58,539 bases of DNA from Verrucomicrobiota bacterium. GTDB lineage: Bacteria > Verrucomicrobiota > Verrucomicrobiia > Limisphaerales > CANJXF01. The position numbers were made by a program, and so were the translations under genes. Below, piece by piece: positions 1 to 58,539 of this stretch; the stretch's first letter is position 1, and each line of letters begins with the position of its first letter. The notes below the pieces were generated by a model that was given only the letters and a program-made list of their open reading frames with translations, did not search any database and had not been told where the DNA came from. The stretch is taken from positions 1 through 58,539 of the forward strand of contig JBBQRQ010000020.1 in the NCBI GenBank assembly GCA_038214755.1. Reading direction: 5' to 3'.

Positions 1-45
1 CGCTCACGCGAATTTCGAGGAGGCCTAAACAGCGCGATAGCGTCT

Positions 46-73
46 TGGAGTGCGGTGGCCCTCCACCGCTTTT
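46..73. repeat. Half REP-like palindrome (TTGGAGTGCG family)
   Basis: TTGGAGTGCGGTGGCCCTCCACCGCTTT hairpin resembles arms at 34778 and 48670. Confidence 0.6.
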
Positions 74-157
74 GCCCGCGTCACCAAGTAATAGCAGCGA
101 ACAAATAATGCAGGTCATTCCACTGAAAACGTCGAGGAGCCATATAAAATTACGTCT

Positions 158-589
158 ATGAAAAATCGGTTGGTTAATAAACATTCACGTGCCTTTACCT
201 TAATTGAAATCATGGTCGTGGTAGTCATCCTCGGCATTCTGGCCGCGACGATTATTCCCCAGTTCATGGGCACAACCCACGACGCGAAAGTCAGCACGGC
301 CAAGTCGAACATCGCCGAACTCGAGTCAGCGCTGGAACGATTCTATATCCACCTGGATCGGCATCCTACCACGGAAGAAGGTTTGAAGGTATTGGTGGAA
401 GCGCCATCAGGCGAGGAATCGAAATGGCGCGGGCCTTACATCAAACTTCTGCGACCTGATCCGTGGGGACATCCTTACCAATATAAGGACCCTGGAACTC
501 ATCGCACCTCCGGCTTCGACTTATGGTCGCGCGGCGCGGATGGAGCGGACGGCGGAGAAGGAGATGGAGCAGACATAGGAAACTGGTAG
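158..589 (+). CDS. gspG: Type II secretion major pseudopilin GspG
   Basis: RA|FTLIEIMVVVVILGILA prepilin motif; WRGPY, DPWGHPYQY and SxGADG...DIGNW are GspG hallmarks. Confidence 0.95.
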   Translation: MKNRLVNKHSRAFTLIEIMVVVVILGILAATIIPQFMGTTHDAKVSTAKSNIAELESALERFYIHLDRHPTTEEGLKVLVEAPSGEESKWRGPYIKLLRPDPWGHPYQYKDPGTHRTSGFDLWSRGADGADGGEGDGADIGNW

Positions 590-591
590 GT

Positions 592-1257
592 ATGAGATTG
601 AATCTTTACAAAGTAAGTGGAGCGCGGACAGCCTTGTCCGCGTGTTTCGATACAGACGAAAACTCTGGCTTTTTCATCAGTTCGAGTTCACGCGGACAAG
701 GCTGTCCGCGCTCCTATCCATTAGGCTTTACCTTGATAGAGGTAATGGTCGTGCTAGTTCTCATTGCCATCATGAGCGCGGTGATCGTTTCAGAAATGAA
801 AGGCACCTATCAAGATGCGTTGCTGCGTTCTACCAGCAGGGAGTTAGTCAGTGTGATGAACCTGGCCTACAGTCGCGCCATCGCGATCAATCAGATTCAT
901 CGCGTCCGTATCGATAGAGATACCGGCAAATACATTGTCGAGAGACGGGTGCGGAGTGAGGGCCAACGATTTGATTTCGTCCCGGTCAATGATGTGGCGG
1001 GTAGTGAAGGAAAACTGGATCAACGCGTATCCATCCAGATTCGCGACTCTTCTGAAAGTGGTTCAAACTCCTCCGGACCACCCCTCGTTCCAAGGCCCGA
1101 ACATGACCTGACTAGTAACGACACTATTACCTTCTATTCCGATGGAACAGCCGACCAGCGGGAGATTTTACTTCAAGACCAGGGAGGTCATCGCCTTGGT
1201 CTGCAAATCAATCCCACCACCGCGCGCGTGCGAATCGTCGGAATGGAGCGCAATTAA
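592..1257 (+). CDS. gspH: T2SS minor pseudopilin GspH-like, with an extended leader
   Basis: ATG 2 nt after gspG stop; G|FTLIE at 724-741; C-terminal ITFYSDG motif; operon position. Confidence 0.85.
   Translation: MRLNLYKVSGARTALSACFDTDENSGFFISSSSRGQGCPRSYPLGFTLIEVMVVLVLIAIMSAVIVSEMKGTYQDALLRSTSRELVSVMNLAYSRAIAINQIHRVRIDRDTGKYIVERRVRSEGQRFDFVPVNDVAGSEGKLDQRVSIQIRDSSESGSNSSGPPLVPRPEHDLTSNDTITFYSDGTADQREILLQDQGGHRLGLQINPTTARVRIVGMERN
619..714. repeat. GGAG-type REP doublet, in frame in the gspH leader
   Basis: GGAGCGCGGACAGCCTTGTCCGCG and its exact inverted copy ending at 714; 96 bp = 32 codons. Confidence 0.9.
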
Positions 1258-1262
1258 CGTTC

Positions 1263-1685
1263 ATGCATCGCTCCGGATTTTCTTTAATAGAAGTCATGTG
1301 CGCCATTCTCATTTTGGGAATCGCGCTGGTAGGTCTTACTCAAGGCATCACTACTGCGCTGAGTTCGAGCAAAGAAACCGAACTCCAAACGTCCGCCGCC
1401 TTGATCGCCGCTGGCCAAATTGAAACCTTGCGCGCCGAGGACTATCTCGAGGATGGCATTACCGAGGACACGTGCGGCGACGACCTGCCCCTTTATCAAT
1501 GGACTCAAACTATTAGCAGCACCGACATAGACGGTCTCCATGAAGTAAAGGTCGTAGTCGAGAATGCAAATACCGGAAAAGAAATTTACGAACTGCGCAC
1601 GCTTCTCTTTGACCCGGACTACCCAGGTCAGGATGACGCCAAGGATAAGAAGAATAAGACCAGGAAAAAAGGAGCGAAGCTTTGA
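1263..1685 (+). CDS. gspI: T2SS minor pseudopilin GspI-like
   Basis: SG|FSLIEVM prepilin motif, short length, position between H and J. Confidence 0.85.
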   Translation: MHRSGFSLIEVMCAILILGIALVGLTQGITTALSSSKETELQTSAALIAAGQIETLRAEDYLEDGITEDTCGDDLPLYQWTQTISSTDIDGLHEVKVVVENANTGKEIYELRTLLFDPDYPGQDDAKDKKNKTRKKGAKL

Positions 1686-2638
1686 ACCTTCGACTCTCTA
1701 TATCGGCGGAGCGCGGACGTTCTCGTCCGCGTGTTCCGGGCGCGACTCGCGGACGAGAACGTCCGCGCTCCAATCCGCCATCGCTGCCGCGCTTCGCCGT
1801 GCGCCGCGAAGTCCTTCTCGCGTCGGCGGTGACAGTACATGGATTCAATGTGCGACAAAATTTTAGCAGAACCCCACATAACAAAGCAGGCTTTACCTTA
1901 ATCGAACTGGTCATCAGCGCAGCGGTGGCTGCCATGATTTTGACGGGCGCTTATATGTGTTTGAATGCTGGACTATCGAGTCAAAAGCTGATCGAGCCGC
2001 GCTCTGAAGTCGCGCAGAACGCCAGAGTAGCGTTGGCGATCATCACCGCTGATTTGCGCAGCGCTTGTCCTCTTTCTCAAGACTTCGACTTTCTCGGCAT
2101 GGATCGGATGATGGATGATGTCGAAGCTGACAACCTGGATTTCGCTACTCACAACTATACTCCACGTCGTCCGGGAGAAGGAGATTTCTGCGAGGTCAGT
2201 TACTTTTTGGAGAAGGACAAAGAAGGGAAGTTTAACCTATGGCGAAGGCGCAATCCTACCATTGCTCTTAATCCACTTGAAGGAGGCAGGCGGGAGGAAA
2301 TCGCGCGGGGGCTGCAAGGGTTGAGGTTTGAATACTACGACGGGTTCGAATGGTTTGACGATTGGGGCGACCTGGAAAAAAAGAAAAAGAAAAGCGACGT
2401 GTCCGATGAACCGAACCTTTCCGGGATGCCAGAAGCAGTGCGCATTACTTTGTCATTTGATCCCAACCCGGAGAAACCTACTCGCTCAACAGAAGCATCC
2501 GAGGCTCCTTTAGTTTTCCAAACCGTAGTCCGGTTGGAATTAACCAATGCTTCGGAAGATAATTCAAAAAGTGTTTCGAAAAATCCTTCCGCCGAAAGTG
2601 GATTACCGCCGAAAGCTGACAAAGGCGCAAACAATTAG
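1682..2638 (+). CDS. gspJ: T2SS minor pseudopilin GspJ-like, with an extended leader
   Basis: TTG start overlapping gspI stop with GGAG 7 nt upstream; AG|FTLIEL at 1886-1909; C-terminal YYDG..W...W...PEAVRITL typical of GspJ; start uncertain. Confidence 0.85.
   Translation: MNLRLSISAERGRSRPRVPGATRGRERPRSNPPSLPRFAVRREVLLASAVTVHGFNVRQNFSRTPHNKAGFTLIELVISAAVAAMILTGAYMCLNAGLSSQKLIEPRSEVAQNARVALAIITADLRSACPLSQDFDFLGMDRMMDDVEADNLDFATHNYTPRRPGEGDFCEVSYFLEKDKEGKFNLWRRRNPTIALNPLEGGRREEIARGLQGLRFEYYDGFEWFDDWGDLEKKKKKSDVSDEPNLSGMPEAVRITLSFDPNPEKPTRSTEASEAPLVFQTVVRLELTNASEDNSKSVSKNPSAESGLPPKADKGANN
1708..1771. repeat. GGAG-type REP doublet in the gspJ leader
   Basis: 24-bp arms GGAGCGCGGACGTTCTCGTCCGCG identical to the intergenic copy at 56994-57102. 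Confidence 0.9.
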
Positions 2639-2640
2639 CT

Positions 2641-4278
2641 ATGCGAAAGAACTCTGATTCCTCGATGTTTCTTGTGGATGAAGCAGGGGAGACAACCATT
2701 TTTTACCGCAAAGGACGCAAAGGTTTTCGCAGAGGAACGCAGAGTGACAACCTTCCCGCCGAGTTCTTTTTCTTTTGCTCCTTACTTTTGCGACCTCTGC
2801 CTGAACCTTCGTGTCCTCTGCGTTTAATCCGAGAACGCAGTATAGGCCGAATAGAATCCTATCACCCACCAGAAACGTCGAAGAAGCAGAACGCTTCCAT
2901 CCTGGTTGGTTTGCTTTGGTGCCTGGCGTTACTCTCAATGATTGTCATTGGACTTCTCCACACCGCGCGCTTGGATTTGTTGGTTGTGAAAAATCACGGC
3001 GACAGGATACAAGCGCATTACCTTGCGCTGGCCGGAGTCGAGAAGGCCAAGGCTCTTTTGTATCACGACATGCTGGAGCGCAGAGGCACCGCGAAGAATC
3101 ATACGGGCCATCTGTATGATGACGCAAAAGAGTTTCGCGCGGTTGGTTTCGGACGAGGATCGTTCAACGTTTTTCGTCGTGGTGGAACAGAGGAAGAAGG
3201 AATGGTGTTTGGCGTGAGTGATGAGGAAAGCCGTCTCAATCTCAACACTGCTTCCCCGGAAGAACTCACCAAACTTAATGGCATCACCCCCGATGTGGTG
3301 GCAGCAATTGTCGATTGGCGCGATGCCAACAATGCGGTTACGCCCAGTGGGGCCGAAGCAGAATATTATTCCTCGCTTCAACCTCCTTCCTTGCCGAGGA
3401 ACGGTCCTTTCCAAACCACCCGCGAACTTTTGATGGTGCGAGGTATTACCTCAGACCTTCTATTGGGAGACGGTAGCGATAATGAAGTGCCCGACCTTAA
3501 CGAAAGTAACAGCGGCTTAAAAAATTCAAGCGACTCGCGCGACCGTGGTTGGGCTGGCCTTCTCTGTGTCAACTCCTCCGTTGAAAATTTAAATGCTTCT
3601 GGCAAAGACCGCGTCAACATTCAATCTGCCGATGAAAAGGCTCTCTCCTCAATCAAAGGAATTTCTGCTCAACTCGCCAAAGTGATTATTGCCTATCGCA
3701 ACCAAAAACAATTTGAAAGTATCGCGGATCTCTTGGATGTCACCGAAGTGACGAACCAACCTGCGCCGCCAACTCCTTTTACCACTTCTACCTCAAGTGC
3801 CCGAAGCCGCTCCTCGTCCAACCCATCCAAGACTACTTCCAGAACTACAACCTCACAGGCCACGCGCACGGCGCAGCCCTCCGGCCCACGATTGATAAGT
3901 GACGACTTATTCATGGAGATCGCCGATGATGTCACCGTCAGTTCAGACTCGGCGCAGGAAGGTTTGATCAACATCAACACGGCAAGTCTCGATGTTCTTA
4001 TTTGCCTTGAAGGAATAGAACGAGATTTAGCTCAAGCCATTATTTCGCATCGCAAGTCCGATGGGTTTTTCCCGAACGTGGCCGCGCTCTTGAAGGTTCC
4101 TGGAATGAATCGCGAGATCTTCAAACAAATCGCGCCGCGCCTGACCGCCCGCTCAGAAACATTCCGCATCAGGTGCGAAGGGAAAGTTACTTCAACCGGG
4201 GCGCGTCAATGCCTTGAAGTCATCGTCCACGTTACCAAGTACGACATTAAAACGCTTTCCTATCGGGAGGATTTATGA
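2641..4278 (+). CDS. gspK: T2SS minor pseudopilin GspK with helix-hairpin-helix repeats
   Basis: Hydrophobic SILVGLLWCLALL segment, DEESRLNLN, AIVDWRD, three xN(I/L)N/QxA HhH units; ATG 2 nt after gspJ stop. Confidence 0.88.
   Translation: MRKNSDSSMFLVDEAGETTIFYRKGRKGFRRGTQSDNLPAEFFFFCSLLLRPLPEPSCPLRLIRERSIGRIESYHPPETSKKQNASILVGLLWCLALLSMIVIGLLHTARLDLLVVKNHGDRIQAHYLALAGVEKAKALLYHDMLERRGTAKNHTGHLYDDAKEFRAVGFGRGSFNVFRRGGTEEEGMVFGVSDEESRLNLNTASPEELTKLNGITPDVVAAIVDWRDANNAVTPSGAEAEYYSSLQPPSLPRNGPFQTTRELLMVRGITSDLLLGDGSDNEVPDLNESNSGLKNSSDSRDRGWAGLLCVNSSVENLNASGKDRVNIQSADEKALSSIKGISAQLAKVIIAYRNQKQFESIADLLDVTEVTNQPAPPTPFTTSTSSARSRSSSNPSKTTSRTTTSQATRTAQPSGPRLISDDLFMEIADDVTVSSDSAQEGLININTASLDVLICLEGIERDLAQAIISHRKSDGFFPNVAALLKVPGMNREIFKQIAPRLTARSETFRIRCEGKVTSTGARQCLEVIVHVTKYDIKTLSYREDL
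2657..2840. repeat. 9/10-bp-period inverted-repeat element (CGCAAAGGA type), in frame in the gspK leader
   Basis: Aligns by eye over about 180 bp with the reverse complement of intergenic 22382-22558; shorter copy at 49646-49737. Confidence 0.88.
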
Positions 4279-5774
4279 AGACTCCCAGCCTTGTGACTCC
4301 AACCGCTGTTTACTTCGAGATAAGCCAAAGCTCCATGAAAGTGCTTTATGGAAGTGAGACGCTGGAACTTCCGTTGGAGCGATTGCAGAACGGTCGCTTG
4401 AACGAAACTTGTAAGCAGCGCCTAACCTCAACCTTACGCGATTCGTTTAAACGAAAAAGTTGGCAACCCAACCTGCGGGGGGCGTGCGCGATAGGAGCCA
4501 GAGGTGTTTCTCTTCGCCGACTCACGCTTCCTTTATCCACGAAGGAAGAACTACAGCGGCTATTGTCTTTGCAGATTGAGAACGAGTTTCCGCTTCCACC
4601 AGAGCAACTCAGTTGGGGTTACGCAAAGGTTGAGCGGCAGATGTCAAAAGATTTTGGAGCGGCACAACAAGAAGTGGTCATTGTCGCAGTAAAAAAAGAA
4701 GTGCTGGATGACTATGCCGAAGTTTTTTCTGCGAGCGGAGTCAGCGCAACCTTTACTCTCGCGGCCCTTGCTCGGAATGCACTTGTCCTTAACCCACCCG
4801 ACACCTATTCGATCCTGGCTATTGGTCGAAGTTCTTCGGAAATGATTTCCTTGGACCATGGCGCGCCGAGTTCCATTCGGGTTTTGGCATGGGGAGAGGA
4901 AACAGTTGAGACGGCACTGAACCCGCTGGTCAGTGGTATCGATCCAAAGTGGATAGGACAAAAAATTTATCTTTGCGGAGAAAATGTTCGAGAGAGAAAT
5001 TACGCGGAACTCCTCGCTACTCAAATGGGCAATGGAGTGGAATGTGACTATTTGCCAGAGGGTGATTTATCCGCAGCCATTGCCGGACTGAAAAAGCTAA
5101 GTGAACCGGGAGTTGGCTTTATCCCTCTCACGTTCCAACTCAATGATACCAAGAGGAGCGAATACCTGACTCGATCTGCTGCGTGGAAATGGGCGGGGCT
5201 GGCCGCGCTACTCGCTTTCGCGCTACTGGTGTTTCCCTACATCGAAGCTTTGCTGCTCAAGGCAAGCCTGACGAAAAAACTTTCAACGATTCAAGCCGAA
5301 AGGAACAGGCTCGTCGTAATAGATCGAGAACTTAACTTTCTCCAAGACCTGAAGAAGAACCAATCCCCTTACCTTGACACCTTGTATCTCGTAGCGAACG
5401 CCGCGCCTGGTGGAACCCGTTTCGATTCCCTGACCATGAACCGGCGCGGTGAGGTTTCTCTCAAGGGCAACATGGGCAATGCGCAACAGGTCACGGAATT
5501 TCGGTCCAAGCTAATTGGCTCCGGCTTCTTCTCGACTGTCGTGGTGGATGAACAAACGCCTGGGCCGGACCGGCAGAAGTTAGCCGTGCGAATCACCGCC
5601 CAATGGAAACCAACCGGACGAAAGCCTATCACAGTCGATCCCGTTTCAAAAACCGAGAAGAAGGGTAGCGAGGGTAAGACAGAGATTGGGACAAGGAGTC
5701 GTTCATCCCGTATGCCAGAGGCTTCTTCTAATAGCGCAACGAACACCTTACCTTCGGGAAAAACCAACCAATAA
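4275..5774 (+). CDS. gspL: GspL / PilM-PilN-like inner membrane platform protein
   Basis: ATGA overlap with gspK; cytoplasmic domain with RRLTLP..QIENEFPLP, single TM, PilN-like C-terminus. Confidence 0.75.
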   Translation: MKTPSLVTPTAVYFEISQSSMKVLYGSETLELPLERLQNGRLNETCKQRLTSTLRDSFKRKSWQPNLRGACAIGARGVSLRRLTLPLSTKEELQRLLSLQIENEFPLPPEQLSWGYAKVERQMSKDFGAAQQEVVIVAVKKEVLDDYAEVFSASGVSATFTLAALARNALVLNPPDTYSILAIGRSSSEMISLDHGAPSSIRVLAWGEETVETALNPLVSGIDPKWIGQKIYLCGENVRERNYAELLATQMGNGVECDYLPEGDLSAAIAGLKKLSEPGVGFIPLTFQLNDTKRSEYLTRSAAWKWAGLAALLAFALLVFPYIEALLLKASLTKKLSTIQAERNRLVVIDRELNFLQDLKKNQSPYLDTLYLVANAAPGGTRFDSLTMNRRGEVSLKGNMGNAQQVTEFRSKLIGSGFFSTVVVDEQTPGPDRQKLAVRITAQWKPTGRKPITVDPVSKTEKKGSEGKTEIGTRSRSSRMPEASSNSATNTLPSGKTNQ

Positions 5775-5778
5775 TTTT

Positions 5779-6336
5779 ATGCGCGCACTTGCTCCCAATG
5801 AAAAACGCACCTTGCGTCGCGCGGCAATTGCTATTGCCATTTATCTGGTGCTCTTTGGGGGTTATCAGTGCTGGAAATATCTTAACGCAAAGCGAGTCGA
5901 TTATCGGAAGCTGGTTCAAGAAGCGAACACCATCAAACGGGAAGTTCAGCCCTATCAGGAAAAAGCCTCCGTCGTAAAAACATTGATGGAAAGTTTTCGC
6001 CTCGACCCGGCCAGGCTCTCCAAAAGTTCTATTGTCGCCGATGCCAGCGCCGCGATTCAAAAGGCGGCGACCAGTGGTGGAGTTCAACTCGGTCCTATTC
6101 GAGAAACATCTGCGCGTTCGTCCAACAAGGAATTAGCCAACATGCAAATCGAAGGTTCAGGTCCCGTCCCTTCACTCATGGCCTTCTTGCACAACATTCA
6201 GAGTCTAGGCTATCCGCTGGTGATCGACTCGATTCAAATTCATGGTGACCCGTCGAAGCCCGGCGCGGTCAAGGTAAGCCTCACCATTCTCATCCTGGAT
6301 TTTGACCAGTGGAAGAAAGAGACGCCCAATGCTTGA
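5779..6336 (+). CDS. gspM: GspM / PilO-like protein
   Basis: LxxxEKR plus TM helix, coiled coil, ferredoxin-like end (LMAFLHNIQ); follows gspL. Confidence 0.7.
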   Translation: MRALAPNEKRTLRRAAIAIAIYLVLFGGYQCWKYLNAKRVDYRKLVQEANTIKREVQPYQEKASVVKTLMESFRLDPARLSKSSIVADASAAIQKAATSGGVQLGPIRETSARSSNKELANMQIEGSGPVPSLMAFLHNIQSLGYPLVIDSIQIHGDPSKPGAVKVSLTILILDFDQWKKETPNA

Positions 6337-7114
6337 ACGCTACGAAAAAGTTTTGAAAGTCGTCTGCCTGGTGCTGGCGGCGCTCATGTTATTCCAATTG
6401 ACGCGATTGGTCTTTGGGAGAAGTCCGCTTGCTGGAGTCATTGTTCCCGCGTTGCCGACATTGCCGGTGACGGAATCGGCTAAAACCAATTTGGCGTCAG
6501 TGACAACAGGTCAAAGGAAAGGAACGAATTCCGCGCCGGAATTGAAATCGAAAACGAACGAAACAAATACTGTCTCTCACTTGGTAAAACAGAACACCAA
6601 CTCAGGCTCCGGGCTAGCGAAAACCAACGCGGTTCTACTTACAAAAAGTAAAGAGACCAATTCGGTCGGACAAATTAAAGAGACGAATACTATAACGATG
6701 AAAGAATCGGGAAAGGGAAGTAACTCTCTTTTATCTCCAAAAGGAATGAGTTCTTTCCCCCGCTCGGAAGGAGGGAAGAAAGCAATTGAACTTCCGCCTC
6801 CCATCCAGGCCCGGGTGGACAAGATTACTCAGAGTGAAATTTTAGCGCCAGTGGTCCGCCCGCTGCCGATGGCTCTCCTCGGCATCGCTGGCGAGAAGGC
6901 CTTTCTTCGCTCGGCCAATGGGCAGACCGGCGTAGTCAAGGAAGGCGAAGAAGTGGGCGGGTTGAAACTTTTGCGGATAGGAATCAATCGAGTGTTGGTG
7001 GAACAAGACGGAGAAAAAAAAGAATTGATGGTCTTCTCCGGCTTCGGCGGTGAATCGCTTTTGCCCAAAGAAAAAGAAAAGAAAGAAACCAATGAAACGA
7101 CTAAAAAACTTTAA
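6329..7114 (+). CDS. GspC-like membrane-anchored T2SS protein
   Basis: N-terminal TM, T/N/S-rich linker, C-terminal LLGIAG...VKEGEEVGGLKLLRI..NRV HR-like domain directly before the secretin. Confidence 0.6.
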   Translation: MLERYEKVLKVVCLVLAALMLFQLTRLVFGRSPLAGVIVPALPTLPVTESAKTNLASVTTGQRKGTNSAPELKSKTNETNTVSHLVKQNTNSGSGLAKTNAVLLTKSKETNSVGQIKETNTITMKESGKGSNSLLSPKGMSSFPRSEGGKKAIELPPPIQARVDKITQSEILAPVVRPLPMALLGIAGEKAFLRSANGQTGVVKEGEEVGGLKLLRIGINRVLVEQDGEKKELMVFSGFGGESLLPKEKEKKETNETTKKL

Positions 7115-9938
7115 CCTGAAATTTCTGGCAGCAGCCATTTCCTGCTGTCTCGCCGGGATAATTTTCTTCTCTTCGCCGGACGCAATGGGCGAAGGCGCCA
7201 AGAAAGCCGCCCGAAAAAAACGCTCACTGGAATCGGAGTCCACCACTAATTCCGCGCCGAAAACTGCCGAAAACGTTTCCACGAATGATTCTCCATCGTC
7301 CACCAACGAGCTTGCAGCCGCGATAAAATCAGCCGGAAAAAAATCATCACGAAAAAAAGGAGCGGCGAAAGCGAACGACGATAAAATTTCCGCGACCAAC
7401 GAAATCCAGTTGAGTTTTCAGGGCGCGAACATCGACATGATTGTGCAATGGCTCGCGCAGACGACGGGCAAGAGCGTGGTCAAACATCCGAAGGTTCAAT
7501 GCCAGTTAACCATCGTTGGCTCGAAGAAAGTGACGCCTCGAGAGGCGTTGAACCTGGTTTATCGCGCGCTCGCACTGGAGGGTTTTAGCGTCGTGGAATC
7601 GAGCAAAGCCATTTTGATTGTGCCCGAGGGACAGGAGCCGAAGACGAGTCCGGAGATGATCGGCTCAGAACAAACGGGCGTGCCCGAAGGACGGCAGCGG
7701 CTGGTCAAAGTTTTCAAGTTGAAACACATTCAAGCCGCGAGCGTAAAAGAAAAAATTAAAACGCTCCTCTCCGAAAAAGCGACGGCGGATGTCGATGAAC
7801 GAGCCAACCAACTGATCGTCACCGATTACACGGATAACATCGTGGTGATCGGCAACCTGATCCGCGTTCTCGACACGGATAATCCCGAAGACATTACCAT
7901 CCGCGTCATCCCATTAAAAAATGTGAACGCGGTGGATCTGGCCAAGGAGGTCGGCCCGCTTTACCAGAAAATGGGTGGTGGCAAAGAAGGCAAGGAAACC
8001 GCTCCGAAAGAAACGGTCGAGATCACGGCCAACGACCGTTCCAATTCTTTGATTATTTATTCCAGCGAAGCGACTTTCAAAATAATCGAAGCGCTGGTCG
8101 CCCGGCTCGATACGGAAGAGGCGCAGGAAAAAATCATGCGCACTTTTCCGCTGAAAAATGCCGACGCGCAGGATGTCGCCAAACAATTGCAGGACCTCAA
8201 TCAGGATCAGGATAGTTCTCCCCGATATCCTTTTTATTATTCCTTCTCCTCGATGGGCCAAAATAAAGCCGCAAAAAAAATGAACGTGGTCGCCGACCGC
8301 CGACGCAACACGGTCATCGTCCAGGCGCCTCCTGCGGCGATGGAAAATATAGCGAAGATGGTGGAGAAGCTCGACGAAGCCGCCAACGACGACAGTCTCG
8401 CTCCGAAAATTTTTCCGCTCAAGTATGTCAGTGCGGGAGACATCGAAGATATTTTGAATGAACTTTTTTTGAAAAAGCAGCCGAGCCGAAGTTATTGGAA
8501 TCCATTCAGCGGTGAACCGGAACCATCCAACACTGATCGCGATGTCGGACGACTTTATGGGAAAGTCCGCGTGACCAGTGAACCTCACGCCAACGCACTT
8601 ATTGTGACGGCGAACTCCGCCGAAAACCTCGCGGCGGTCGAAGATGTTTTAAAACAATTAGATGTTCCGTCCGAGGCGGGTGAAACGACATTTCGCATCG
8701 GCTTGAAATTTGCCAAAGCCGCGACGGTCGCCAACAGCATCAACATTCTTTTTGCCAAAGGAGGTTCGCCGGGATTGCGATCCGTTGCGCCGCCCGGACA
8801 ACCTGGAAGTCAGTCGCAGCAGCAGAATCAAAATACGTCGGCGCGGACTAATTTTGAATTGGAACAGGAAGCAAAGGAGGAAGGTTATTTTCCGTGGCTG
8901 GGCGGACAGCCGGAGAACCTTCGCGGCGCGGATGGACGCAATGTGCTTCGGACGGCGAGCGACCTGGTGGGCCGCGTTCGCGTGGTGCCGGACCAACGCA
9001 GCAACTCCCTTTTGGTTTCCGCCAATGTTCATTTTTTTCCCCAAGTGTTGAGACTGATTGAGGACCTCGATGCGCCGACCGCCCAAGTATTGATCGAGGC
9101 AAAAATCGTCGAAGTCTCCACTGATTACCTCGACAAGCTGGGTGTTCGCTGGTCGCCGGACGGGAGCAAAACTTTTACGGCGGACGACTTTGATAATTCC
9201 CTTATTGCCAGTTCGCGTGGCCGTTATCAAAAAGGTTTCGGCGGCAAAACCAGCGTGAACAATCCACTTTCTTCGAGCACGGTCGCGGCGGCCGTCACGA
9301 GTTTGCGCAGCGGCACTTTGGACAACACGATCAGCATGGAATTCCTCGTGCAATTTCTTCGCCGGACCACCGACGCCACCGTGCTGGCTGAACCTCAGAT
9401 CAATATTTCCGACAATGAACTCGGCAAACTTTTCGTCGGACAACAAGTCCCGACGCTCACCGCGCAGAACAATCCCGCGCTCGGCGGCACGAGCCAAAGT
9501 TTTGAATACAAAGATGTGGGCATCATTTTGGAAGTGACGCCGCACATCAATAATTCCGGCGACGTTGCGCTAAAAATCCGCACTGAATCCTCCGCGATTG
9601 TTCCGGGACAAACTTTGTTCGGAGCGGCGGTGATCGACTCGCGCAATTTCCGCACGGATGTTTCGGCCAAGAGCGGCCAGACGCTGGTGCTGGGCGGCAT
9701 TATTCAAAAACAGATTTCGGATACGTTGCGTAAGACGCCGATTCTGGGAGACATACCCGGATTGAAATGGGCGTTTAACAAAAAGGACAAGCTGAGCCGC
9801 CGGGTTGAGTTGATGGTTTTCCTGCGCACCACCGTCGTGCGCACGGCGGAAGAAGCGAAGGAGTTGCTGGAGGACGTGGAAAAGAAAATTCCGCTGATAA
9901 AAAAATCGAGAGAAATCAAACCGGAAGATTCCAGATAA
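7092..9938 (+). CDS. gspD: Type II secretion secretin GspD
   Basis: N0 domain, repeated D.R.N.L N-domains, QVLIEAKIVEV, GQTLVLGG, PILGDIPGL secretin motifs. Confidence 0.95.
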   Translation: MKRLKNFNLKFLAAAISCCLAGIIFFSSPDAMGEGAKKAARKKRSLESESTTNSAPKTAENVSTNDSPSSTNELAAAIKSAGKKSSRKKGAAKANDDKISATNEIQLSFQGANIDMIVQWLAQTTGKSVVKHPKVQCQLTIVGSKKVTPREALNLVYRALALEGFSVVESSKAILIVPEGQEPKTSPEMIGSEQTGVPEGRQRLVKVFKLKHIQAASVKEKIKTLLSEKATADVDERANQLIVTDYTDNIVVIGNLIRVLDTDNPEDITIRVIPLKNVNAVDLAKEVGPLYQKMGGGKEGKETAPKETVEITANDRSNSLIIYSSEATFKIIEALVARLDTEEAQEKIMRTFPLKNADAQDVAKQLQDLNQDQDSSPRYPFYYSFSSMGQNKAAKKMNVVADRRRNTVIVQAPPAAMENIAKMVEKLDEAANDDSLAPKIFPLKYVSAGDIEDILNELFLKKQPSRSYWNPFSGEPEPSNTDRDVGRLYGKVRVTSEPHANALIVTANSAENLAAVEDVLKQLDVPSEAGETTFRIGLKFAKAATVANSINILFAKGGSPGLRSVAPPGQPGSQSQQQNQNTSARTNFELEQEAKEEGYFPWLGGQPENLRGADGRNVLRTASDLVGRVRVVPDQRSNSLLVSANVHFFPQVLRLIEDLDAPTAQVLIEAKIVEVSTDYLDKLGVRWSPDGSKTFTADDFDNSLIASSRGRYQKGFGGKTSVNNPLSSSTVAAAVTSLRSGTLDNTISMEFLVQFLRRTTDATVLAEPQINISDNELGKLFVGQQVPTLTAQNNPALGGTSQSFEYKDVGIILEVTPHINNSGDVALKIRTESSAIVPGQTLFGAAVIDSRNFRTDVSAKSGQTLVLGGIIQKQISDTLRKTPILGDIPGLKWAFNKKDKLSRRVELMVFLRTTVVRTAEEAKELLEDVEKKIPLIKKSREIKPEDSR

Positions 9939-9989
9939 GTATCGCGGTGATGTGGGAGTCGAGGGAAGCCGTTGTTCGGTCGAATGAAC

Positions 9990-10079
9990 TGGCGGAAGGG
10001 AGAGGATTCGAACCTCCGGTAGGATTGCTCCTACTTCTGATTTCGAGTCAGATGCCTTTAACCACTCAGCCACCCTTCC
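9990..10079 (-). tRNA. tRNA-Ser(CGA)
   Basis: Reverse complement folds as a 90-nt cloverleaf with long variable arm, TCTGA-CT-CGA-AA-TCAGA anticodon arm, GTTCGAATC and encoded CCA. Confidence 0.97.
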
Positions 10080-10207
10080 AATTTCCGGCGATTGACCGGA
10101 ATGTATTTCGCATGGCAGTCACCCCGGAGCAAGTCCATTCGAGTTCAAGCGAAGCCGGAATGATTCAGTCGAAACCAGATTGGGCGCCGACTTGGGTTGG
10201 CTTGACT

Positions 10208-10303
10208 GGAGCGCGGATTATGGTCCGCTTCGACCCAGTGAACCGATGGATGTTCGTTGCCTGGGGTTACAGTTGAGTTGAAGCGGAATAAATTCCGCCC
10301 TCC
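10208..10303. repeat. GGAG-type REP doublet
   Basis: GGAGCGCGGATTATGGTCCGCTTC ... GAAGCGGAATAAATTCCGCCCTCC; same family as 24481-24585. Confidence 0.75.
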
Positions 10304-10364
10304 GGCATCTTGGGGTCAGATCGACCTCATCCTTCCTGACTACTGATGTCGCGTGGCTGCTAAT

Positions 10365-12215
10365 TTACAACGGCTCTTCTGTTTCCAGAAATCCAGAAAG
10401 CTGCCGAATGCGGGTCGGATGGCGCATCTTGCGCAACGCCTTTGCTTCAATTTGCCGAATGCGTTCCCGCGTCACCTTGAATTGTTTGCCCACTTCTTCG
10501 AGGGTGCGCGAGTAACCGTCGCCCAAGCCGAAGCGCAATTCCAAAACTTTTCTTTCGCGCTCGGTCAGGCTCGAAAGCACGTCGCCCAACTTGTCTTTCA
10601 ACAAACTGTAGCTCGTCATGTCGGACGGATTTTCCGCCGTTTTGTCCTCGATAAAATCGCCGAAGTTCGTGTCTTCGCTCTCGCCCACGGGGGACTGGAG
10701 GGAGATCGGTTGCTGCGCCATTTTTAAGACGGCGCGAACGCGGTCCACCTGCATTTGCATTTCGTCGGCCATTTCATCGGGAGTCGGTTCGCGGCCAAAA
10801 TCCTGGATCAACTGTTTCTGAACCCGCATCAGTTTATTGATCGTTTCGATCATATGCACCGGAATGCGAATCGTTCGCGCCTGGTCGGCAATGCTGCGGG
10901 TGATGGCCTGACGAATCCACCATGTCGCATAGGTGGAAAACTTGTAGCCGCGTCGATACTCAAATTTTTCCACGGCCTTCATCAAACCCATGTTGCCTTC
11001 CTGAATTAAATCCAGAAAGGACTGCCCGCGGTTGGTGTATTTTTTGGCGATGGAAATGACGAGGCGCAAATTGGCTTCCACCATTTCCGTTTTGGCCTGG
11101 ATGGCTTTCCTGGTGAAATATTGAAGCTGCTCATAGGCGCTCAAATACGCCTGGTGTTCCATGCGCACGAATTCTTCCAAAGCCTTGATCTTGCGCTCCT
11201 CGGATTGAATGACCGATTGCTGCTGCGCGGATTTCCGCTGCTCTTCGTAATCCGTAATCGTCCGCAAGCTGAGTTGGATTTTGTCGTGAATGTTGTCGGC
11301 GACCAGCGCCATTTCCTCGATGACTTTTTGTTTGTAATAAAATTTGCAAAACGTCCGCTGCAGCTTGACGTCCAGTTTTTTGAAGTCGCTCAGGAACTTC
11401 TCGCGCCTGGCTTTGCTCGAACCGTTTTGGGTCGCGGCATACTTTTCGTCCACCGATCGATCATAGACACGAACGTGTTTGACCAGCTTGCGCAAATCTT
11501 TGAGATGATTGTCGCGGCCTTCGATTTTTTTATCCACGATGACGCGGTCGAACCGTTCCTTGGGCGGTTCGGAAATTAATTTTTCGGCCAGAGCGATGTG
11601 TTCTTTTCCCGCGAAACCGAAACTATAGATGATGTGTTTGATCGCATTTTCCGCGTCTTCAATTCGCTTGGAAATTTCGACTTCCTGCTCGCGCGTCAGC
11701 AACGGCACCTGGCCCATTTGTTTGAGGTACATCCGCACTGGATCATCGAGGATATCCAGGCGCGTCTTGTCTTCGACTTCTTCTTCCGGTTCGGGCTGCT
11801 TGACCCGGTCCACTTCGGCTTGATCGACAATTTCAACTTCGAGATTGCGGAGTTTGCTATAAATCTCGTCGAGTTCATCGGGGGAAACAACGCTGTCGGG
11901 CAACGCATCGTTGATGTCACTGTAGGTCAAATACCCTTGCTCCTGCGCGAGCCGAACCAGATCTTTAATTTTTTCCGTCAGGTCCGCGCCGGCCAAACTT
12001 TTGAAATTGGCCGGCGCCAGGGCGGAATGCGCGGCGGTGGCGTCTTCAAGTTTGCCCGATTTTTTTTTAAAAATGCCGCGCGCCTTGCCGTTGGACGCAA
12101 GTCTTAAATCCTTTTTTCCCTCCGACGGTTTGCGCTTTCCAACCGCTCGGGCGATGACGTTCAAAAACTTTTTCAGCGCGCCGCTTGCCGGTTTTTTCAC
12201 CTTGGTGTTGGGCAT
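10365..12215 (-). CDS. rpoD: RNA polymerase primary sigma factor RpoD
   Basis: Region 1.1 ([10 protein letters not shown]), [50 protein letters not shown]. Confidence 0.97.
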
Positions 12216-12255
12216 AGGGTTGTTCTACTGGATGTTCCTGAATGAAATGCCGGGC

Positions 12256-12285
12256 AATATGGTGAGAGCGGCGCGCGACAGTCAA
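12256..12285 (-). promoter_or_regulatory. Possible sigma70 promoter of rpoD
   Basis: TTGACT-N18-CATATT about 40 nt upstream of the ATG. Confidence 0.4.
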
Positions 12286-12363
12286 GTCGCCAGAGAATTT
12301 TTTTTGATTGTCTGATTTTTTTCCGGGAGATTCCACAAAAGAACACCGATTACTGGTGCCTCC

Positions 12364-12551
<188 letters not shown>

Positions 12552-12566
12552 AGAAATGAACTCGCA

Positions 12567-12633
12567 CCCGCCGGAGGCAGATGCTACCCGGCGGGCGTCT
12601 GTCCGAATCGGTGTAGCATCTGCCTCCGGCGGG
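12567..12633. repeat. 21-bp perfect inverted repeat, REP-like
   Basis: CCCGCCGGAGGCAGATGCTAC ... GTAGCATCTGCCTCCGGCGGG. Confidence 0.85.
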
Positions 12634-12723
12634 GCGCGAAAAAATTCCGGCTTAAAATAAACGCCGAACGCCCGTGCAAATGACTTGCGACCCAAACCTG
12701 ACTTACTCATCGTCTGACTATTC

Positions 12724-14151
12724 ATGAAAAAAACTTCCTGCATTTTGCCCGCCGTTTTATTTCTCAGTTTTATTTTGCTGCCTTTGGGTTGCGCTACCAG
12801 ATCCGAATCGCAGCACGCCAATGAATTGCGCGCCGGCCTCGCGGAAATTGACATCACTCCACCTGCCGGTCATCGCATGGCCGGCTATTTTGATGAGCGG
12901 CTGGCCACTGGCGTGCATGATCCCCTCCACGCCAAAGCGATCGTTCTCCGACAAGGCGACGAACAAATCGCGCTGGTCTTTTGCGATCTGGTTGGAATCT
13001 CTCTGAACATTTCCACCAACGCTCGGGCCGAGGCCGGCGCGAAAACCGGCATCCCCATTTCCAACATTTTGATTTGTGCGACCCATAGCCACACCGGCCC
13101 GCTCTTCGACGACACGCGGCGAAAATATTTTCATGACCTGGCTCTGCAAAAATTCGGCGAAGATCCGCAGGAGAAAATTTATTATCCAAAATTTCTCCAG
13201 GAAAAACTGGTGAAGGTCATCGTCGAGGCGCAAGCGAAATTAAAACCGGCGCAAATCGATGTCGGCGTCGCCCAGCAGGAGGGATTGACATTCAACCGAA
13301 GATTTCACATGCGGAACGGAACAGTTGCTTTTAATCCGGGACAATTAAATCCGAACATCATTCGGCCCGCCGGGCCGACGGATCCCGATGTCGGCATGTT
13401 GTTGGTGCGCGACTCGAAGAAAAAACTGCTCGGCGGCGTGACGGTTTTTGCCATGCACTCCGATTCGGTGGGAGGAACTCTCTACAGCGCCGATTACGCT
13501 TTTTTTTTGCAGGAGACTTTGCGCAGCGCTCTTGGGAAAAATTATATTTCCGCATTCGCCGCCGGGACTTGCGGCGACTTGAATCACATCAATGTTTTAG
13601 TCAAAGAACCGGTGAAAGGATTGGACGTGGCGGAACGGCTCGGCAGCACGCTCGGAAAAACTGTGCTGGCCAATTTGGAAAAAGCCGAGCCGTTGAAAAA
13701 TCCGGCGCTGGCGGTCCGCAACAAAAAAATTATCGCGCCGCTTCAGGAAATCACCCCGGCGCAATTGGCGGATGCCAAGGGAAAAATCACCAGGCTCGGC
13801 GACACCACCGCCGGATTTATGATGAAAGTTGAAGCAGTGAAAACGTTGGACCTCGCCGAAAAGGGAACGAATTGGCCGATGGAAGTTCAAGTATTTCGAC
13901 TCGACTCCGACACCGCGATGGTCGGTTTGCCCTGCGAAATTTTTGTGGAACTGGGTCTTGCCATCAAAGCGCAATCTCCTTTCAAAAAAACCATTGTCAT
14001 GTCGATCTGCAATGATCGTCCGAGTTATGTGCCGACAAAAAAAGCGTTCACGGAAGGCAGTTACGAAGTGAGCAATGCGCGGGTCAAACCGGGCGTGGGC
14101 GAGACGTTGGTCGAGACCGCGGTGAAGCTGCTCAAAGAAGTTCAGCAATAG
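12724..14151 (+). CDS. Neutral/alkaline ceramidase-like amidohydrolase, probable lipoprotein
   Basis: Signal peptide ending PLGC; DITP, HDPL, ATHSHTGP, GDLN, PCEIF and GSYE motifs. Confidence 0.75.
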   Translation: MKKTSCILPAVLFLSFILLPLGCATRSESQHANELRAGLAEIDITPPAGHRMAGYFDERLATGVHDPLHAKAIVLRQGDEQIALVFCDLVGISLNISTNARAEAGAKTGIPISNILICATHSHTGPLFDDTRRKYFHDLALQKFGEDPQEKIYYPKFLQEKLVKVIVEAQAKLKPAQIDVGVAQQEGLTFNRRFHMRNGTVAFNPGQLNPNIIRPAGPTDPDVGMLLVRDSKKKLLGGVTVFAMHSDSVGGTLYSADYAFFLQETLRSALGKNYISAFAAGTCGDLNHINVLVKEPVKGLDVAERLGSTLGKTVLANLEKAEPLKNPALAVRNKKIIAPLQEITPAQLADAKGKITRLGDTTAGFMMKVEAVKTLDLAEKGTNWPMEVQVFRLDSDTAMVGLPCEIFVELGLAIKAQSPFKKTIVMSICNDRPSYVPTKKAFTEGSYEVSNARVKPGVGETLVETAVKLLKEVQQ

Positions 14152-14334
14152 TTCCAGAAGATTCAAGCGACGGCGAGTTCGGAACTTTTCGCGGTGGAAC
14201 GCCGAGCGGGGCGACCGGATTTTCCAAGCCAGGCTTTTTCGGCGAGCTTCACGGCTTCAGCGACCGCTGCCAGTGGGATGCGAGGACGCCGGCATGGGAA
14301 ATAAAGGTAGAGAATAGTTCGTGCGCTTCCCTCG

Positions 14335-14394
14335 TTCCGAGCGGCGAGTCGCCGCTCGGCACAGGCGGGTCTCCTGTGCAACCCGGCGGCTTCG
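14335..14394. repeat. Half copy of the double-hairpin REP element (GGTAGCACAGG family)
   Basis: Matches the right arm of 58076-58231. Confidence 0.75.
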
Positions 14395-14419
14395 CCCGCC
14401 GCTACTTGGGAATTCGATT

Positions 14420-17400
14420 TTAAGGCGTCGAGATCAAATAAAATCTTTGCGGACGCGAGCCGTCGAGTGTGTCGTTGAAAGTGAAGTTGCCGCTTCCGTC
14501 AAACGTGTTCGTCGCGATGGCCGTCCAGTTGGTGACGGGCAGAGCGATGTTCGCCGAGGCGAGCACATAATATGTTCCGCCGGGAGTTCCTCCCGTTCCG
14601 CTCAACGTCAAAGTATTTCCTGCGAGCAACGGCCCGTTAAATTTCGGCGCCGCGGTGGCGGTGCCAGTGATGCTGATCGTGCCGTCCACGGAAAGGTTGC
14701 TGGTGTTCCACGACAAACCACTGGCCAGCGGCGGCAGACTGATGGAGGCGAACGAACCAGTGAAGGTCGAGGCGTCGAACAAGTTGAAACTTGTTCCCGT
14801 CGCCAATGGAGTGACGCCGACATTCGTGACAATCAGAGCGCCGCCGTAATTCAAAGTGGTGATGCCTTGAACGAGATCGCTCGATGGAGAACCGTCCGCG
14901 CTGATTTCCAAGATGGCCGCTCCTTGCAGCGCCACGGTGTTGTTGACCGTCATTGTGCCGATGGAATTTCCCGGAGCCAACGCGCCCGCCGCTGTCACCA
15001 ACAGGGGACTCGCGATAATCCCACTACCGCCCAATGCGCCGCTACTGACCACAGTGTTGCCGGTGTAAGTATTGATCCCGTTCAAGAATAATGTTCCCGC
15101 GCCAAGTTTCGTCAGTCCGCCATTGCCACCGCCAGCGAGCAAGTCCTGGAGGATGCTGATGTTGAACCCGGCTGAATCGATCCGAGCTCCACCACTCCGA
15201 ACAAAGACCGCGTTCAATCCTTCCATGAACGTTGTGCTCGCCTCAATCGCTTGCAGCGTGCCGCCATTGAGGTTCAGTTCGCAATAATTGCCGATCCCAT
15301 TTTTTTGCACGCCGCGGACGATGGCCAGGCCGTTGGTCAACAAATTGACGTAGGCCGTGCCGTCGCCTTGACCTAGAACAAGTTTTGCGGCGGTAGAATT
15401 GGCCTGTGGCATCGACGCCGTGCCCGCGATGTCAAGGATGTTGGTCGCGGTGGCATTGCCATCGTATCCCGCCCGCAGGTTTGCGGTCGTGCTGTTCTGC
15501 ACCCAGGTTGATCCCGGTCCAATAACCAGTTTGGCCACGCCGTTCGGAATATCGCTATCCGGCCGGAACGCAGACGTGCTGGTCACCGCTGCGCCATCCA
15601 TGATCAGGATGCCGTTGCGCACCTCGGCTTCGGAGTTCCAATTGTGCGCGCCTTGCAGCGTGAGAGTGCCAGTGCCGAGTTTGTTTATCGTGCCGTTGGT
15701 GGAACCGCCGCTCAGCAAGACATCGCTGCTGAAGGTGAGGTTGCGCGTGCCATTATTGAAATCGACAAAACCGCTCAAGGTGAGCGGACCATTGAAAAAA
15801 GAACTTCCGATCGTGCTGGCGGCGAGAACCAACACGGCGTTGGTGACCGTTCGCGCGGTGCTGCCGTCCGAGGTCAGCACACCGCCATTTAACGTCAATG
15901 GCCCGGAGCCAAGAATGTTGTTGCCGCCGAGTTGAATGGTGCCGGTGTTGATGCGCGTGCCGCCGGAATAACCATTGTTGCCGGTGAGAAGAAAAAGATT
16001 GTTGCCCGTCTTGGTCAACGCGAGCGAACTACTCCCGCTGTTGGTGATGACTCCACTGAAACTGCTGAGCACTCCTTGATTGCCGACGGTGATGGTGGAG
16101 GGGAGGGAACCGCTGTTGTCAATCACGCCGCTCCCGGTCAGTCCATTGAGAGCTTCGCTAAAACCGTTGAGGTCCAGCGTTCCATGGAGAACCAGATTCC
16201 CTTTGCCCGCTCCGTGCGGAATAACTTCGCTGATACCCAATAAAAATTTTCCGGCGCTGATGGTCGTATCGCCGGAATAAGTGTTGGTCGTTCCCATGGT
16301 CAAGCTGCCGCTGCCTTGTTTGCGCAATGAGCCTGTCCCTGCCACCAAACCTGGACCAGTGAAAACATAATTGGTCGCCTGATTGGTGACGGTAATCGCG
16401 GCGGGCGATAGCGCAAAGGCAAGGCTCACTGAGAAATTTGTCGCAGCATCATCGAACTGCACCGCTGCTCCTTCGCCATAGATTTTGGCGGTGGGAGGTT
16501 GGGCGGCGAAGTCGAGCCAGTTGGCGGTGTTGGTGTCCCAGTTGGAATTGATGTTGCCGTTCCAATGAAGACTTGGGGCTTCGGTGACGTTGAGTTTGAG
16601 CGCGTTGGCATCGACCACGAGATTGGCCACGACTCCCGAAGGCAAGGTGGTCAATTCAAATTTGCCCGCCGTCACGCCGGAACCGCTCGTGAATTGCACC
16701 AAAGTAAATTGGCCAATCGAAAGTCCCGCGCCGCTGATAACCACTTTGTTTGTCCGGCTCACCGTGAAAGTCGCGGCGTTGATTACGGGAACCGTGGGAT
16801 TGCCCAACACGCCCAGCTCGAAACTCAAAACGTTTGTGCCCGCGCCGGAATTGAGCGTGAGAGTGGAAAGCGTCAGGGACGAACCCGCCGAAGAAATGAT
16901 CGCGCCGAAATCGCTTCCGTCATTGGCCGTCACTGCGCCGCCGCCCGTCGAGCCAGTGGCCAGAACCAATCCGCCGCCCTGAATCACCGTTGCGCCCGTG
17001 TAGTTGTTCGTGCCCAACAACCGCAACGAGCCGGAATTTATTTTCGTGATTCCACCGCCCGTCGAAGCGGGGTCCTGGAGAATGGCCGGAAACACCGGCA
17101 GACTGTAGCCCGCCGAATCAATGGTGACGCCGCCCGCCTTCAACTTCACATTCAGCCCGCCATAGATGAACCCGGAGGCATGAGTGGCATTGGTCGCTTC
17201 CAGGATGCCTCCATCCAATTCCACTTTGGCCAAACTCGTTCCCGTCGTCGCGCCTTGAAAAAGTCTTTGCGTGACCAACCTTCCGCCGTTGATTCGCAAC
17301 GTCCCGTTCGCAGTCTCCGTAATGACGCCGGCTTGACCGATGCGAATTCCGCCGACGGCGCGAAGCAATCCTCCCGTCGCGATATTAATAATTCCCGTCG

Positions 17401-18124
17401 ATGTATTCCCGCCGGCCAGAGTCAGATAATCGTCGTTGTTTGAAGCATAATATTTTTGGGCGATATTAATCACTTCGCCTCCGGTCAAATTTAGAATACC
17501 CGTCTCCAGGTCTCGCCCAATCAACCATTGATTGGTGATAACCATCAGCCCGCCGGAGACATCGACCGTTCCGACCCCGCCATTGCCGGTGGTGCTGGAT
17601 TGATCGCTGCCAATGCGGAAGTAATCGATAAATACATTTCCACTGGAGAGCGTCATGAAACCTTTCCCGCCACCGCCGCCGATAAAGAAATACTGGTCGT
17701 TCGCCGTGTTTGTGCTGTTGTAGCGATAAAAATTTCCTCCCGCGATTTCCAAGCGGCCCAACGCATTCAAGCCCGTGCCCACTTGCGGGTTGTTGGCAAC
17801 CGTGCCGAAACTCCCGGTGACTTTCAAAGTGCCGTTGATGATGCGCACCGTGCCGGTGCTGTTGTTGATATTTTTTCCGGCGAGGTAGAGGTTTTGAACT
17901 TCATACGTGTTGCCATCGCTGATGGTCGCCGTCCCGCTGTTGGTGATGCGCGCCAGATCATTCGTGCCCGGCACGGCCCCATTCCAGTTGATGTTAGTCC
18001 CGAACTCGCCCGTGCTGCCCGGAGTAAACCAATCAATCGTGAGCGCGGGCAATGACGCTGGGGCGGCCAGGAAACAAGCAAAGACGATGAACGAACGAAT
18101 GGATTTGGTGATTTTGTTTTTCAT
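14420..18124 (-). CDS. Secreted protein with autotransporter-associated beta-strand (PATR) repeats
   Basis: Signal peptide; five (L/I)xKxGxGxLxLxxxNxYxG-like repeats; G/T/N-rich beta-helix character; no obvious C-terminal barrel. Confidence 0.88.
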   Translation of the reverse strand: MKNKITKSIRSFIVFACFLAAPASLPALTIDWFTPGSTGEFGTNINWNGAVPGTNDLARITNSGTATISDGNTYEVQNLYLAGKNINNSTGTVRIINGTLKVTGSFGTVANNPQVGTGLNALGRLEIAGGNFYRYNSTNTANDQYFFIGGGGGKGFMTLSSGNVFIDYFRIGSDQSSTTGNGGVGTVDVSGGLMVITNQWLIGRDLETGILNLTGGEVINIAQKYYASNNDDYLTLAGGNTSTGIINIATGGLLRAVGGIRIGQAGVITETANGTLRINGGRLVTQRLFQGATTGTSLAKVELDGGILEATNATHASGFIYGGLNVKLKAGGVTIDSAGYSLPVFPAILQDPASTGGGITKINSGSLRLLGTNNYTGATVIQGGGLVLATGSTGGGAVTANDGSDFGAIISSAGSSLTLSTLTLNSGAGTNVLSFELGVLGNPTVPVINAATFTVSRTNKVVISGAGLSIGQFTLVQFTSGSGVTAGKFELTTLPSGVVANLVVDANALKLNVTEAPSLHWNGNINSNWDTNTANWLDFAAQPPTAKIYGEGAAVQFDDAATNFSVSLAFALSPAAITVTNQATNYVFTGPGLVAGTGSLRKQGSGSLTMGTTNTYSGDTTISAGKFLLGISEVIPHGAGKGNLVLHGTLDLNGFSEALNGLTGSGVIDNSGSLPSTITVGNQGVLSSFSGVITNSGSSSLALTKTGNNLFLLTGNNGYSGGTRINTGTIQLGGNNILGSGPLTLNGGVLTSDGSTARTVTNAVLVLAASTIGSSFFNGPLTLSGFVDFNNGTRNLTFSSDVLLSGGSTNGTINKLGTGTLTLQGAHNWNSEAEVRNGILIMDGAAVTSTSAFRPDSDIPNGVAKLVIGPGSTWVQNSTTANLRAGYDGNATATNILDIAGTASMPQANSTAAKLVLGQGDGTAYVNLLTNGLAIVRGVQKNGIGNYCELNLNGGTLQAIEASTTFMEGLNAVFVRSGGARIDSAGFNISILQDLLAGGGNGGLTKLGAGTLFLNGINTYTGNTVVSSGALGGSGIIASPLLVTAAGALAPGNSIGTMTVNNTVALQGAAILEISADGSPSSDLVQGITTLNYGGALIVTNVGVTPLATGTSFNLFDASTFTGSFASISLPPLASGLSWNTSNLSVDGTISITGTATAAPKFNGPLLAGNTLTLSGTGGTPGGTYYVLASANIALPVTNWTAIATNTFDGSGNFTFNDTLDGSRPQRFYLISTP

Positions 18125-18331
18125 AAATAATTTTTTGGGGAATGAATCTGACGGAGGCAGTTGATAAAACAGTTAATAAAATAGAGGCATAAAAAATTCC
18201 TGGGCTTGGAACAGATTTAATCTCGAAAGTGAAATGCGCCGCAAGAAAAAAAGCCGTCATTGAAATGAAAATGGAATCATCCCCAACAAAACTTAAAACT
18301 TCCGCCGTTTGGAGGAGGGTTTGAGGCGCAT

Positions 18332-18680
18332 TTGGACTGCGGGGACATGTCCCTGCTTTGGCTACACGGTGGCAAAAACGAGAGCGTTCAAGAAATTCGA
18401 GATTTCACTTGTCAACGAAGCGCGCAGGAAAAGCGGCGTCCTGCCGCCGCAGTCCACGGGGGGTTGCGCGTTGTGCCCCGTCGGAACGCCGATTTCCCAA
18501 TCGGCTTGATGGTCATTCGCTCCGAGCCGGTTGGGAAACCGGCGTTCCTTATCTTGGACTGCGGGGACATGTCCCCGCTTTGGCTACACGGTGGCAAAAA
18601 CGAGAGCGTTCAAGAAATTCGAGAATTTCCCTTGTCAAACAAGCGCGCAGGAAAAGCGGCGTCCTGCCGCCGCAGTCCAA
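18332..18680. repeat. Composite REP cluster: two direct ~125-bp TTGGACTGCG doublets (18332-18456, 18554-18680) around a GGAACGCCG doublet (18483-18548)
   Basis: Near-identical direct copies visible; each has TTGGACTGCGGGGACATGTCCC...AAAGCGGCGTCCTGCCGCCGCAGTCCA. Confidence 0.92.
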
Positions 18681-18743
18681 AGAGGTTGAAGTCTTCGTCC
18701 AACCCGGCCACTTTTTCGCAGAGTTTTTTTTAAAACTTTTCGC

Positions 18744-19352
18744 ATGAACGAAAAAACGCTCCGACATCTTTCGCAAGCAGACAAAACCCTGGGCAGGCTG
18801 ATTCGCAAAGTCGGCCCATGCACTTTGAAGCCGGAGAAAAATTGCAGCCCGTTTCAATCGCTGGTGCGATCGGTCGCCCATCAACAACTCACCGGAAAAG
18901 CGGCGGCGACAATTCTCGGGCGAGTCAAAGCGCTGTTCCCCGGAAAACGTTTTCCCGACCCGGAAGATTTGCTTTTGATCCCCGACGAAAAATTGCGCGC
19001 CGCCGGTTTGTCCGGCGCGAAAGTCAGAGCGGTCAAAGACATCGCCGCGAAAACGTTGGCAGGAGTTGTTCCAACCATGCGCGAGATTCACAAACTTTCG
19101 AATGAAGAAATTTTGGAGCGGCTCACCACCATTCGCGGGGTCGGTCCTTGGACGGTGGAAATGCTGCTGATGTTTCGGCTGGGTCGGGAAGATGTTTTTC
19201 CAATCACCGATTACGGCGTGCGAAAAGGTTTTGCGCTCATTTATAAATTGGAGGAGTTGCCGACGCCCAAAGCGTTGCTCGCGCACGGAGAAAAATGGCG
19301 GCCTTATCGAACCACTGCGGCCTGGTATCTTTGGCGCGCGCTGGAGTTGTAA
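18744..19352 (+). CDS. alkA: DNA-3-methyladenine glycosylase II (AlkA, HhH-GPD family)
   Basis: HQQLTGKAA, GLSGAK, RGVGPWTVEM, DVFPITDYG, WRPYRT. Confidence 0.9.
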   Translation: MNEKTLRHLSQADKTLGRLIRKVGPCTLKPEKNCSPFQSLVRSVAHQQLTGKAAATILGRVKALFPGKRFPDPEDLLLIPDEKLRAAGLSGAKVRAVKDIAAKTLAGVVPTMREIHKLSNEEILERLTTIRGVGPWTVEMLLMFRLGREDVFPITDYGVRKGFALIYKLEELPTPKALLAHGEKWRPYRTTAAWYLWRALEL

Positions 19353-19384
19353 TTTTTTCCGGTCGATTGATTGCCAGAAAGCGA

Positions 19385-19456
19385 GGAACGCCGATTTCCC
19401 AATCGGCAAGACGCCGCACGCTCGACTGTGACGGGCCGAACCGGAGTTCGGCGTTC
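19385..19456. repeat. GGAACGCCG REP doublet between convergent genes
   Basis: Left arm identical to 18483-18505; degenerate inverted arm at 19435-19456. Confidence 0.75.
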
Positions 19457-19504
19457 GGTTCGCAGGACGCCATTTCGAAAAATTATTTTGGCAATGAGTC
19501 TTTT

Positions 19505-20779
19505 TCAAATCGGCACATCATCTGAGGAACTATCGAGCCGGCCATATTTTCGAATCTCCGGCCAGACCAGCGCGGTGATGATGACCACCACAATCGCTCC
19601 GACTCCGCCCGACACGACGGCGAAAACCGGTCCGAAAAAATTGGCGACAATACCGGATTCAGTTCCGCCCAGTTCGTTGGAAGTGCCGATGAACAAACTG
19701 TTCACCGCCGAAACTCGACCGCGCATCGGATCGGGCGTGAGCAATTGCACGAGCGTGTGGCGGATCACCACGCTAACGTTGTCCGCCGCGCCGCAAACGA
19801 CCAGCATCGCAAACGAAAACCAGAATGACGTGGATACGCCAAACGCAATGGTGGCGAGGCCAAACAAAAGGACGGAGACAATGAGGGCATGTCCCGCTTT
19901 TTGCAGGGGCCGACGATGCGCCAGATACGCCGAGCAGGAAATGGAGCCGAGAGGCAGCGCGGCTTGCAACAAGCCGAGGCCGTTTGGCCCGACGTGCAAA
20001 ATATCCTTCGCGTAAACCGGCAGCAACGCCGTCGCGCCTCCGAGCAGCACCGCAAAAAGATCCAGCGTGATCGTGCCTAAAATAATTTTCGTTTTGTGAA
20101 CGAATTTAAAACCGGCCAGCAAGTTGCCCAGAGTCATTTCTTCTTTTGGACGAACGGTGTGTTTGCTGCGGACCAGCGCGATCAACCCAAAACAGACCAT
20201 CGCGGCCACCGCGTTGGTCGCGTACACGACGGCGGCATCGTGTCTCCACGCGATGAGCGCACCGCCGACCGCCGGGCCAATGACCGACGAGAGATGAAAT
20301 GCGCCGGTGTTCCAAGTGACGGCGCGCGAGAAAAATTTTCGCGAAACCAGCTGCGGCAGGAAGGCCTGGCTCGAGGGCCAAAGAAAAGTTCGGGCCATTC
20401 CCGCAGCGGTCAGACAGAAATAAATCCAGGCGACATCCGCGCGCCAAAAAGAAATCAACGCCAACCCGACACTGGCCAGCGCGGTGAGAAACACGGTGGC
20501 GAGAATCGTGATTTTCCGGTCGGAAGTGTCGGCCACGTGACCGGCAGGCAAAATCAAAAGAATCATCGGAACCATTTGCGTCAGGCCCACCCACCCAAGA
20601 GCGAGCGGTGAGTGGGTGCGTTCGTAAAGTTCCCAGCCGACTGCCACGGTGAGCATTTGCGTTCCGAGTGACGCGATGAATCGGGCAATGAGATAAAGCA
20701 AAAAATCCCGATTGCGGAGAACGGTGTATGGACTTTCCGGCGGGGAATTGCTTGCTGTGGGTTCGGAGCCAGGCTTCAT
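19505..20779 (-). CDS. MFS transporter
   Basis: About 12 hydrophobic segments; AGHVAD..DRK motif A; TPDPMRGRV. Confidence 0.9.
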   Translation of the reverse strand: MKPGSEPTASNSPPESPYTVLRNRDFLLYLIARFIASLGTQMLTVAVGWELYERTHSPLALGWVGLTQMVPMILLILPAGHVADTSDRKITILATVFLTALASVGLALISFWRADVAWIYFCLTAAGMARTFLWPSSQAFLPQLVSRKFFSRAVTWNTGAFHLSSVIGPAVGGALIAWRHDAAVVYATNAVAAMVCFGLIALVRSKHTVRPKEEMTLGNLLAGFKFVHKTKIILGTITLDLFAVLLGGATALLPVYAKDILHVGPNGLGLLQAALPLGSISCSAYLAHRRPLQKAGHALIVSVLLFGLATIAFGVSTSFWFSFAMLVVCGAADNVSVVIRHTLVQLLTPDPMRGRVSAVNSLFIGTSNELGGTESGIVANFFGPVFAVVSGGVGAIVVVIITALVWPEIRKYGRLDSSSDDVPI

Positions 20780-21056
20780 AGCGCGCGCTGCGGCGAAGAA
20801 TCTTTTTGGGTCGCGCTAAACTTTTCCTTGTTCAATCAATCGCAAAATATCCGGGAGGTCTTGGCCCTCGCAATTGTTAAATTCCAACGCGCGTTTTCGA
20901 ATTGTGAAATTACTCAGATGAGGCTGGTGAATTGTATTGAGAAACTTTCCATGCAATCCCTCACCGTAAAAACGTCGCCTCCTTCATGGCGACGCGCCCG
21001 GTCCCGTTCTAAAAAGTGCGCGGTCAATCGGGATTCAATTAAGAAACTAAAACTTT

Positions 21057-22022
21057 ATGATCAAAGAAAATTCGACGGGCGCGGCGGTTTCCGTTCCGAC
21101 CAATTGTTATTCTCCCTATCACCCTTGCCTCTCATGGCGCGCTGTTTTAGCGGGAGCCGTGGCCGCACTCGGATTACATTTGCTCTTATCGTTGATCGCC
21201 TCAGGTCTGGGGCTGGCCGTTTTTGATCCGACGGGAGATCTTCATCCCGCAAAAAATTTCGGCAGAGGCGCGGCGATCGGGTGGAGCCTCTGCGCGCTGG
21301 TCTCATTATTTTTTGGCGGCTGGATCGCGGGACGGTTCAATGGCGGAAATAAATTGACGGGCGGCCTGCACGGTTTTCTCGTCTGGAGCGTGGCGATGAT
21401 TGCTACATTTGGTTTGATCGTTCTGGGTGGCGGAATGGCTCTGGGCGGAATGGCCAAAGTAGTGGGAGTCGGGATGAAAGGCGCCGGTAAAGCAGCAGCG
21501 GGAGCGGGAGATCTGGCAAAGGAATCTCTCCAACGCAACCAGGACCAAATCAAAAGTTTTCTCGACGAAGCGATGGCTTCGCGTGGGACTAATGCGAGTT
21601 CCAATCAGACCATTCGCGCTAAACGAGAAATTAGTTTCGCCATCACGCATTCGTTTGCGCCGGGATCCCTTTCGAGCGGAACGAATGCTGTCTCACAGGA
21701 AAACCGCGCCGCGCTCGTCAAAGCACTTACGGAAAACGAAGGCATGAGCGAGGCCGACGCCAACAAGCTGATCGACGATTGGTCGCAGAGCTATAACAAA
21801 TTAAAGGCTGAGTTAGACGAAGCCAAAGCGACCGCCGAAAAGAAGGCGCGCGAAACCGCCGATGTCGCCGCGCGAAAACTTTCCAAGGCCGCATTCTGTT
21901 CCTTCATCGCCTTCTGGATTGGGGCCATGTTGGCCTCGTTTGGTGGAGTCTTAGGCGCAAGGTCCGCCTACACCGAGGTGGTCCTGGTCAGAGAATCTAC
22001 TGTTGTGAAAGGGACTGTTTGA
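21057..22022 (+). CDS. Hypothetical membrane protein
   Basis: SWRAVLAGA start, several Gly-rich TMs, central helical region, C-terminal TM. Confidence 0.8.
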   Translation: MIKENSTGAAVSVPTNCYSPYHPCLSWRAVLAGAVAALGLHLLLSLIASGLGLAVFDPTGDLHPAKNFGRGAAIGWSLCALVSLFFGGWIAGRFNGGNKLTGGLHGFLVWSVAMIATFGLIVLGGGMALGGMAKVVGVGMKGAGKAAAGAGDLAKESLQRNQDQIKSFLDEAMASRGTNASSNQTIRAKREISFAITHSFAPGSLSSGTNAVSQENRAALVKALTENEGMSEADANKLIDDWSQSYNKLKAELDEAKATAEKKARETADVAARKLSKAAFCSFIAFWIGAMLASFGGVLGARSAYTEVVLVRESTVVKGTV

Positions 22023-22052
22023 TCCAACCAAAAAATTAACCGGAAATTAAAT

Positions 22053-22172
22053 ATGAAAATAAAACTTTACCCACGTCGCGATGAAGGAAAATTGGGCTAC
22101 GCCTTGGCCTGGCTTTTGGGTGTTCCTCTGCCCGTTTTGTTCCTGATTTTTCTGCTGCGCGGGTGCAACTAA
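22053..22172 (+). CDS. Small membrane protein (39 aa), absent from the ORF track
   Basis: MKIKLYPRRDEGKLGYALAWLLGVPLPVLFLIFLLRGCN; A-rich leader, single TM. Confidence 0.7.
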   Translation: MKIKLYPRRDEGKLGYALAWLLGVPLPVLFLIFLLRGCN

Positions 22173-22234
22173 ATCCGATCTTCATTCACAAAAATTATTC
22201 CGAGTGCCCAGTAGCCACTCGGCGATAGACTCGA

Positions 22235-22378
22235 CCGAAATCCGAAATCCGAATCTCCGAAATCCGAAAGAGGGTCGACATCCGAATACCGAAAGCGACT
22301 TCCAGGAGCACTTGGAAAAAATGCTTTCCCACCAGGCAGGGTTCCCCAAATTTTTCCGCCTCTCGGGTTTCGGATTTC
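22235..22378. repeat. Heptamer-period (AAATCCG) inverted-repeat element
   Basis: AAATCCGAAATCCGAATCTCCGAAATCCGAAAG...TTTCGGATTTC; similar to 35884-36051. Confidence 0.8.
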
Positions 22379-22381
22379 AGG

Positions 22382-22558
22382 CTGGGGTTCCCGGATTAAA
22401 CGCGAAGGACGCGAAGGTTCACGCAGAGGTCGCAAAGGGGAGTAGGTAAGAGAAAAGAGCTTGTGCGGAAGATTCTCACTCTGCGCTCCTCTGCGAAAAC
22501 CTTTGCGTCCTTTGCGGTAAAAACGGGTTGTCTCCACTACTCAAGAAACATCAAGAAC
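22382..22558. repeat. 9/10-bp-period inverted-repeat element, intergenic copy
   Basis: Reverse-complement match to 2657-2840. Confidence 0.88.
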
Positions 22559-22559
22559 C

Positions 22560-23543
22560 TCATTTCACAGTCAGCCGCGCGTATTCCGCCGCGCCCAGCA
22601 ACGCGGTGTTGTCATTCAAAATAATTTTCACTGGCATTTCTTCCACGAGCCATTTCATCCGGCCCACCGCCAAAAATGCTTTCATGAATTGGCCGTCCGT
22701 CAGTTTGGAAACGATTTTCGGCGCGATGCCCCCGCCAATATAAACGCCGCCGAGCGACATCATTTTCAACGCGAGATTCGCCGTCTCCGTCCCGTAATAC
22801 GTCACAAACAAATTCAGGGTCTGCGCGCCCAACTCGCATTTGTTTTCCAGACCGGCGGCCGTGATGACAGCGGCGGGGTTGGCGGTATTTTTTAATTCAT
22901 CCGCCAGCCACGCTGGTTCTTCGTAACGTTTTGTGTCGCGAAGAAATTTATAAATGTTGATCGAACCCGCGCCCGAGAGAACGCGCTCCCAACTCACCCG
23001 CCCAAATTGCGCGCGCAAATGTTGGAGCAACGCGATGTCCAAATCTGTTTTCGCAGCGAAGTCGCTGTGCCCGCCTTCGCACGCGAAGGGATGATGTCGT
23101 TTTCCATCCCACAACATTCCCGCTTCGCCCAGCCCCGTGCCCGCCGCGATGACCGCCGCGTTGCCGACCGGGTTCTTCGCGTTTGGATTGAGCGAAATAA
23201 AATCCTTTTCCGTCAGCGCGGAAATTCCATAGGCATTTGCTTCGAGATCATTGAGCAAGCCGACTTGCGGAATTTGCAGTTCACGCGCGAGATTTTTGGA
23301 ATCAATGGTCCAATCCAGATTGGTCAAATGGGCGACGCCATTTTTGATTGCGCCGGCCACGCCGAACGCGGCGGCTTGCGGTTTCAAATTTCTTCTCGCG
23401 AGAAACTTCCGGGTGATGCTTTCCAAATCCGAAAATTCGCGACTTGGAAATTTCTCAAACGCGGTTTGCGTGAGCGCGCCGTTGCGCAACTCGAACCAAG
23501 CCAGATTGACTTTTGTTCCTCCAATATCGCCGGCCAGAATCAT
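22560..23543 (-). CDS. glk: Glucokinase
   Basis: GDIGGTK, LLNDLEA, GTGLG, EGGH, ERVLSG, GGVYIGGGI. Confidence 0.95.
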   Translation of the reverse strand: MILAGDIGGTKVNLAWFELRNGALTQTAFEKFPSREFSDLESITRKFLARRNLKPQAAAFGVAGAIKNGVAHLTNLDWTIDSKNLARELQIPQVGLLNDLEANAYGISALTEKDFISLNPNAKNPVGNAAVIAAGTGLGEAGMLWDGKRHHPFACEGGHSDFAAKTDLDIALLQHLRAQFGRVSWERVLSGAGSINIYKFLRDTKRYEEPAWLADELKNTANPAAVITAAGLENKCELGAQTLNLFVTYYGTETANLALKMMSLGGVYIGGGIAPKIVSKLTDGQFMKAFLAVGRMKWLVEEMPVKIILNDNTALLGAAEYARLTVK

Positions 23544-23595
23544 AGCTGACGGTGGAGAAGGGCGGTGGGACAGGCAAGGGGAAATGCGGACTCGA

Positions 23596-23772
23596 TCAAA
23601 GCTTGGAAGTCGGCGTGAAGGGAAGTCCGCGTTCGCCTGAAAATAATTTTCGCAAACGGCCGTCGCTGGAACTGCTTTTTCGGCGGAGAATTTCCGGCGT
23701 CACGAGCTTTGAACTTTCGCGCCGCGCACGCCGACCTTTCAACCAGTCTTCCCAACTGATGGACTCATTCAT
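23596..23772 (-). CDS. Small basic hypothetical protein (58 aa)
   Basis: ATG overlaps the end of the upstream gene by 8 nt and the ORF fills the gap before glk. Confidence 0.5.
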   Translation of the reverse strand: MNESISWEDWLKGRRARRESSKLVTPEILRRKSSSSDGRLRKLFSGERGLPFTPTSKL

Positions 23773-24394
23773 CGGGATGCAAGGGACTTTTGATTTGGAC
23801 TTCATCGGCAACTTCTTTCACGAGCGCATCGCACTGGGGAAAAATACGGTATTCAGGTCGCTGCGCAAGGCGCTTGACTTCATTCCAGTCGAGTTCGATT
23901 TGACCTCTGAGAGCAGTGGACAGAAAGGCTTTTGCGCAATTCCGTGCTGTTTCATTTTCACCGGGATAAACGGAAACCAAAATCCGCTCGACTAACAATT
24001 CCTCAGGTTGCGAAATTTTAATTGGGCCATAAGGAGCATCAAGTTTGCGGAACGGCGTCCGAGCCAGCGTCTCAATCTGGCCGAGAATATCGACAAACAT
24101 TCCGGCGACCTGCCAGCTTCGCGGGCCGCCTTCGCCTTTTAATTTTCCCATCAATTCCTGGCGCAACCGTAGCGAGAGCGGCTGGCTCCCGGCGGAATAA
24201 CACAAATCCAAATCGCCAGAGGCGTAAGCGCCGTCGGTGTAAAATTCGATGGCCGAACCGCCCACGACGATTAACTCAACGCCTCGTTCGCGAAAGAGCG
24301 CGGAACAAATCGAAGCCAGTTTCTGACTTTTTATCGTCGGATCTTTTTCCGCCGTGATGTCCGCCAGCGCGGTTTTTATTTTCCGTTCGTCCAT
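23765..24394 (-). CDS. Putative nucleotidyltransferase (pol-beta superfamily)
   Basis: hhGGSA...SGDLDL (GG + DxD) and a later VDI strand. Confidence 0.7.
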   Translation of the reverse strand: MDERKIKTALADITAEKDPTIKSQKLASICSALFRERGVELIVVGGSAIEFYTDGAYASGDLDLCYSAGSQPLSLRLRQELMGKLKGEGGPRSWQVAGMFVDILGQIETLARTPFRKLDAPYGPIKISQPEELLVERILVSVYPGENETARNCAKAFLSTALRGQIELDWNEVKRLAQRPEYRIFPQCDALVKEVADEVQIKSPLHPDE

Positions 24395-24480
24395 TTGTCC
24401 AGAGAGTAGCGGCTCGACTCAATTTGGCGATTGAAGAAAGAAGGAACGATGGCGTGTGGTCGAAGGCTGTGACCCGACAG

Positions 24481-24585
24481 GGAGCGCGGCGTTTACGCCG
24501 CTTCGGCTCGCGCGCGCAGAAAATTTCAATGCATTCCGCGAACCTCTGCCGTGCGGGCGGTGAAGCGGCGTGAACGCCGCGCTCC
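24481..24585. repeat. GGAG-type REP doublet
   Basis: GGAGCGCGGCGTTTACGCCGCTTC ... GAAGCGGCGTGAACGCCGCGCTCC. Confidence 0.88.
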
Positions 24586-24602
24586 GTCCGGAGCATGCGC
24601 GA

Positions 24603-27035
24603 TTATTTTTTGTCGAGCGCCGCGGTGTCCCGAATTGTTTTCCTGAAGGTCAAATCAACGATCAAAGGCAAATGATCGGAAGCCACCCGCGTCCAATGAT
24701 TTTTTGGAACAGAGATTTTTTCCGGAACAAAATGGTCCGAAATAAAAACATGGTCGATGCGCGCGAAAGGTAAAAATGCTGAGAAAGTTTTTAGCGGCTT
24801 GTGATTTTTGACTCGGAGTTGCGCGTCATCCAGTCGCGCTCCGACAATTTTGTAGGCGGGCGATTCCGGCCGCGTGTTGAAGTCTCCGCAGAGAATGATC
24901 GCCTCATTTTTTTTAATTCCGCCGATCCATTTTTTTCCCATCAATTCTTCGGCTTGTTCGACACGCTCCAGTCGTCCCAAACCAAAATGCGTGCTGATTA
25001 AATTCAGCCGCAAACCTTCCACTTCGATGCGGCCCCAAACTGCGCCGCGCGGCTCGATGCGAGTCGAGCGCCGCTGATTGGCGAAGGTGTCAATGCGCAC
25101 GATCTCCACCGGGAAACGGCTCAAAATCGCGTGGCCATAATGTTCCTCGCCGCGTTTCACCGTCGGACAAAAATGGGCTTGCATCCCGACAAGATCGCCA
25201 ATCATTTTTGCCTGGTCGTGCCCGCGTGAGCGAGTGCGCCCCACATCAATTTCCTGCAACGCCACAATATCCGCGTCGCTCATTTCGATGACGCGCGCAA
25301 TTCGTTCCGGCGAAATTCGCCCGTCCATTCCGCGGCAACTATGCACGTTGTAGGACATCACACGCAACGGCCTCAATTCGCCGCCGACCTGTTCGCGCCG
25401 GCGAAACGGAATATTTTTTCGACCTAAAAAATGCAGCGCGGCTTCGTGCAAATCCGTCGGGCGAATAAATTCTTTCGCGCTTTTGGACAAACGAGTTCTG
25501 CGGGGCAGCAAACAAAAACCTTGCGTCTCGTCCAGCCCCGGCCCGCCATGCGCGCCTTGCTCGATGGGAAAAGTCCAGAGGGGCGCGTCGGGACTCCAGC
25601 CCAGCAACACGAGGTCGCCGGCGCATTCGTGTTGGCAAAGCGCGACGAGATCATGCGCGACGGCTTCCTTCAATTCGCCGGGATGCGGAAAAAATTTGGC
25701 AGCGTCTTGTGGAAGTTGAATCGTGCCGCCCGCATAAACCCACGTCGCGCCGCCCTCACCATTTTTAAATAAGATTCCGGGAATATGTCCGACCTTCACC
25801 AGTCGCTCGGCCACTTGGCGCTTCTCGTCGAGATTGAATTCTTTGGCCAGATAAAGGTGTCCGAGCGGACCCATGGCCGCGACGGAAAAAGAATTTTCTT
25901 TCTCTGCCGTCACGATTTGCTCATCCGAAAGTTTTTCAAATTCGTGTTGCGTTTTTTTTCCCCATGCCCAGTGCAAATTGGAATGAGGTTCCTGACGGCG
26001 GGCGTGACGTGGCGCGAAATTTTTTTCCATATCGGCAAAGGCATCGGCAATCACCTGCTCCACGCCGCCGGGAAATTTTTCTTCAAACGAACGCACCGCT
26101 TCCTGCCCGTGATCGGAAAAAATCCAAACTTGATAATCGCGTCGCGTCGAGCGCCGCGCCTCGCGATACAAGCGCTTGATCGCATGGTCGATCCCTTTGA
26201 GGCTCCAGTGGGCGAAAAGGGAATTGGGACCGCGCCGATGCGATTGCTCGTCGTAGCCAAGAAAATTGGCGTGAATGATCGGCAGGCCTCGCGCCAGATC
26301 GATCCTCGCGCCGATGGTGATGAACTCGCGCAAGGCGATGCAAACGAAAATGCGCACAAAAAGAAATTTTAATTCCTTGAAAAAGTTTTCTCCCTTGAAC
26401 ACGCCGCGAACTGCGTCCCACAACGCCACAAAAAATTCGACAACGGATAACAGGCCGAGACGCAGAAACGCGGAGAAATGGAGCAAGACGAGGCTGAGAA
26501 GACCAACGACCGATGTCGTTTTCCACATGTCGCCCGGCCCAATGCTCGCTCCGCAAAAATGACTTTCCGCCAACGTCGCTCCGCCGGTGTAAATGTTCGA
26601 CCATGAGCTGCCGCCTTTGAGCAGACCTTCGTCGTGCTTGACCAATTTTTCTTCCGTTGCTTTGACGCAACTCGGCACAAACATGGTCGTGACCCGTTTG
26701 GTAGCTCGCTCAAAAAAGCTGAAGGCAGGCACGGCGCATTTCACGCCGTAATAAAGTTCGGCCTGCACTGCGGGCGTGGTGGATGGAATGCCGGAATAGA
26801 ACGTGGACAAATCGTAATGTTGCCGCTGCAAAAGATTTTTCAAAAACGGCAGGCGGTTGCGGCGCAGAGCGCGCTCCATTTGATGCCGTGACAAGCCGTC
26901 AATTTGCAGAAGCAAAATTCCCGGTTCCGTGCTGGTATTTTCCGAAGTCGAGAGGCGAAAACGGCGAATGGCCCACTCGCTCCGATTTATTTTCCGGCGG
27001 CTTTTCCGCAAAAAATTATCAATGTGATCAAACAC
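24603..27035 (-). CDS. Alkaline-phosphatase-superfamily domain fused to an endonuclease/exonuclease/phosphatase (EEP) domain
   Basis: QIDGL, STTPA, YDEQSH, SDHG, GAHGG; then SYNVH, ALQE, GDFN, RIDH, ASDHLP. Confidence 0.85.
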   Translation of the reverse strand: MFDHIDNFLRKSRRKINRSEWAIRRFRLSTSENTSTEPGILLLQIDGLSRHQMERALRRNRLPFLKNLLQRQHYDLSTFYSGIPSTTPAVQAELYYGVKCAVPAFSFFERATKRVTTMFVPSCVKATEEKLVKHDEGLLKGGSSWSNIYTGGATLAESHFCGASIGPGDMWKTTSVVGLLSLVLLHFSAFLRLGLLSVVEFFVALWDAVRGVFKGENFFKELKFLFVRIFVCIALREFITIGARIDLARGLPIIHANFLGYDEQSHRRGPNSLFAHWSLKGIDHAIKRLYREARRSTRRDYQVWIFSDHGQEAVRSFEEKFPGGVEQVIADAFADMEKNFAPRHARRQEPHSNLHWAWGKKTQHEFEKLSDEQIVTAEKENSFSVAAMGPLGHLYLAKEFNLDEKRQVAERLVKVGHIPGILFKNGEGGATWVYAGGTIQLPQDAAKFFPHPGELKEAVAHDLVALCQHECAGDLVLLGWSPDAPLWTFPIEQGAHGGPGLDETQGFCLLPRRTRLSKSAKEFIRPTDLHEAALHFLGRKNIPFRRREQVGGELRPLRVMSYNVHSCRGMDGRISPERIARVIEMSDADIVALQEIDVGRTRSRGHDQAKMIGDLVGMQAHFCPTVKRGEEHYGHAILSRFPVEIVRIDTFANQRRSTRIEPRGAVWGRIEVEGLRLNLISTHFGLGRLERVEQAEELMGKKWIGGIKKNEAIILCGDFNTRPESPAYKIVGARLDDAQLRVKNHKPLKTFSAFLPFARIDHVFISDHFVPEKISVPKNHWTRVASDHLPLIVDLTFRKTIRDTAALDKK

Positions 27036-28341
27036 GCGCCGTCTTTTCCTTAACTTCTTCCTCGCTGGCCGTCATAGCGCGCACCGCGCACTCCGCCTTA
27101 TCGGCAAGCAATTTCCATTCGATCTCAATCCGTTTTGTCAAATTGGCCCACAGATCTTCTTTCTCCTGGCGGCGCTGGCGGTGCGTCTTCTGCCGAATCT
27201 CCTCGTAAAATTCCAGCGCTTTTTTCGCCGACTTCTCCGTGGAAAATTTTCGGGCGGTTTGTTTCGCGTTCGCCGCGAATTGTTTTTTCAACGCTTTTTC
27301 TGTTTTGATTTTTTTCAGACGCGCGGCGAATTCCGCTTCGCTCGCTTTGGCCGGGAGCAGGAAACCGTTTTTACCATCGCGCACCACTTCGCGCACGCCG
27401 GACGCGTCCAGCGCAATCACCGGCAAACCCGCCGCCATCGCTTCGGCAATCACCATGCCCTGCGTTTCGTTGAACGACGAAAAAGCAAAAACATCCATCG
27501 CCGCGTAGGCATCGAAAAGTTCCTGGTCGGTTTTCTTTCCCGGAATGATCAGACGGCTCAACAATTTTTGTTTTTTAAAAATGGAGCGAATTTCTTTTTC
27601 CGATGGCCCTCCGCCGACGATGAGGAAAACAGCGTTGCGTTCCGTTTTTAGAAATTCACAAACCGCGCGGCACAAATAGGCCAGATTTTTTTCCGGCGCG
27701 AGACGACCGAGATGCCCGACGACGAATGCGTCGGAAGAAATTTTATTGGCCTGCCGAAAAGATGCGCCGTTTCCGCTGCTAAAATCTTTCGTATCGATTC
27801 CAGTGGGGACGACGCGAATGGGCGATTCCACTCCGCGAGTCTTGATGAGTTTGGCGATGCTTTCGCTGGGTGCGATCACGCCGTCGCACAGGTTCGCGTA
27901 ACGCGTGGAAAGCTCGACGACAAATTGTTTGAGCGCGGGCGAATCTCCCGGGACATAGTGCGTGTAATCTTCGTAGAGCGTGTGGTGCGTAAAAATAATC
28001 GGAACGTGTTTGCCCGCGGCGATGCGGACGGCCGTGTCGCCCAGCAAAAACGGATGATGCGAATGGATGATGTTCGCCTGAAAAGCGTCGAGGGCGTCAT
28101 TGAAAAATCCGGCCACGGGCAGGCGCACGGAAAAATCGCTGCCATTAAATTGTTGCAGCGCGGGCACTCGCACCACGTTGGTTTCGACGGCTGGCGGAGA
28201 TTTCTCGGTTTGCGGGAATTCCGGGGCGACGATCAAGGTCTCGTGACCGAGGCGGCGATATTCCTCCGCGAAAGTTTGAACCGACCGCGCCACGCCGCCG
28301 ACGTGCGGCAGGTAGGTATTCGTCATCATGCAAATTTTCAT
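27028..28341 (-). CDS. Glycosyltransferase family 4
   Basis: MKICMMTNTYLPHVGGV, HSHHPF, GRLAPEKN, ETQGMVIAEAMAAG; start moved to the ATG at 28341. Confidence 0.92.
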   Translation of the reverse strand: MKICMMTNTYLPHVGGVARSVQTFAEEYRRLGHETLIVAPEFPQTEKSPPAVETNVVRVPALQQFNGSDFSVRLPVAGFFNDALDAFQANIIHSHHPFLLGDTAVRIAAGKHVPIIFTHHTLYEDYTHYVPGDSPALKQFVVELSTRYANLCDGVIAPSESIAKLIKTRGVESPIRVVPTGIDTKDFSSGNGASFRQANKISSDAFVVGHLGRLAPEKNLAYLCRAVCEFLKTERNAVFLIVGGGPSEKEIRSIFKKQKLLSRLIIPGKKTDQELFDAYAAMDVFAFSSFNETQGMVIAEAMAAGLPVIALDASGVREVVRDGKNGFLLPAKASEAEFAARLKKIKTEKALKKQFAANAKQTARKFSTEKSAKKALEFYEEIRQKTHRQRRQEKEDLWANLTKRIEIEWKLLADKAECAVRAMTASEEEVKEKTARV

Positions 28342-28389
28342 ATTTCGCGAAGTCAAAAACGAAGCACGGCGTTCAGGCCGCCTCCTGGT

Positions 28390-28439
28390 GGGTAGCACTG
28401 GCCACTGGCCTGGATCGAGCGGCGACTCGCCACTCGAAA
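28390..28439. repeat. Degenerate half of the GGTAGCAC double-hairpin REP element
   Basis: Similar to arms at 58076-58231 and 14335-14394. Confidence 0.65.
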
Positions 28440-28470
28440 TTGGAAAGGAATCCGCAACTTTTTATGAAAT

Positions 28471-31400
28471 TCATTTTACGATCAATTTAAAACTTTCCGA
28501 ATGGCTGTTGAACTCCGGCGCATACATGCATTGAATCTCCGCGATGCCCGTTTGATATTCGCCGCGCAGTTGCACGCGCGTTGAATATTCGAAGACATAA
28601 ATTCCCTTCGGCAAATAATCGATAAAGAAGTGACTCGCAGTGTCGCGCGTCGATTCGTAGTAACCCAGACCGTCCTGATATTTGTATTGCGACAAAACAT
28701 TCACCGGCTCGACTCCGCTGCCGCGCTGATCTTTCAAGTGAACATATTCCATATCGCGATCCGTCCGCAGTTCGACGCGCACGACTAATTCATCGCCGAC
28801 ATTTAATCCGCCCTTCAACGTTTCCAAAACTGGCCCGCGATTCGTATTCGTTTTTTTGAAAAGCGTTTTCTTCAACTTCAACGGCGTGCCTTCGTGCGGA
28901 GTGACCTTGGTCATGTCTTCCAGATATTGCCAATGGACACTGCCCCACGCGACGCCGGTATCGATTTTCTTCACGGTGATTTCGCCGAGCGTCGGTTTGA
29001 TTTCACCAGCGGAAAATTTCTTTTCGTAAAAACCCGTGCCCGCCTCCACTTTCTCGGGCTGAATTTTTTGCCCACCGAGCGAAACTTCCACCAGCGCGTC
29101 ACTCGCGAGATTTTTTGCGCCGCGCAAGAGCAGCGCATAGACCGCATCCGCCGTCGCTTTGGTCGTTTTCCAATCCTGTGTTTGCTTCTGTTTCAGCAAC
29201 CACACTTTGCAATCTTCCACAGCCGCCGCATCGTTCATCACTTCGTCGAACGCCTCGATCATCAACGCCTGCGTTTCAATCGGCGCGCGAAACCACCACC
29301 AGGACAATTCCAAATCGCGCCAGAACATTCCCAGTTCTTCATCGCTGACAGAACGCTCCTTCATCGAAGCCATGATGGCTCGCGCCGTTTTCTGATCGTC
29401 GAAACGATTCAATGCGATGGCCAGATGTCCCTGCGACTGGCGATTGTCCAGCTTCAACCAAAACTCGCGCGCCTGACCGAGAAAATAATCGACGGCTTCC
29501 CGCTGTTTCGCGGAAAAACTTTTATCCTTCAAAAAGAAACTGCGGCCATACAAGTAGAGCGCAATCGTCGGACTCAAATGATTTTGCTCTTTGTTTCCGT
29601 GCCGCAAAATTTCGCGATACGTCTCGTCAATCCAATTATCCAAACGATTGAGTGAACGAATCGCTGGCTCAGTTTTTACGTCGAGACCAAGATGGCGCAG
29701 TCGGCCAAAACCAGTCGTGATGTAGAGCGTGATGTAATCGTTGCCCGGCCCGCCCGGAAACCACGGCCACGCGCCGTCGTTGTTTTGCATTTGCGAGAGC
29801 TTCTCAAAATTTTTCGCGATTTCGTAGTCGAGCCGATTGTCTTCAAACAAAATTCCCACGTTGCGCCGGGCCTGACTTTCATCCTGCGCTTGTTGCACCC
29901 ACGGTGATTCTTCCAAGATCACACTTTTCAAGTCCTGATTTTTTTCCAGCGGACTATCGAGAGCGGGCGTTCCGCGCCATTGCTCGAAGACACGATGAAT
30001 TTTCGGATCGGATTTCGCGATGTATCGCGCGAGCGAGTTCGCGTAAAAGCGATTGAACGTTTGCTCCGAACATTCGTAGGGAAACTCCATCAAATAGGGC
30101 AACGCCAACACCGCATACCACGACGGATTGGAAACCATTTGCACCGTCAGATTCTGGTGGCGCAACGTATCCGAATTCGCCGACTCCAATAATTTTGTGA
30201 ACTTGAAATTTTTCTCGACCGGCCCGCGAATCGGCAACGTCATCGATTCCGTCACAAAAATTCGTCGCGACAACACCGGGAAAATTCCTTCTTCGCCATC
30301 GGAAACTTTGTCCGTCGCCGCCACCGCTTTGTAACTCAACATCGATAAACCTTCCGGCACTTTGATGCGCCAACTGAAGCTGCGCGATTCCTTCGCGGGA
30401 ATATCGAATGACTGTTCCGGCTGGGAAATTCCCAAACGTTCTGCCATAGCGTTGGCCCCATTTTCGTGGAGCCGATTTGGGTTCGACATTACATCTTCAA
30501 ACGTCAGCCGCACTTTCCCTTTCTGCGTCGCGTCACTTTGATTGGAAACCTTCACCGTGAATTCCACCACATCCCCTTCGCGCAAAAATCGGGGCGGATT
30601 CGGCTGCACCATCAAATCTTTTGCCGTCACCGTTTTTCCCTCGATGAAACCCGAGCGAACATTTTTGTCGTGAGCGAAGCCCATGAATTTCCATTGGGTC
30701 AACGCTTCTGGCATCGTGAAGGTCATCCGCACCACGCCGTTGCTGTCGGAAGTGAGTTGCGGAAAAAAGAACGCGGTCTCATTGAGATTTTTTCTCGCGG
30801 TGACCTTGCTCAAGTCGGGACCGGGTTCGCGATTCGATGGCGCGGGAGTTTTGGCGGTCGCACTGAAGTCGTCGAATTTTTCTTTCGCGAATTCGGATTT
30901 CATTTCATTGACGACGCCCATTGCCGCGGGAGCAGCGGCATTGAGCGCGAGAGCGTCTTCCATTGGAGCTGTTCCTCCCCGAGCTGAGATACCTCGGGAA
31001 CGCTCAAGGCGCTCTCCCATTCCTGAGAGGGACCGGCTAGGATAACCATATCCCCACAAATTCTGCGTTAGGTCGTAGGGAAAATGGCGGTAAGTCATCG
31101 TCGGCCCGCCGCTGCGCGAATTCCAATCGCTCCAATACGGATTAAAACCGCGCGCCATGTTTTGGAACATCGGTTGCGCCGAAGAATAATCCTGCCGAAA
31201 AATATTCAGCCGCTCCATCCAATGATGCGGCGCAAACGCATCCAGCGATTCGTCATAAAGCGTCGCCACCATTTCCGCGACGGCCAATTGTGCTGCCGAC
31301 ATTCTGTCGGCAGTTCCGTTTTTTTGCGCTGCTGACATGCGCTCGGCAGTTCCCGCTTTTTTCTGCCGACTGAAAGTCGGCAGCACGTTGGAAATCACCG

Positions 31401-34400
31401 CCGTCCAGGTTTCTTTCTGATTCGGTTGGAGCTTTGAAGTGAAATGTTCCCATTTGATTTCCAGTTCCTTATTGCTCCACGGAACATCGACGTGGCGCGA
31501 AACCAAATACGCGCGGTTCTCGCGAACGTGCGTGACGTGCAACGTGAACCCACCGCGCATCGCTTCCGTGATCGCGAGGCGAATTGCTTCCTGCGTGCGG
31601 CCTGGCCTCGTCCAAAATCGTTGAATCATTTTTTGCCGATGCTCGATCTCGATGAAGGCGCGACCTTTGTCGTAGCCCGTTCCCCATAGCGCGAAAAATT
31701 CTTCGCCCGGTTCAAACGAATTGGTTTTCTGCGCGAGCAAATGTGGAATCTTGATCGCGAGTTTTGTCGCGTTCGGCTGCAAAACTTGCAGCGGCAATTT
31801 GCCCGTGACGCTTTTTCCGAATCGATCTTTCGTTTCCAAAATCGCGCGATACGTCCCGGCTTTGAGTTTGAACGACAGAGTCGTTTTCCCGGTTTTATCC
31901 GTCGCAAAACTTTTCTGCGCGACAACTTTTCCGAGCGGCCAATTGTTCGGGTTCGATAAATCAGCGCTCGCATTGTCAGAACCGTTGTCGTCATCGCCGT
32001 CGCTGCGATACAACTGATATTCCGGAACGATGGAGGGGCGCTGAACTTTCTCCGGCGCTTTCAATTCATAAATTTTCACGACGCCTTCGGCCAACTGCGG
32101 CTCACCGTCCAACGTTTGCGTCGTGACTTTTAAACTCACCGGCGCGGAATCGGTTTGCCATTCCTCCGCGCTTATCATCGCCTGCAATGCCGTGTAACCC
32201 ACTTTCACAACGCGTTGTTCTGATCGCGTTTCACCCGCGTTGTCCGTCACGTCCGCATAAATTTGATAAACAAAAGTTGGTTCATTTTTTTCCGGCACGG
32301 TCAAATCGGGTTTGGCGGTGAATTCAATTTTGAAGGAGCCATCGATTTCCGTTTTCAAATTTCCGTGCGCGATTTCCTGGCTCGAATTTCCACCGAAGCC
32401 ACCTCGACCACGCCAGCCATACCAGCCCCACCACCACGGCATCTGCACTTCGCGCACGATTCGATACTTCACCTGCGCTCCATCCACCGCCGCGCCGGTG
32501 TAAGCCATCGCGTGGCCGGTGAGAGAAACTTTTTCATTCAACTTCGCCGCCGTTTTTGGCGCGTCGAGTGTGACGTGAAATTTTGGACGCTTGTATTCTT
32601 CCACTCGAATCATCGCGCTTCCGAGCGGGCCATCCGCGCGGATTTGCATCTGCCCCATCAAACGATCTCGCGGGGCGGTGAAACTTCCGGCGAACGAACC
32701 GTAGTCGTTGCAACGCCGAGTCTGTTTCTCAATTTCCTTCCCGTTCGCGTCGAGAAAACGAACGGTGATTTCGCGCCCGCTGATGACTTCGTAATTGTCC
32801 TTCGCCTGATCGACGTGCAGCGCGATGCCCTTGTATTGAATCGTTTGCCCAGGACGATAAATCGCGCGGTCAGTGAAAAAAATTGTTTGGTCGCCCGGCT
32901 CGCCGCGATTCCAATATTGCCCGTAAGTTTCCTGCGCCGCGCCGACTTCATCATTTTGAAAACGCGCGCGAAAAATGTAACTGCGGTTTTGCTCCAGCGT
33001 GAATTGAAAGAAGCCGTTCTCATCCGTGTTCCACGCGGCGAGTTCCACCAGCGTTCCTTTTTGATAATCCTGAACCCAGCCGCCGACCTGCGCGCCTTTG
33101 AGCGGCTCGCCGGAATTGGCGTGGAGGACAAAGCCTTCGAGAAATTTTTCGCGCGTGCGCAAGACAAACGCCAGCTCGCTCACCCAGATTGGCGCGAGGG
33201 AAAGTTGATTGCCGGCCTCCGCAAAATCGGCGCGATGACTGGCGATGATGAAATAAAAGCCGCGCGGCAAATTTTGTGGCGCGGGAATTTCCTCGGTCCG
33301 TTCCTTGAAATCGGTCGTCGCTGGAAGTTTCTGCGACCATTCGAGCGCGGGCTTTTTTGTCAGCGCGATTTTGCGATCTTCGTCGTCGAGATAATCGGGA
33401 ATGCGCCGACGTTTTTGCACGAGGGTTTCCCAATCCATTTTCACGGCGCGGAAGAAAACTTCGCCGACATTTTTGTAGCGCACTTCGATTTTCGGAAACG
33501 GCGCGTTCCAAATCCGTTCGGTCACGATGCTGGCGGATTTGCTTTCGATTTCTTCGATCAAACTGCGGCAAAGTTTTGCGCCGTTGCTTTTCGGAAAATC
33601 TTTTTCAGTGCGCTCGGCGATGGCATGGGCCTCCGTCAATTTTCCTTCGTCACGCAACGTGGCCGCGTAGTGATACCAAGCGAGAGCGGCGAGTTCGTGC
33701 GTGTTCCATTTCTCGGCGATGTCGCGAACCGACTTTTTGAAACGGGAACCTTTTTCTTCGCCGAACGCGATGTTCTTTCCGTAAACCAATCGCGCGATGT
33801 CAGCATCGATAAAGGCCGACTTGTCTTTGTCGTTCTGATGAAATTTTAAAAGCTGTTGGAAAAGTCGAATGGCTTTCGCGGCAGGCGCGTCGTCGTAGCC
33901 GCCGACGTGAGGAGGCGGGGTTTTAGAATCAATCGCAGGGCCGACCGCCTCCTCACGTCGGCGGCTACGAATTTCCCACGCGATAAATTTCTCGGCGGAA
34001 TCGAAGATCGGACTTTCGGAGGAAACTTCAAAAGCATCCTGCGGCTTGGCGGCAGCCTGCTCGCCGGAAAGGTAGAACTGCAACGCCTCGTGCGCGATGA
34101 AATCGTAAAGCGTCGGGCGATACGAGTCCGGTAACGTCCCTCGTTCCAGCAGATCGTTGAAATCAGAAACCGGCGTCGCTTTTAAAATTTTCTCAAAGGC
34201 GAGAGCGTTGGAAAATTGTTTGTCGATTTCGGCGAACAGCCTCGGCAAGTCCCACGTTGTGAAATCTTTTCCGGGCGCTTCGGCGGTGGCGGCGCGCTGC
34301 ATAAAGCGCCAGCGGTTCTGTTGGAAATATTGCCAATACCAGTGCGCGAGAATGGTCTGAAGAAGAGGTTTGATTTCGACGGGCGCGGCCTGAATTTCTT

Positions 34401-34668
34401 TTTCCAGCCGTGTGATTTTTTCTTCTGGCTTGTTTCCCTGAATAGTTCCTTCGAGCACAATTTTGCGCGCGATGGCTTTGGCCGCTTCGCCGTATTTTTT
34501 CTCAGCGAGAGAATTTTTGATGATGGGTTCAAGCGCTTCGATGGCGGTTTTGGGCAAACCTTTTTGGACGGCGTCCTCGACGCGGTGCCAATCCGCGTCG
34601 CGCGATGCGGCCTGAATAAAATCACCGGCGAAAAATAGAAACACCGCGCTGATCAGAAAAAATTTCAT
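28471..34668 (-). CDS. Bacterial alpha-2-macroglobulin family protein
   Basis: FTDRAIYRPG, VEEYKRPKF, RKNLNETAFF, PRFLREGD, thioester motif PYECSEQ, MYAPEF; signal peptide from 34668 (34695 also possible). Confidence 0.93.
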   Translation of the reverse strand: MKFFLISAVFLFFAGDFIQAASRDADWHRVEDAVQKGLPKTAIEALEPIIKNSLAEKKYGEAAKAIARKIVLEGTIQGNKPEEKITRLEKEIQAAPVEIKPLLQTILAHWYWQYFQQNRWRFMQRAATAEAPGKDFTTWDLPRLFAEIDKQFSNALAFEKILKATPVSDFNDLLERGTLPDSYRPTLYDFIAHEALQFYLSGEQAAAKPQDAFEVSSESPIFDSAEKFIAWEIRSRRREEAVGPAIDSKTPPPHVGGYDDAPAAKAIRLFQQLLKFHQNDKDKSAFIDADIARLVYGKNIAFGEEKGSRFKKSVRDIAEKWNTHELAALAWYHYAATLRDEGKLTEAHAIAERTEKDFPKSNGAKLCRSLIEEIESKSASIVTERIWNAPFPKIEVRYKNVGEVFFRAVKMDWETLVQKRRRIPDYLDDEDRKIALTKKPALEWSQKLPATTDFKERTEEIPAPQNLPRGFYFIIASHRADFAEAGNQLSLAPIWVSELAFVLRTREKFLEGFVLHANSGEPLKGAQVGGWVQDYQKGTLVELAAWNTDENGFFQFTLEQNRSYIFRARFQNDEVGAAQETYGQYWNRGEPGDQTIFFTDRAIYRPGQTIQYKGIALHVDQAKDNYEVISGREITVRFLDANGKEIEKQTRRCNDYGSFAGSFTAPRDRLMGQMQIRADGPLGSAMIRVEEYKRPKFHVTLDAPKTAAKLNEKVSLTGHAMAYTGAAVDGAQVKYRIVREVQMPWWWGWYGWRGRGGFGGNSSQEIAHGNLKTEIDGSFKIEFTAKPDLTVPEKNEPTFVYQIYADVTDNAGETRSEQRVVKVGYTALQAMISAEEWQTDSAPVSLKVTTQTLDGEPQLAEGVVKIYELKAPEKVQRPSIVPEYQLYRSDGDDDNGSDNASADLSNPNNWPLGKVVAQKSFATDKTGKTTLSFKLKAGTYRAILETKDRFGKSVTGKLPLQVLQPNATKLAIKIPHLLAQKTNSFEPGEEFFALWGTGYDKGRAFIEIEHRQKMIQRFWTRPGRTQEAIRLAITEAMRGGFTLHVTHVRENRAYLVSRHVDVPWSNKELEIKWEHFTSKLQPNQKETWTAVISNVLPTFSRQKKAGTAERMSAAQKNGTADRMSAAQLAVAEMVATLYDESLDAFAPHHWMERLNIFRQDYSSAQPMFQNMARGFNPYWSDWNSRSGGPTMTYRHFPYDLTQNLWGYGYPSRSLSGMGERLERSRGISARGGTAPMEDALALNAAAPAAMGVVNEMKSEFAKEKFDDFSATAKTPAPSNREPGPDLSKVTARKNLNETAFFFPQLTSDSNGVVRMTFTMPEALTQWKFMGFAHDKNVRSGFIEGKTVTAKDLMVQPNPPRFLREGDVVEFTVKVSNQSDATQKGKVRLTFEDVMSNPNRLHENGANAMAERLGISQPEQSFDIPAKESRSFSWRIKVPEGLSMLSYKAVAATDKVSDGEEGIFPVLSRRIFVTESMTLPIRGPVEKNFKFTKLLESANSDTLRHQNLTVQMVSNPSWYAVLALPYLMEFPYECSEQTFNRFYANSLARYIAKSDPKIHRVFEQWRGTPALDSPLEKNQDLKSVILEESPWVQQAQDESQARRNVGILFEDNRLDYEIAKNFEKLSQMQNNDGAWPWFPGGPGNDYITLYITTGFGRLRHLGLDVKTEPAIRSLNRLDNWIDETYREILRHGNKEQNHLSPTIALYLYGRSFFLKDKSFSAKQREAVDYFLGQAREFWLKLDNRQSQGHLAIALNRFDDQKTARAIMASMKERSVSDEELGMFWRDLELSWWWFRAPIETQALMIEAFDEVMNDAAAVEDCKVWLLKQKQTQDWKTTKATADAVYALLLRGAKNLASDALVEVSLGGQKIQPEKVEAGTGFYEKKFSAGEIKPTLGEITVKKIDTGVAWGSVHWQYLEDMTKVTPHEGTPLKLKKTLFKKTNTNRGPVLETLKGGLNVGDELVVRVELRTDRDMEYVHLKDQRGSGVEPVNVLSQYKYQDGLGYYESTRDTASHFFIDYLPKGIYVFEYSTRVQLRGEYQTGIAEIQCMYAPEFNSHSESFKLIVK
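31290..31386. repeat. Three-unit REP cluster in frame in alpha-2-macroglobulin
   Basis: GTGCTGCCGACATTCTGTCGGCAG, a degenerate direct copy, and inverted CTGCCGACTGAAAGTCGGCAGCAC. Confidence 0.85.
33893..33970. repeat. GTAG-type REP doublet in frame in alpha-2-macroglobulin
   Basis: Perfect 26-bp inverted repeats TCGTAGCCGCCGACGTGAGGAGGCGG; 78 bp = 26 codons. Confidence 0.92.
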
Positions 34669-34777
34669 AAATGCCCGTCGAAGATCTTCGTTCATGTTGA
34701 AGTTAGACGGGATTGGCGTCAACGTGCTCCAAAAAAAAGAGTTTCATAAAAGTAATCACGAGGAGGAGAAAGGTCAT

Positions 34778-34904
34778 TTGGAGTGCGACGGCATGGATGC
34801 CGCTTTTCTTTCACGCCTCCTGAGGGTGGAGAACTTTCCCGTTTGCTGAACACTTCGGCTCTTTCACCGTGCAGCCAAAGCGGGGACATGTCCCCGCAGT
34901 CCAA
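34778..34904. repeat. TTGGA(C/G)TGCG REP doublet, reverse orientation
   Basis: Right arm is the reverse complement of the 18554 left arm. Confidence 0.88.
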
Positions 34905-34936
34905 ATGTGCGCAAAGATCAAAATAGGAAAAGGGAC

Positions 34937-34964
34937 TTGCAATTGGATTGCCTTGCCTTAATTT
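34937..34964 (+). promoter_or_regulatory. Possible sigma70 promoter of tRNA-Gly
   Basis: TTGCAA-N16-TAATTT, 16 nt before the tRNA. Confidence 0.45.
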
Positions 34965-34980
34965 TTTGCCGCTTTCGGAT

Positions 34981-35057
34981 GCGAGTGTAGCTCAGCCTGG
35001 TAGAGCATCACCTTGCCAAGGTGAACGTCGAGGGTTCGAATCCCTTCGCTCGCTCCA
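34981..35057 (+). tRNA. tRNA-Gly(GCC)
   Basis: Cloverleaf GCGAGTG/CGCTCGC, TCACC-TT-GCC-AA-GGTGA, GTTCGAATC, CCA. Confidence 0.97.
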
Positions 35058-35385
35058 TTTTTCCTTCCCGCGACTCGCAGCGTCAAACCCGGAGCAACCC
35101 GCCATTTGCAGGTTGTTTTCACTTCTCATACAAAACGCTTCGATTGGCGTCGAAGCGAAGTTTCGGAAGAAATTAAGCGCAACACTTAAAAAAATCGGTT
35201 CCTCGAAAAATGTGTCGTCCCTTACGCAACACACCCGAACAAGTATCCTCAGAGGGAGAAAAGGTTTAGTGCCCTGGTGGTTTTGTTTTCTTGCCGCGTT
35301 CAAACAATTCCTTAGAGTCGGACAACGCTTCGCCCAAGCACCCCGCTCCTTGACTCAAAACGGAAAAAACGTTTCTGTTCAACCC

Positions 35386-35859
35386 ATGAACAAATTTATT
35401 TTCAGAAGGCTCGGAAGTTTTTTGGCTTTGACCGGAGCGTTGTTTCTCGTCGCTTCATGCAAACCGAAAGAACAAACTGACAACACGTCCCCCGCGTCTC
35501 CCCCGGTGATAAGCGCTACCGCTACCAATGAAGCCGCGACCAATGAAGCCGTGACAAATGCGTCGCCGGTTGACCCTTCGGCAATTTCTCCCGAGGAGGC
35601 GCGCAATCACGTGGGCCAAATGGCCACGGTGAGAGGAAAAGTGGATCGAGTTCACGTCAGCCAAAAAGGCGATGTCTTTATCGACATGGGCGGAAAACAT
35701 CCCAACGCCGCGTTCACGGCGGTTTGTTTTAAACAAGCAATTCCCACGGAGCAATTGGAACGACTCAGCGGTAAAATCATTTCCGTCAAAGGAAAAATAA
35801 GAGAATACAACGGCAAGGTGGAAATTATTTTGGAAAAACCGGAGCAAATTGTGCAGTGA
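35386..35859 (+). CDS. Lipoprotein with an OB-fold-like domain
   Basis: Lipobox VASC, P/T/A-rich linker, VGQMATVRGKV ... VKGKIREYNGKVEI. Confidence 0.75.
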   Translation: MNKFIFRRLGSFLALTGALFLVASCKPKEQTDNTSPASPPVISATATNEAATNEAVTNASPVDPSAISPEEARNHVGQMATVRGKVDRVHVSQKGDVFIDMGGKHPNAAFTAVCFKQAIPTEQLERLSGKIISVKGKIREYNGKVEIILEKPEQIVQ

Positions 35860-35883
35860 GAGTTTTCCAAGCGGATCGAACGG

Positions 35884-36051
35884 GAAATCCGAAATCCGAA
35901 TCCCCGAACTCCGAAAGAAGTCCGAAATCCGAATACCAAAATGCCTTTATGCGCCGTCAGAAAAGTGCTTGCCGCTCCTACAGCCCCGCACCGCTTTCCT
36001 CCTTCGTGCTTCGGATTTCTTTCGGATTTCGGATTTCGGAATTCGGATTTC
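35884..36051. repeat. Heptamer-period (AAATCCG) inverted-repeat element between convergent genes
   Basis: GAAATCCGAAATCCG... and ...CGGATTTCGGATTTCGGAATTCGGATTTC arms. Confidence 0.9.
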
Positions 36052-36126
36052 TGGTTGCAACGACGTTTGCCACACTGGAAAAAATGCCGCGACGATCAGG
36101 GGATTATTTTGACTGCTTAAATTTTT

Positions 36127-38769
36127 TCATCCCGGGGTCTCCAGTTGAGCGCCGTTTTCCCCTTCTGCTGTTTCTTCGCTGATGACCGGGGCAATCGCCT
36201 GTAATTTATCCTTCTCGTCGAGGTTGATGAGTTTCACGCCTTGCGTATTGCGGCCCACTTCGCGAAGGCCGCGAACGCTGATCCGCACCATCTGGCCGCC
36301 CACCGTGATCAACATGATTTCGTCATCGTCCTTCACCGTGAGCGCGCCGACCACGTTGCCAGTTTTCTCGTTGGTCTTCATGGTGATGATGCCTTTGCCG
36401 CCGCGAGATTGAACGCGGTATTCATCAAAGTTTGTGCGCTTGCCGATGCCGTTTTCGCCCGCGACCAACAACGTGGCGTCAGGAACAACGACGGCCAATG
36501 CGACGACCGCATCCGTTTTGTCCAACCGGATTCCCCGGACCCCGACCGCCGCGCGGCCCATCGAACGAACGTCTTCTTCGTTGAAGCGGATGCTCTGTCC
36601 TTCGCGCGTAATCATCACGACTTCGTTGTGGCCGGTGGTGAGTTCGACACCAATCAGAACATCGCCGGGATCAATTCCGATGGCGATAATTCCGCCTTTG
36701 CGCATGTTGGAAAATTCGGACAGCGGGGTTTTTTTCACCGTGCCTTGTTGCGTTGCAAAAAATAAAAATTCCTCGGTGAGCCAGGTGGTGTCTTCTTTAT
36801 TCGCGCCGGTTTTTGAAATCACACGAATGAGCGCGGCGACTTTTTCTCCCGCTTTCAATTCCAACAGATTCGCAATGCTGCGGCCTTTCGAGGCGCGGCC
36901 CATGTCAGGAATCTCGTGAACGCGCTCGACATAGACGCGTCCGCTGTTGGTGAAGAACATCAAATAGTCGTGCGTGCTCGCCGTGAAAAGATGTTCGATA
37001 AAATCGTTTTCCTCCTCGGTGGAACCTTCGCGCGTCGTCATGCCAATGACTCCTTTGCCGCCGCGGCGTTGCGCGCGATACGAACTGACATTGGTGCGCT
37101 TAATCAGTCCGCTGTGAGTGAGCGTGATGATAACGCCTTCATTCGCGATCAAATCTTCGATGGCGATTTCGCCCTCGTCAGGCACGAGATCGGTCATGCG
37201 CGGCGTCGCATATTTTTCTTTGATTTCGAGCAACTCGGTTTTGATGATCGTCATCACGCGCAACTCTTTGGAAAGGATGTCGAGGAGGTCTTTAATTTTT
37301 TCGAGCAGTTCGGTGTATTCGGCTTTGACTTTGTCCATTTCCAAACCGGTGAGTTGATACAAACGCAATTCCAAAATCGCGATGGTCTGCGCGTCGCTAA
37401 AAGAATAGCGGCCGTTGGTCAAACGCGCTTCGCTGCGAATCAAAACTCCGAACGTCTCGACCTGCGCGCGGCTGAATTCAAACGCGAGCAATTTAATTTT
37501 CGCCTCCTCGCGGTTGGACGAACTGCGAATGATACGGATGAATTCATCGAGATTGGAAAGCGCGATCAAATAACCTTCGAGAGTCTCGGCGCGCTCTTCG
37601 GCTTTGCGAAGGTCAAAGCGGGTGCGGCGAATAACCACTTCGCGGCGGTGGTCGATGTAGCAACCGATCATCTCTTTGAGGTTGAGAATCTTCGGTTTGC
37701 CGTGGTCGATGGCGAGGGAGTTGACGCTGAAACTGCTTTCGAGTTGCGTGAACTGATAAAGATTGTTGATGACAACTTTTGGAATCGCGTCGCGTTTTAA
37801 CTCGACCACGACTCGAGTGTTTTCGTCCGATTGATCGCCCACGTAACTGATGTCGCCGATGACTTTTTCATTTACCAGTTCTGCGATGCGCTCGACGAGT
37901 GTGGCGCGATTGACGTTGTAAGGAATTTCGGTGATCACGAGTTGCTCGCGCCCACCCTTCAATTGTTCCACGCCGACTTTTCCGCGAACTTTCAAACTGC
38001 CACGGCCTGTTGCAAAATATTGTTTGATCGGCTCGACGCCACAGATCATGCAGCCGGTCGGAAAATCCGGCCCCTTCACATGCTTCATCAATTCGGGAAG
38101 AGTGATGGCTGGATTATCAATTTGTGCGCAAACGCCATCAACAATTTCGCCGAGATTATGCGGAGCCATGTTTGTGGCCATGCCGACGGCGATGCCCGTT
38201 CCGCCATTGACCAGTAGATTTGGAAATGCCGCCGGAAAAACGGTTGGCTCTTGATATTCTCCGTCGTAATTCGGAACAAAATTCACCGTGTCCCGATCCA
38301 TGTCGGTCATCAGCGCCGCGCCCAGATGACGAAGCCGCGCCTCGGTGTAACGCATCGACGCTGGAGGATCGCCCTCGACGGAACCGAAATTTCCCTGGCC
38401 TTCGATGAGCATCTCGCGCATCGCCCAGGGTTGCGCCATGTGGACGAGGGTCGGATAGATCGCCATGTCGCCGTGCGGATGATATTTGCCCATCGTCTCG
38501 CCCACGATTCGGGCGCACTTCAAAGTTTTGCGAGTGGGCATGACGCCGAGTTCATGCATCGCAAAAAGAATTCTGCGTTGCGAAGGTTTCAATCCATCGC
38601 GCGCATCGGGCAACGCGCGCGAAATAATCACCGACATCGAGTAGTCGAGAAACGAGTTCTTGATTTCGTCGGCGACATTTATTTTTTCCACCTTCTCGTT
38701 CGCGGCAAACAACGGCGTGTTGGAAATAGGCAAATCATCTTTGGGCAAATCGTTTTTATCGTCAGGCAT
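36127..38769 (-). CDS. gyrA: DNA gyrase subunit A
   Basis: RALPDARDGLKP, GKYHPHGD, catalytic MRYTE, GyrA-box QRRGGKG, pinwheel repeats. Confidence 0.97.
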   Translation of the reverse strand: MPDDKNDLPKDDLPISNTPLFAANEKVEKINVADEIKNSFLDYSMSVIISRALPDARDGLKPSQRRILFAMHELGVMPTRKTLKCARIVGETMGKYHPHGDMAIYPTLVHMAQPWAMREMLIEGQGNFGSVEGDPPASMRYTEARLRHLGAALMTDMDRDTVNFVPNYDGEYQEPTVFPAAFPNLLVNGGTGIAVGMATNMAPHNLGEIVDGVCAQIDNPAITLPELMKHVKGPDFPTGCMICGVEPIKQYFATGRGSLKVRGKVGVEQLKGGREQLVITEIPYNVNRATLVERIAELVNEKVIGDISYVGDQSDENTRVVVELKRDAIPKVVINNLYQFTQLESSFSVNSLAIDHGKPKILNLKEMIGCYIDHRREVVIRRTRFDLRKAEERAETLEGYLIALSNLDEFIRIIRSSSNREEAKIKLLAFEFSRAQVETFGVLIRSEARLTNGRYSFSDAQTIAILELRLYQLTGLEMDKVKAEYTELLEKIKDLLDILSKELRVMTIIKTELLEIKEKYATPRMTDLVPDEGEIAIEDLIANEGVIITLTHSGLIKRTNVSSYRAQRRGGKGVIGMTTREGSTEEENDFIEHLFTASTHDYLMFFTNSGRVYVERVHEIPDMGRASKGRSIANLLELKAGEKVAALIRVISKTGANKEDTTWLTEEFLFFATQQGTVKKTPLSEFSNMRKGGIIAIGIDPGDVLIGVELTTGHNEVVMITREGQSIRFNEEDVRSMGRAAVGVRGIRLDKTDAVVALAVVVPDATLLVAGENGIGKRTNFDEYRVQSRGGKGIITMKTNEKTGNVVGALTVKDDDEIMLITVGGQMVRISVRGLREVGRNTQGVKLINLDEKDKLQAIAPVISEETAEGENGAQLETPG

Positions 38770-38775
38770 TGCGGT

Positions 38776-39222
38776 TTATTGGTTAACAATTTCGGAAATA
38801 TTTTCCGGAAAACAAAGTAGTCCGACCCGTTGCGCTGCCGCTCGCATCCGCCCGTCCGTTGCGCACAACGCGCCGCGTGGATGCATCAGCGCAGTCGCGA
38901 CATGAATCGCATCGAGCGAACGCAAAGGCACTTCGGGATGACAACCGATAAGCAACCCGGAGGCGCGTTCGACAACGGAGAGATTCAGCGGATGGAGTCG
39001 CAATATTTTCTCGTCGCGCATCAATGCGAATTGGGCAAAAGCAGATTTCCGTTGCGCAACGGACATCTGCCTTGCCCGTTCCTTGGACAAAAGCGCCGAG
39101 GAAACCTCAGCGACCGACAGTTCGGAAGACCACAGCTCGTGTCCCTCCACACCCCTATTGAACCACGCTGAATCCGGCTCCCGGACAAGCAGTTTTACGA
39201 TGATAGCGCTATCGAGATACAT
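38776..39222 (-). CDS. vapC: VapC-family PIN toxin
   Basis: MYLDSA, E in helix 2, LRSLDAIHVATA, TDGR. Confidence 0.9.
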   Translation of the reverse strand: MYLDSAIIVKLLVREPDSAWFNRGVEGHELWSSELSVAEVSSALLSKERARQMSVAQRKSAFAQFALMRDEKILRLHPLNLSVVERASGLLIGCHPEVPLRSLDAIHVATALMHPRGALCATDGRMRAAAQRVGLLCFPENISEIVNQ

Positions 39223-39224
39223 CG

Positions 39225-39548
39225 TTAAGGTCGGGAATCCCGTTCTGCCCGAATGATCTCGTCCGCCGATACGCCGCGGCCAATCCGCTGCTTCAACAAG
39301 TAATCCCCCATGCCGCGGAAAACTTTTTCGGATCGCGATGACATGGGACTCACCAACCGGGCTTTTGGTTTGCCGTCGCTCGTGATGGTAATCTCTCGTC
39401 CGCCCGCCACCAAATCGAGCAAGGCAGAAAGATGAGCCTTGGCCGAGCGCACGCTGATGACCTCGCCAATATCCGACATCACCGCGACTTCTCGAAGCAC
39501 GGCAGGCTCTTCTTTAGCAGCGGAGTATTTAATTGTTTTCTTCTTCAT
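39225..39548 (-). CDS. Phd/YefM-family antitoxin
   Basis: SVRSAKAHLSALLDLV..G.EITIT.DGKPKARL; directly upstream of the PIN gene. Confidence 0.9.
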   Translation of the reverse strand: MKKKTIKYSAAKEEPAVLREVAVMSDIGEVISVRSAKAHLSALLDLVAGGREITITSDGKPKARLVSPMSSRSEKVFRGMGDYLLKQRIGRGVSADEIIRAERDSRP

Positions 39549-39553
39549 GGCGG

Positions 39554-39583
39554 CAATGTAGTCACACGTGACTACATTGTCAA
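39554..39583 (-). promoter_or_regulatory. Sigma70 promoter overlapped by a palindromic operator
   Basis: TTGACA-N17-TACATT-N6-ATG; 12-bp inverted repeat CAATGTAGTCAC-AC-GTGACTACATTG at 39554-39579. Confidence 0.85.
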
Positions 39584-39879
39584 GACTCTTTTTTTACTGG
39601 GCGGTCATTCAAGACCAGTGCGCTTTCTTTTTCCTGTTTTTGTAATTCAGCAATTTTCTGGTTGAGGCGTTCGAGATTTTCCAAGGCGGCGTGTTCGTAT
39701 TTTTCCGTTTCATTCGGCCTCAGACATTTGACCTGCCCGTTTTCCGAAATGACGTATTCGGTATTGAATTGACGCGCGCGGCGGATGGCGTCGATGGCGG
39801 CTTTTTGGAGGGCGCGTTCGACCTGCCAATCTTCCAGTTCCATCGTGTCGTCATCCAAAATTTCGTAGGATCGTTTCAT
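39580..39879 (-). CDS. Small helical protein, putative partner of the zeta-like ATPase
   Basis: ATGA overlap with the upstream ATPase; V..ENGQV motif. Confidence 0.7.
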   Translation of the reverse strand: MKRSYEILDDDTMELEDWQVERALQKAAIDAIRRARQFNTEYVISENGQVKCLRPNETEKYEHAALENLERLNQKIAELQKQEKESALVLNDRPVKKES

Positions 39880-40453
39880 AGAATTATTTCTGATTCTTTC
39901 AAAATAGCATTGAAGCGCGCTTCATCTCGCAATGCCAATCTTCCGTTCTTTTCCACTGCGATTAAGCGGCGCCTGTTCGCCTCATTCTCAATCAACTTCC
40001 AGCTATCAAACAACTGGCGGTAAATGCCGAAAAAATTCTGAATCGTTTTAAAAAATCTTCGCCGCGCCACGTCCGCCGGAATGTCATGCCCGCCTTCCAA
40101 CACGCGTTGTCGAATTCTTTGCAGCGTCACTTCCACATCGCGCACCCAAAGAAAATAAGCCTTGATCGTGTAACCATTTTCCCTGGCGACCGTGAGCCAG
40201 ACCGCCGCGCTGCGCCCGCTCAAGGTTGTTTCCCACGTAAAAGATTTTCGCTCGCGCAATAATTCTTTGATGCGCAACAACGCGATCCGTCCCGCCTCCA
40301 GCGAGACCGAATCAGGATCAAAGGGCGACAATCCTCTCGCGATCAAATCCGCATTCACAAATTCCAACTGCTGGATTTCCTCCGGCAAATAGCGGTTGGC
40401 GAAAGTTGTTTTGCCGACCCCATTCGGCCCCGCGATGACGTGGAGCGCCGGCA

Positions 40454-40454
<1 letters not shown>
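39876..40454 (-). CDS. Zeta-toxin-like P-loop kinase/ATPase (COG4185-like)
   Basis: AGPNGVGKTT, FVNADLIA, ETTLSG, RVLEGGHDIP; TGATG overlap with gyrB stop. Confidence 0.85.
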
Positions 40455-43090
<2,636 letters not shown>

Positions 43091-43192
43091 TCAGGTAAAT
43101 TCGAGCGGAAACCACCATTAGTTGTGTCTCGGATCCAACCCAAACACGACTAATTGCGGCCAATGAATTATCGGGACAAAGAAAATATCCGG

Positions 43193-44029
43193 CTAGGATT
43201 TGATGTCTCGCGCTTGAAAAACCGCGCAGCCGACGATACAGCAGGTCGCACTCATTCCTGCCAGAAGAGTCAAAGAGCCGCCCACGCGCCACCACGCAAT
43301 TCGCTCCGCAAAGCACGCGTGCCAGACATTCAAGTGATGGGTGAAGAACCACGGCTTGAGTTCGCGAAAATAGGGAATGTCCTGCAAGATCATGCTGAGG
43401 AACACAACCGAGAGCGTCAGGACAGCGGCGGCTGCCGGTTTTATTTTAAAACAAGAAAACATGAAAGCCACGCTCGTGATGGTAATGGCCGTTGCGACGA
43501 GCAGCAGATGCGCTCCCAAATAACGATGGAAACCCATTGAGGCGTCGAACACGCTGAAAATTTCGTTCGGCGCATAGACAAATAATCCCCGCCATGGAAA
43601 CCAAATCGCGGCAAACAACAGACCAAAAGTTCCCAACGATAAAACAAGCGAAGCAGAGAACAGCGCTCCGGCAAGCCATTTTAAAAACAAGAGGCGTACT
43701 CGCGAAATCGGGCGCGCGAGCACCAGGCGCAGCGTTCCGTCTTCGCTCTCCTTCGCCACCAAATCTCCGCTGACCATCGCCAAAAAAACCGGGAGTAGAA
43801 TGTGCGCGATGGGAAAGATCATTCCCGTCGCAAAGGTGAGACTCGAATAGGATGGCTCGATGCTGTAGCCGTTGTCTTCCAGCAAGCGACGCATCAGATG
43901 AGTCACTCGAGGGAACTGCATGATGAGCAGGATGAGATTTTGCGTGACGAAAAAAACCACAAACCCCATGTAAGTGCGCTTCTTGCCGAACAGTTTCCAC
44001 ACCTCATTTCGCAACTGTTGGTAGAACAT
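43193..44029 (-). CDS. ABC-2 type permease, copy 2
   Basis: GDLVAKESEDGTLRLVLARPISR; six TMs; paralog of 48748-49584. Confidence 0.88.
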   Translation of the reverse strand: MFYQQLRNEVWKLFGKKRTYMGFVVFFVTQNLILLIMQFPRVTHLMRRLLEDNGYSIEPSYSSLTFATGMIFPIAHILLPVFLAMVSGDLVAKESEDGTLRLVLARPISRVRLLFLKWLAGALFSASLVLSLGTFGLLFAAIWFPWRGLFVYAPNEIFSVFDASMGFHRYLGAHLLLVATAITITSVAFMFSCFKIKPAAAAVLTLSVVFLSMILQDIPYFRELKPWFFTHHLNVWHACFAERIAWWRVGGSLTLLAGMSATCCIVGCAVFQARDIKS

Positions 44030-44053
44030 GGGCGGCGCGCTGGTAAAGAATTG

Positions 44054-44677
44054 CTAACGCAAAACTATCCCGTGTTCCATCAGCCGCTGCATTTCTTCGA
44101 GGACAGGCGCGACCTCGGCTTTAGTTTGCGCCGAGCTTTTTGTATAAAACGTTTTGAGTCCGACTGATTGCATTCGTTGTTCCAGTTCCGCGCTCAATGG
44201 CGAGGTCGAATTCGTGGATGGTTGATCGTGCTCGGAGGGGCTTTTGGGTATTGGAAGTTCGTGCGCATCTCGCAATCGCTTCATCGCATCTTCAATGGTT
44301 TTTTTGCGCGCGGCATCCGGCATCTGTTCAAAAGCAGTCATCATCTGGGTGATGCCGGTCGGCAGTGTGGCTTCAACAAAACGGGTTCTCTCTTCTTCGG
44401 TCATCTGCAAAAACCAATTTTCCCACGCGCGTTGCAAATGCAATTTGATCCGTTCCTCAGAGGACAGCGCGTTAACTTGTCGGGCGAGTTCCGCAATAGC
44501 TTTGTTTCGCTGTGCCGCATTTAGAGACGCAAAATTAACGGATGAAATATAGGCGCGCACTTTGTCCGAGGTCACTTTGGATTGCTGCGACCAGTGGTAA
44601 GTGCCCATGACGATGAGCCATACTGCGATGATCGTTATCCCAGCAATGAGCGCTACTCGTGAGCGATGATTTGCCAT
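44054..44677 (-). CDS. Membrane-anchored helical hypothetical protein, copy 2
   Basis: N-terminal TM; clear paralog of 51465-52073. Confidence 0.8.
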   Translation of the reverse strand: MANHRSRVALIAGITIIAVWLIVMGTYHWSQQSKVTSDKVRAYISSVNFASLNAAQRNKAIAELARQVNALSSEERIKLHLQRAWENWFLQMTEEERTRFVEATLPTGITQMMTAFEQMPDAARKKTIEDAMKRLRDAHELPIPKSPSEHDQPSTNSTSPLSAELEQRMQSVGLKTFYTKSSAQTKAEVAPVLEEMQRLMEHGIVLR

Positions 44678-44872
44678 AAACTTGACGCTAACAGTCAGCA
44701 ACTTTTCTGTCACAAAGAAAACGTGCCACAGAATAGCTTGGAATTTTGGAGAGGCCTTTTATCATCGCGCTAACCGATGGGAATCCTGTTTTTCAAAGTT
44801 GCGCAGGTGAGGGTATTCCGACAGGGGACTTGTCGCCCTCGTCAACCAGCGAAAACTTTTTAGAATTGAGTC

Positions 44873-45895
44873 ATGCAACTGGAAGACCTCAAACAAAGTT
44901 TCACTCAGGGCAGCGAAGAGCTGGCCAATTATTTGGAGCGAAAGTTTGTGCGCGGTCTGCAACTGATGGGTGAACGGCGGGCCCTCCGCTTTGCTCGAAT
45001 GGTCGCGCCCCTCTTTACTCTTTCCAAAAATGGGCAGCGCCGCCAAAACCTGCAGCGATTTTTTGGCCCGAAAGCGTGGGACAAAAAACGCCAGCGCAAC
45101 TTTGAAAAGGGTTACTACGATTACCTGGCGCGTTTCTTCGCCGAACAGGCATGTCTTGCACCTGGCCCGTCCGAGAGTTTTCGGGAAAGAGTGACGCTCG
45201 CGGGTGAAAATCATGTGGAAGAAGCTTTGCGAGCCGGGCGCGGTGCCGTGGTCATAAGCGGGCATGTTGGCAACTACCGATTTATTCCGGCAGCCCTCGG
45301 ACAGAAGGGATACAAGGTAACCGCTTTGGTCCGCAGTGTGCCGTTGGCTGGGAACGAACGATATTTTATTGAGCTCGCGGGTCGCCACAATATTCGAATT
45401 GTTTTCACTTATCAAAATGTAGTGGAAGCCTTCCGCACCGTGTTGCGAAACAATGAAGTCATTTACGTCGCATTTGACACGGTCGCTCTCGATAATTCTC
45501 CGATGTGGTTTCCGTTCGGTCACGCCAGTCTTGAACTCAGCCGCGGTCCAGCCTTGTTAGCTTGCCGCTATGGCGCCCCTGTCCTCTACGGAGTTGCCCC
45601 TCAAGAACCAGGCGGCCGAACCTCCATTACACTCAAGCCAGTGGAGCCGTTGGCCACGGAGCGCGATACTCCTTCATCGCCCGATCAAATACTTGCTGCG
45701 TGGCTTCGACATTTGTATGCAGACATTCTGCGCTACCCGGAACAATGGTGGGAATGGCCTTTTCAAACGGTCAAAGCCGAAGAGCAGGACCGTGCGTTGC
45801 GCGGGTGTCCGGCCTCAAGTCTTTCCTCTGAAAACCGAAATTCTAAAATAAGAAATCCGCTGGCCCGTCCGCTCTCCCGGCAAACTGTTGAGTAA
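44873..45895 (+). CDS. LpxL/HtrB-like lipid acyltransferase
   Basis: GENHVEEAL..GRG....GH.GN, FD, FG......GPA.LA, PEQWWEW. Confidence 0.8.
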   Translation: MQLEDLKQSFTQGSEELANYLERKFVRGLQLMGERRALRFARMVAPLFTLSKNGQRRQNLQRFFGPKAWDKKRQRNFEKGYYDYLARFFAEQACLAPGPSESFRERVTLAGENHVEEALRAGRGAVVISGHVGNYRFIPAALGQKGYKVTALVRSVPLAGNERYFIELAGRHNIRIVFTYQNVVEAFRTVLRNNEVIYVAFDTVALDNSPMWFPFGHASLELSRGPALLACRYGAPVLYGVAPQEPGGRTSITLKPVEPLATERDTPSSPDQILAAWLRHLYADILRYPEQWWEWPFQTVKAEEQDRALRGCPASSLSSENRNSKIRNPLARPLSRQTVE

Positions 45896-45938
45896 ACGAA
45901 TTACGCATCGACTGCGCTGTCTTTAGCGAGTCACTTCC

Positions 45939-46928
45939 ATGAGTGACAAATTTTTCAAAGCACGGATGAGAGTCGCTTCGCCGGCCGCCTGGCGGATGAA
46001 GGATGCCTTTGACTCAGGAGCAACCCGACTGGTGTTGACTGGCCTGAGCCGACTGGAAGAGAGGCGCGCATTAAAAGTCGCGCGTGTCCTCACCTGGTTT
46101 TATTCACTCAGCGTCGGAAACAAACCTCGCGACAACGCATGTCGATTCTTCGGGCCGCTGGGATGGCAGAAAAAGGAATTTCGACAATTCCACTCGGAGC
46201 GTCGCGAATCTCTGGCGCGACTGGCCGTGGACTTGTCTCGCTTGCTCGTCATTTCGCCGGCTGAACTAATTGAGCGAACAACTCTTCTCGGAGTGGAGCA
46301 TGTCGAGGCCGCGCTCTCATTGGGCCGTGGGCTTTTGCTGCTCGGCGGACACATGGGGAGCTATTCGATTCTCGCCCCCATCCTCAGTTCATTCGGTTAT
46401 AAAACTTCGACGGCCTTTCGACCAGTCGCCCGCGCAAGGGATAGGAAGTTCATGAGCGATCTGTTAAGTCCCTTTGGCAGCGCATTCGGATTTGCGGGAA
46501 AAAATGCATTGAAGGTGATGCGCGCCTCCTTCCAACGCAATGAATCCTTTCTCACTTTTTTTGATGTAATGGAAAACGTTGCTTCAACCATCAACCTTCC
46601 CTTCGGTCACGCTCACATGCGCATCGCAAAGGGCCCCGCTCTCCTGGCAATCCGCTGTCGTGTGCCGGTCGCTTATGTCAGCACCGTTCAACTCGGCGAC
46701 GGGCGCAATCGAGTGACCATCATTCCGATTCATTTCGATATGCGAGAGCGTTCAGCCGATGCCGCCGCTGCTCTCAACGCGCAACTTCTGCAATTACTTT
46801 TTCACGACGTAATGGCGAATCCTGCCCAATGGTGGATGTGGGCGTTTCAAGATTTAATGGTGGGTGATCGCGCCGACCCTTGCGAACACTCTCCTCCACC
46901 ACGCTCTTCCTCCACGATTGCGAACTGA
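45939..46928 (+). CDS. LpxL/HtrB-like lipid acyltransferase, second paralog
   Basis: GVEHVEAAL..GRG....GH.G, FD, FG......GPA.LA, PAQWWMW. Confidence 0.8.
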   Translation: MSDKFFKARMRVASPAAWRMKDAFDSGATRLVLTGLSRLEERRALKVARVLTWFYSLSVGNKPRDNACRFFGPLGWQKKEFRQFHSERRESLARLAVDLSRLLVISPAELIERTTLLGVEHVEAALSLGRGLLLLGGHMGSYSILAPILSSFGYKTSTAFRPVARARDRKFMSDLLSPFGSAFGFAGKNALKVMRASFQRNESFLTFFDVMENVASTINLPFGHAHMRIAKGPALLAIRCRVPVAYVSTVQLGDGRNRVTIIPIHFDMRERSADAAAALNAQLLQLLFHDVMANPAQWWMWAFQDLMVGDRADPCEHSPPPRSSSTIAN

Positions 46929-46936
46929 TCGAACAA

Positions 46937-48652
46937 ATGCGCGACATTCCAGAACGCGACAAATCCAACGCGGACCGAGCCGAACTTTTTCTCCGACGGC
47001 ATGGATGGTGGCTGTTGTTATTCATCGCAATCGTCGCGCTTCTGCCGGGGACAGTCTCCGCGCCCTTGAGCGATGTGGACGAAGCGCGGTTCTCTGGCGC
47101 AACTTTGGAAATGATGGATCGCGGTGAATGGGTCGTTCCCTATTTCAACGGCGAATACCGTTTCGATAAACCGCCGCTCATTTACTGGTTGCAACGATTG
47201 AGTTTCACCGTCTTCGGCGTGAATGAATTTGCCGCGCGCTTTCCTTCGCTGGCGGCAACCCTGGCAGTGGCGCTTCTCATTTTCAATTTTGGGCGACGCC
47301 TATTTTCAGCGCAATCGGGATTCCTGGCCGCCTTCGCTTGGCTGACCTGTTTTCAGGTGCAGATGCACGGACGCGCCGCCGTGGCGGACATGCCAATGAT
47401 TCTTTGCATCGTCCTCGCCCACCGCGCGCTCTTTGAAATGGCGGTCTCGTCCCAGCAACCCTCCCCCTACGGACGATGGTTTTGGATCTTATACCTTTCT
47501 CTCGGTTTTGGTTTTCTGGCCAAAGGCCCGGTGATGTTCGCCGTCCCGGCGATGACGCTGCTTCTCTACCGATTTGTGTTTTTGCGAAAACCTCTCGCCT
47601 GGAGATCGCTGCAATTGGTTCCGGGCTTATTGATTTGTTTAAGCGTCGTCGCAGCGTGGGGCGTTCCTGCTCTCATCAAAACGCACGGGCTTTTTTGGAA
47701 AATCGGCATCGGCCAACACGTCATCGGTCGCGGCGGTCAAACCCTCTGGCTAAAGACAACTCCGCTTTTTTATTTGATGACGGCTTTCCTCAGCCTCGCG
47801 CCGTGGACATCGTGCGCAGCGCATGGAGCGATCGGGCTTCGTCAATCCTGGAATCGCGAGCGTGGCTTCCTTCTCGCCTGGCTGCTTGGCCCGTATTTTA
47901 TTTTTTCGTTTTACGCCACGCAAATCCCTCACTACGTCATGCCCGCGTTCCCGGCTTTTTTTCTTCTGCTGTTTCAACGTCCGTGGCCAATGAGACCATC
48001 GCCGCGCTGGGAGAAAATTTGGTTCTGGGCGGTGTTGTCGATTTGCGCAACCGCACTCTGCGTGGTCGCACTGCCCCTCATTTCGCATCCGTTTGCAGAA
48101 GAGTTTGAAGTGATGAGAATTGCCGCTCTCTGGTTTATCGCTTTTTTCTTTTGCCTGTTGCTGATCGTCTTTGGCTGGCGATTGGGTCGCCTCCCTTGGC
48201 TTTTACTGGCACTACTGCTCTCCGCCGTTTTTGTGACGGGATTTATGGGGGAAGTTCGCAGCGCTGTTCCCACCTTACCCTTGCAATCTATTTTTCGACA
48301 AATGCCGAACGACGCTGAGTTTGTTGGCTTCGGTTATTCCGAATCCACATTGGTTTATTACAGCCATCACGTCTGGCGATTTGAAACTGACTTGGAAAAA
48401 CTGCGCGAAAAACTCGACGCACCCGGCGCGCGATGCGTCGTTTGTCTGCGGCGGGAATTCAAATTTGATCCACCGATGATCCGCCTGTTGAAGAGCGGCG
48501 CCAGCTCGAAAGAGATTCCGCCTGCCATCGATAACACCGAGAAACTCAATTCACTACCCGCCCACGGCTACGAGCGCGCGCGAGTCAACGGAATCAGCTT
48601 TGAACGCGCGAGTTGGGTCGAGCTTGAAATTTTTTTCAGGACGACGAATTAG
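46937..48652 (+). CDS. ArnT-like GT-C glycosyltransferase
   Basis: DVDEARF, EM...G.W..P..NG..RFDKPPL, LAKGP, HYVMP; multi-TM. Confidence 0.88.
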   Translation: MRDIPERDKSNADRAELFLRRHGWWLLLFIAIVALLPGTVSAPLSDVDEARFSGATLEMMDRGEWVVPYFNGEYRFDKPPLIYWLQRLSFTVFGVNEFAARFPSLAATLAVALLIFNFGRRLFSAQSGFLAAFAWLTCFQVQMHGRAAVADMPMILCIVLAHRALFEMAVSSQQPSPYGRWFWILYLSLGFGFLAKGPVMFAVPAMTLLLYRFVFLRKPLAWRSLQLVPGLLICLSVVAAWGVPALIKTHGLFWKIGIGQHVIGRGGQTLWLKTTPLFYLMTAFLSLAPWTSCAAHGAIGLRQSWNRERGFLLAWLLGPYFIFSFYATQIPHYVMPAFPAFFLLLFQRPWPMRPSPRWEKIWFWAVLSICATALCVVALPLISHPFAEEFEVMRIAALWFIAFFFCLLLIVFGWRLGRLPWLLLALLLSAVFVTGFMGEVRSAVPTLPLQSIFRQMPNDAEFVGFGYSESTLVYYSHHVWRFETDLEKLREKLDAPGARCVVCLRREFKFDPPMIRLLKSGASSKEIPPAIDNTEKLNSLPAHGYERARVNGISFERASWVELEIFFRTTN

Positions 48653-48669
48653 CGGGGATGTTGCGCCGG

Positions 48670-48697
48670 TGGAGTGCGGAGACATGTCTCCGCTTTT
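48670..48697. repeat. Half REP (TGGAGTGCG family), possible terminator between convergent genes
   Basis: GCGGAGACATGTCTCCGC hairpin followed by TTTT. Confidence 0.7.
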
Positions 48698-48747
48698 CCT
48701 ACAGGCATCACAATTGCGAACTCTCAAACTCTCTGCGGAAAACGGTT

Positions 48748-49584
48748 TCAAGACTTGATATCACGCACTTGAAAAACGGTGCAGGCCACAATCAAAAAAG
48801 TCACGTTGAAGCCAAGCAAGATGCTGAACGATTCTCCCACGCGCCACCACGGGATCGGTTGCGCAAACATATTCTGCCAAAGATTCAGGTGATACGTGAG
48901 AAACCAGTGTTGAATTTCTTTGAAGAAAGGAATCTGCATCAAAATAAAATTCACGAAAACAAATGAGAGCGCGAGAATGGTCGCCGCCGCCGGCTTGACA
49001 TTGAAACAGGAAAACATGAAGGCCAATCCCATGATCGAAATGGCCTTGGCGATCAGCGCGAGGTGCGCAAAAAAATAATGTTCGAGGCCAGTCCGCGCAT
49101 CGAACACGCTGAACATTTCTCCGGGAATCATGACGAACAACCCGCCCCATTTGAAAAACAGTGATGAAAACAACAGCCCGAAAATTCCCAACGCCAAAAT
49201 GAGTAGCACGGAAAAAATTGCGCCCGCCACCCATTTGATCATCAACAAGCGAACGCGCGAAATGGGTCGCGCCAAAATCATGCGCAACGTTCCGTCCTCG
49301 GCTTCCTTGGCGAGCAAATCTCCGCCGACCAGCGAAACATAAAGCGGCAACAAAACGTAGGCGATCGGGAAAAGCATGATCGTGGCGATGGTAAGTCCTG
49401 AAATAAATTGGTCGGCTTGATAGCCATTATTTTCCAGTTGGCGAACCATGTTGCGCGAGGCGTGAGAGAACCGGAAAACCAGCGTGATCACATTTTGCGC
49501 GATGAGAAACATGGCGAAGCCGATGTAAGTCCGTTTCTTTCCAAACAGTTTCCACAGTTCATTGCGGAGTTGTAGGTAAAACAT
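48748..49584 (-). CDS. ABC-2 type permease, copy 1
   Basis: GDLLAKEAEDGTLRMILARPISR; downstream of the ATPase. Confidence 0.9.
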   Translation of the reverse strand: MFYLQLRNELWKLFGKKRTYIGFAMFLIAQNVITLVFRFSHASRNMVRQLENNGYQADQFISGLTIATIMLFPIAYVLLPLYVSLVGGDLLAKEAEDGTLRMILARPISRVRLLMIKWVAGAIFSVLLILALGIFGLLFSSLFFKWGGLFVMIPGEMFSVFDARTGLEHYFFAHLALIAKAISIMGLAFMFSCFNVKPAAATILALSFVFVNFILMQIPFFKEIQHWFLTYHLNLWQNMFAQPIPWWRVGESFSILLGFNVTFLIVACTVFQVRDIKS

Positions 49585-49645
49585 ATTTTAACTGCGAAGG
49601 AATACCAATCTACCCAACGCGGCAGAGCCGCAGCCGAAACGCCTG

Positions 49646-49737
49646 TTCAACGCAAAGGTCGCAAAGGTTTTCGCAGAGGAACGCGGAGATGTGACCTTTG
49701 CGTCCTTTGCGAGAACCTCCGCGTCCTCTGCGTTTAA
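49646..49737. repeat. 9/10-bp-period inverted-repeat element, short copy
   Basis: AACGCAAAGGTCGCAAAGGTTTTCGCAGAGGAACGC...CCTCTGCGTTTAA. Confidence 0.85.
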
Positions 49738-49840
49738 ATGGAAACTTCTGCCAACAATAGAAAAAATTTTGTCGGAGATACCCGGGTCGTCCTCGGAGTA
49801 ATCCATCGAACCAAAATCGATTTTCTCCTCCACATCCCAA

Positions 49841-50755
49841 TTAGTATTCATTCGTATCCATTCGTGGTTTGTCCTTCATCAACGATAAATAAAAATCTTC
49901 CAGCGTTTGTTCGACTTGCGCGATTTCAAAAAGCGGCATCCCGTGCTCCACCAGGCGCTTGACGATCTGATCGGTTGTGATGCCGGTGCCAAGGGTGATA
50001 AATTGCCCGTCGCGATCTTCTTCAATCATTTTTGTTTCGCGCAAAATATTTGCCGCCTCGCCAAAGTTCTCCACGCGCAAACGAACCCAATTTTTTGGCT
50101 GCCTCGCCTCTGAAATTTTTCCTTCAAAAACTTTTCTGCCCTGGTTCATCACCGCGATGCGCGTGCAAAGCTGCTCCACTTCATTCAGTAAATGCGAAGA
50201 CAGCAAAATCGTCAGTCCCAATTCGCGATGCAGCCGCAAAATAGTCTGGCGCATTTCATGGATGCCTTCGGGATCAAGTCCGTCGCTCGGCTCGTCCAGA
50301 ATCAACAGTTCCGGCTCGGGCAACAGCGCTTGCGCCAAAGCCAATCGCGCTCTCATTCCATGCGAATAAGTTTTGACTTTGGATTTCTCGCGCCCGCTCA
50401 AGCCGACCCACTCAATCACTTCGAAGATTCTGCTTTTCGGAGTCGGCGCGGAATAATGAGTGAGAATTTCCAGGTTCCTCCAGCCGCTCAGATAATCGTA
50501 AAAGGCGGGCGCTTCAAAAATGGCTCCGACATTTTTCAACGCTCTTTGCCGGACGCGCGTCACATCGTAGCCGCAGATTTTTATTTCGCCGCGCGTCGGC
50601 CAGACTTGTCCGAGCATCATGCCGATGGCCGTGCTTTTTCCCGCGCCGTTGTGGCCGAGCAAACCAAAAATTTCTCCCCGAGGAACGTGCAAATCCAAAT
50701 CCTCCACGGCCATCCGTTTGCTGAAAATTTTTTGAACCTGATTGAGTTGAATCAC
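49841..50755 (-). CDS. ABC transporter ATP-binding protein
   Basis: GHNGAGKS, YSHGM, LILDEP, SSH; GTG start at 50755 preferred. Confidence 0.93.
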   Translation of the reverse strand: MIQLNQVQKIFSKRMAVEDLDLHVPRGEIFGLLGHNGAGKSTAIGMMLGQVWPTRGEIKICGYDVTRVRQRALKNVGAIFEAPAFYDYLSGWRNLEILTHYSAPTPKSRIFEVIEWVGLSGREKSKVKTYSHGMRARLALAQALLPEPELLILDEPSDGLDPEGIHEMRQTILRLHRELGLTILLSSHLLNEVEQLCTRIAVMNQGRKVFEGKISEARQPKNWVRLRVENFGEAANILRETKMIEEDRDGQFITLGTGITTDQIVKRLVEHGMPLFEIAQVEQTLEDFYLSLMKDKPRMDTNEY

Positions 50756-50764
50756 AATTTTTTC

Positions 50765-50914
50765 TGTAGCGGCGCGTCTGCGACCGCCGCTTTTTTTTCC
50801 ATTCTCTGTAGCGGAGCGGCTATGACCGCCGCCATTTTTTCTCACGCAATCCGGCGGCGGTCACAGACACGCCGCTACAAATTTGTTCGATGGCGGTCGA
50901 GACGCGCCCTTACA
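50765..50914. repeat. Four-unit TGTAGCGG REP cluster
   Basis: Two direct TGTAGCGG..GACCGCCG units and two inverted units ending CGCTACA / CCTTACA. Confidence 0.85.
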
Positions 50915-50917
50915 AAT

Positions 50918-51460
<543 letters not shown>

Positions 51461-51464
51461 TATT

Positions 51465-52073
51465 TCAGCGAAACATTCGCCCGCTTTCCATGCTCTTTTG
51501 AATCTCTTCCAGGAGCGGAGCGATTTCCGCTTTGGATTGCGCCGAGCTTTGGCTGTAGAAACTTTTCAAACCGATGGTCGCAACTTTTCTCTGCAAATCT
51601 TCGCTCAAAACGGGAGGCCGGTTGGTGCCCGCCGCAGCTTTCGGAGGTTCGCTGCTTTCGCGCGTCTCTTTCAATCGCTTCATCGCATCGTCGATCGTTT
51701 TCCGGCGTTTCTCCTCTGGCAATTGCTCGAACGCATTGATCATTTGTTTAAAGCCGCTCGGCATCGTCGCTTCGATAAATTCGCCTTTTTCCTGCTCGGA
51801 CATTTCTTTGAACCATTCGTCCATCATTCGGCCGCCGCGAAATTTTTTTCGCTCTTCCGCCGAGAGAGAATTTATTTTCGCCGCCAAATCGCGCAAAGCC
51901 TTCGCCCGCTTTTCGCCGGACAATTTTCGCAGATCAGTTTCGTTTAAATAGCTTTGAACTTTTTCCGCGGTCATTTTGGAATTGCGGGCCATCACGTATC
52001 CGCCCCAGGCCAACAGCCACACGGCGAGAAAGCAAATCGCCGCGATTATCACCGTGCGTTTCCTCGGATTCAT
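51465..52073 (-). CDS. Membrane-anchored helical hypothetical protein, copy 1
   Basis: Basic N-terminus plus TM; first gene of the putative operon. Confidence 0.82.
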
Positions 52074-52141
52074 GAGTCCACTGTAACGCCAATTGCAGGC
52101 CAGGCGATGCAAAATATTTTTCTAACTTCACTAACTTCAGC

Positions 52142-52343
52142 GGGTGTGATTAAAAGCGGGTGAGGCGGGAACCGATCTTATTTTGGACTGCGGGGACAAG
52201 TCCCCGCTTTGGCTGCACGGTGGAAGAGCGGGGAAGGTACCTATTGAGCACTTTCTCCATCGCGTAACGTGCAGGAAAACCGGCGCCATGCCGCCGCAGT
52301 CCACGGAAACCAAATCCCGCCTCACCCGGTTTCAATCACACCC
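52142..52343. repeat. Nested element: outer ~29-bp inverted repeat enclosing a TTGGACTGCG REP doublet (52183-52303)
   Basis: GGGTGTGATTAAAAGCGGGTGAGGCGGGA / TCCCGCCTCACCCGGTTTCAATCACACCC. Confidence 0.85.
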
Positions 52344-52381
52344 AACTTCAGCACCTGCGCATGTGGCGAGGACCGAGAAAG

Positions 52382-52481
52382 TAGTGGGGCAGACATCCTG
52401 TCTGCCGAGGGGCTTCCAGCCCCAGAACCACAATTCGCGGGCAAGATGCCCGCTGTGACAGGCTGGAAGCCTGCCCCACTA
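52382..52481. repeat. TAGTGGGGC double-hairpin REP element
   Basis: TAGTGGGGCAGACATCCTGTCTG ... CAGGCTGGAAGCCTGCCCCACTA. Confidence 0.8.
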
Positions 52482-52541
52482 TTCAGCATCACCCGTGAAG
52501 CGCGCTCTTGCTTTTTTCTAAACGCAATTAAAAGTCCTGAC

Positions 52542-53123
52542 ATGAGCCAACCGAAAATTTTAGCCTTTGCCGGAAGCACCCGAAACGACTCGTTCAACAA
52601 AAAACTTATTCGCATCGCAGTCGATGCCGCTCGTGCCGCTGGCGCGGAAGTGACTCTCATCGATCTGCGCGATTTGCCGATGCCGCTTTACGACGGCGAT
52701 TTGGAAACGGCGAGCGGCCTGCCGGAGAACGCCAAAAAATTCAAACAACTTTTGCGCGACCATGATGGTTTGTTAATTTCGGCTCCCGAATACAACAGTT
52801 CCATCACCGGCGTTTTAAAAAATTCCATCGACTGGGCCTCGCGCGTCGAGTCAGAGAACGAACCGGACCTCATTTGTTTCAAAGGAAAAATTGCCTCGTT
52901 GATGAGTGCGTCGCCGGGCGGACTCGGAGGTCTGCGCGGTCTCGTTCATCTACGATCCATTTTGGGAAACATCGGTGTGATTGTGTTGCCCGATCAAATT
53001 TCAATTTCTTCTGCGCACGAAGCCTTCGATGAAAATGGCAAACTCAAAGATCAAAAGAAAAGCAAACAGGTCAGCGACATCGCGGCGGGCCTGGCGAAAT
53101 TTCTGAGTAAAATAAAAAGTTAA
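52542..53123 (+). CDS. NADPH-dependent FMN reductase family protein
   Basis: AGSTR.DSFN, PEYNSS, LKNSIDWASR, SPGGLGG. Confidence 0.92.
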   Translation: MSQPKILAFAGSTRNDSFNKKLIRIAVDAARAAGAEVTLIDLRDLPMPLYDGDLETASGLPENAKKFKQLLRDHDGLLISAPEYNSSITGVLKNSIDWASRVESENEPDLICFKGKIASLMSASPGGLGGLRGLVHLRSILGNIGVIVLPDQISISSAHEAFDENGKLKDQKKSKQVSDIAAGLAKFLSKIKS

Positions 53124-53130
53124 GTTTGCG

Positions 53131-54189
53131 ATGAGACGAACCATTCTCATCACCGCAATTGTTTTCAGCTTCACTTCTTTTTGCAGCTTTGTGCGCGCGG
53201 ACAAAGTCGATGACTTCATCAAAACCGAGATGGAGAAACGGCAGATACCGGGTCTGGCTTTGACAATTATTCTCGACGGCAAAGAAACCAAAACTGCCGC
53301 CTACGGTTTCGCCAACCTCGAATTGAAAGCTGCGGTTCAATCTGAAACCGTTTTTGAAATCGGATCGATCACCAAACAATTCACCGCGGCGGGAATTCTT
53401 TTGTTGCAACAGGAGGGCAAGCTTTCGGTGGACGACAAGGTCAGTAAATTTGTCACGAATGTTCCTGACACGTGGACGAACATCACGCTGCGCCATTTGT
53501 TGAATCACACTTCGGGAATCAAGAGCTACACCGGCCTCGATGGTTTTGAACTGACGAAGCATTTGACCCAGGAACAATTCATTAAAAAGCTCGCCGCGCT
53601 GCCGATGGAATTCGCGCCCGGTGACGAGTGGAAATATTGCAACTCCGGCTACAACCTGCTCGGCTTCGTGATCGAAAATGTCAGTGGCAAAAAATACTGG
53701 GACTTCATGGAGCAGAAAATTTTCGGGCGTCTCGGCATGTCCTCCACCACCAACCGCGATCCGAGCATCATCATCGCAAACCGCGCCGATGGTTACGAAA
53801 AGAAAAAAGGAATGCTCATCAACCGCGATTACGATTTGACCGACGTTTTTTCGGCGGGCGCAATTGCTTCGACCGTCGGCGATCTGGCGAAGTGGAACGC
53901 GGCGCTGGACTCCGGCAAAGTGCTCAGCGCGGACAGCAGATCGCAAATGTGGACTTCAGGAAAATTGAACAATGGCAAGCTGACCGGCTACGGATTTGGC
54001 TGGCGACTCGAGCCGTTTGAAGGTCATAAAAATATCGGGCACAGTGGATCGACTTCAGGTTTTTCCGCGAGCTTGCAACGTTTTCCCGATGACAAAATTT
54101 GTGTGATTGTCCTCTGCAATTCTGACGAAACGAACGTGGCAACGACTTTGGCGAAAACAATTGGAGGTTTTTATTTCAAAGCGCCGTAG
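53131..54189 (+). CDS. Serine hydrolase, beta-lactamase-related (class C fold)
   Basis: Signal peptide; SITK (SxxK), LLNHTSG, YCN, GHSG. Confidence 0.9.
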   Translation: MRRTILITAIVFSFTSFCSFVRADKVDDFIKTEMEKRQIPGLALTIILDGKETKTAAYGFANLELKAAVQSETVFEIGSITKQFTAAGILLLQQEGKLSVDDKVSKFVTNVPDTWTNITLRHLLNHTSGIKSYTGLDGFELTKHLTQEQFIKKLAALPMEFAPGDEWKYCNSGYNLLGFVIENVSGKKYWDFMEQKIFGRLGMSSTTNRDPSIIIANRADGYEKKKGMLINRDYDLTDVFSAGAIASTVGDLAKWNAALDSGKVLSADSRSQMWTSGKLNNGKLTGYGFGWRLEPFEGHKNIGHSGSTSGFSASLQRFPDDKICVIVLCNSDETNVATTLAKTIGGFYFKAP

Positions 54190-54280
54190 CGCCGGTTTCC
54201 AGCCTGCAGGTCCGAAGCTTCCCGCTTCGAATTCCAAGCGCAAGATGCCTCGAAACTTGCAGGCTGGAAGCATGCGCTAC
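54186..54280. repeat. GTAG-type REP doublet supplying the upstream stop codon
   Basis: GTAGCGCCGGTTTCCAGCCTGC ... GCAGGCTGGAAGCATGCGCTAC. Confidence 0.82.
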
Positions 54281-54291
54281 ACGATGGAACC

Positions 54292-54966
54292 ATGATCAAG
54301 TTGGTTTTATTCGACATCGACGGAACGCTGATTCGCACGGGCGGCGCGGGCGTAAAGGCGTTCGCTCGCGCGTTTGAGACGGAGTTTGGTTTGTCTGATG
54401 GAACGGAGCGATTGAAGTTCGCCGGACGCACGGATGTTTCGCTGGTGCGCGAGTTTTTCTCTCAACACGGAATTACCCCGGACAAAACTCACTTTGATCG
54501 CTTCTTCGCAACGTATTTGTTTTGCCTGAAAAAAATTATTGCCGAATGCAAAGGAGAAGTTTGTCCGGGCGTCCGTGAATTTCTAAATGGGTTGCGCACG
54601 CTGCCTGCTCCGCCGCTGGTCGGTTTGCTCACGGGAAATATCCGGCTCGGCGCGGAAATGAAATTGCGCCACTACAATTTGTGGGACGAATTTTCGTTCG
54701 GCGGTTTCGCGGATGACAACGAGGAACGGGATGGCATCGCGGCCATCGCGAAGACGCGCGGGGAAGAATTGCTCAAAACAAAATTGCGGGGCGAAGAAGT
54801 ATTGGTCATCGGCGACACGCCTCTGGACATACGCTGCGCGCGATCGATTGGCGCAAAAGTTTTGGCAGTGGCCACCGGTGGATCAACCGTTGACGAACTC
54901 AAGCAACACAAACCGGAATGGACGGTGGAAGATTTGCGCGCGTTCAAACCGGAACAATTGCGGTAG
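54292..54966 (+). CDS. HAD-superfamily hydrolase
   Basis: FDIDGTL, LTGN, IGDTPLD. Confidence 0.92.
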   Translation: MIKLVLFDIDGTLIRTGGAGVKAFARAFETEFGLSDGTERLKFAGRTDVSLVREFFSQHGITPDKTHFDRFFATYLFCLKKIIAECKGEVCPGVREFLNGLRTLPAPPLVGLLTGNIRLGAEMKLRHYNLWDEFSFGGFADDNEERDGIAAIAKTRGEELLKTKLRGEEVLVIGDTPLDIRCARSIGAKVLAVATGGSTVDELKQHKPEWTVEDLRAFKPEQLR

Positions 54967-55112
54967 GGTTTTATTTGGAGTGACTGGCGATTGTTTCCAA
55001 GCTTCCGAGTTGCAGTTGAGCGGCGTTATTTTTTCTGCGATCGGCAATAGCCAATACCGGAAACGGCGCAATAAATTTCGGCTTATCAAATTTTCAGCAC
55101 GGTGTTACGACA

Positions 55113-55177
55113 TTGGCTATCGGCTATCGACGATTGGCTATTCTCAGTGATAGCCAATGGCAAATAGCCAATCGCCA
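55113..55177. repeat. Heptamer-period inverted repeat (TTGGCTA / ATAGCCA)
   Basis: TTGGCTA TCGGCTA TCGACGA TTGGCTA ... ATAGCCA ATGGCAA ATAGCCA ATCGCCA. Confidence 0.85.
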
Positions 55178-55233
55178 AAAAAACGAAAACGCAAATCCAA
55201 AAAACCCACAACCACCCAAGAAAGAAAACCATT

Positions 55234-55770
55234 ATGCCCAAATACCAAAACTTCGAAGACCTCCCCGCCTGGCAGGAGGCCGCCCGCCTTTACAACGCCG
55301 TTCTTGATCTGCTCGAAACGCCGAACTGCCCATTCTCCTCCGGCTTCCGCAATCAACTCGACCGCGCCGCGCTCTCCGTTTCCAACAACATCGCCGAAGG
55401 CTTCGAGCGCGTTTTTACCGGCGAGCTTCTGCAATTCCTCGGCATCGCCCGCGGTTCGGCGGGCGAAGTTCGTTCCATGCTCGCCGTCATCGCGCTGCGC
55501 CCGAAAATAAAACTGTTCGCCCGCGACCTCGCCCGCATTCAAGCCCTCGCCAAATCCTGCGCCAAACAACTCACCGCCTGGAGCGGCTCCATCGAAAGCT
55601 CGCCCGTGCAAGGCAAGCGCCATCTCACGCCCGAAGTCAAAGAGCGCCGCGAAACCACGAACAAAGCTATCGCGTTCCGCCAAAATTTTCTGCGCGACCT
55701 CAAACCCACTCATCCGCTCTACAACGCTCCCGAAGCCCGTGCCGCTCGTGGCGAAATACTTCACGATTGA
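55234..55770 (+). CDS. Four-helix-bundle protein (23S rRNA IVP / TIGR02436-like)
   Basis: FEDL.AWQ, QL.RAALSVSNNIAEGFER, FL.IARGS.GE. Confidence 0.9.
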   Translation: MPKYQNFEDLPAWQEAARLYNAVLDLLETPNCPFSSGFRNQLDRAALSVSNNIAEGFERVFTGELLQFLGIARGSAGEVRSMLAVIALRPKIKLFARDLARIQALAKSCAKQLTAWSGSIESSPVQGKRHLTPEVKERRETTNKAIAFRQNFLRDLKPTHPLYNAPEARAARGEILHD

Positions 55771-55911
55771 CGCAAACAAAAAACACGCGACTCGCGCCGC
55801 GCCTTCTGTTTTTCCATCTGTTGAAATCTTTTTTACACGTCTGGCATTCAGAGCACAGGAAACCTTCTCGCTGCTGGGTGCGAAGCCGATGGATGATTGT
55901 CGAGAAATGGA

Positions 55912-56047
55912 GTAGCGCAGGATTGCATCCTGCCGTATCGCCGGTTTGCAACCGGCAGGACGCGCCAAAGAAAAAAGCGCTCGTTCTAGATCGAAGCCCA
56001 GGCAGGTGGCAAACCTGCCGATAGAGCAGCTTGCAAAGCTGCGCTAC
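55912..56047. repeat. GTAG-type double-hairpin REP element
   Basis: GTAGCGCAGGATTGCATCCTG ... CAGCTTGCAAAGCTGCGCTAC between convergent genes. Confidence 0.82.
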
Positions 56048-56062
56048 GTTGGCGAGCGGGAA

Positions 56063-56959
56063 TCACTTCGCCGCCTTAATCCCGCGCAAATGTTCGTCGA
56101 ACCAATCAGTGAAGATGCGCATGTCCGCGTCCATACCGGTCCACCCGTGATCTTTGCCTTCGCGAACAATCAGTTTGTAGGGCGCATTCACTTCTTCGCA
56201 GCGTTTCTGGAAAATTTGCGCCTGATAAAGAGGAACCTGTTGGTCGGCATCGCCATGAATGACTAGCGTGGGCGGCATGTTCGAGGTGACAAAATTTATG
56301 GGAGAAATTTCTTTGCCTAACTTTTGCCGGCCTTCCGCAGAAAAACTTTGCGGGCCAAATGCGGCTTGATGTCGGATGGTCGGGCCGAAGCCAACGCCGT
56401 CGTCGCCGGGTTTGCTCCAATTTAAAAAATCGGTTGGCGGGTAGAAACAAGCGACCGCTTGCACCGCGCTGCTCTCGCGGTCAATCGGGTCTTTCACGTC
56501 GGAACTTCCTTTCGCGCCTTGCGTGCCCATCGTGAGCGAGAGATGTCCGCCCGCGCTGCCGCCAGTAATGCCGAGATGATTTGGATTGACGCCAAATTTT
56601 GCCGCGTTGTGCCGGACAAATCGCACCGCGCGATGAATGTCCTGTTCGATTTCCGGAATGATAAATTTCGGTTGCGAGCCATGGACAACCGCGAAGACGG
56701 TGTAGCCGCGCTCGAGAAAAGGTCGGTAGGCGCCGGGGTTGATTGCTTCGTGGCTGGAAAAAAATCCGCCACTGACCATGAACAAAATTCCAAAACCGTT
56801 GGTTTTTTCGGGCCGAAAAATATCGAGCGTCAAGGCGGTCCCGAACTTGCGCCCGTAAATGACATCTCCGGTGCGAGTGAAATTGTTTTCCTGCGCGCGG
56901 ACATAAGGCGCGAGCGCGATAAGAATCCCAGTCGAGATCGCAAGGAATATTTTTTTCAT
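56063..56959 (-). CDS. Secreted alpha/beta hydrolase (esterase)
   Basis: SGGF oxyanion motif, GGSAGG, HGDAD, HGW. Confidence 0.9.
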   Translation of the reverse strand: MKKIFLAISTGILIALAPYVRAQENNFTRTGDVIYGRKFGTALTLDIFRPEKTNGFGILFMVSGGFFSSHEAINPGAYRPFLERGYTVFAVVHGSQPKFIIPEIEQDIHRAVRFVRHNAAKFGVNPNHLGITGGSAGGHLSLTMGTQGAKGSSDVKDPIDRESSAVQAVACFYPPTDFLNWSKPGDDGVGFGPTIRHQAAFGPQSFSAEGRQKLGKEISPINFVTSNMPPTLVIHGDADQQVPLYQAQIFQKRCEEVNAPYKLIVREGKDHGWTGMDADMRIFTDWFDEHLRGIKAAK

Positions 56960-56993
56960 ATTTAATTTCTAAATTTCCCGCTTGTCATTCATG

Positions 56994-57102
56994 GGAGCGC
57001 GGACGTTCTCGTCCGCGAGTTCGGCGTCGAATTTGAAGCATAAATTTCTGAGTCAATTCGTACCAGCGATTGTCCACTCGCGGACGAGAACGTCCGCGCT
57101 CC
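56994..57102. repeat. GGAG-type REP doublet, intergenic
   Basis: 27-bp perfect inverted repeat; core identical to the gspJ leader element. Confidence 0.92.
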
Positions 57103-57106
57103 TGCT

Positions 57107-57997
57107 CTAGTTTTTCTTCACGCCACGCAGACTCTCGTCAAACCAATCGGCCAACCGAACAAAATCTGACGTCCAATCTTTCCAGCCGTGGCCTCCATCT
57201 TTTTTCACGATGAGTTTGGTTTTGACTCCAGCTTCTTCCGCGCGTTTTAGAAAAGTTTCCGCTTGTTGAATCGGCACCAGCTTATCGGCATCGCCGTGAA
57301 TAATCATCGTCGGCGGCAGGTTCGACGTGACAAAATAGAGCGGGGAAATCTCGCGCCCGAACTTTTGTTTGGCGTCGTCGGTCGTCGGAACTTCGCCGAA
57401 CGCGGCTTTGAATGCGGCTAAAACTCCTTCACCCAGCGCGCTTTCGTTTGTCTTTCCATAATTCAAAAAATCCGTCGGCGGAAAAAAACACGCGACTGCT
57501 TGCACGGCGCTGCTCTCGCGATCCACCGGGTCCTTGGCCGCCGGAGCGTTCGTCGCGCCCAGTTGCGTGCCGAGCACGAGCGAAAGATGTCCGCCTGCGC
57601 TGCCGCCGGTCACGCCCAGATGCTGCGGATCGACGCCATATTTTTTCGCGTTGAATCGAATGAAGCGAACGGCACGATGCATGTCCTGCACAATTTCCGG
57701 GATTTGAAATTTCGGCTGCGAACCATGCACGACCGCGAAAACGGTGTAGCCTCTTTCCAAAAACGGCTCATACATTTTTGGATTAATTGCTTCTTTGGCC
57801 GAGTACCAACCTCCGCTCACGACAAAAATAATTCCGAAGCCGTTGGTTTTTTCAGGCTGAAAAATATCGAACGTGAGCGCCGTGCCGAATTTGCGCCCGT
57901 AAATAACGTCTTCGGTTTGCGTGAGGCCGGCGTTGGTTTGTCCGGACGAAAGAAACGTCGCGGAAAAAATGAGCAGAGCCAAAAAAAATTTTCGCAT
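57107..57997 (-). CDS. Secreted alpha/beta hydrolase (esterase), tandem paralog
   Basis: SGGW, GGSAGG, HGDAD, HGW; shared blocks with 56063-56959. Confidence 0.9.
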   Translation of the reverse strand: MRKFFLALLIFSATFLSSGQTNAGLTQTEDVIYGRKFGTALTFDIFQPEKTNGFGIIFVVSGGWYSAKEAINPKMYEPFLERGYTVFAVVHGSQPKFQIPEIVQDMHRAVRFIRFNAKKYGVDPQHLGVTGGSAGGHLSLVLGTQLGATNAPAAKDPVDRESSAVQAVACFFPPTDFLNYGKTNESALGEGVLAAFKAAFGEVPTTDDAKQKFGREISPLYFVTSNLPPTMIIHGDADKLVPIQQAETFLKRAEEAGVKTKLIVKKDGGHGWKDWTSDFVRLADWFDESLRGVKKN

Positions 57998-58075
57998 GGG
58001 CGATGCATAACAATTCGGCGAAGATTTGTCGCGGGAAGAATTCGAGCGCGATGGAACCCAATTCCGAGTTGGAAT

Positions 58076-58231
58076 GGGTGGCACAGGCGACTCGCCTGTG
58101 CCGTCCGGCCACTGGCCGGACGGAATGGAAGGGACATGGCATTGGAAATAGGCGCCCGGAAAAGTTCGCTCGCTTTCCTCATTCCGAGCGGCGGGTCGCC
58201 CCTCGGGACAGGCCAGTGGCCTGTGCTACCC
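58076..58231. repeat. GG(T/G)AGCACAGG double-hairpin REP element, full copy
   Basis: GGGTGGCACAGGCGACTCGCCTGTG... and inverted ...CCTGTGCTACCC. Confidence 0.85.
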
Positions 58232-58279
58232 GAGGCACACACTTGCCTTCGCGAAAAACTTCAAGTAGCCCATGTCCTC

Positions 58280-58539
58280 ATGTGTCACTTGAATTTTTTT
58301 CGCGTCGGATTTATCGCCGCGAATTTTTTTCTCATCTCGAATTTGTTCGCCAACCAAGCGCTGATTAACTCCGACCTCGTGCTGGAGATTGATGGCAGGA
58401 AAGTTTTTCCCATCGGCTTCACCCTCCCGCCGCCCGTCGATGGCAAAACCCCCAGTGGGAAGAATGCGATCCAGGAATTGGCCGAAGTCGGAGCGACTTT
58501 TCTGCGGGCCGGACCGCTCAACGATGCCTGGGATGCCAA
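58280..58539 (+). CDS. Partial secreted protein, possibly glycoside-hydrolase-like (runs off the window)
   Basis: Open frame MCHLNFFRVGFIAANFFLISNLFA-NQALINSDLVLEIDGRKVFPIGF... to the window end. Confidence 0.6.
   Translation, partial: MCHLNFFRVGFIAANFFLISNLFANQALINSDLVLEIDGRKVFPIGFTLPPPVDGKTPSGKNAIQELAEVGATFLRAGPLNDAWDA

Follow-up and report, generated by a model that had tools for sequence, protein, structure and literature searches.

Why should three minor pseudopilin genes of a single gsp operon carry dispersed palindromic repeats within their coding sequence? The question is raised by the beginning of the window, the whole stretch of 58,539 nt that was analysed from a Verrucomicrobiota bacterium (GCA_038214755.1, contig JBBQRQ010000020.1, positions 1–58,539, forward strand). 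In gspH, gspJ, and gspK, a repeat separates the start codon from the predicted prepilin-peptidase site while the frame stays open, as proposed in the preliminary description, and the leader lengths given there (45, 70, and 85 aa, compared with 12 aa in GspG and 5 aa in GspI) are borne out. We consider it probable that elements of three families of dispersed palindromic repeats are translated as part of these leaders, cut off by the peptidase, and persist as neutral passengers. Both translation and peptidase cleavage of the repeat-bearing leaders are predicted from the sequence.

Leader repeats in the gsp operon

The genes are closely spaced, with gspH and gspK starting 2 nt past the stop of gspG and gspJ (ATG 592 and ATG 2641, respectively) and the TGA of gspI overlapping TTG 1682 of gspJ. 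The Pfam N-methylation motif (PF07963) is found above cut-off directly after the leader in GspG, GspH, GspI, and GspJ; GspK displays T2SSK domains, Ala(−1), and a conserved hydrophobic start as in its orthologues, and Glu5 is absent. The prepilin peptidase PilD is intact in the genome with both Pfam domains. The leaders of GspH, GspJ, and GspK carry net charges of +2, +12, and +5 (+1, +2, and +1 over the last ten residues), and that of GspK contains one moderately hydrophobic patch (KD 2.05).

Table 1. Genes, leader repeats, and further repeat copies in the window
Feature	Positions	Strand	Description
gspG, major pseudopilin	158..589	+	12-aa leader without repeat; Pfam T2SSG, N_methyl
gspH, minor pseudopilin	592..1257	+	45-aa leader 592–726; predicted cut Gly/Phe at 726/727
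96-bp REP doublet (REPIN-like), gspH leader	619..714		in frame; perfect 26-nt inverted arms 619–644/689–714 (100% inverted match)
gspI, minor pseudopilin	1263..1685	+	5-aa leader without repeat
Shine-Dalgarno-like AGGAG	1670..1674	+	7 nt upstream of TTG 1682
gspJ, minor pseudopilin	1682..2638	+	70-aa leader 1682–1891 from coupled TTG
64-bp REP doublet, gspJ leader	1708..1771		family of the gspH element, other subtype; 27-nt arms 1708–1734/1745–1771 (96% inverted match)
Second, decayed GTAG-tagged REP doublet, gspJ leader	~1772..1875		outer bounds approximate; best match 1813–1864
gspK, minor pseudopilin	2641..4278	+	85-aa leader 2641–2895; predicted cut Ala/Ser
Nested palindromic element, ~230 bp, gspK leader	~2657..2888		outer inverted ends (near 2657–2680/2864–2888) around inner hairpin (~2702–2828)
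Copy of gspK-leader family	22382..22558	−	elsewhere in the window
Short copy of gspK-leader family	49646..49738		inner hairpin only
109-bp copy of gspJ-leader family	56994..57102		elsewhere in the window

The arms of the gspH and gspJ REP doublets are each self-complementary. Removal of the 96 bp from gspH indeed leaves a 13-aa leader, which is the modal length among orthologues (17/68). However, since the core is bordered on either side by ~10 nt (609–618 and 715–725) similar to the usual flanks of the family, the exact ancestral leader is uncertain. Two boundaries required correction. The gspJ leader, described with the single element 1708–1771, holds a second, decayed doublet with 13–16 BLAST hits, best kept in its right arm and tail, and the gspK element, placed at 2657–2840, ends at ~2888. 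The bounds first given for the gspJ and gspK units (64 and 184 bp) are not multiples of 3. At the gspK element, a direct repeat of 5 bp occurs 240 nt apart, at 2648 and 2888, and the element matches 22387–22541 over 155 nt at 83%. The occurrence of the leader families at 56994–57102 and 22382–22558 is confirmed.

If the genes used downstream or non-canonical starts, the repeats would be mostly untranslated, lying in intergenic DNA or a dispensable 5′ segment, and the open frames a product of chance or relics, which we judge unlikely. In gspJ, GTG 1850 yields an ordinary 14-aa leader; together with GTG 1829 it lies within the best-matching part of the decayed doublet, while GTG 1799 falls within its wider bounds. 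At GTG 1850 the repeat consensus reads GCG, and this codon could be a rescue start. Nevertheless, the suggestion that gspJ starts at a downstream GTG is weakened by the stop overlap of TTG 1682 and by the AGGAG. In gspH, only four codons, none of them a start, separate the element from the cut site, and the gspK element ends ~7 nt upstream of the cut; the earlier statement that no ATG, GTG, or TTG follows the element in either leader holds. Near-canonical in-frame starts do occur within the elements (TTG 634 in gspH; ATG 2665, GTG 2674, and TTG 2788 in gspK).

Folding z-scores for gspH, gspJ, and gspK amount to −8.6, −6.1, and −5.5, with 0/200 shuffles equally good. Nothing exceeds the gathering score in Rfam (three weak hairpin matches of 27–37 bits against cut-offs of 70–80), and a promoter/terminator scan lists no site inside the elements, with two promoter-like sites against 3.0 in shuffles. 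Strong hairpins begin 26–27 nt past the start codons of gspH and gspJ and the leaders are two to three times longer than the longest described (26 aa), as if the insertions crippled their genes in a decaying operon. Such decay is extremely unlikely, given that all nine reading frames from gspG to gspD are open, that mature GspH, GspJ, and GspK are 54–77% identical to their two nearest orthologues, and that the end branch of the window's GspI+J is short (0.12 versus a median of 0.25).

In the one DNA run that contains the stretch, which may be the source sample, contigs are identical to the window over 539–648, 709–1713, 1707–2728, and 2721–3300; these contigs display no joint skipping a whole element, the interior of the gspH element being unbridged by the pieces shown. 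These matches bear on neither expression nor empty alleles. A DNA search of eight same-genus genomes returned no alignable empty site, and the argument for empty sites therefore relies on protein-level leader lengths.

Distribution of the repeats in the genome

Taking all families together, ~1,700 (1698) repeat elements populate the genome, 1323 of them in non-coding DNA and ~150 in coding interiors. The gspH/gspJ family comprises 213 exact arms and 77 short pairs (~80), the GTAG-headed family of the second gspJ repeat 171 exact arms, and the gspK family ~41 loci. On contig C13, a RAYT gene (94 bits against NF047646, cut-off 80) lies between copies of the gspJ subtype, and a second RAYT gene on C37 (99.7 bits) lies between copies of the gspH subtype. 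The feet of the 213 gspH/gspJ arms read GTAG in 10, ATAG in 19, and AAAG in 54 cases, with GTAG on some RAYT-flanking arms. The single enzyme gene found between inner arms of the gspK family, on contig C14, is of the GxxExxY / PD-(D/E)XK type; GxxExxY as a general mobiliser of this family was rejected, as only 1/3 GxxExxY genes has such arms.

To compare leaders with other coding 5′ ends, we used 97 pilins (98 before one false prepilin motif was dropped) and 707 control genes, with custom heuristics for calling genes, placing cores, and masking repeats. A repeat within 300 nt upstream is equally frequent in both groups (28/97 and 208/707). In contrast, the nearby repeat is forced into the reading frame in 7/28 pilins versus 4/208 controls (p = 4e-5), in line with the proposed enrichment of prepilin leaders. 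Repeat density reaches ~1.8–2.0 per kb for leaders and 2.5 for non-coding DNA, against 0.047 within coding interiors; leaders are thus ~40-fold richer than coding interiors. Two other pilin operons of this genome also carry in-frame repeats, with leaders of 30–156 aa and starts on or near the upstream stop.

Leaders hold 7–8 elements, whereas 1.4–3.3 are expected from a frame filter acting on intergenic density (P 0.05 to 1e-4); strict neutrality does not fully explain this excess. Mobilising enzymes that target prepilin leaders or cleavage-site codons, as an evolved use of a site erased by the host, would produce such an excess, and the flank-like bases of the gspH element reach the Gly(−1) codon. 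Even so, targeting is very unlikely indeed: many unrelated families are involved (REP doublets, heptamer arrays, the GxxExxY-linked type), the last repeat base varies from 9 to 63 nt from the cut in the eight forced cases of this genome, the 77 elements of the gspH/gspJ family share no consistent target-site duplication, and upstream repeats are no commoner for pilins than for other genes. With stem ends 4–179 nt from the cut in addition, a fixed insertion point at the cut site is ruled out.

A wider version of the idea, possible but rather doubtful in our view, would regard cleavable N-terminal leaders as a harbour at the protein level, safe for mobile repeats and actively favoured by them, which the host peptidase erases like a protein-level intron, class III leaders above all and Sec/lipoprotein n-regions more weakly; tightly coupled operons would thus be colonised, and the prepilin peptidase would handle 45 to >150 residues. 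For signal peptides, a loose repeat test is significant (29/444 versus 16/664), a strict test is not (10/306 versus 3/134, p = 0.76), and none of 56 evaluated gspD signal regions holds a detected repeat. Extension of the leader pattern to ordinary signal peptides is suggestive only. By eye, many “cytoplasmic” matches in the loose test look false, with the real start just downstream.

Pseudopilin spacers in orthologous operons

The orthologue comparison covers 87 operons with 320 gspH–K spacers, 72 gspG junctions, and 249 control junctions before gspF, gspL, gspM, and gspC. Junctions were excluded if the upstream gene was absent or cut, if no anchor was found, or if the distance fell outside −60 to 900 nt; of the 84 further gspJ-bearing genomes, G185 is not part of the set, nor is the gspJ contig of G002. 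As related genomes are not independent, the p-values overstate significance.

Comparison of these operons shows that in-frame repeats recur in the predicted leaders of relatives. Repeats occupy 30/320 gspH–K spacers, and in all 30 the pilin frame is free of stops, compared with 11 and 11 in the other frames (22/60), which argues against untranslated repeats; unlike in decay, the frame is preserved in every repeat-positive case. A start at the upstream stop is kept in 28 of the 30 and absent in two. The control junctions contain three repeats, none in frame from the junction start, and the repeats before gspF and gspL lie outside the gene. The same pattern emerges from distance alone: at least 75 nt separate junction and core in 73/320 gspH–K cases, of which 63 can be read in frame starting no more than 25 nt off the upstream stop, versus 4/249 controls with none in frame. 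Among the 51 gspH–K spacers with a distance of at least 100 nt, 47 have no stop in the pilin frame; for the other two frames, the numbers are 17 and 15. The −4 overlap frame is preserved in 19/21 long gspJ and 7/7 long gspI spacers, and 8/26 long gspH spacers are out of frame from the junction. Like TTG 1682, the start overlaps the gspI stop in 71/82 gspJ orthologues, and 58/79 have an SD-like word ahead of the junction start.

On the side of untranslated repeats, 16 of the 30 repeat-positive spacers offer a start no further than 20 codons from the cut (GTG/TTG in nine, ATG in seven, none in 14), and some look like an intact ancestral short leader near the cut site; further, many N-terminal REPs were judged to reflect misannotated starts in the part of Di Nocera et al (PMC3733652) considered here. 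Matches to the repeat library number 17 in 20 kb of spacers versus one in 240 kb of mature pilin DNA. In the scan for charge and library matches, into which the window's own three leaders were entered by hand as repeat-positive, the last ten residues of the leaders are never net negative (42/42), and 39/42 long leaders are net positive as a whole; neither charge (p = 0.064) nor hydrophobicity (p = 0.54) of the leader differs from the other frames. The longest inferred leader among orthologues reaches 143 aa.

The second proposal of the preliminary description, that hairpins adjust the ratio of minor to major pseudopilins, finds no support here. Retention for expression tuning, by ribosome slowing, coupling, or mRNA decay, is suggested by very stable hairpins (−48 to −73 kcal/mol) in three minor-pilin genes that are absent from the window's gspG, by the slight excess over the neutral-filter estimate, and by altered mRNA stability through REPs and MITEs elsewhere, as far as the relevant portions of PMC3733652 and PMC2229807 report. 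Yet gspG is hit as often as gspH–K (6/72 versus 30/320, Fisher p = 1.0) and ~90% of orthologous junctions are without a detected repeat, which makes tuning very unlikely. Moreover, families, lengths, and positions vary: differing repeats occur in 36 genes of 21 loci (13 family codes and one metagenome record), and the families change from lineage to lineage. Carriers are scattered over a tree of 79 rows, the label requiring 18 changes for 18 carriers, at least eight of them forced by well-supported branches. No clear-cut hairpin-free zone follows the start codon: 2/23 stems begin within 10 nt of it.

A probable sink for repeats in a leader predicted to be cleaved

We return to the probable reading of the repeats as neutral passengers of a leader predicted to be cleaved. 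RAYTs would spread elements of the gspH/gspJ family, as their RAYT-flanking copies suggest. In the tightly coupled operon, starts on or next to upstream stops leave almost no intergenic room, and selection would have purged frame-breaking repeats from pseudopilin spacers. The mature pilin would remain unchanged, the long leader presumably being degraded after the peptidase cut. The prepilin leader, predicted to be removed, is thus likely a harmless parking place for selfish DNA, in which repeats likely persist as neutral passengers and have likely expanded leaders to several times textbook length. Both enrichment and frame preservation speak for the haven in the “proteolytically erased safe haven” proposed earlier, its erasure being a prediction.

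REPINs are classically extragenic. The leader doublets resemble REPINs/BIMEs (NF047646) in their two short inverted palindromes, variable spacer, and flanking RAYT genes, but most arms of the gspH/gspJ family lack a strict GTAG foot. Intragenic GTAG REPs are described for Opitutus terrae and other bacteria, N-terminal cases being treated as likely misannotation (PMC3733652, in part). The shared features are in-frame palindromic singlets or doublets in verrucomicrobium genes and the link to RAYTs; in contrast to the cases in that portion of the paper, the leaders here are ~40-fold enriched, keep the frame from conserved starts, and carry an insert predicted to be cut away. A term search of its supplements revealed no entry with “pilin” or “methylation” in the gene list. 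In-frame fusion to ORFs is likewise described for RPE and other MITEs (Delihas, 2008, PMC2229807, in part). Similar to RPE, mobile palindromes reside in host ORFs, here predicted to be translated, with neutral or mild effect; the likeness is one of mode of action and not of sequence family, as RPE peptides form a distinct family and remain in the mature protein, whereas here unrelated families converge on a predicted cleavable leader. Intragenic REPs are thus already published, while no paper dealing with repeats in prepilin leaders emerged from a literature search that covered neither subscription journals nor bioRxiv supplements.

Class III leaders are described with 6–26 aa (PMC4471445) and their length is called variable (PMC10191384), so that, on the parts of both sources considered, 6–26 aa marks what has been described without being a fixed limit; 45, 70 (or 14 from GTG 1850), and 85 aa lie outside it. 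In other species, the leader stays cytoplasmic, the class III signal directs SRP/Sec targeting, and the cut follows Gly/Ala at the inner face of the membrane; the statement that the leader is dispensable is taken from two reviews. The window's leaders conform in being hydrophilic, ending in Gly/Ala, and preceding a hydrophobic helix with Glu5 (not in GspK), with a PilD-type peptidase in the genome. They differ in their inferred length, which among orthologues rises to 143 aa and within a further operon of this genome to 156 aa, and in being built from mobile DNA.

If this is correct, leaders three to six times longer than described, whatever their sequence, are tolerated by both prepilin peptidase and SRP/Sec targeting. 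The repeats would then amount to a large natural saturation test, according to which such a class III leader requires hardly more than an intact frame, Gly/Ala(−1), and a charge close to the cut that is not negative, and would provide an internal yardstick for insertion rates. In repeat-rich phyla, annotation tools that expect short leaders might overlook such pilins or call them too short. The mechanism would be one of tolerance, requiring no new machine, and would show where non-autonomous repeats can persist in coupled operons.

Repeat elements in the gspH, gspJ and gspK leaders

The window is C20, a contig in a genome of 5.1 Mb (97% complete), and carries the type II secretion genes from gspG onward, while gspE-F stand upstream of this cluster in orthologous loci. 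The leaders between start codon and predicted prepilin peptidase site comprise 45 aa in GspH, 70 aa in GspJ, and 85 aa in GspK, compared with 12 aa in GspG and 5 aa in GspI. These lengths agree with the preliminary description, as do the element coordinates apart from the right end in gspK, which extends further and includes outer inverted ends, and the content of the gspJ leader, a nest in which a 64-bp doublet adjoins a decayed GTAG-type doublet. All three elements proved to be genuine inverted repeats, folding far more stably than shuffled sequences (z of −8.6, −6.1, and −5.5), and they belong to dispersed families, with 213 exact arms for the family shared by gspH and gspJ and ~41 loci for that of gspK. 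As the preliminary description states, excision of the 96-bp core from gspH leaves a 13-aa leader, the modal length among orthologues (17/68), with the caveat for an ancestral 13-aa leader that ~10 bases on each side of the core resemble the usual flanks of the family. The gspK element is bracketed by a 5-bp direct repeat whose copies lie 240 nt apart; cutting out this 240-nt span yields a 5-aa leader, likewise the modal orthologue length (23/77).

Features located in the window and elsewhere in its genome (C, contigs; L, fetched loci)
Feature	Sequence	Position	Remark
gspG-H-I-J-K-L-M-C-D	window	158–9938	all frames open
gspH element	window	619–714	
gspJ doublet	window	1708–1771	
Decayed GTAG-type doublet, gspJ leader	window	about 1772–1875	contains GTG 1829 and GTG 1850
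gspK element	window	~2657 to about 2888	
Low-complexity Ser/Thr/Pro-rich linker in GspK	window	~3760–3890	between helix-hairpin-helix repeats
Long tandem heptamer array	window	12364–12524	related heptamer elements also make up leaders of pilins at other genomic sites
Further pilin operons, repeat-built leaders (30–156 aa)	L136; L137	598–2876; 283–5701	most starts on or adjoining the upstream stop
Y1 transposase domain in long open frame	C33	16136–16378	
Y1 transposase domain in long open frame	C64	10402–10626	
Y1 transposase domain in long open frame	C88	19561–19815	
Apparently cytoplasmic enzyme, repeat-encoded N-terminal extension	C30 (+)	46352	
Apparently cytoplasmic enzyme, repeat-encoded N-terminal extension	C92 (−)	11321	

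The genome holds ~1,700 repeat elements by k-mer masking and 17 Y1 transposase matches, 16 of them above the cut-off. The gspH subtype brackets a gene for a REP-associated tyrosine transposase (RAYT) on contig C37 and the gspJ subtype another on C13, both passing the NCBIfam profile NF047646. This places both subtypes among the REPIN-type REP doublets, which a RAYT presumably mobilises. Arms of the gspK family bracket 1/3 GxxExxY genes, and Rfam returned no match for the elements. Genome-wide (71 elements), many of the 96-bp doublets sit inside a surrounding inverted shell (~30 bp per side), of which the gspH copy has the innermost part only. The three Y1 domains listed in the table reside in open frames of 970–1440 aa, which suggests in-frame fusion of RAYTs to host genes.

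Frame retention in orthologous operons

Comparison of orthologous operons, in line with the preliminary description, revealed that leader repeats recur. This gspJ was detected in 85/401 genomes from the order, and the best GspJ match among the genome contigs searched (75%) comes from a record titled Limisphaerales. In 87 loci (the window, 80 further loci, and 6 from separate searches), we determined for each gene how far its conserved core lies from the stop codon of the preceding gene. Control junctions (gspF, L, M, and C) are short, reaching at least 75 nt in 4/249 cases, none of them in frame from a junction start; three repeats at these junctions all lie outside the gene. Junctions of gspH-K reach this length in 73/320, and 63 of the 73 read through from a start at most 25 nt from the upstream stop. 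In spacers of at least 100 nt, the pilin frame is stop-free in 47/51 versus 17 and 15 for the other two frames, and in the 30/320 gspH-K spacers that contain repeats it is open in 30/30 (other frames, 11 and 11), with a junction start in 28/30; the p-values of these orthologue comparisons are inflated by the kinship of the genomes. Further, the gspJ start overlaps the gspI stop in 71/82 orthologues, precisely the position of TTG 1682, and this overlap frame is kept in 19/21 long gspJ spacers.

Translation might instead begin downstream of the repeats. Such starts are possible for gspJ and for about half of the orthologous cases, as a start codon within 20 codons of the cut is absent in only 14/30 repeat-positive spacers (ATG in 7, GTG or TTG in 9); for gspH and gspK of the window they are not plausible.

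The repeats are unlike between lineages, covering 13 family codes, and their carriers are dispersed on the GspI+J tree (18/79 rows; 18 changes against a shuffled mean of 16.4, at least 8 being forced). The two orthologues closest on this tree have short gspH-K leaders. The earlier proposal that mRNA hairpins tune the ratio of minor to major pseudopilins, which would predict a minor-pilin bias and conservation, was not borne out: repeats occur in 6/72 gspG versus 30/320 gspH-K junctions, and conservation is likewise not seen. Operon decay is contradicted by the open frames and a short branch. Locus L043 comes from a record titled Candidatus Saccharimonadales, yet nests by GspI+J among genomes of the order, which may reflect misbinning or transfer.

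Enrichment of leader repeats within the genome

The proposed genome-wide comparison upstream of prepilin motifs was positive. A repeat lies within 300 nt upstream at an equal rate in 28/97 prepilin-motif genes and 208/707 controls with paralogue-defined cores, but in 7/28 versus 4/208 it separates the core from the nearest start (p = 4e-5); a second method gave 8/29 prepilin-motif versus 16/664 cytoplasmic-type genes. A second pilin operon has repeat-bearing leaders of 30, 46, and 107 aa and a third of about 55, 129, and 156 aa; one of the two carries the gspH family.

Per kb, leaders contain about 1.8–2.0 elements and non-coding DNA 2.5, against 0.047 for coding interiors (150 elements over 3.17 Mb). 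Leaders, being close to non-coding DNA and far above coding interiors, thus act like intergenic DNA under frame constraint. A simple frame filter predicts 1.4–3.3 leader elements where 7–8 are observed, leaving some room for targeting or later frame repair; targeting of leaders would predict a fixed insertion site or a repeat surplus near pilins, and neither is seen.

The ~150 in-frame elements in coding interiors of called genes include several per gene in some. Repeats are also present in several Sec and lipoprotein n-regions, for which a strict enrichment test was not significant. By eye, ~20 plausible in-frame cases were found in predicted n-regions, the gspH/gspJ family among them (C70 (L133), C36 (L134), C11 (L135), C46, C24, C17, C16, C12, C130, and others), and a few apparently cytoplasmic enzymes seem to begin with a repeat-encoded extension.

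Leaders as a probable site of repeat survival

In-frame repeats are already documented as REPs in Opitutus terrae (PMC3733652) and as RPEs in Rickettsia (PMC2229807). The former paper judges N-terminal REP cases to be likely misannotation, and its searched supplements have no entry with “pilin” or “methylation”. The open-access literature searched yielded no paper describing repeats within prepilin leaders; such repeats apparently represent an unpublished variant of a known phenomenon.

Class III leaders are described, in the reviews PMC10191384 and PMC4471445, as hydrophilic, ending in Gly or Ala, and 6–26 aa long but variable; they remain cytoplasmic and are the sole part the peptidase removes. 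The genome encodes an intact PilD in which the two expected domains are present. Gly/Ala(−1) is conserved in 42/42 long leaders, and in none are the last 10 residues net negative. Across the 87 loci, position −1 is Ala instead of Gly in 124/392 pseudopilins.

In a coupled operon, the leader would be the only stretch whose content never reaches the product. Insertions that preserve the frame and bring in no stop codon therefore likely persist at this place, and selection would eliminate the rest; the repeat-bearing leaders would be translated, the pilins inserted into the membrane, and the leaders cleaved off. The leader repeats are real and recurrent, and they are most likely neutral passengers.
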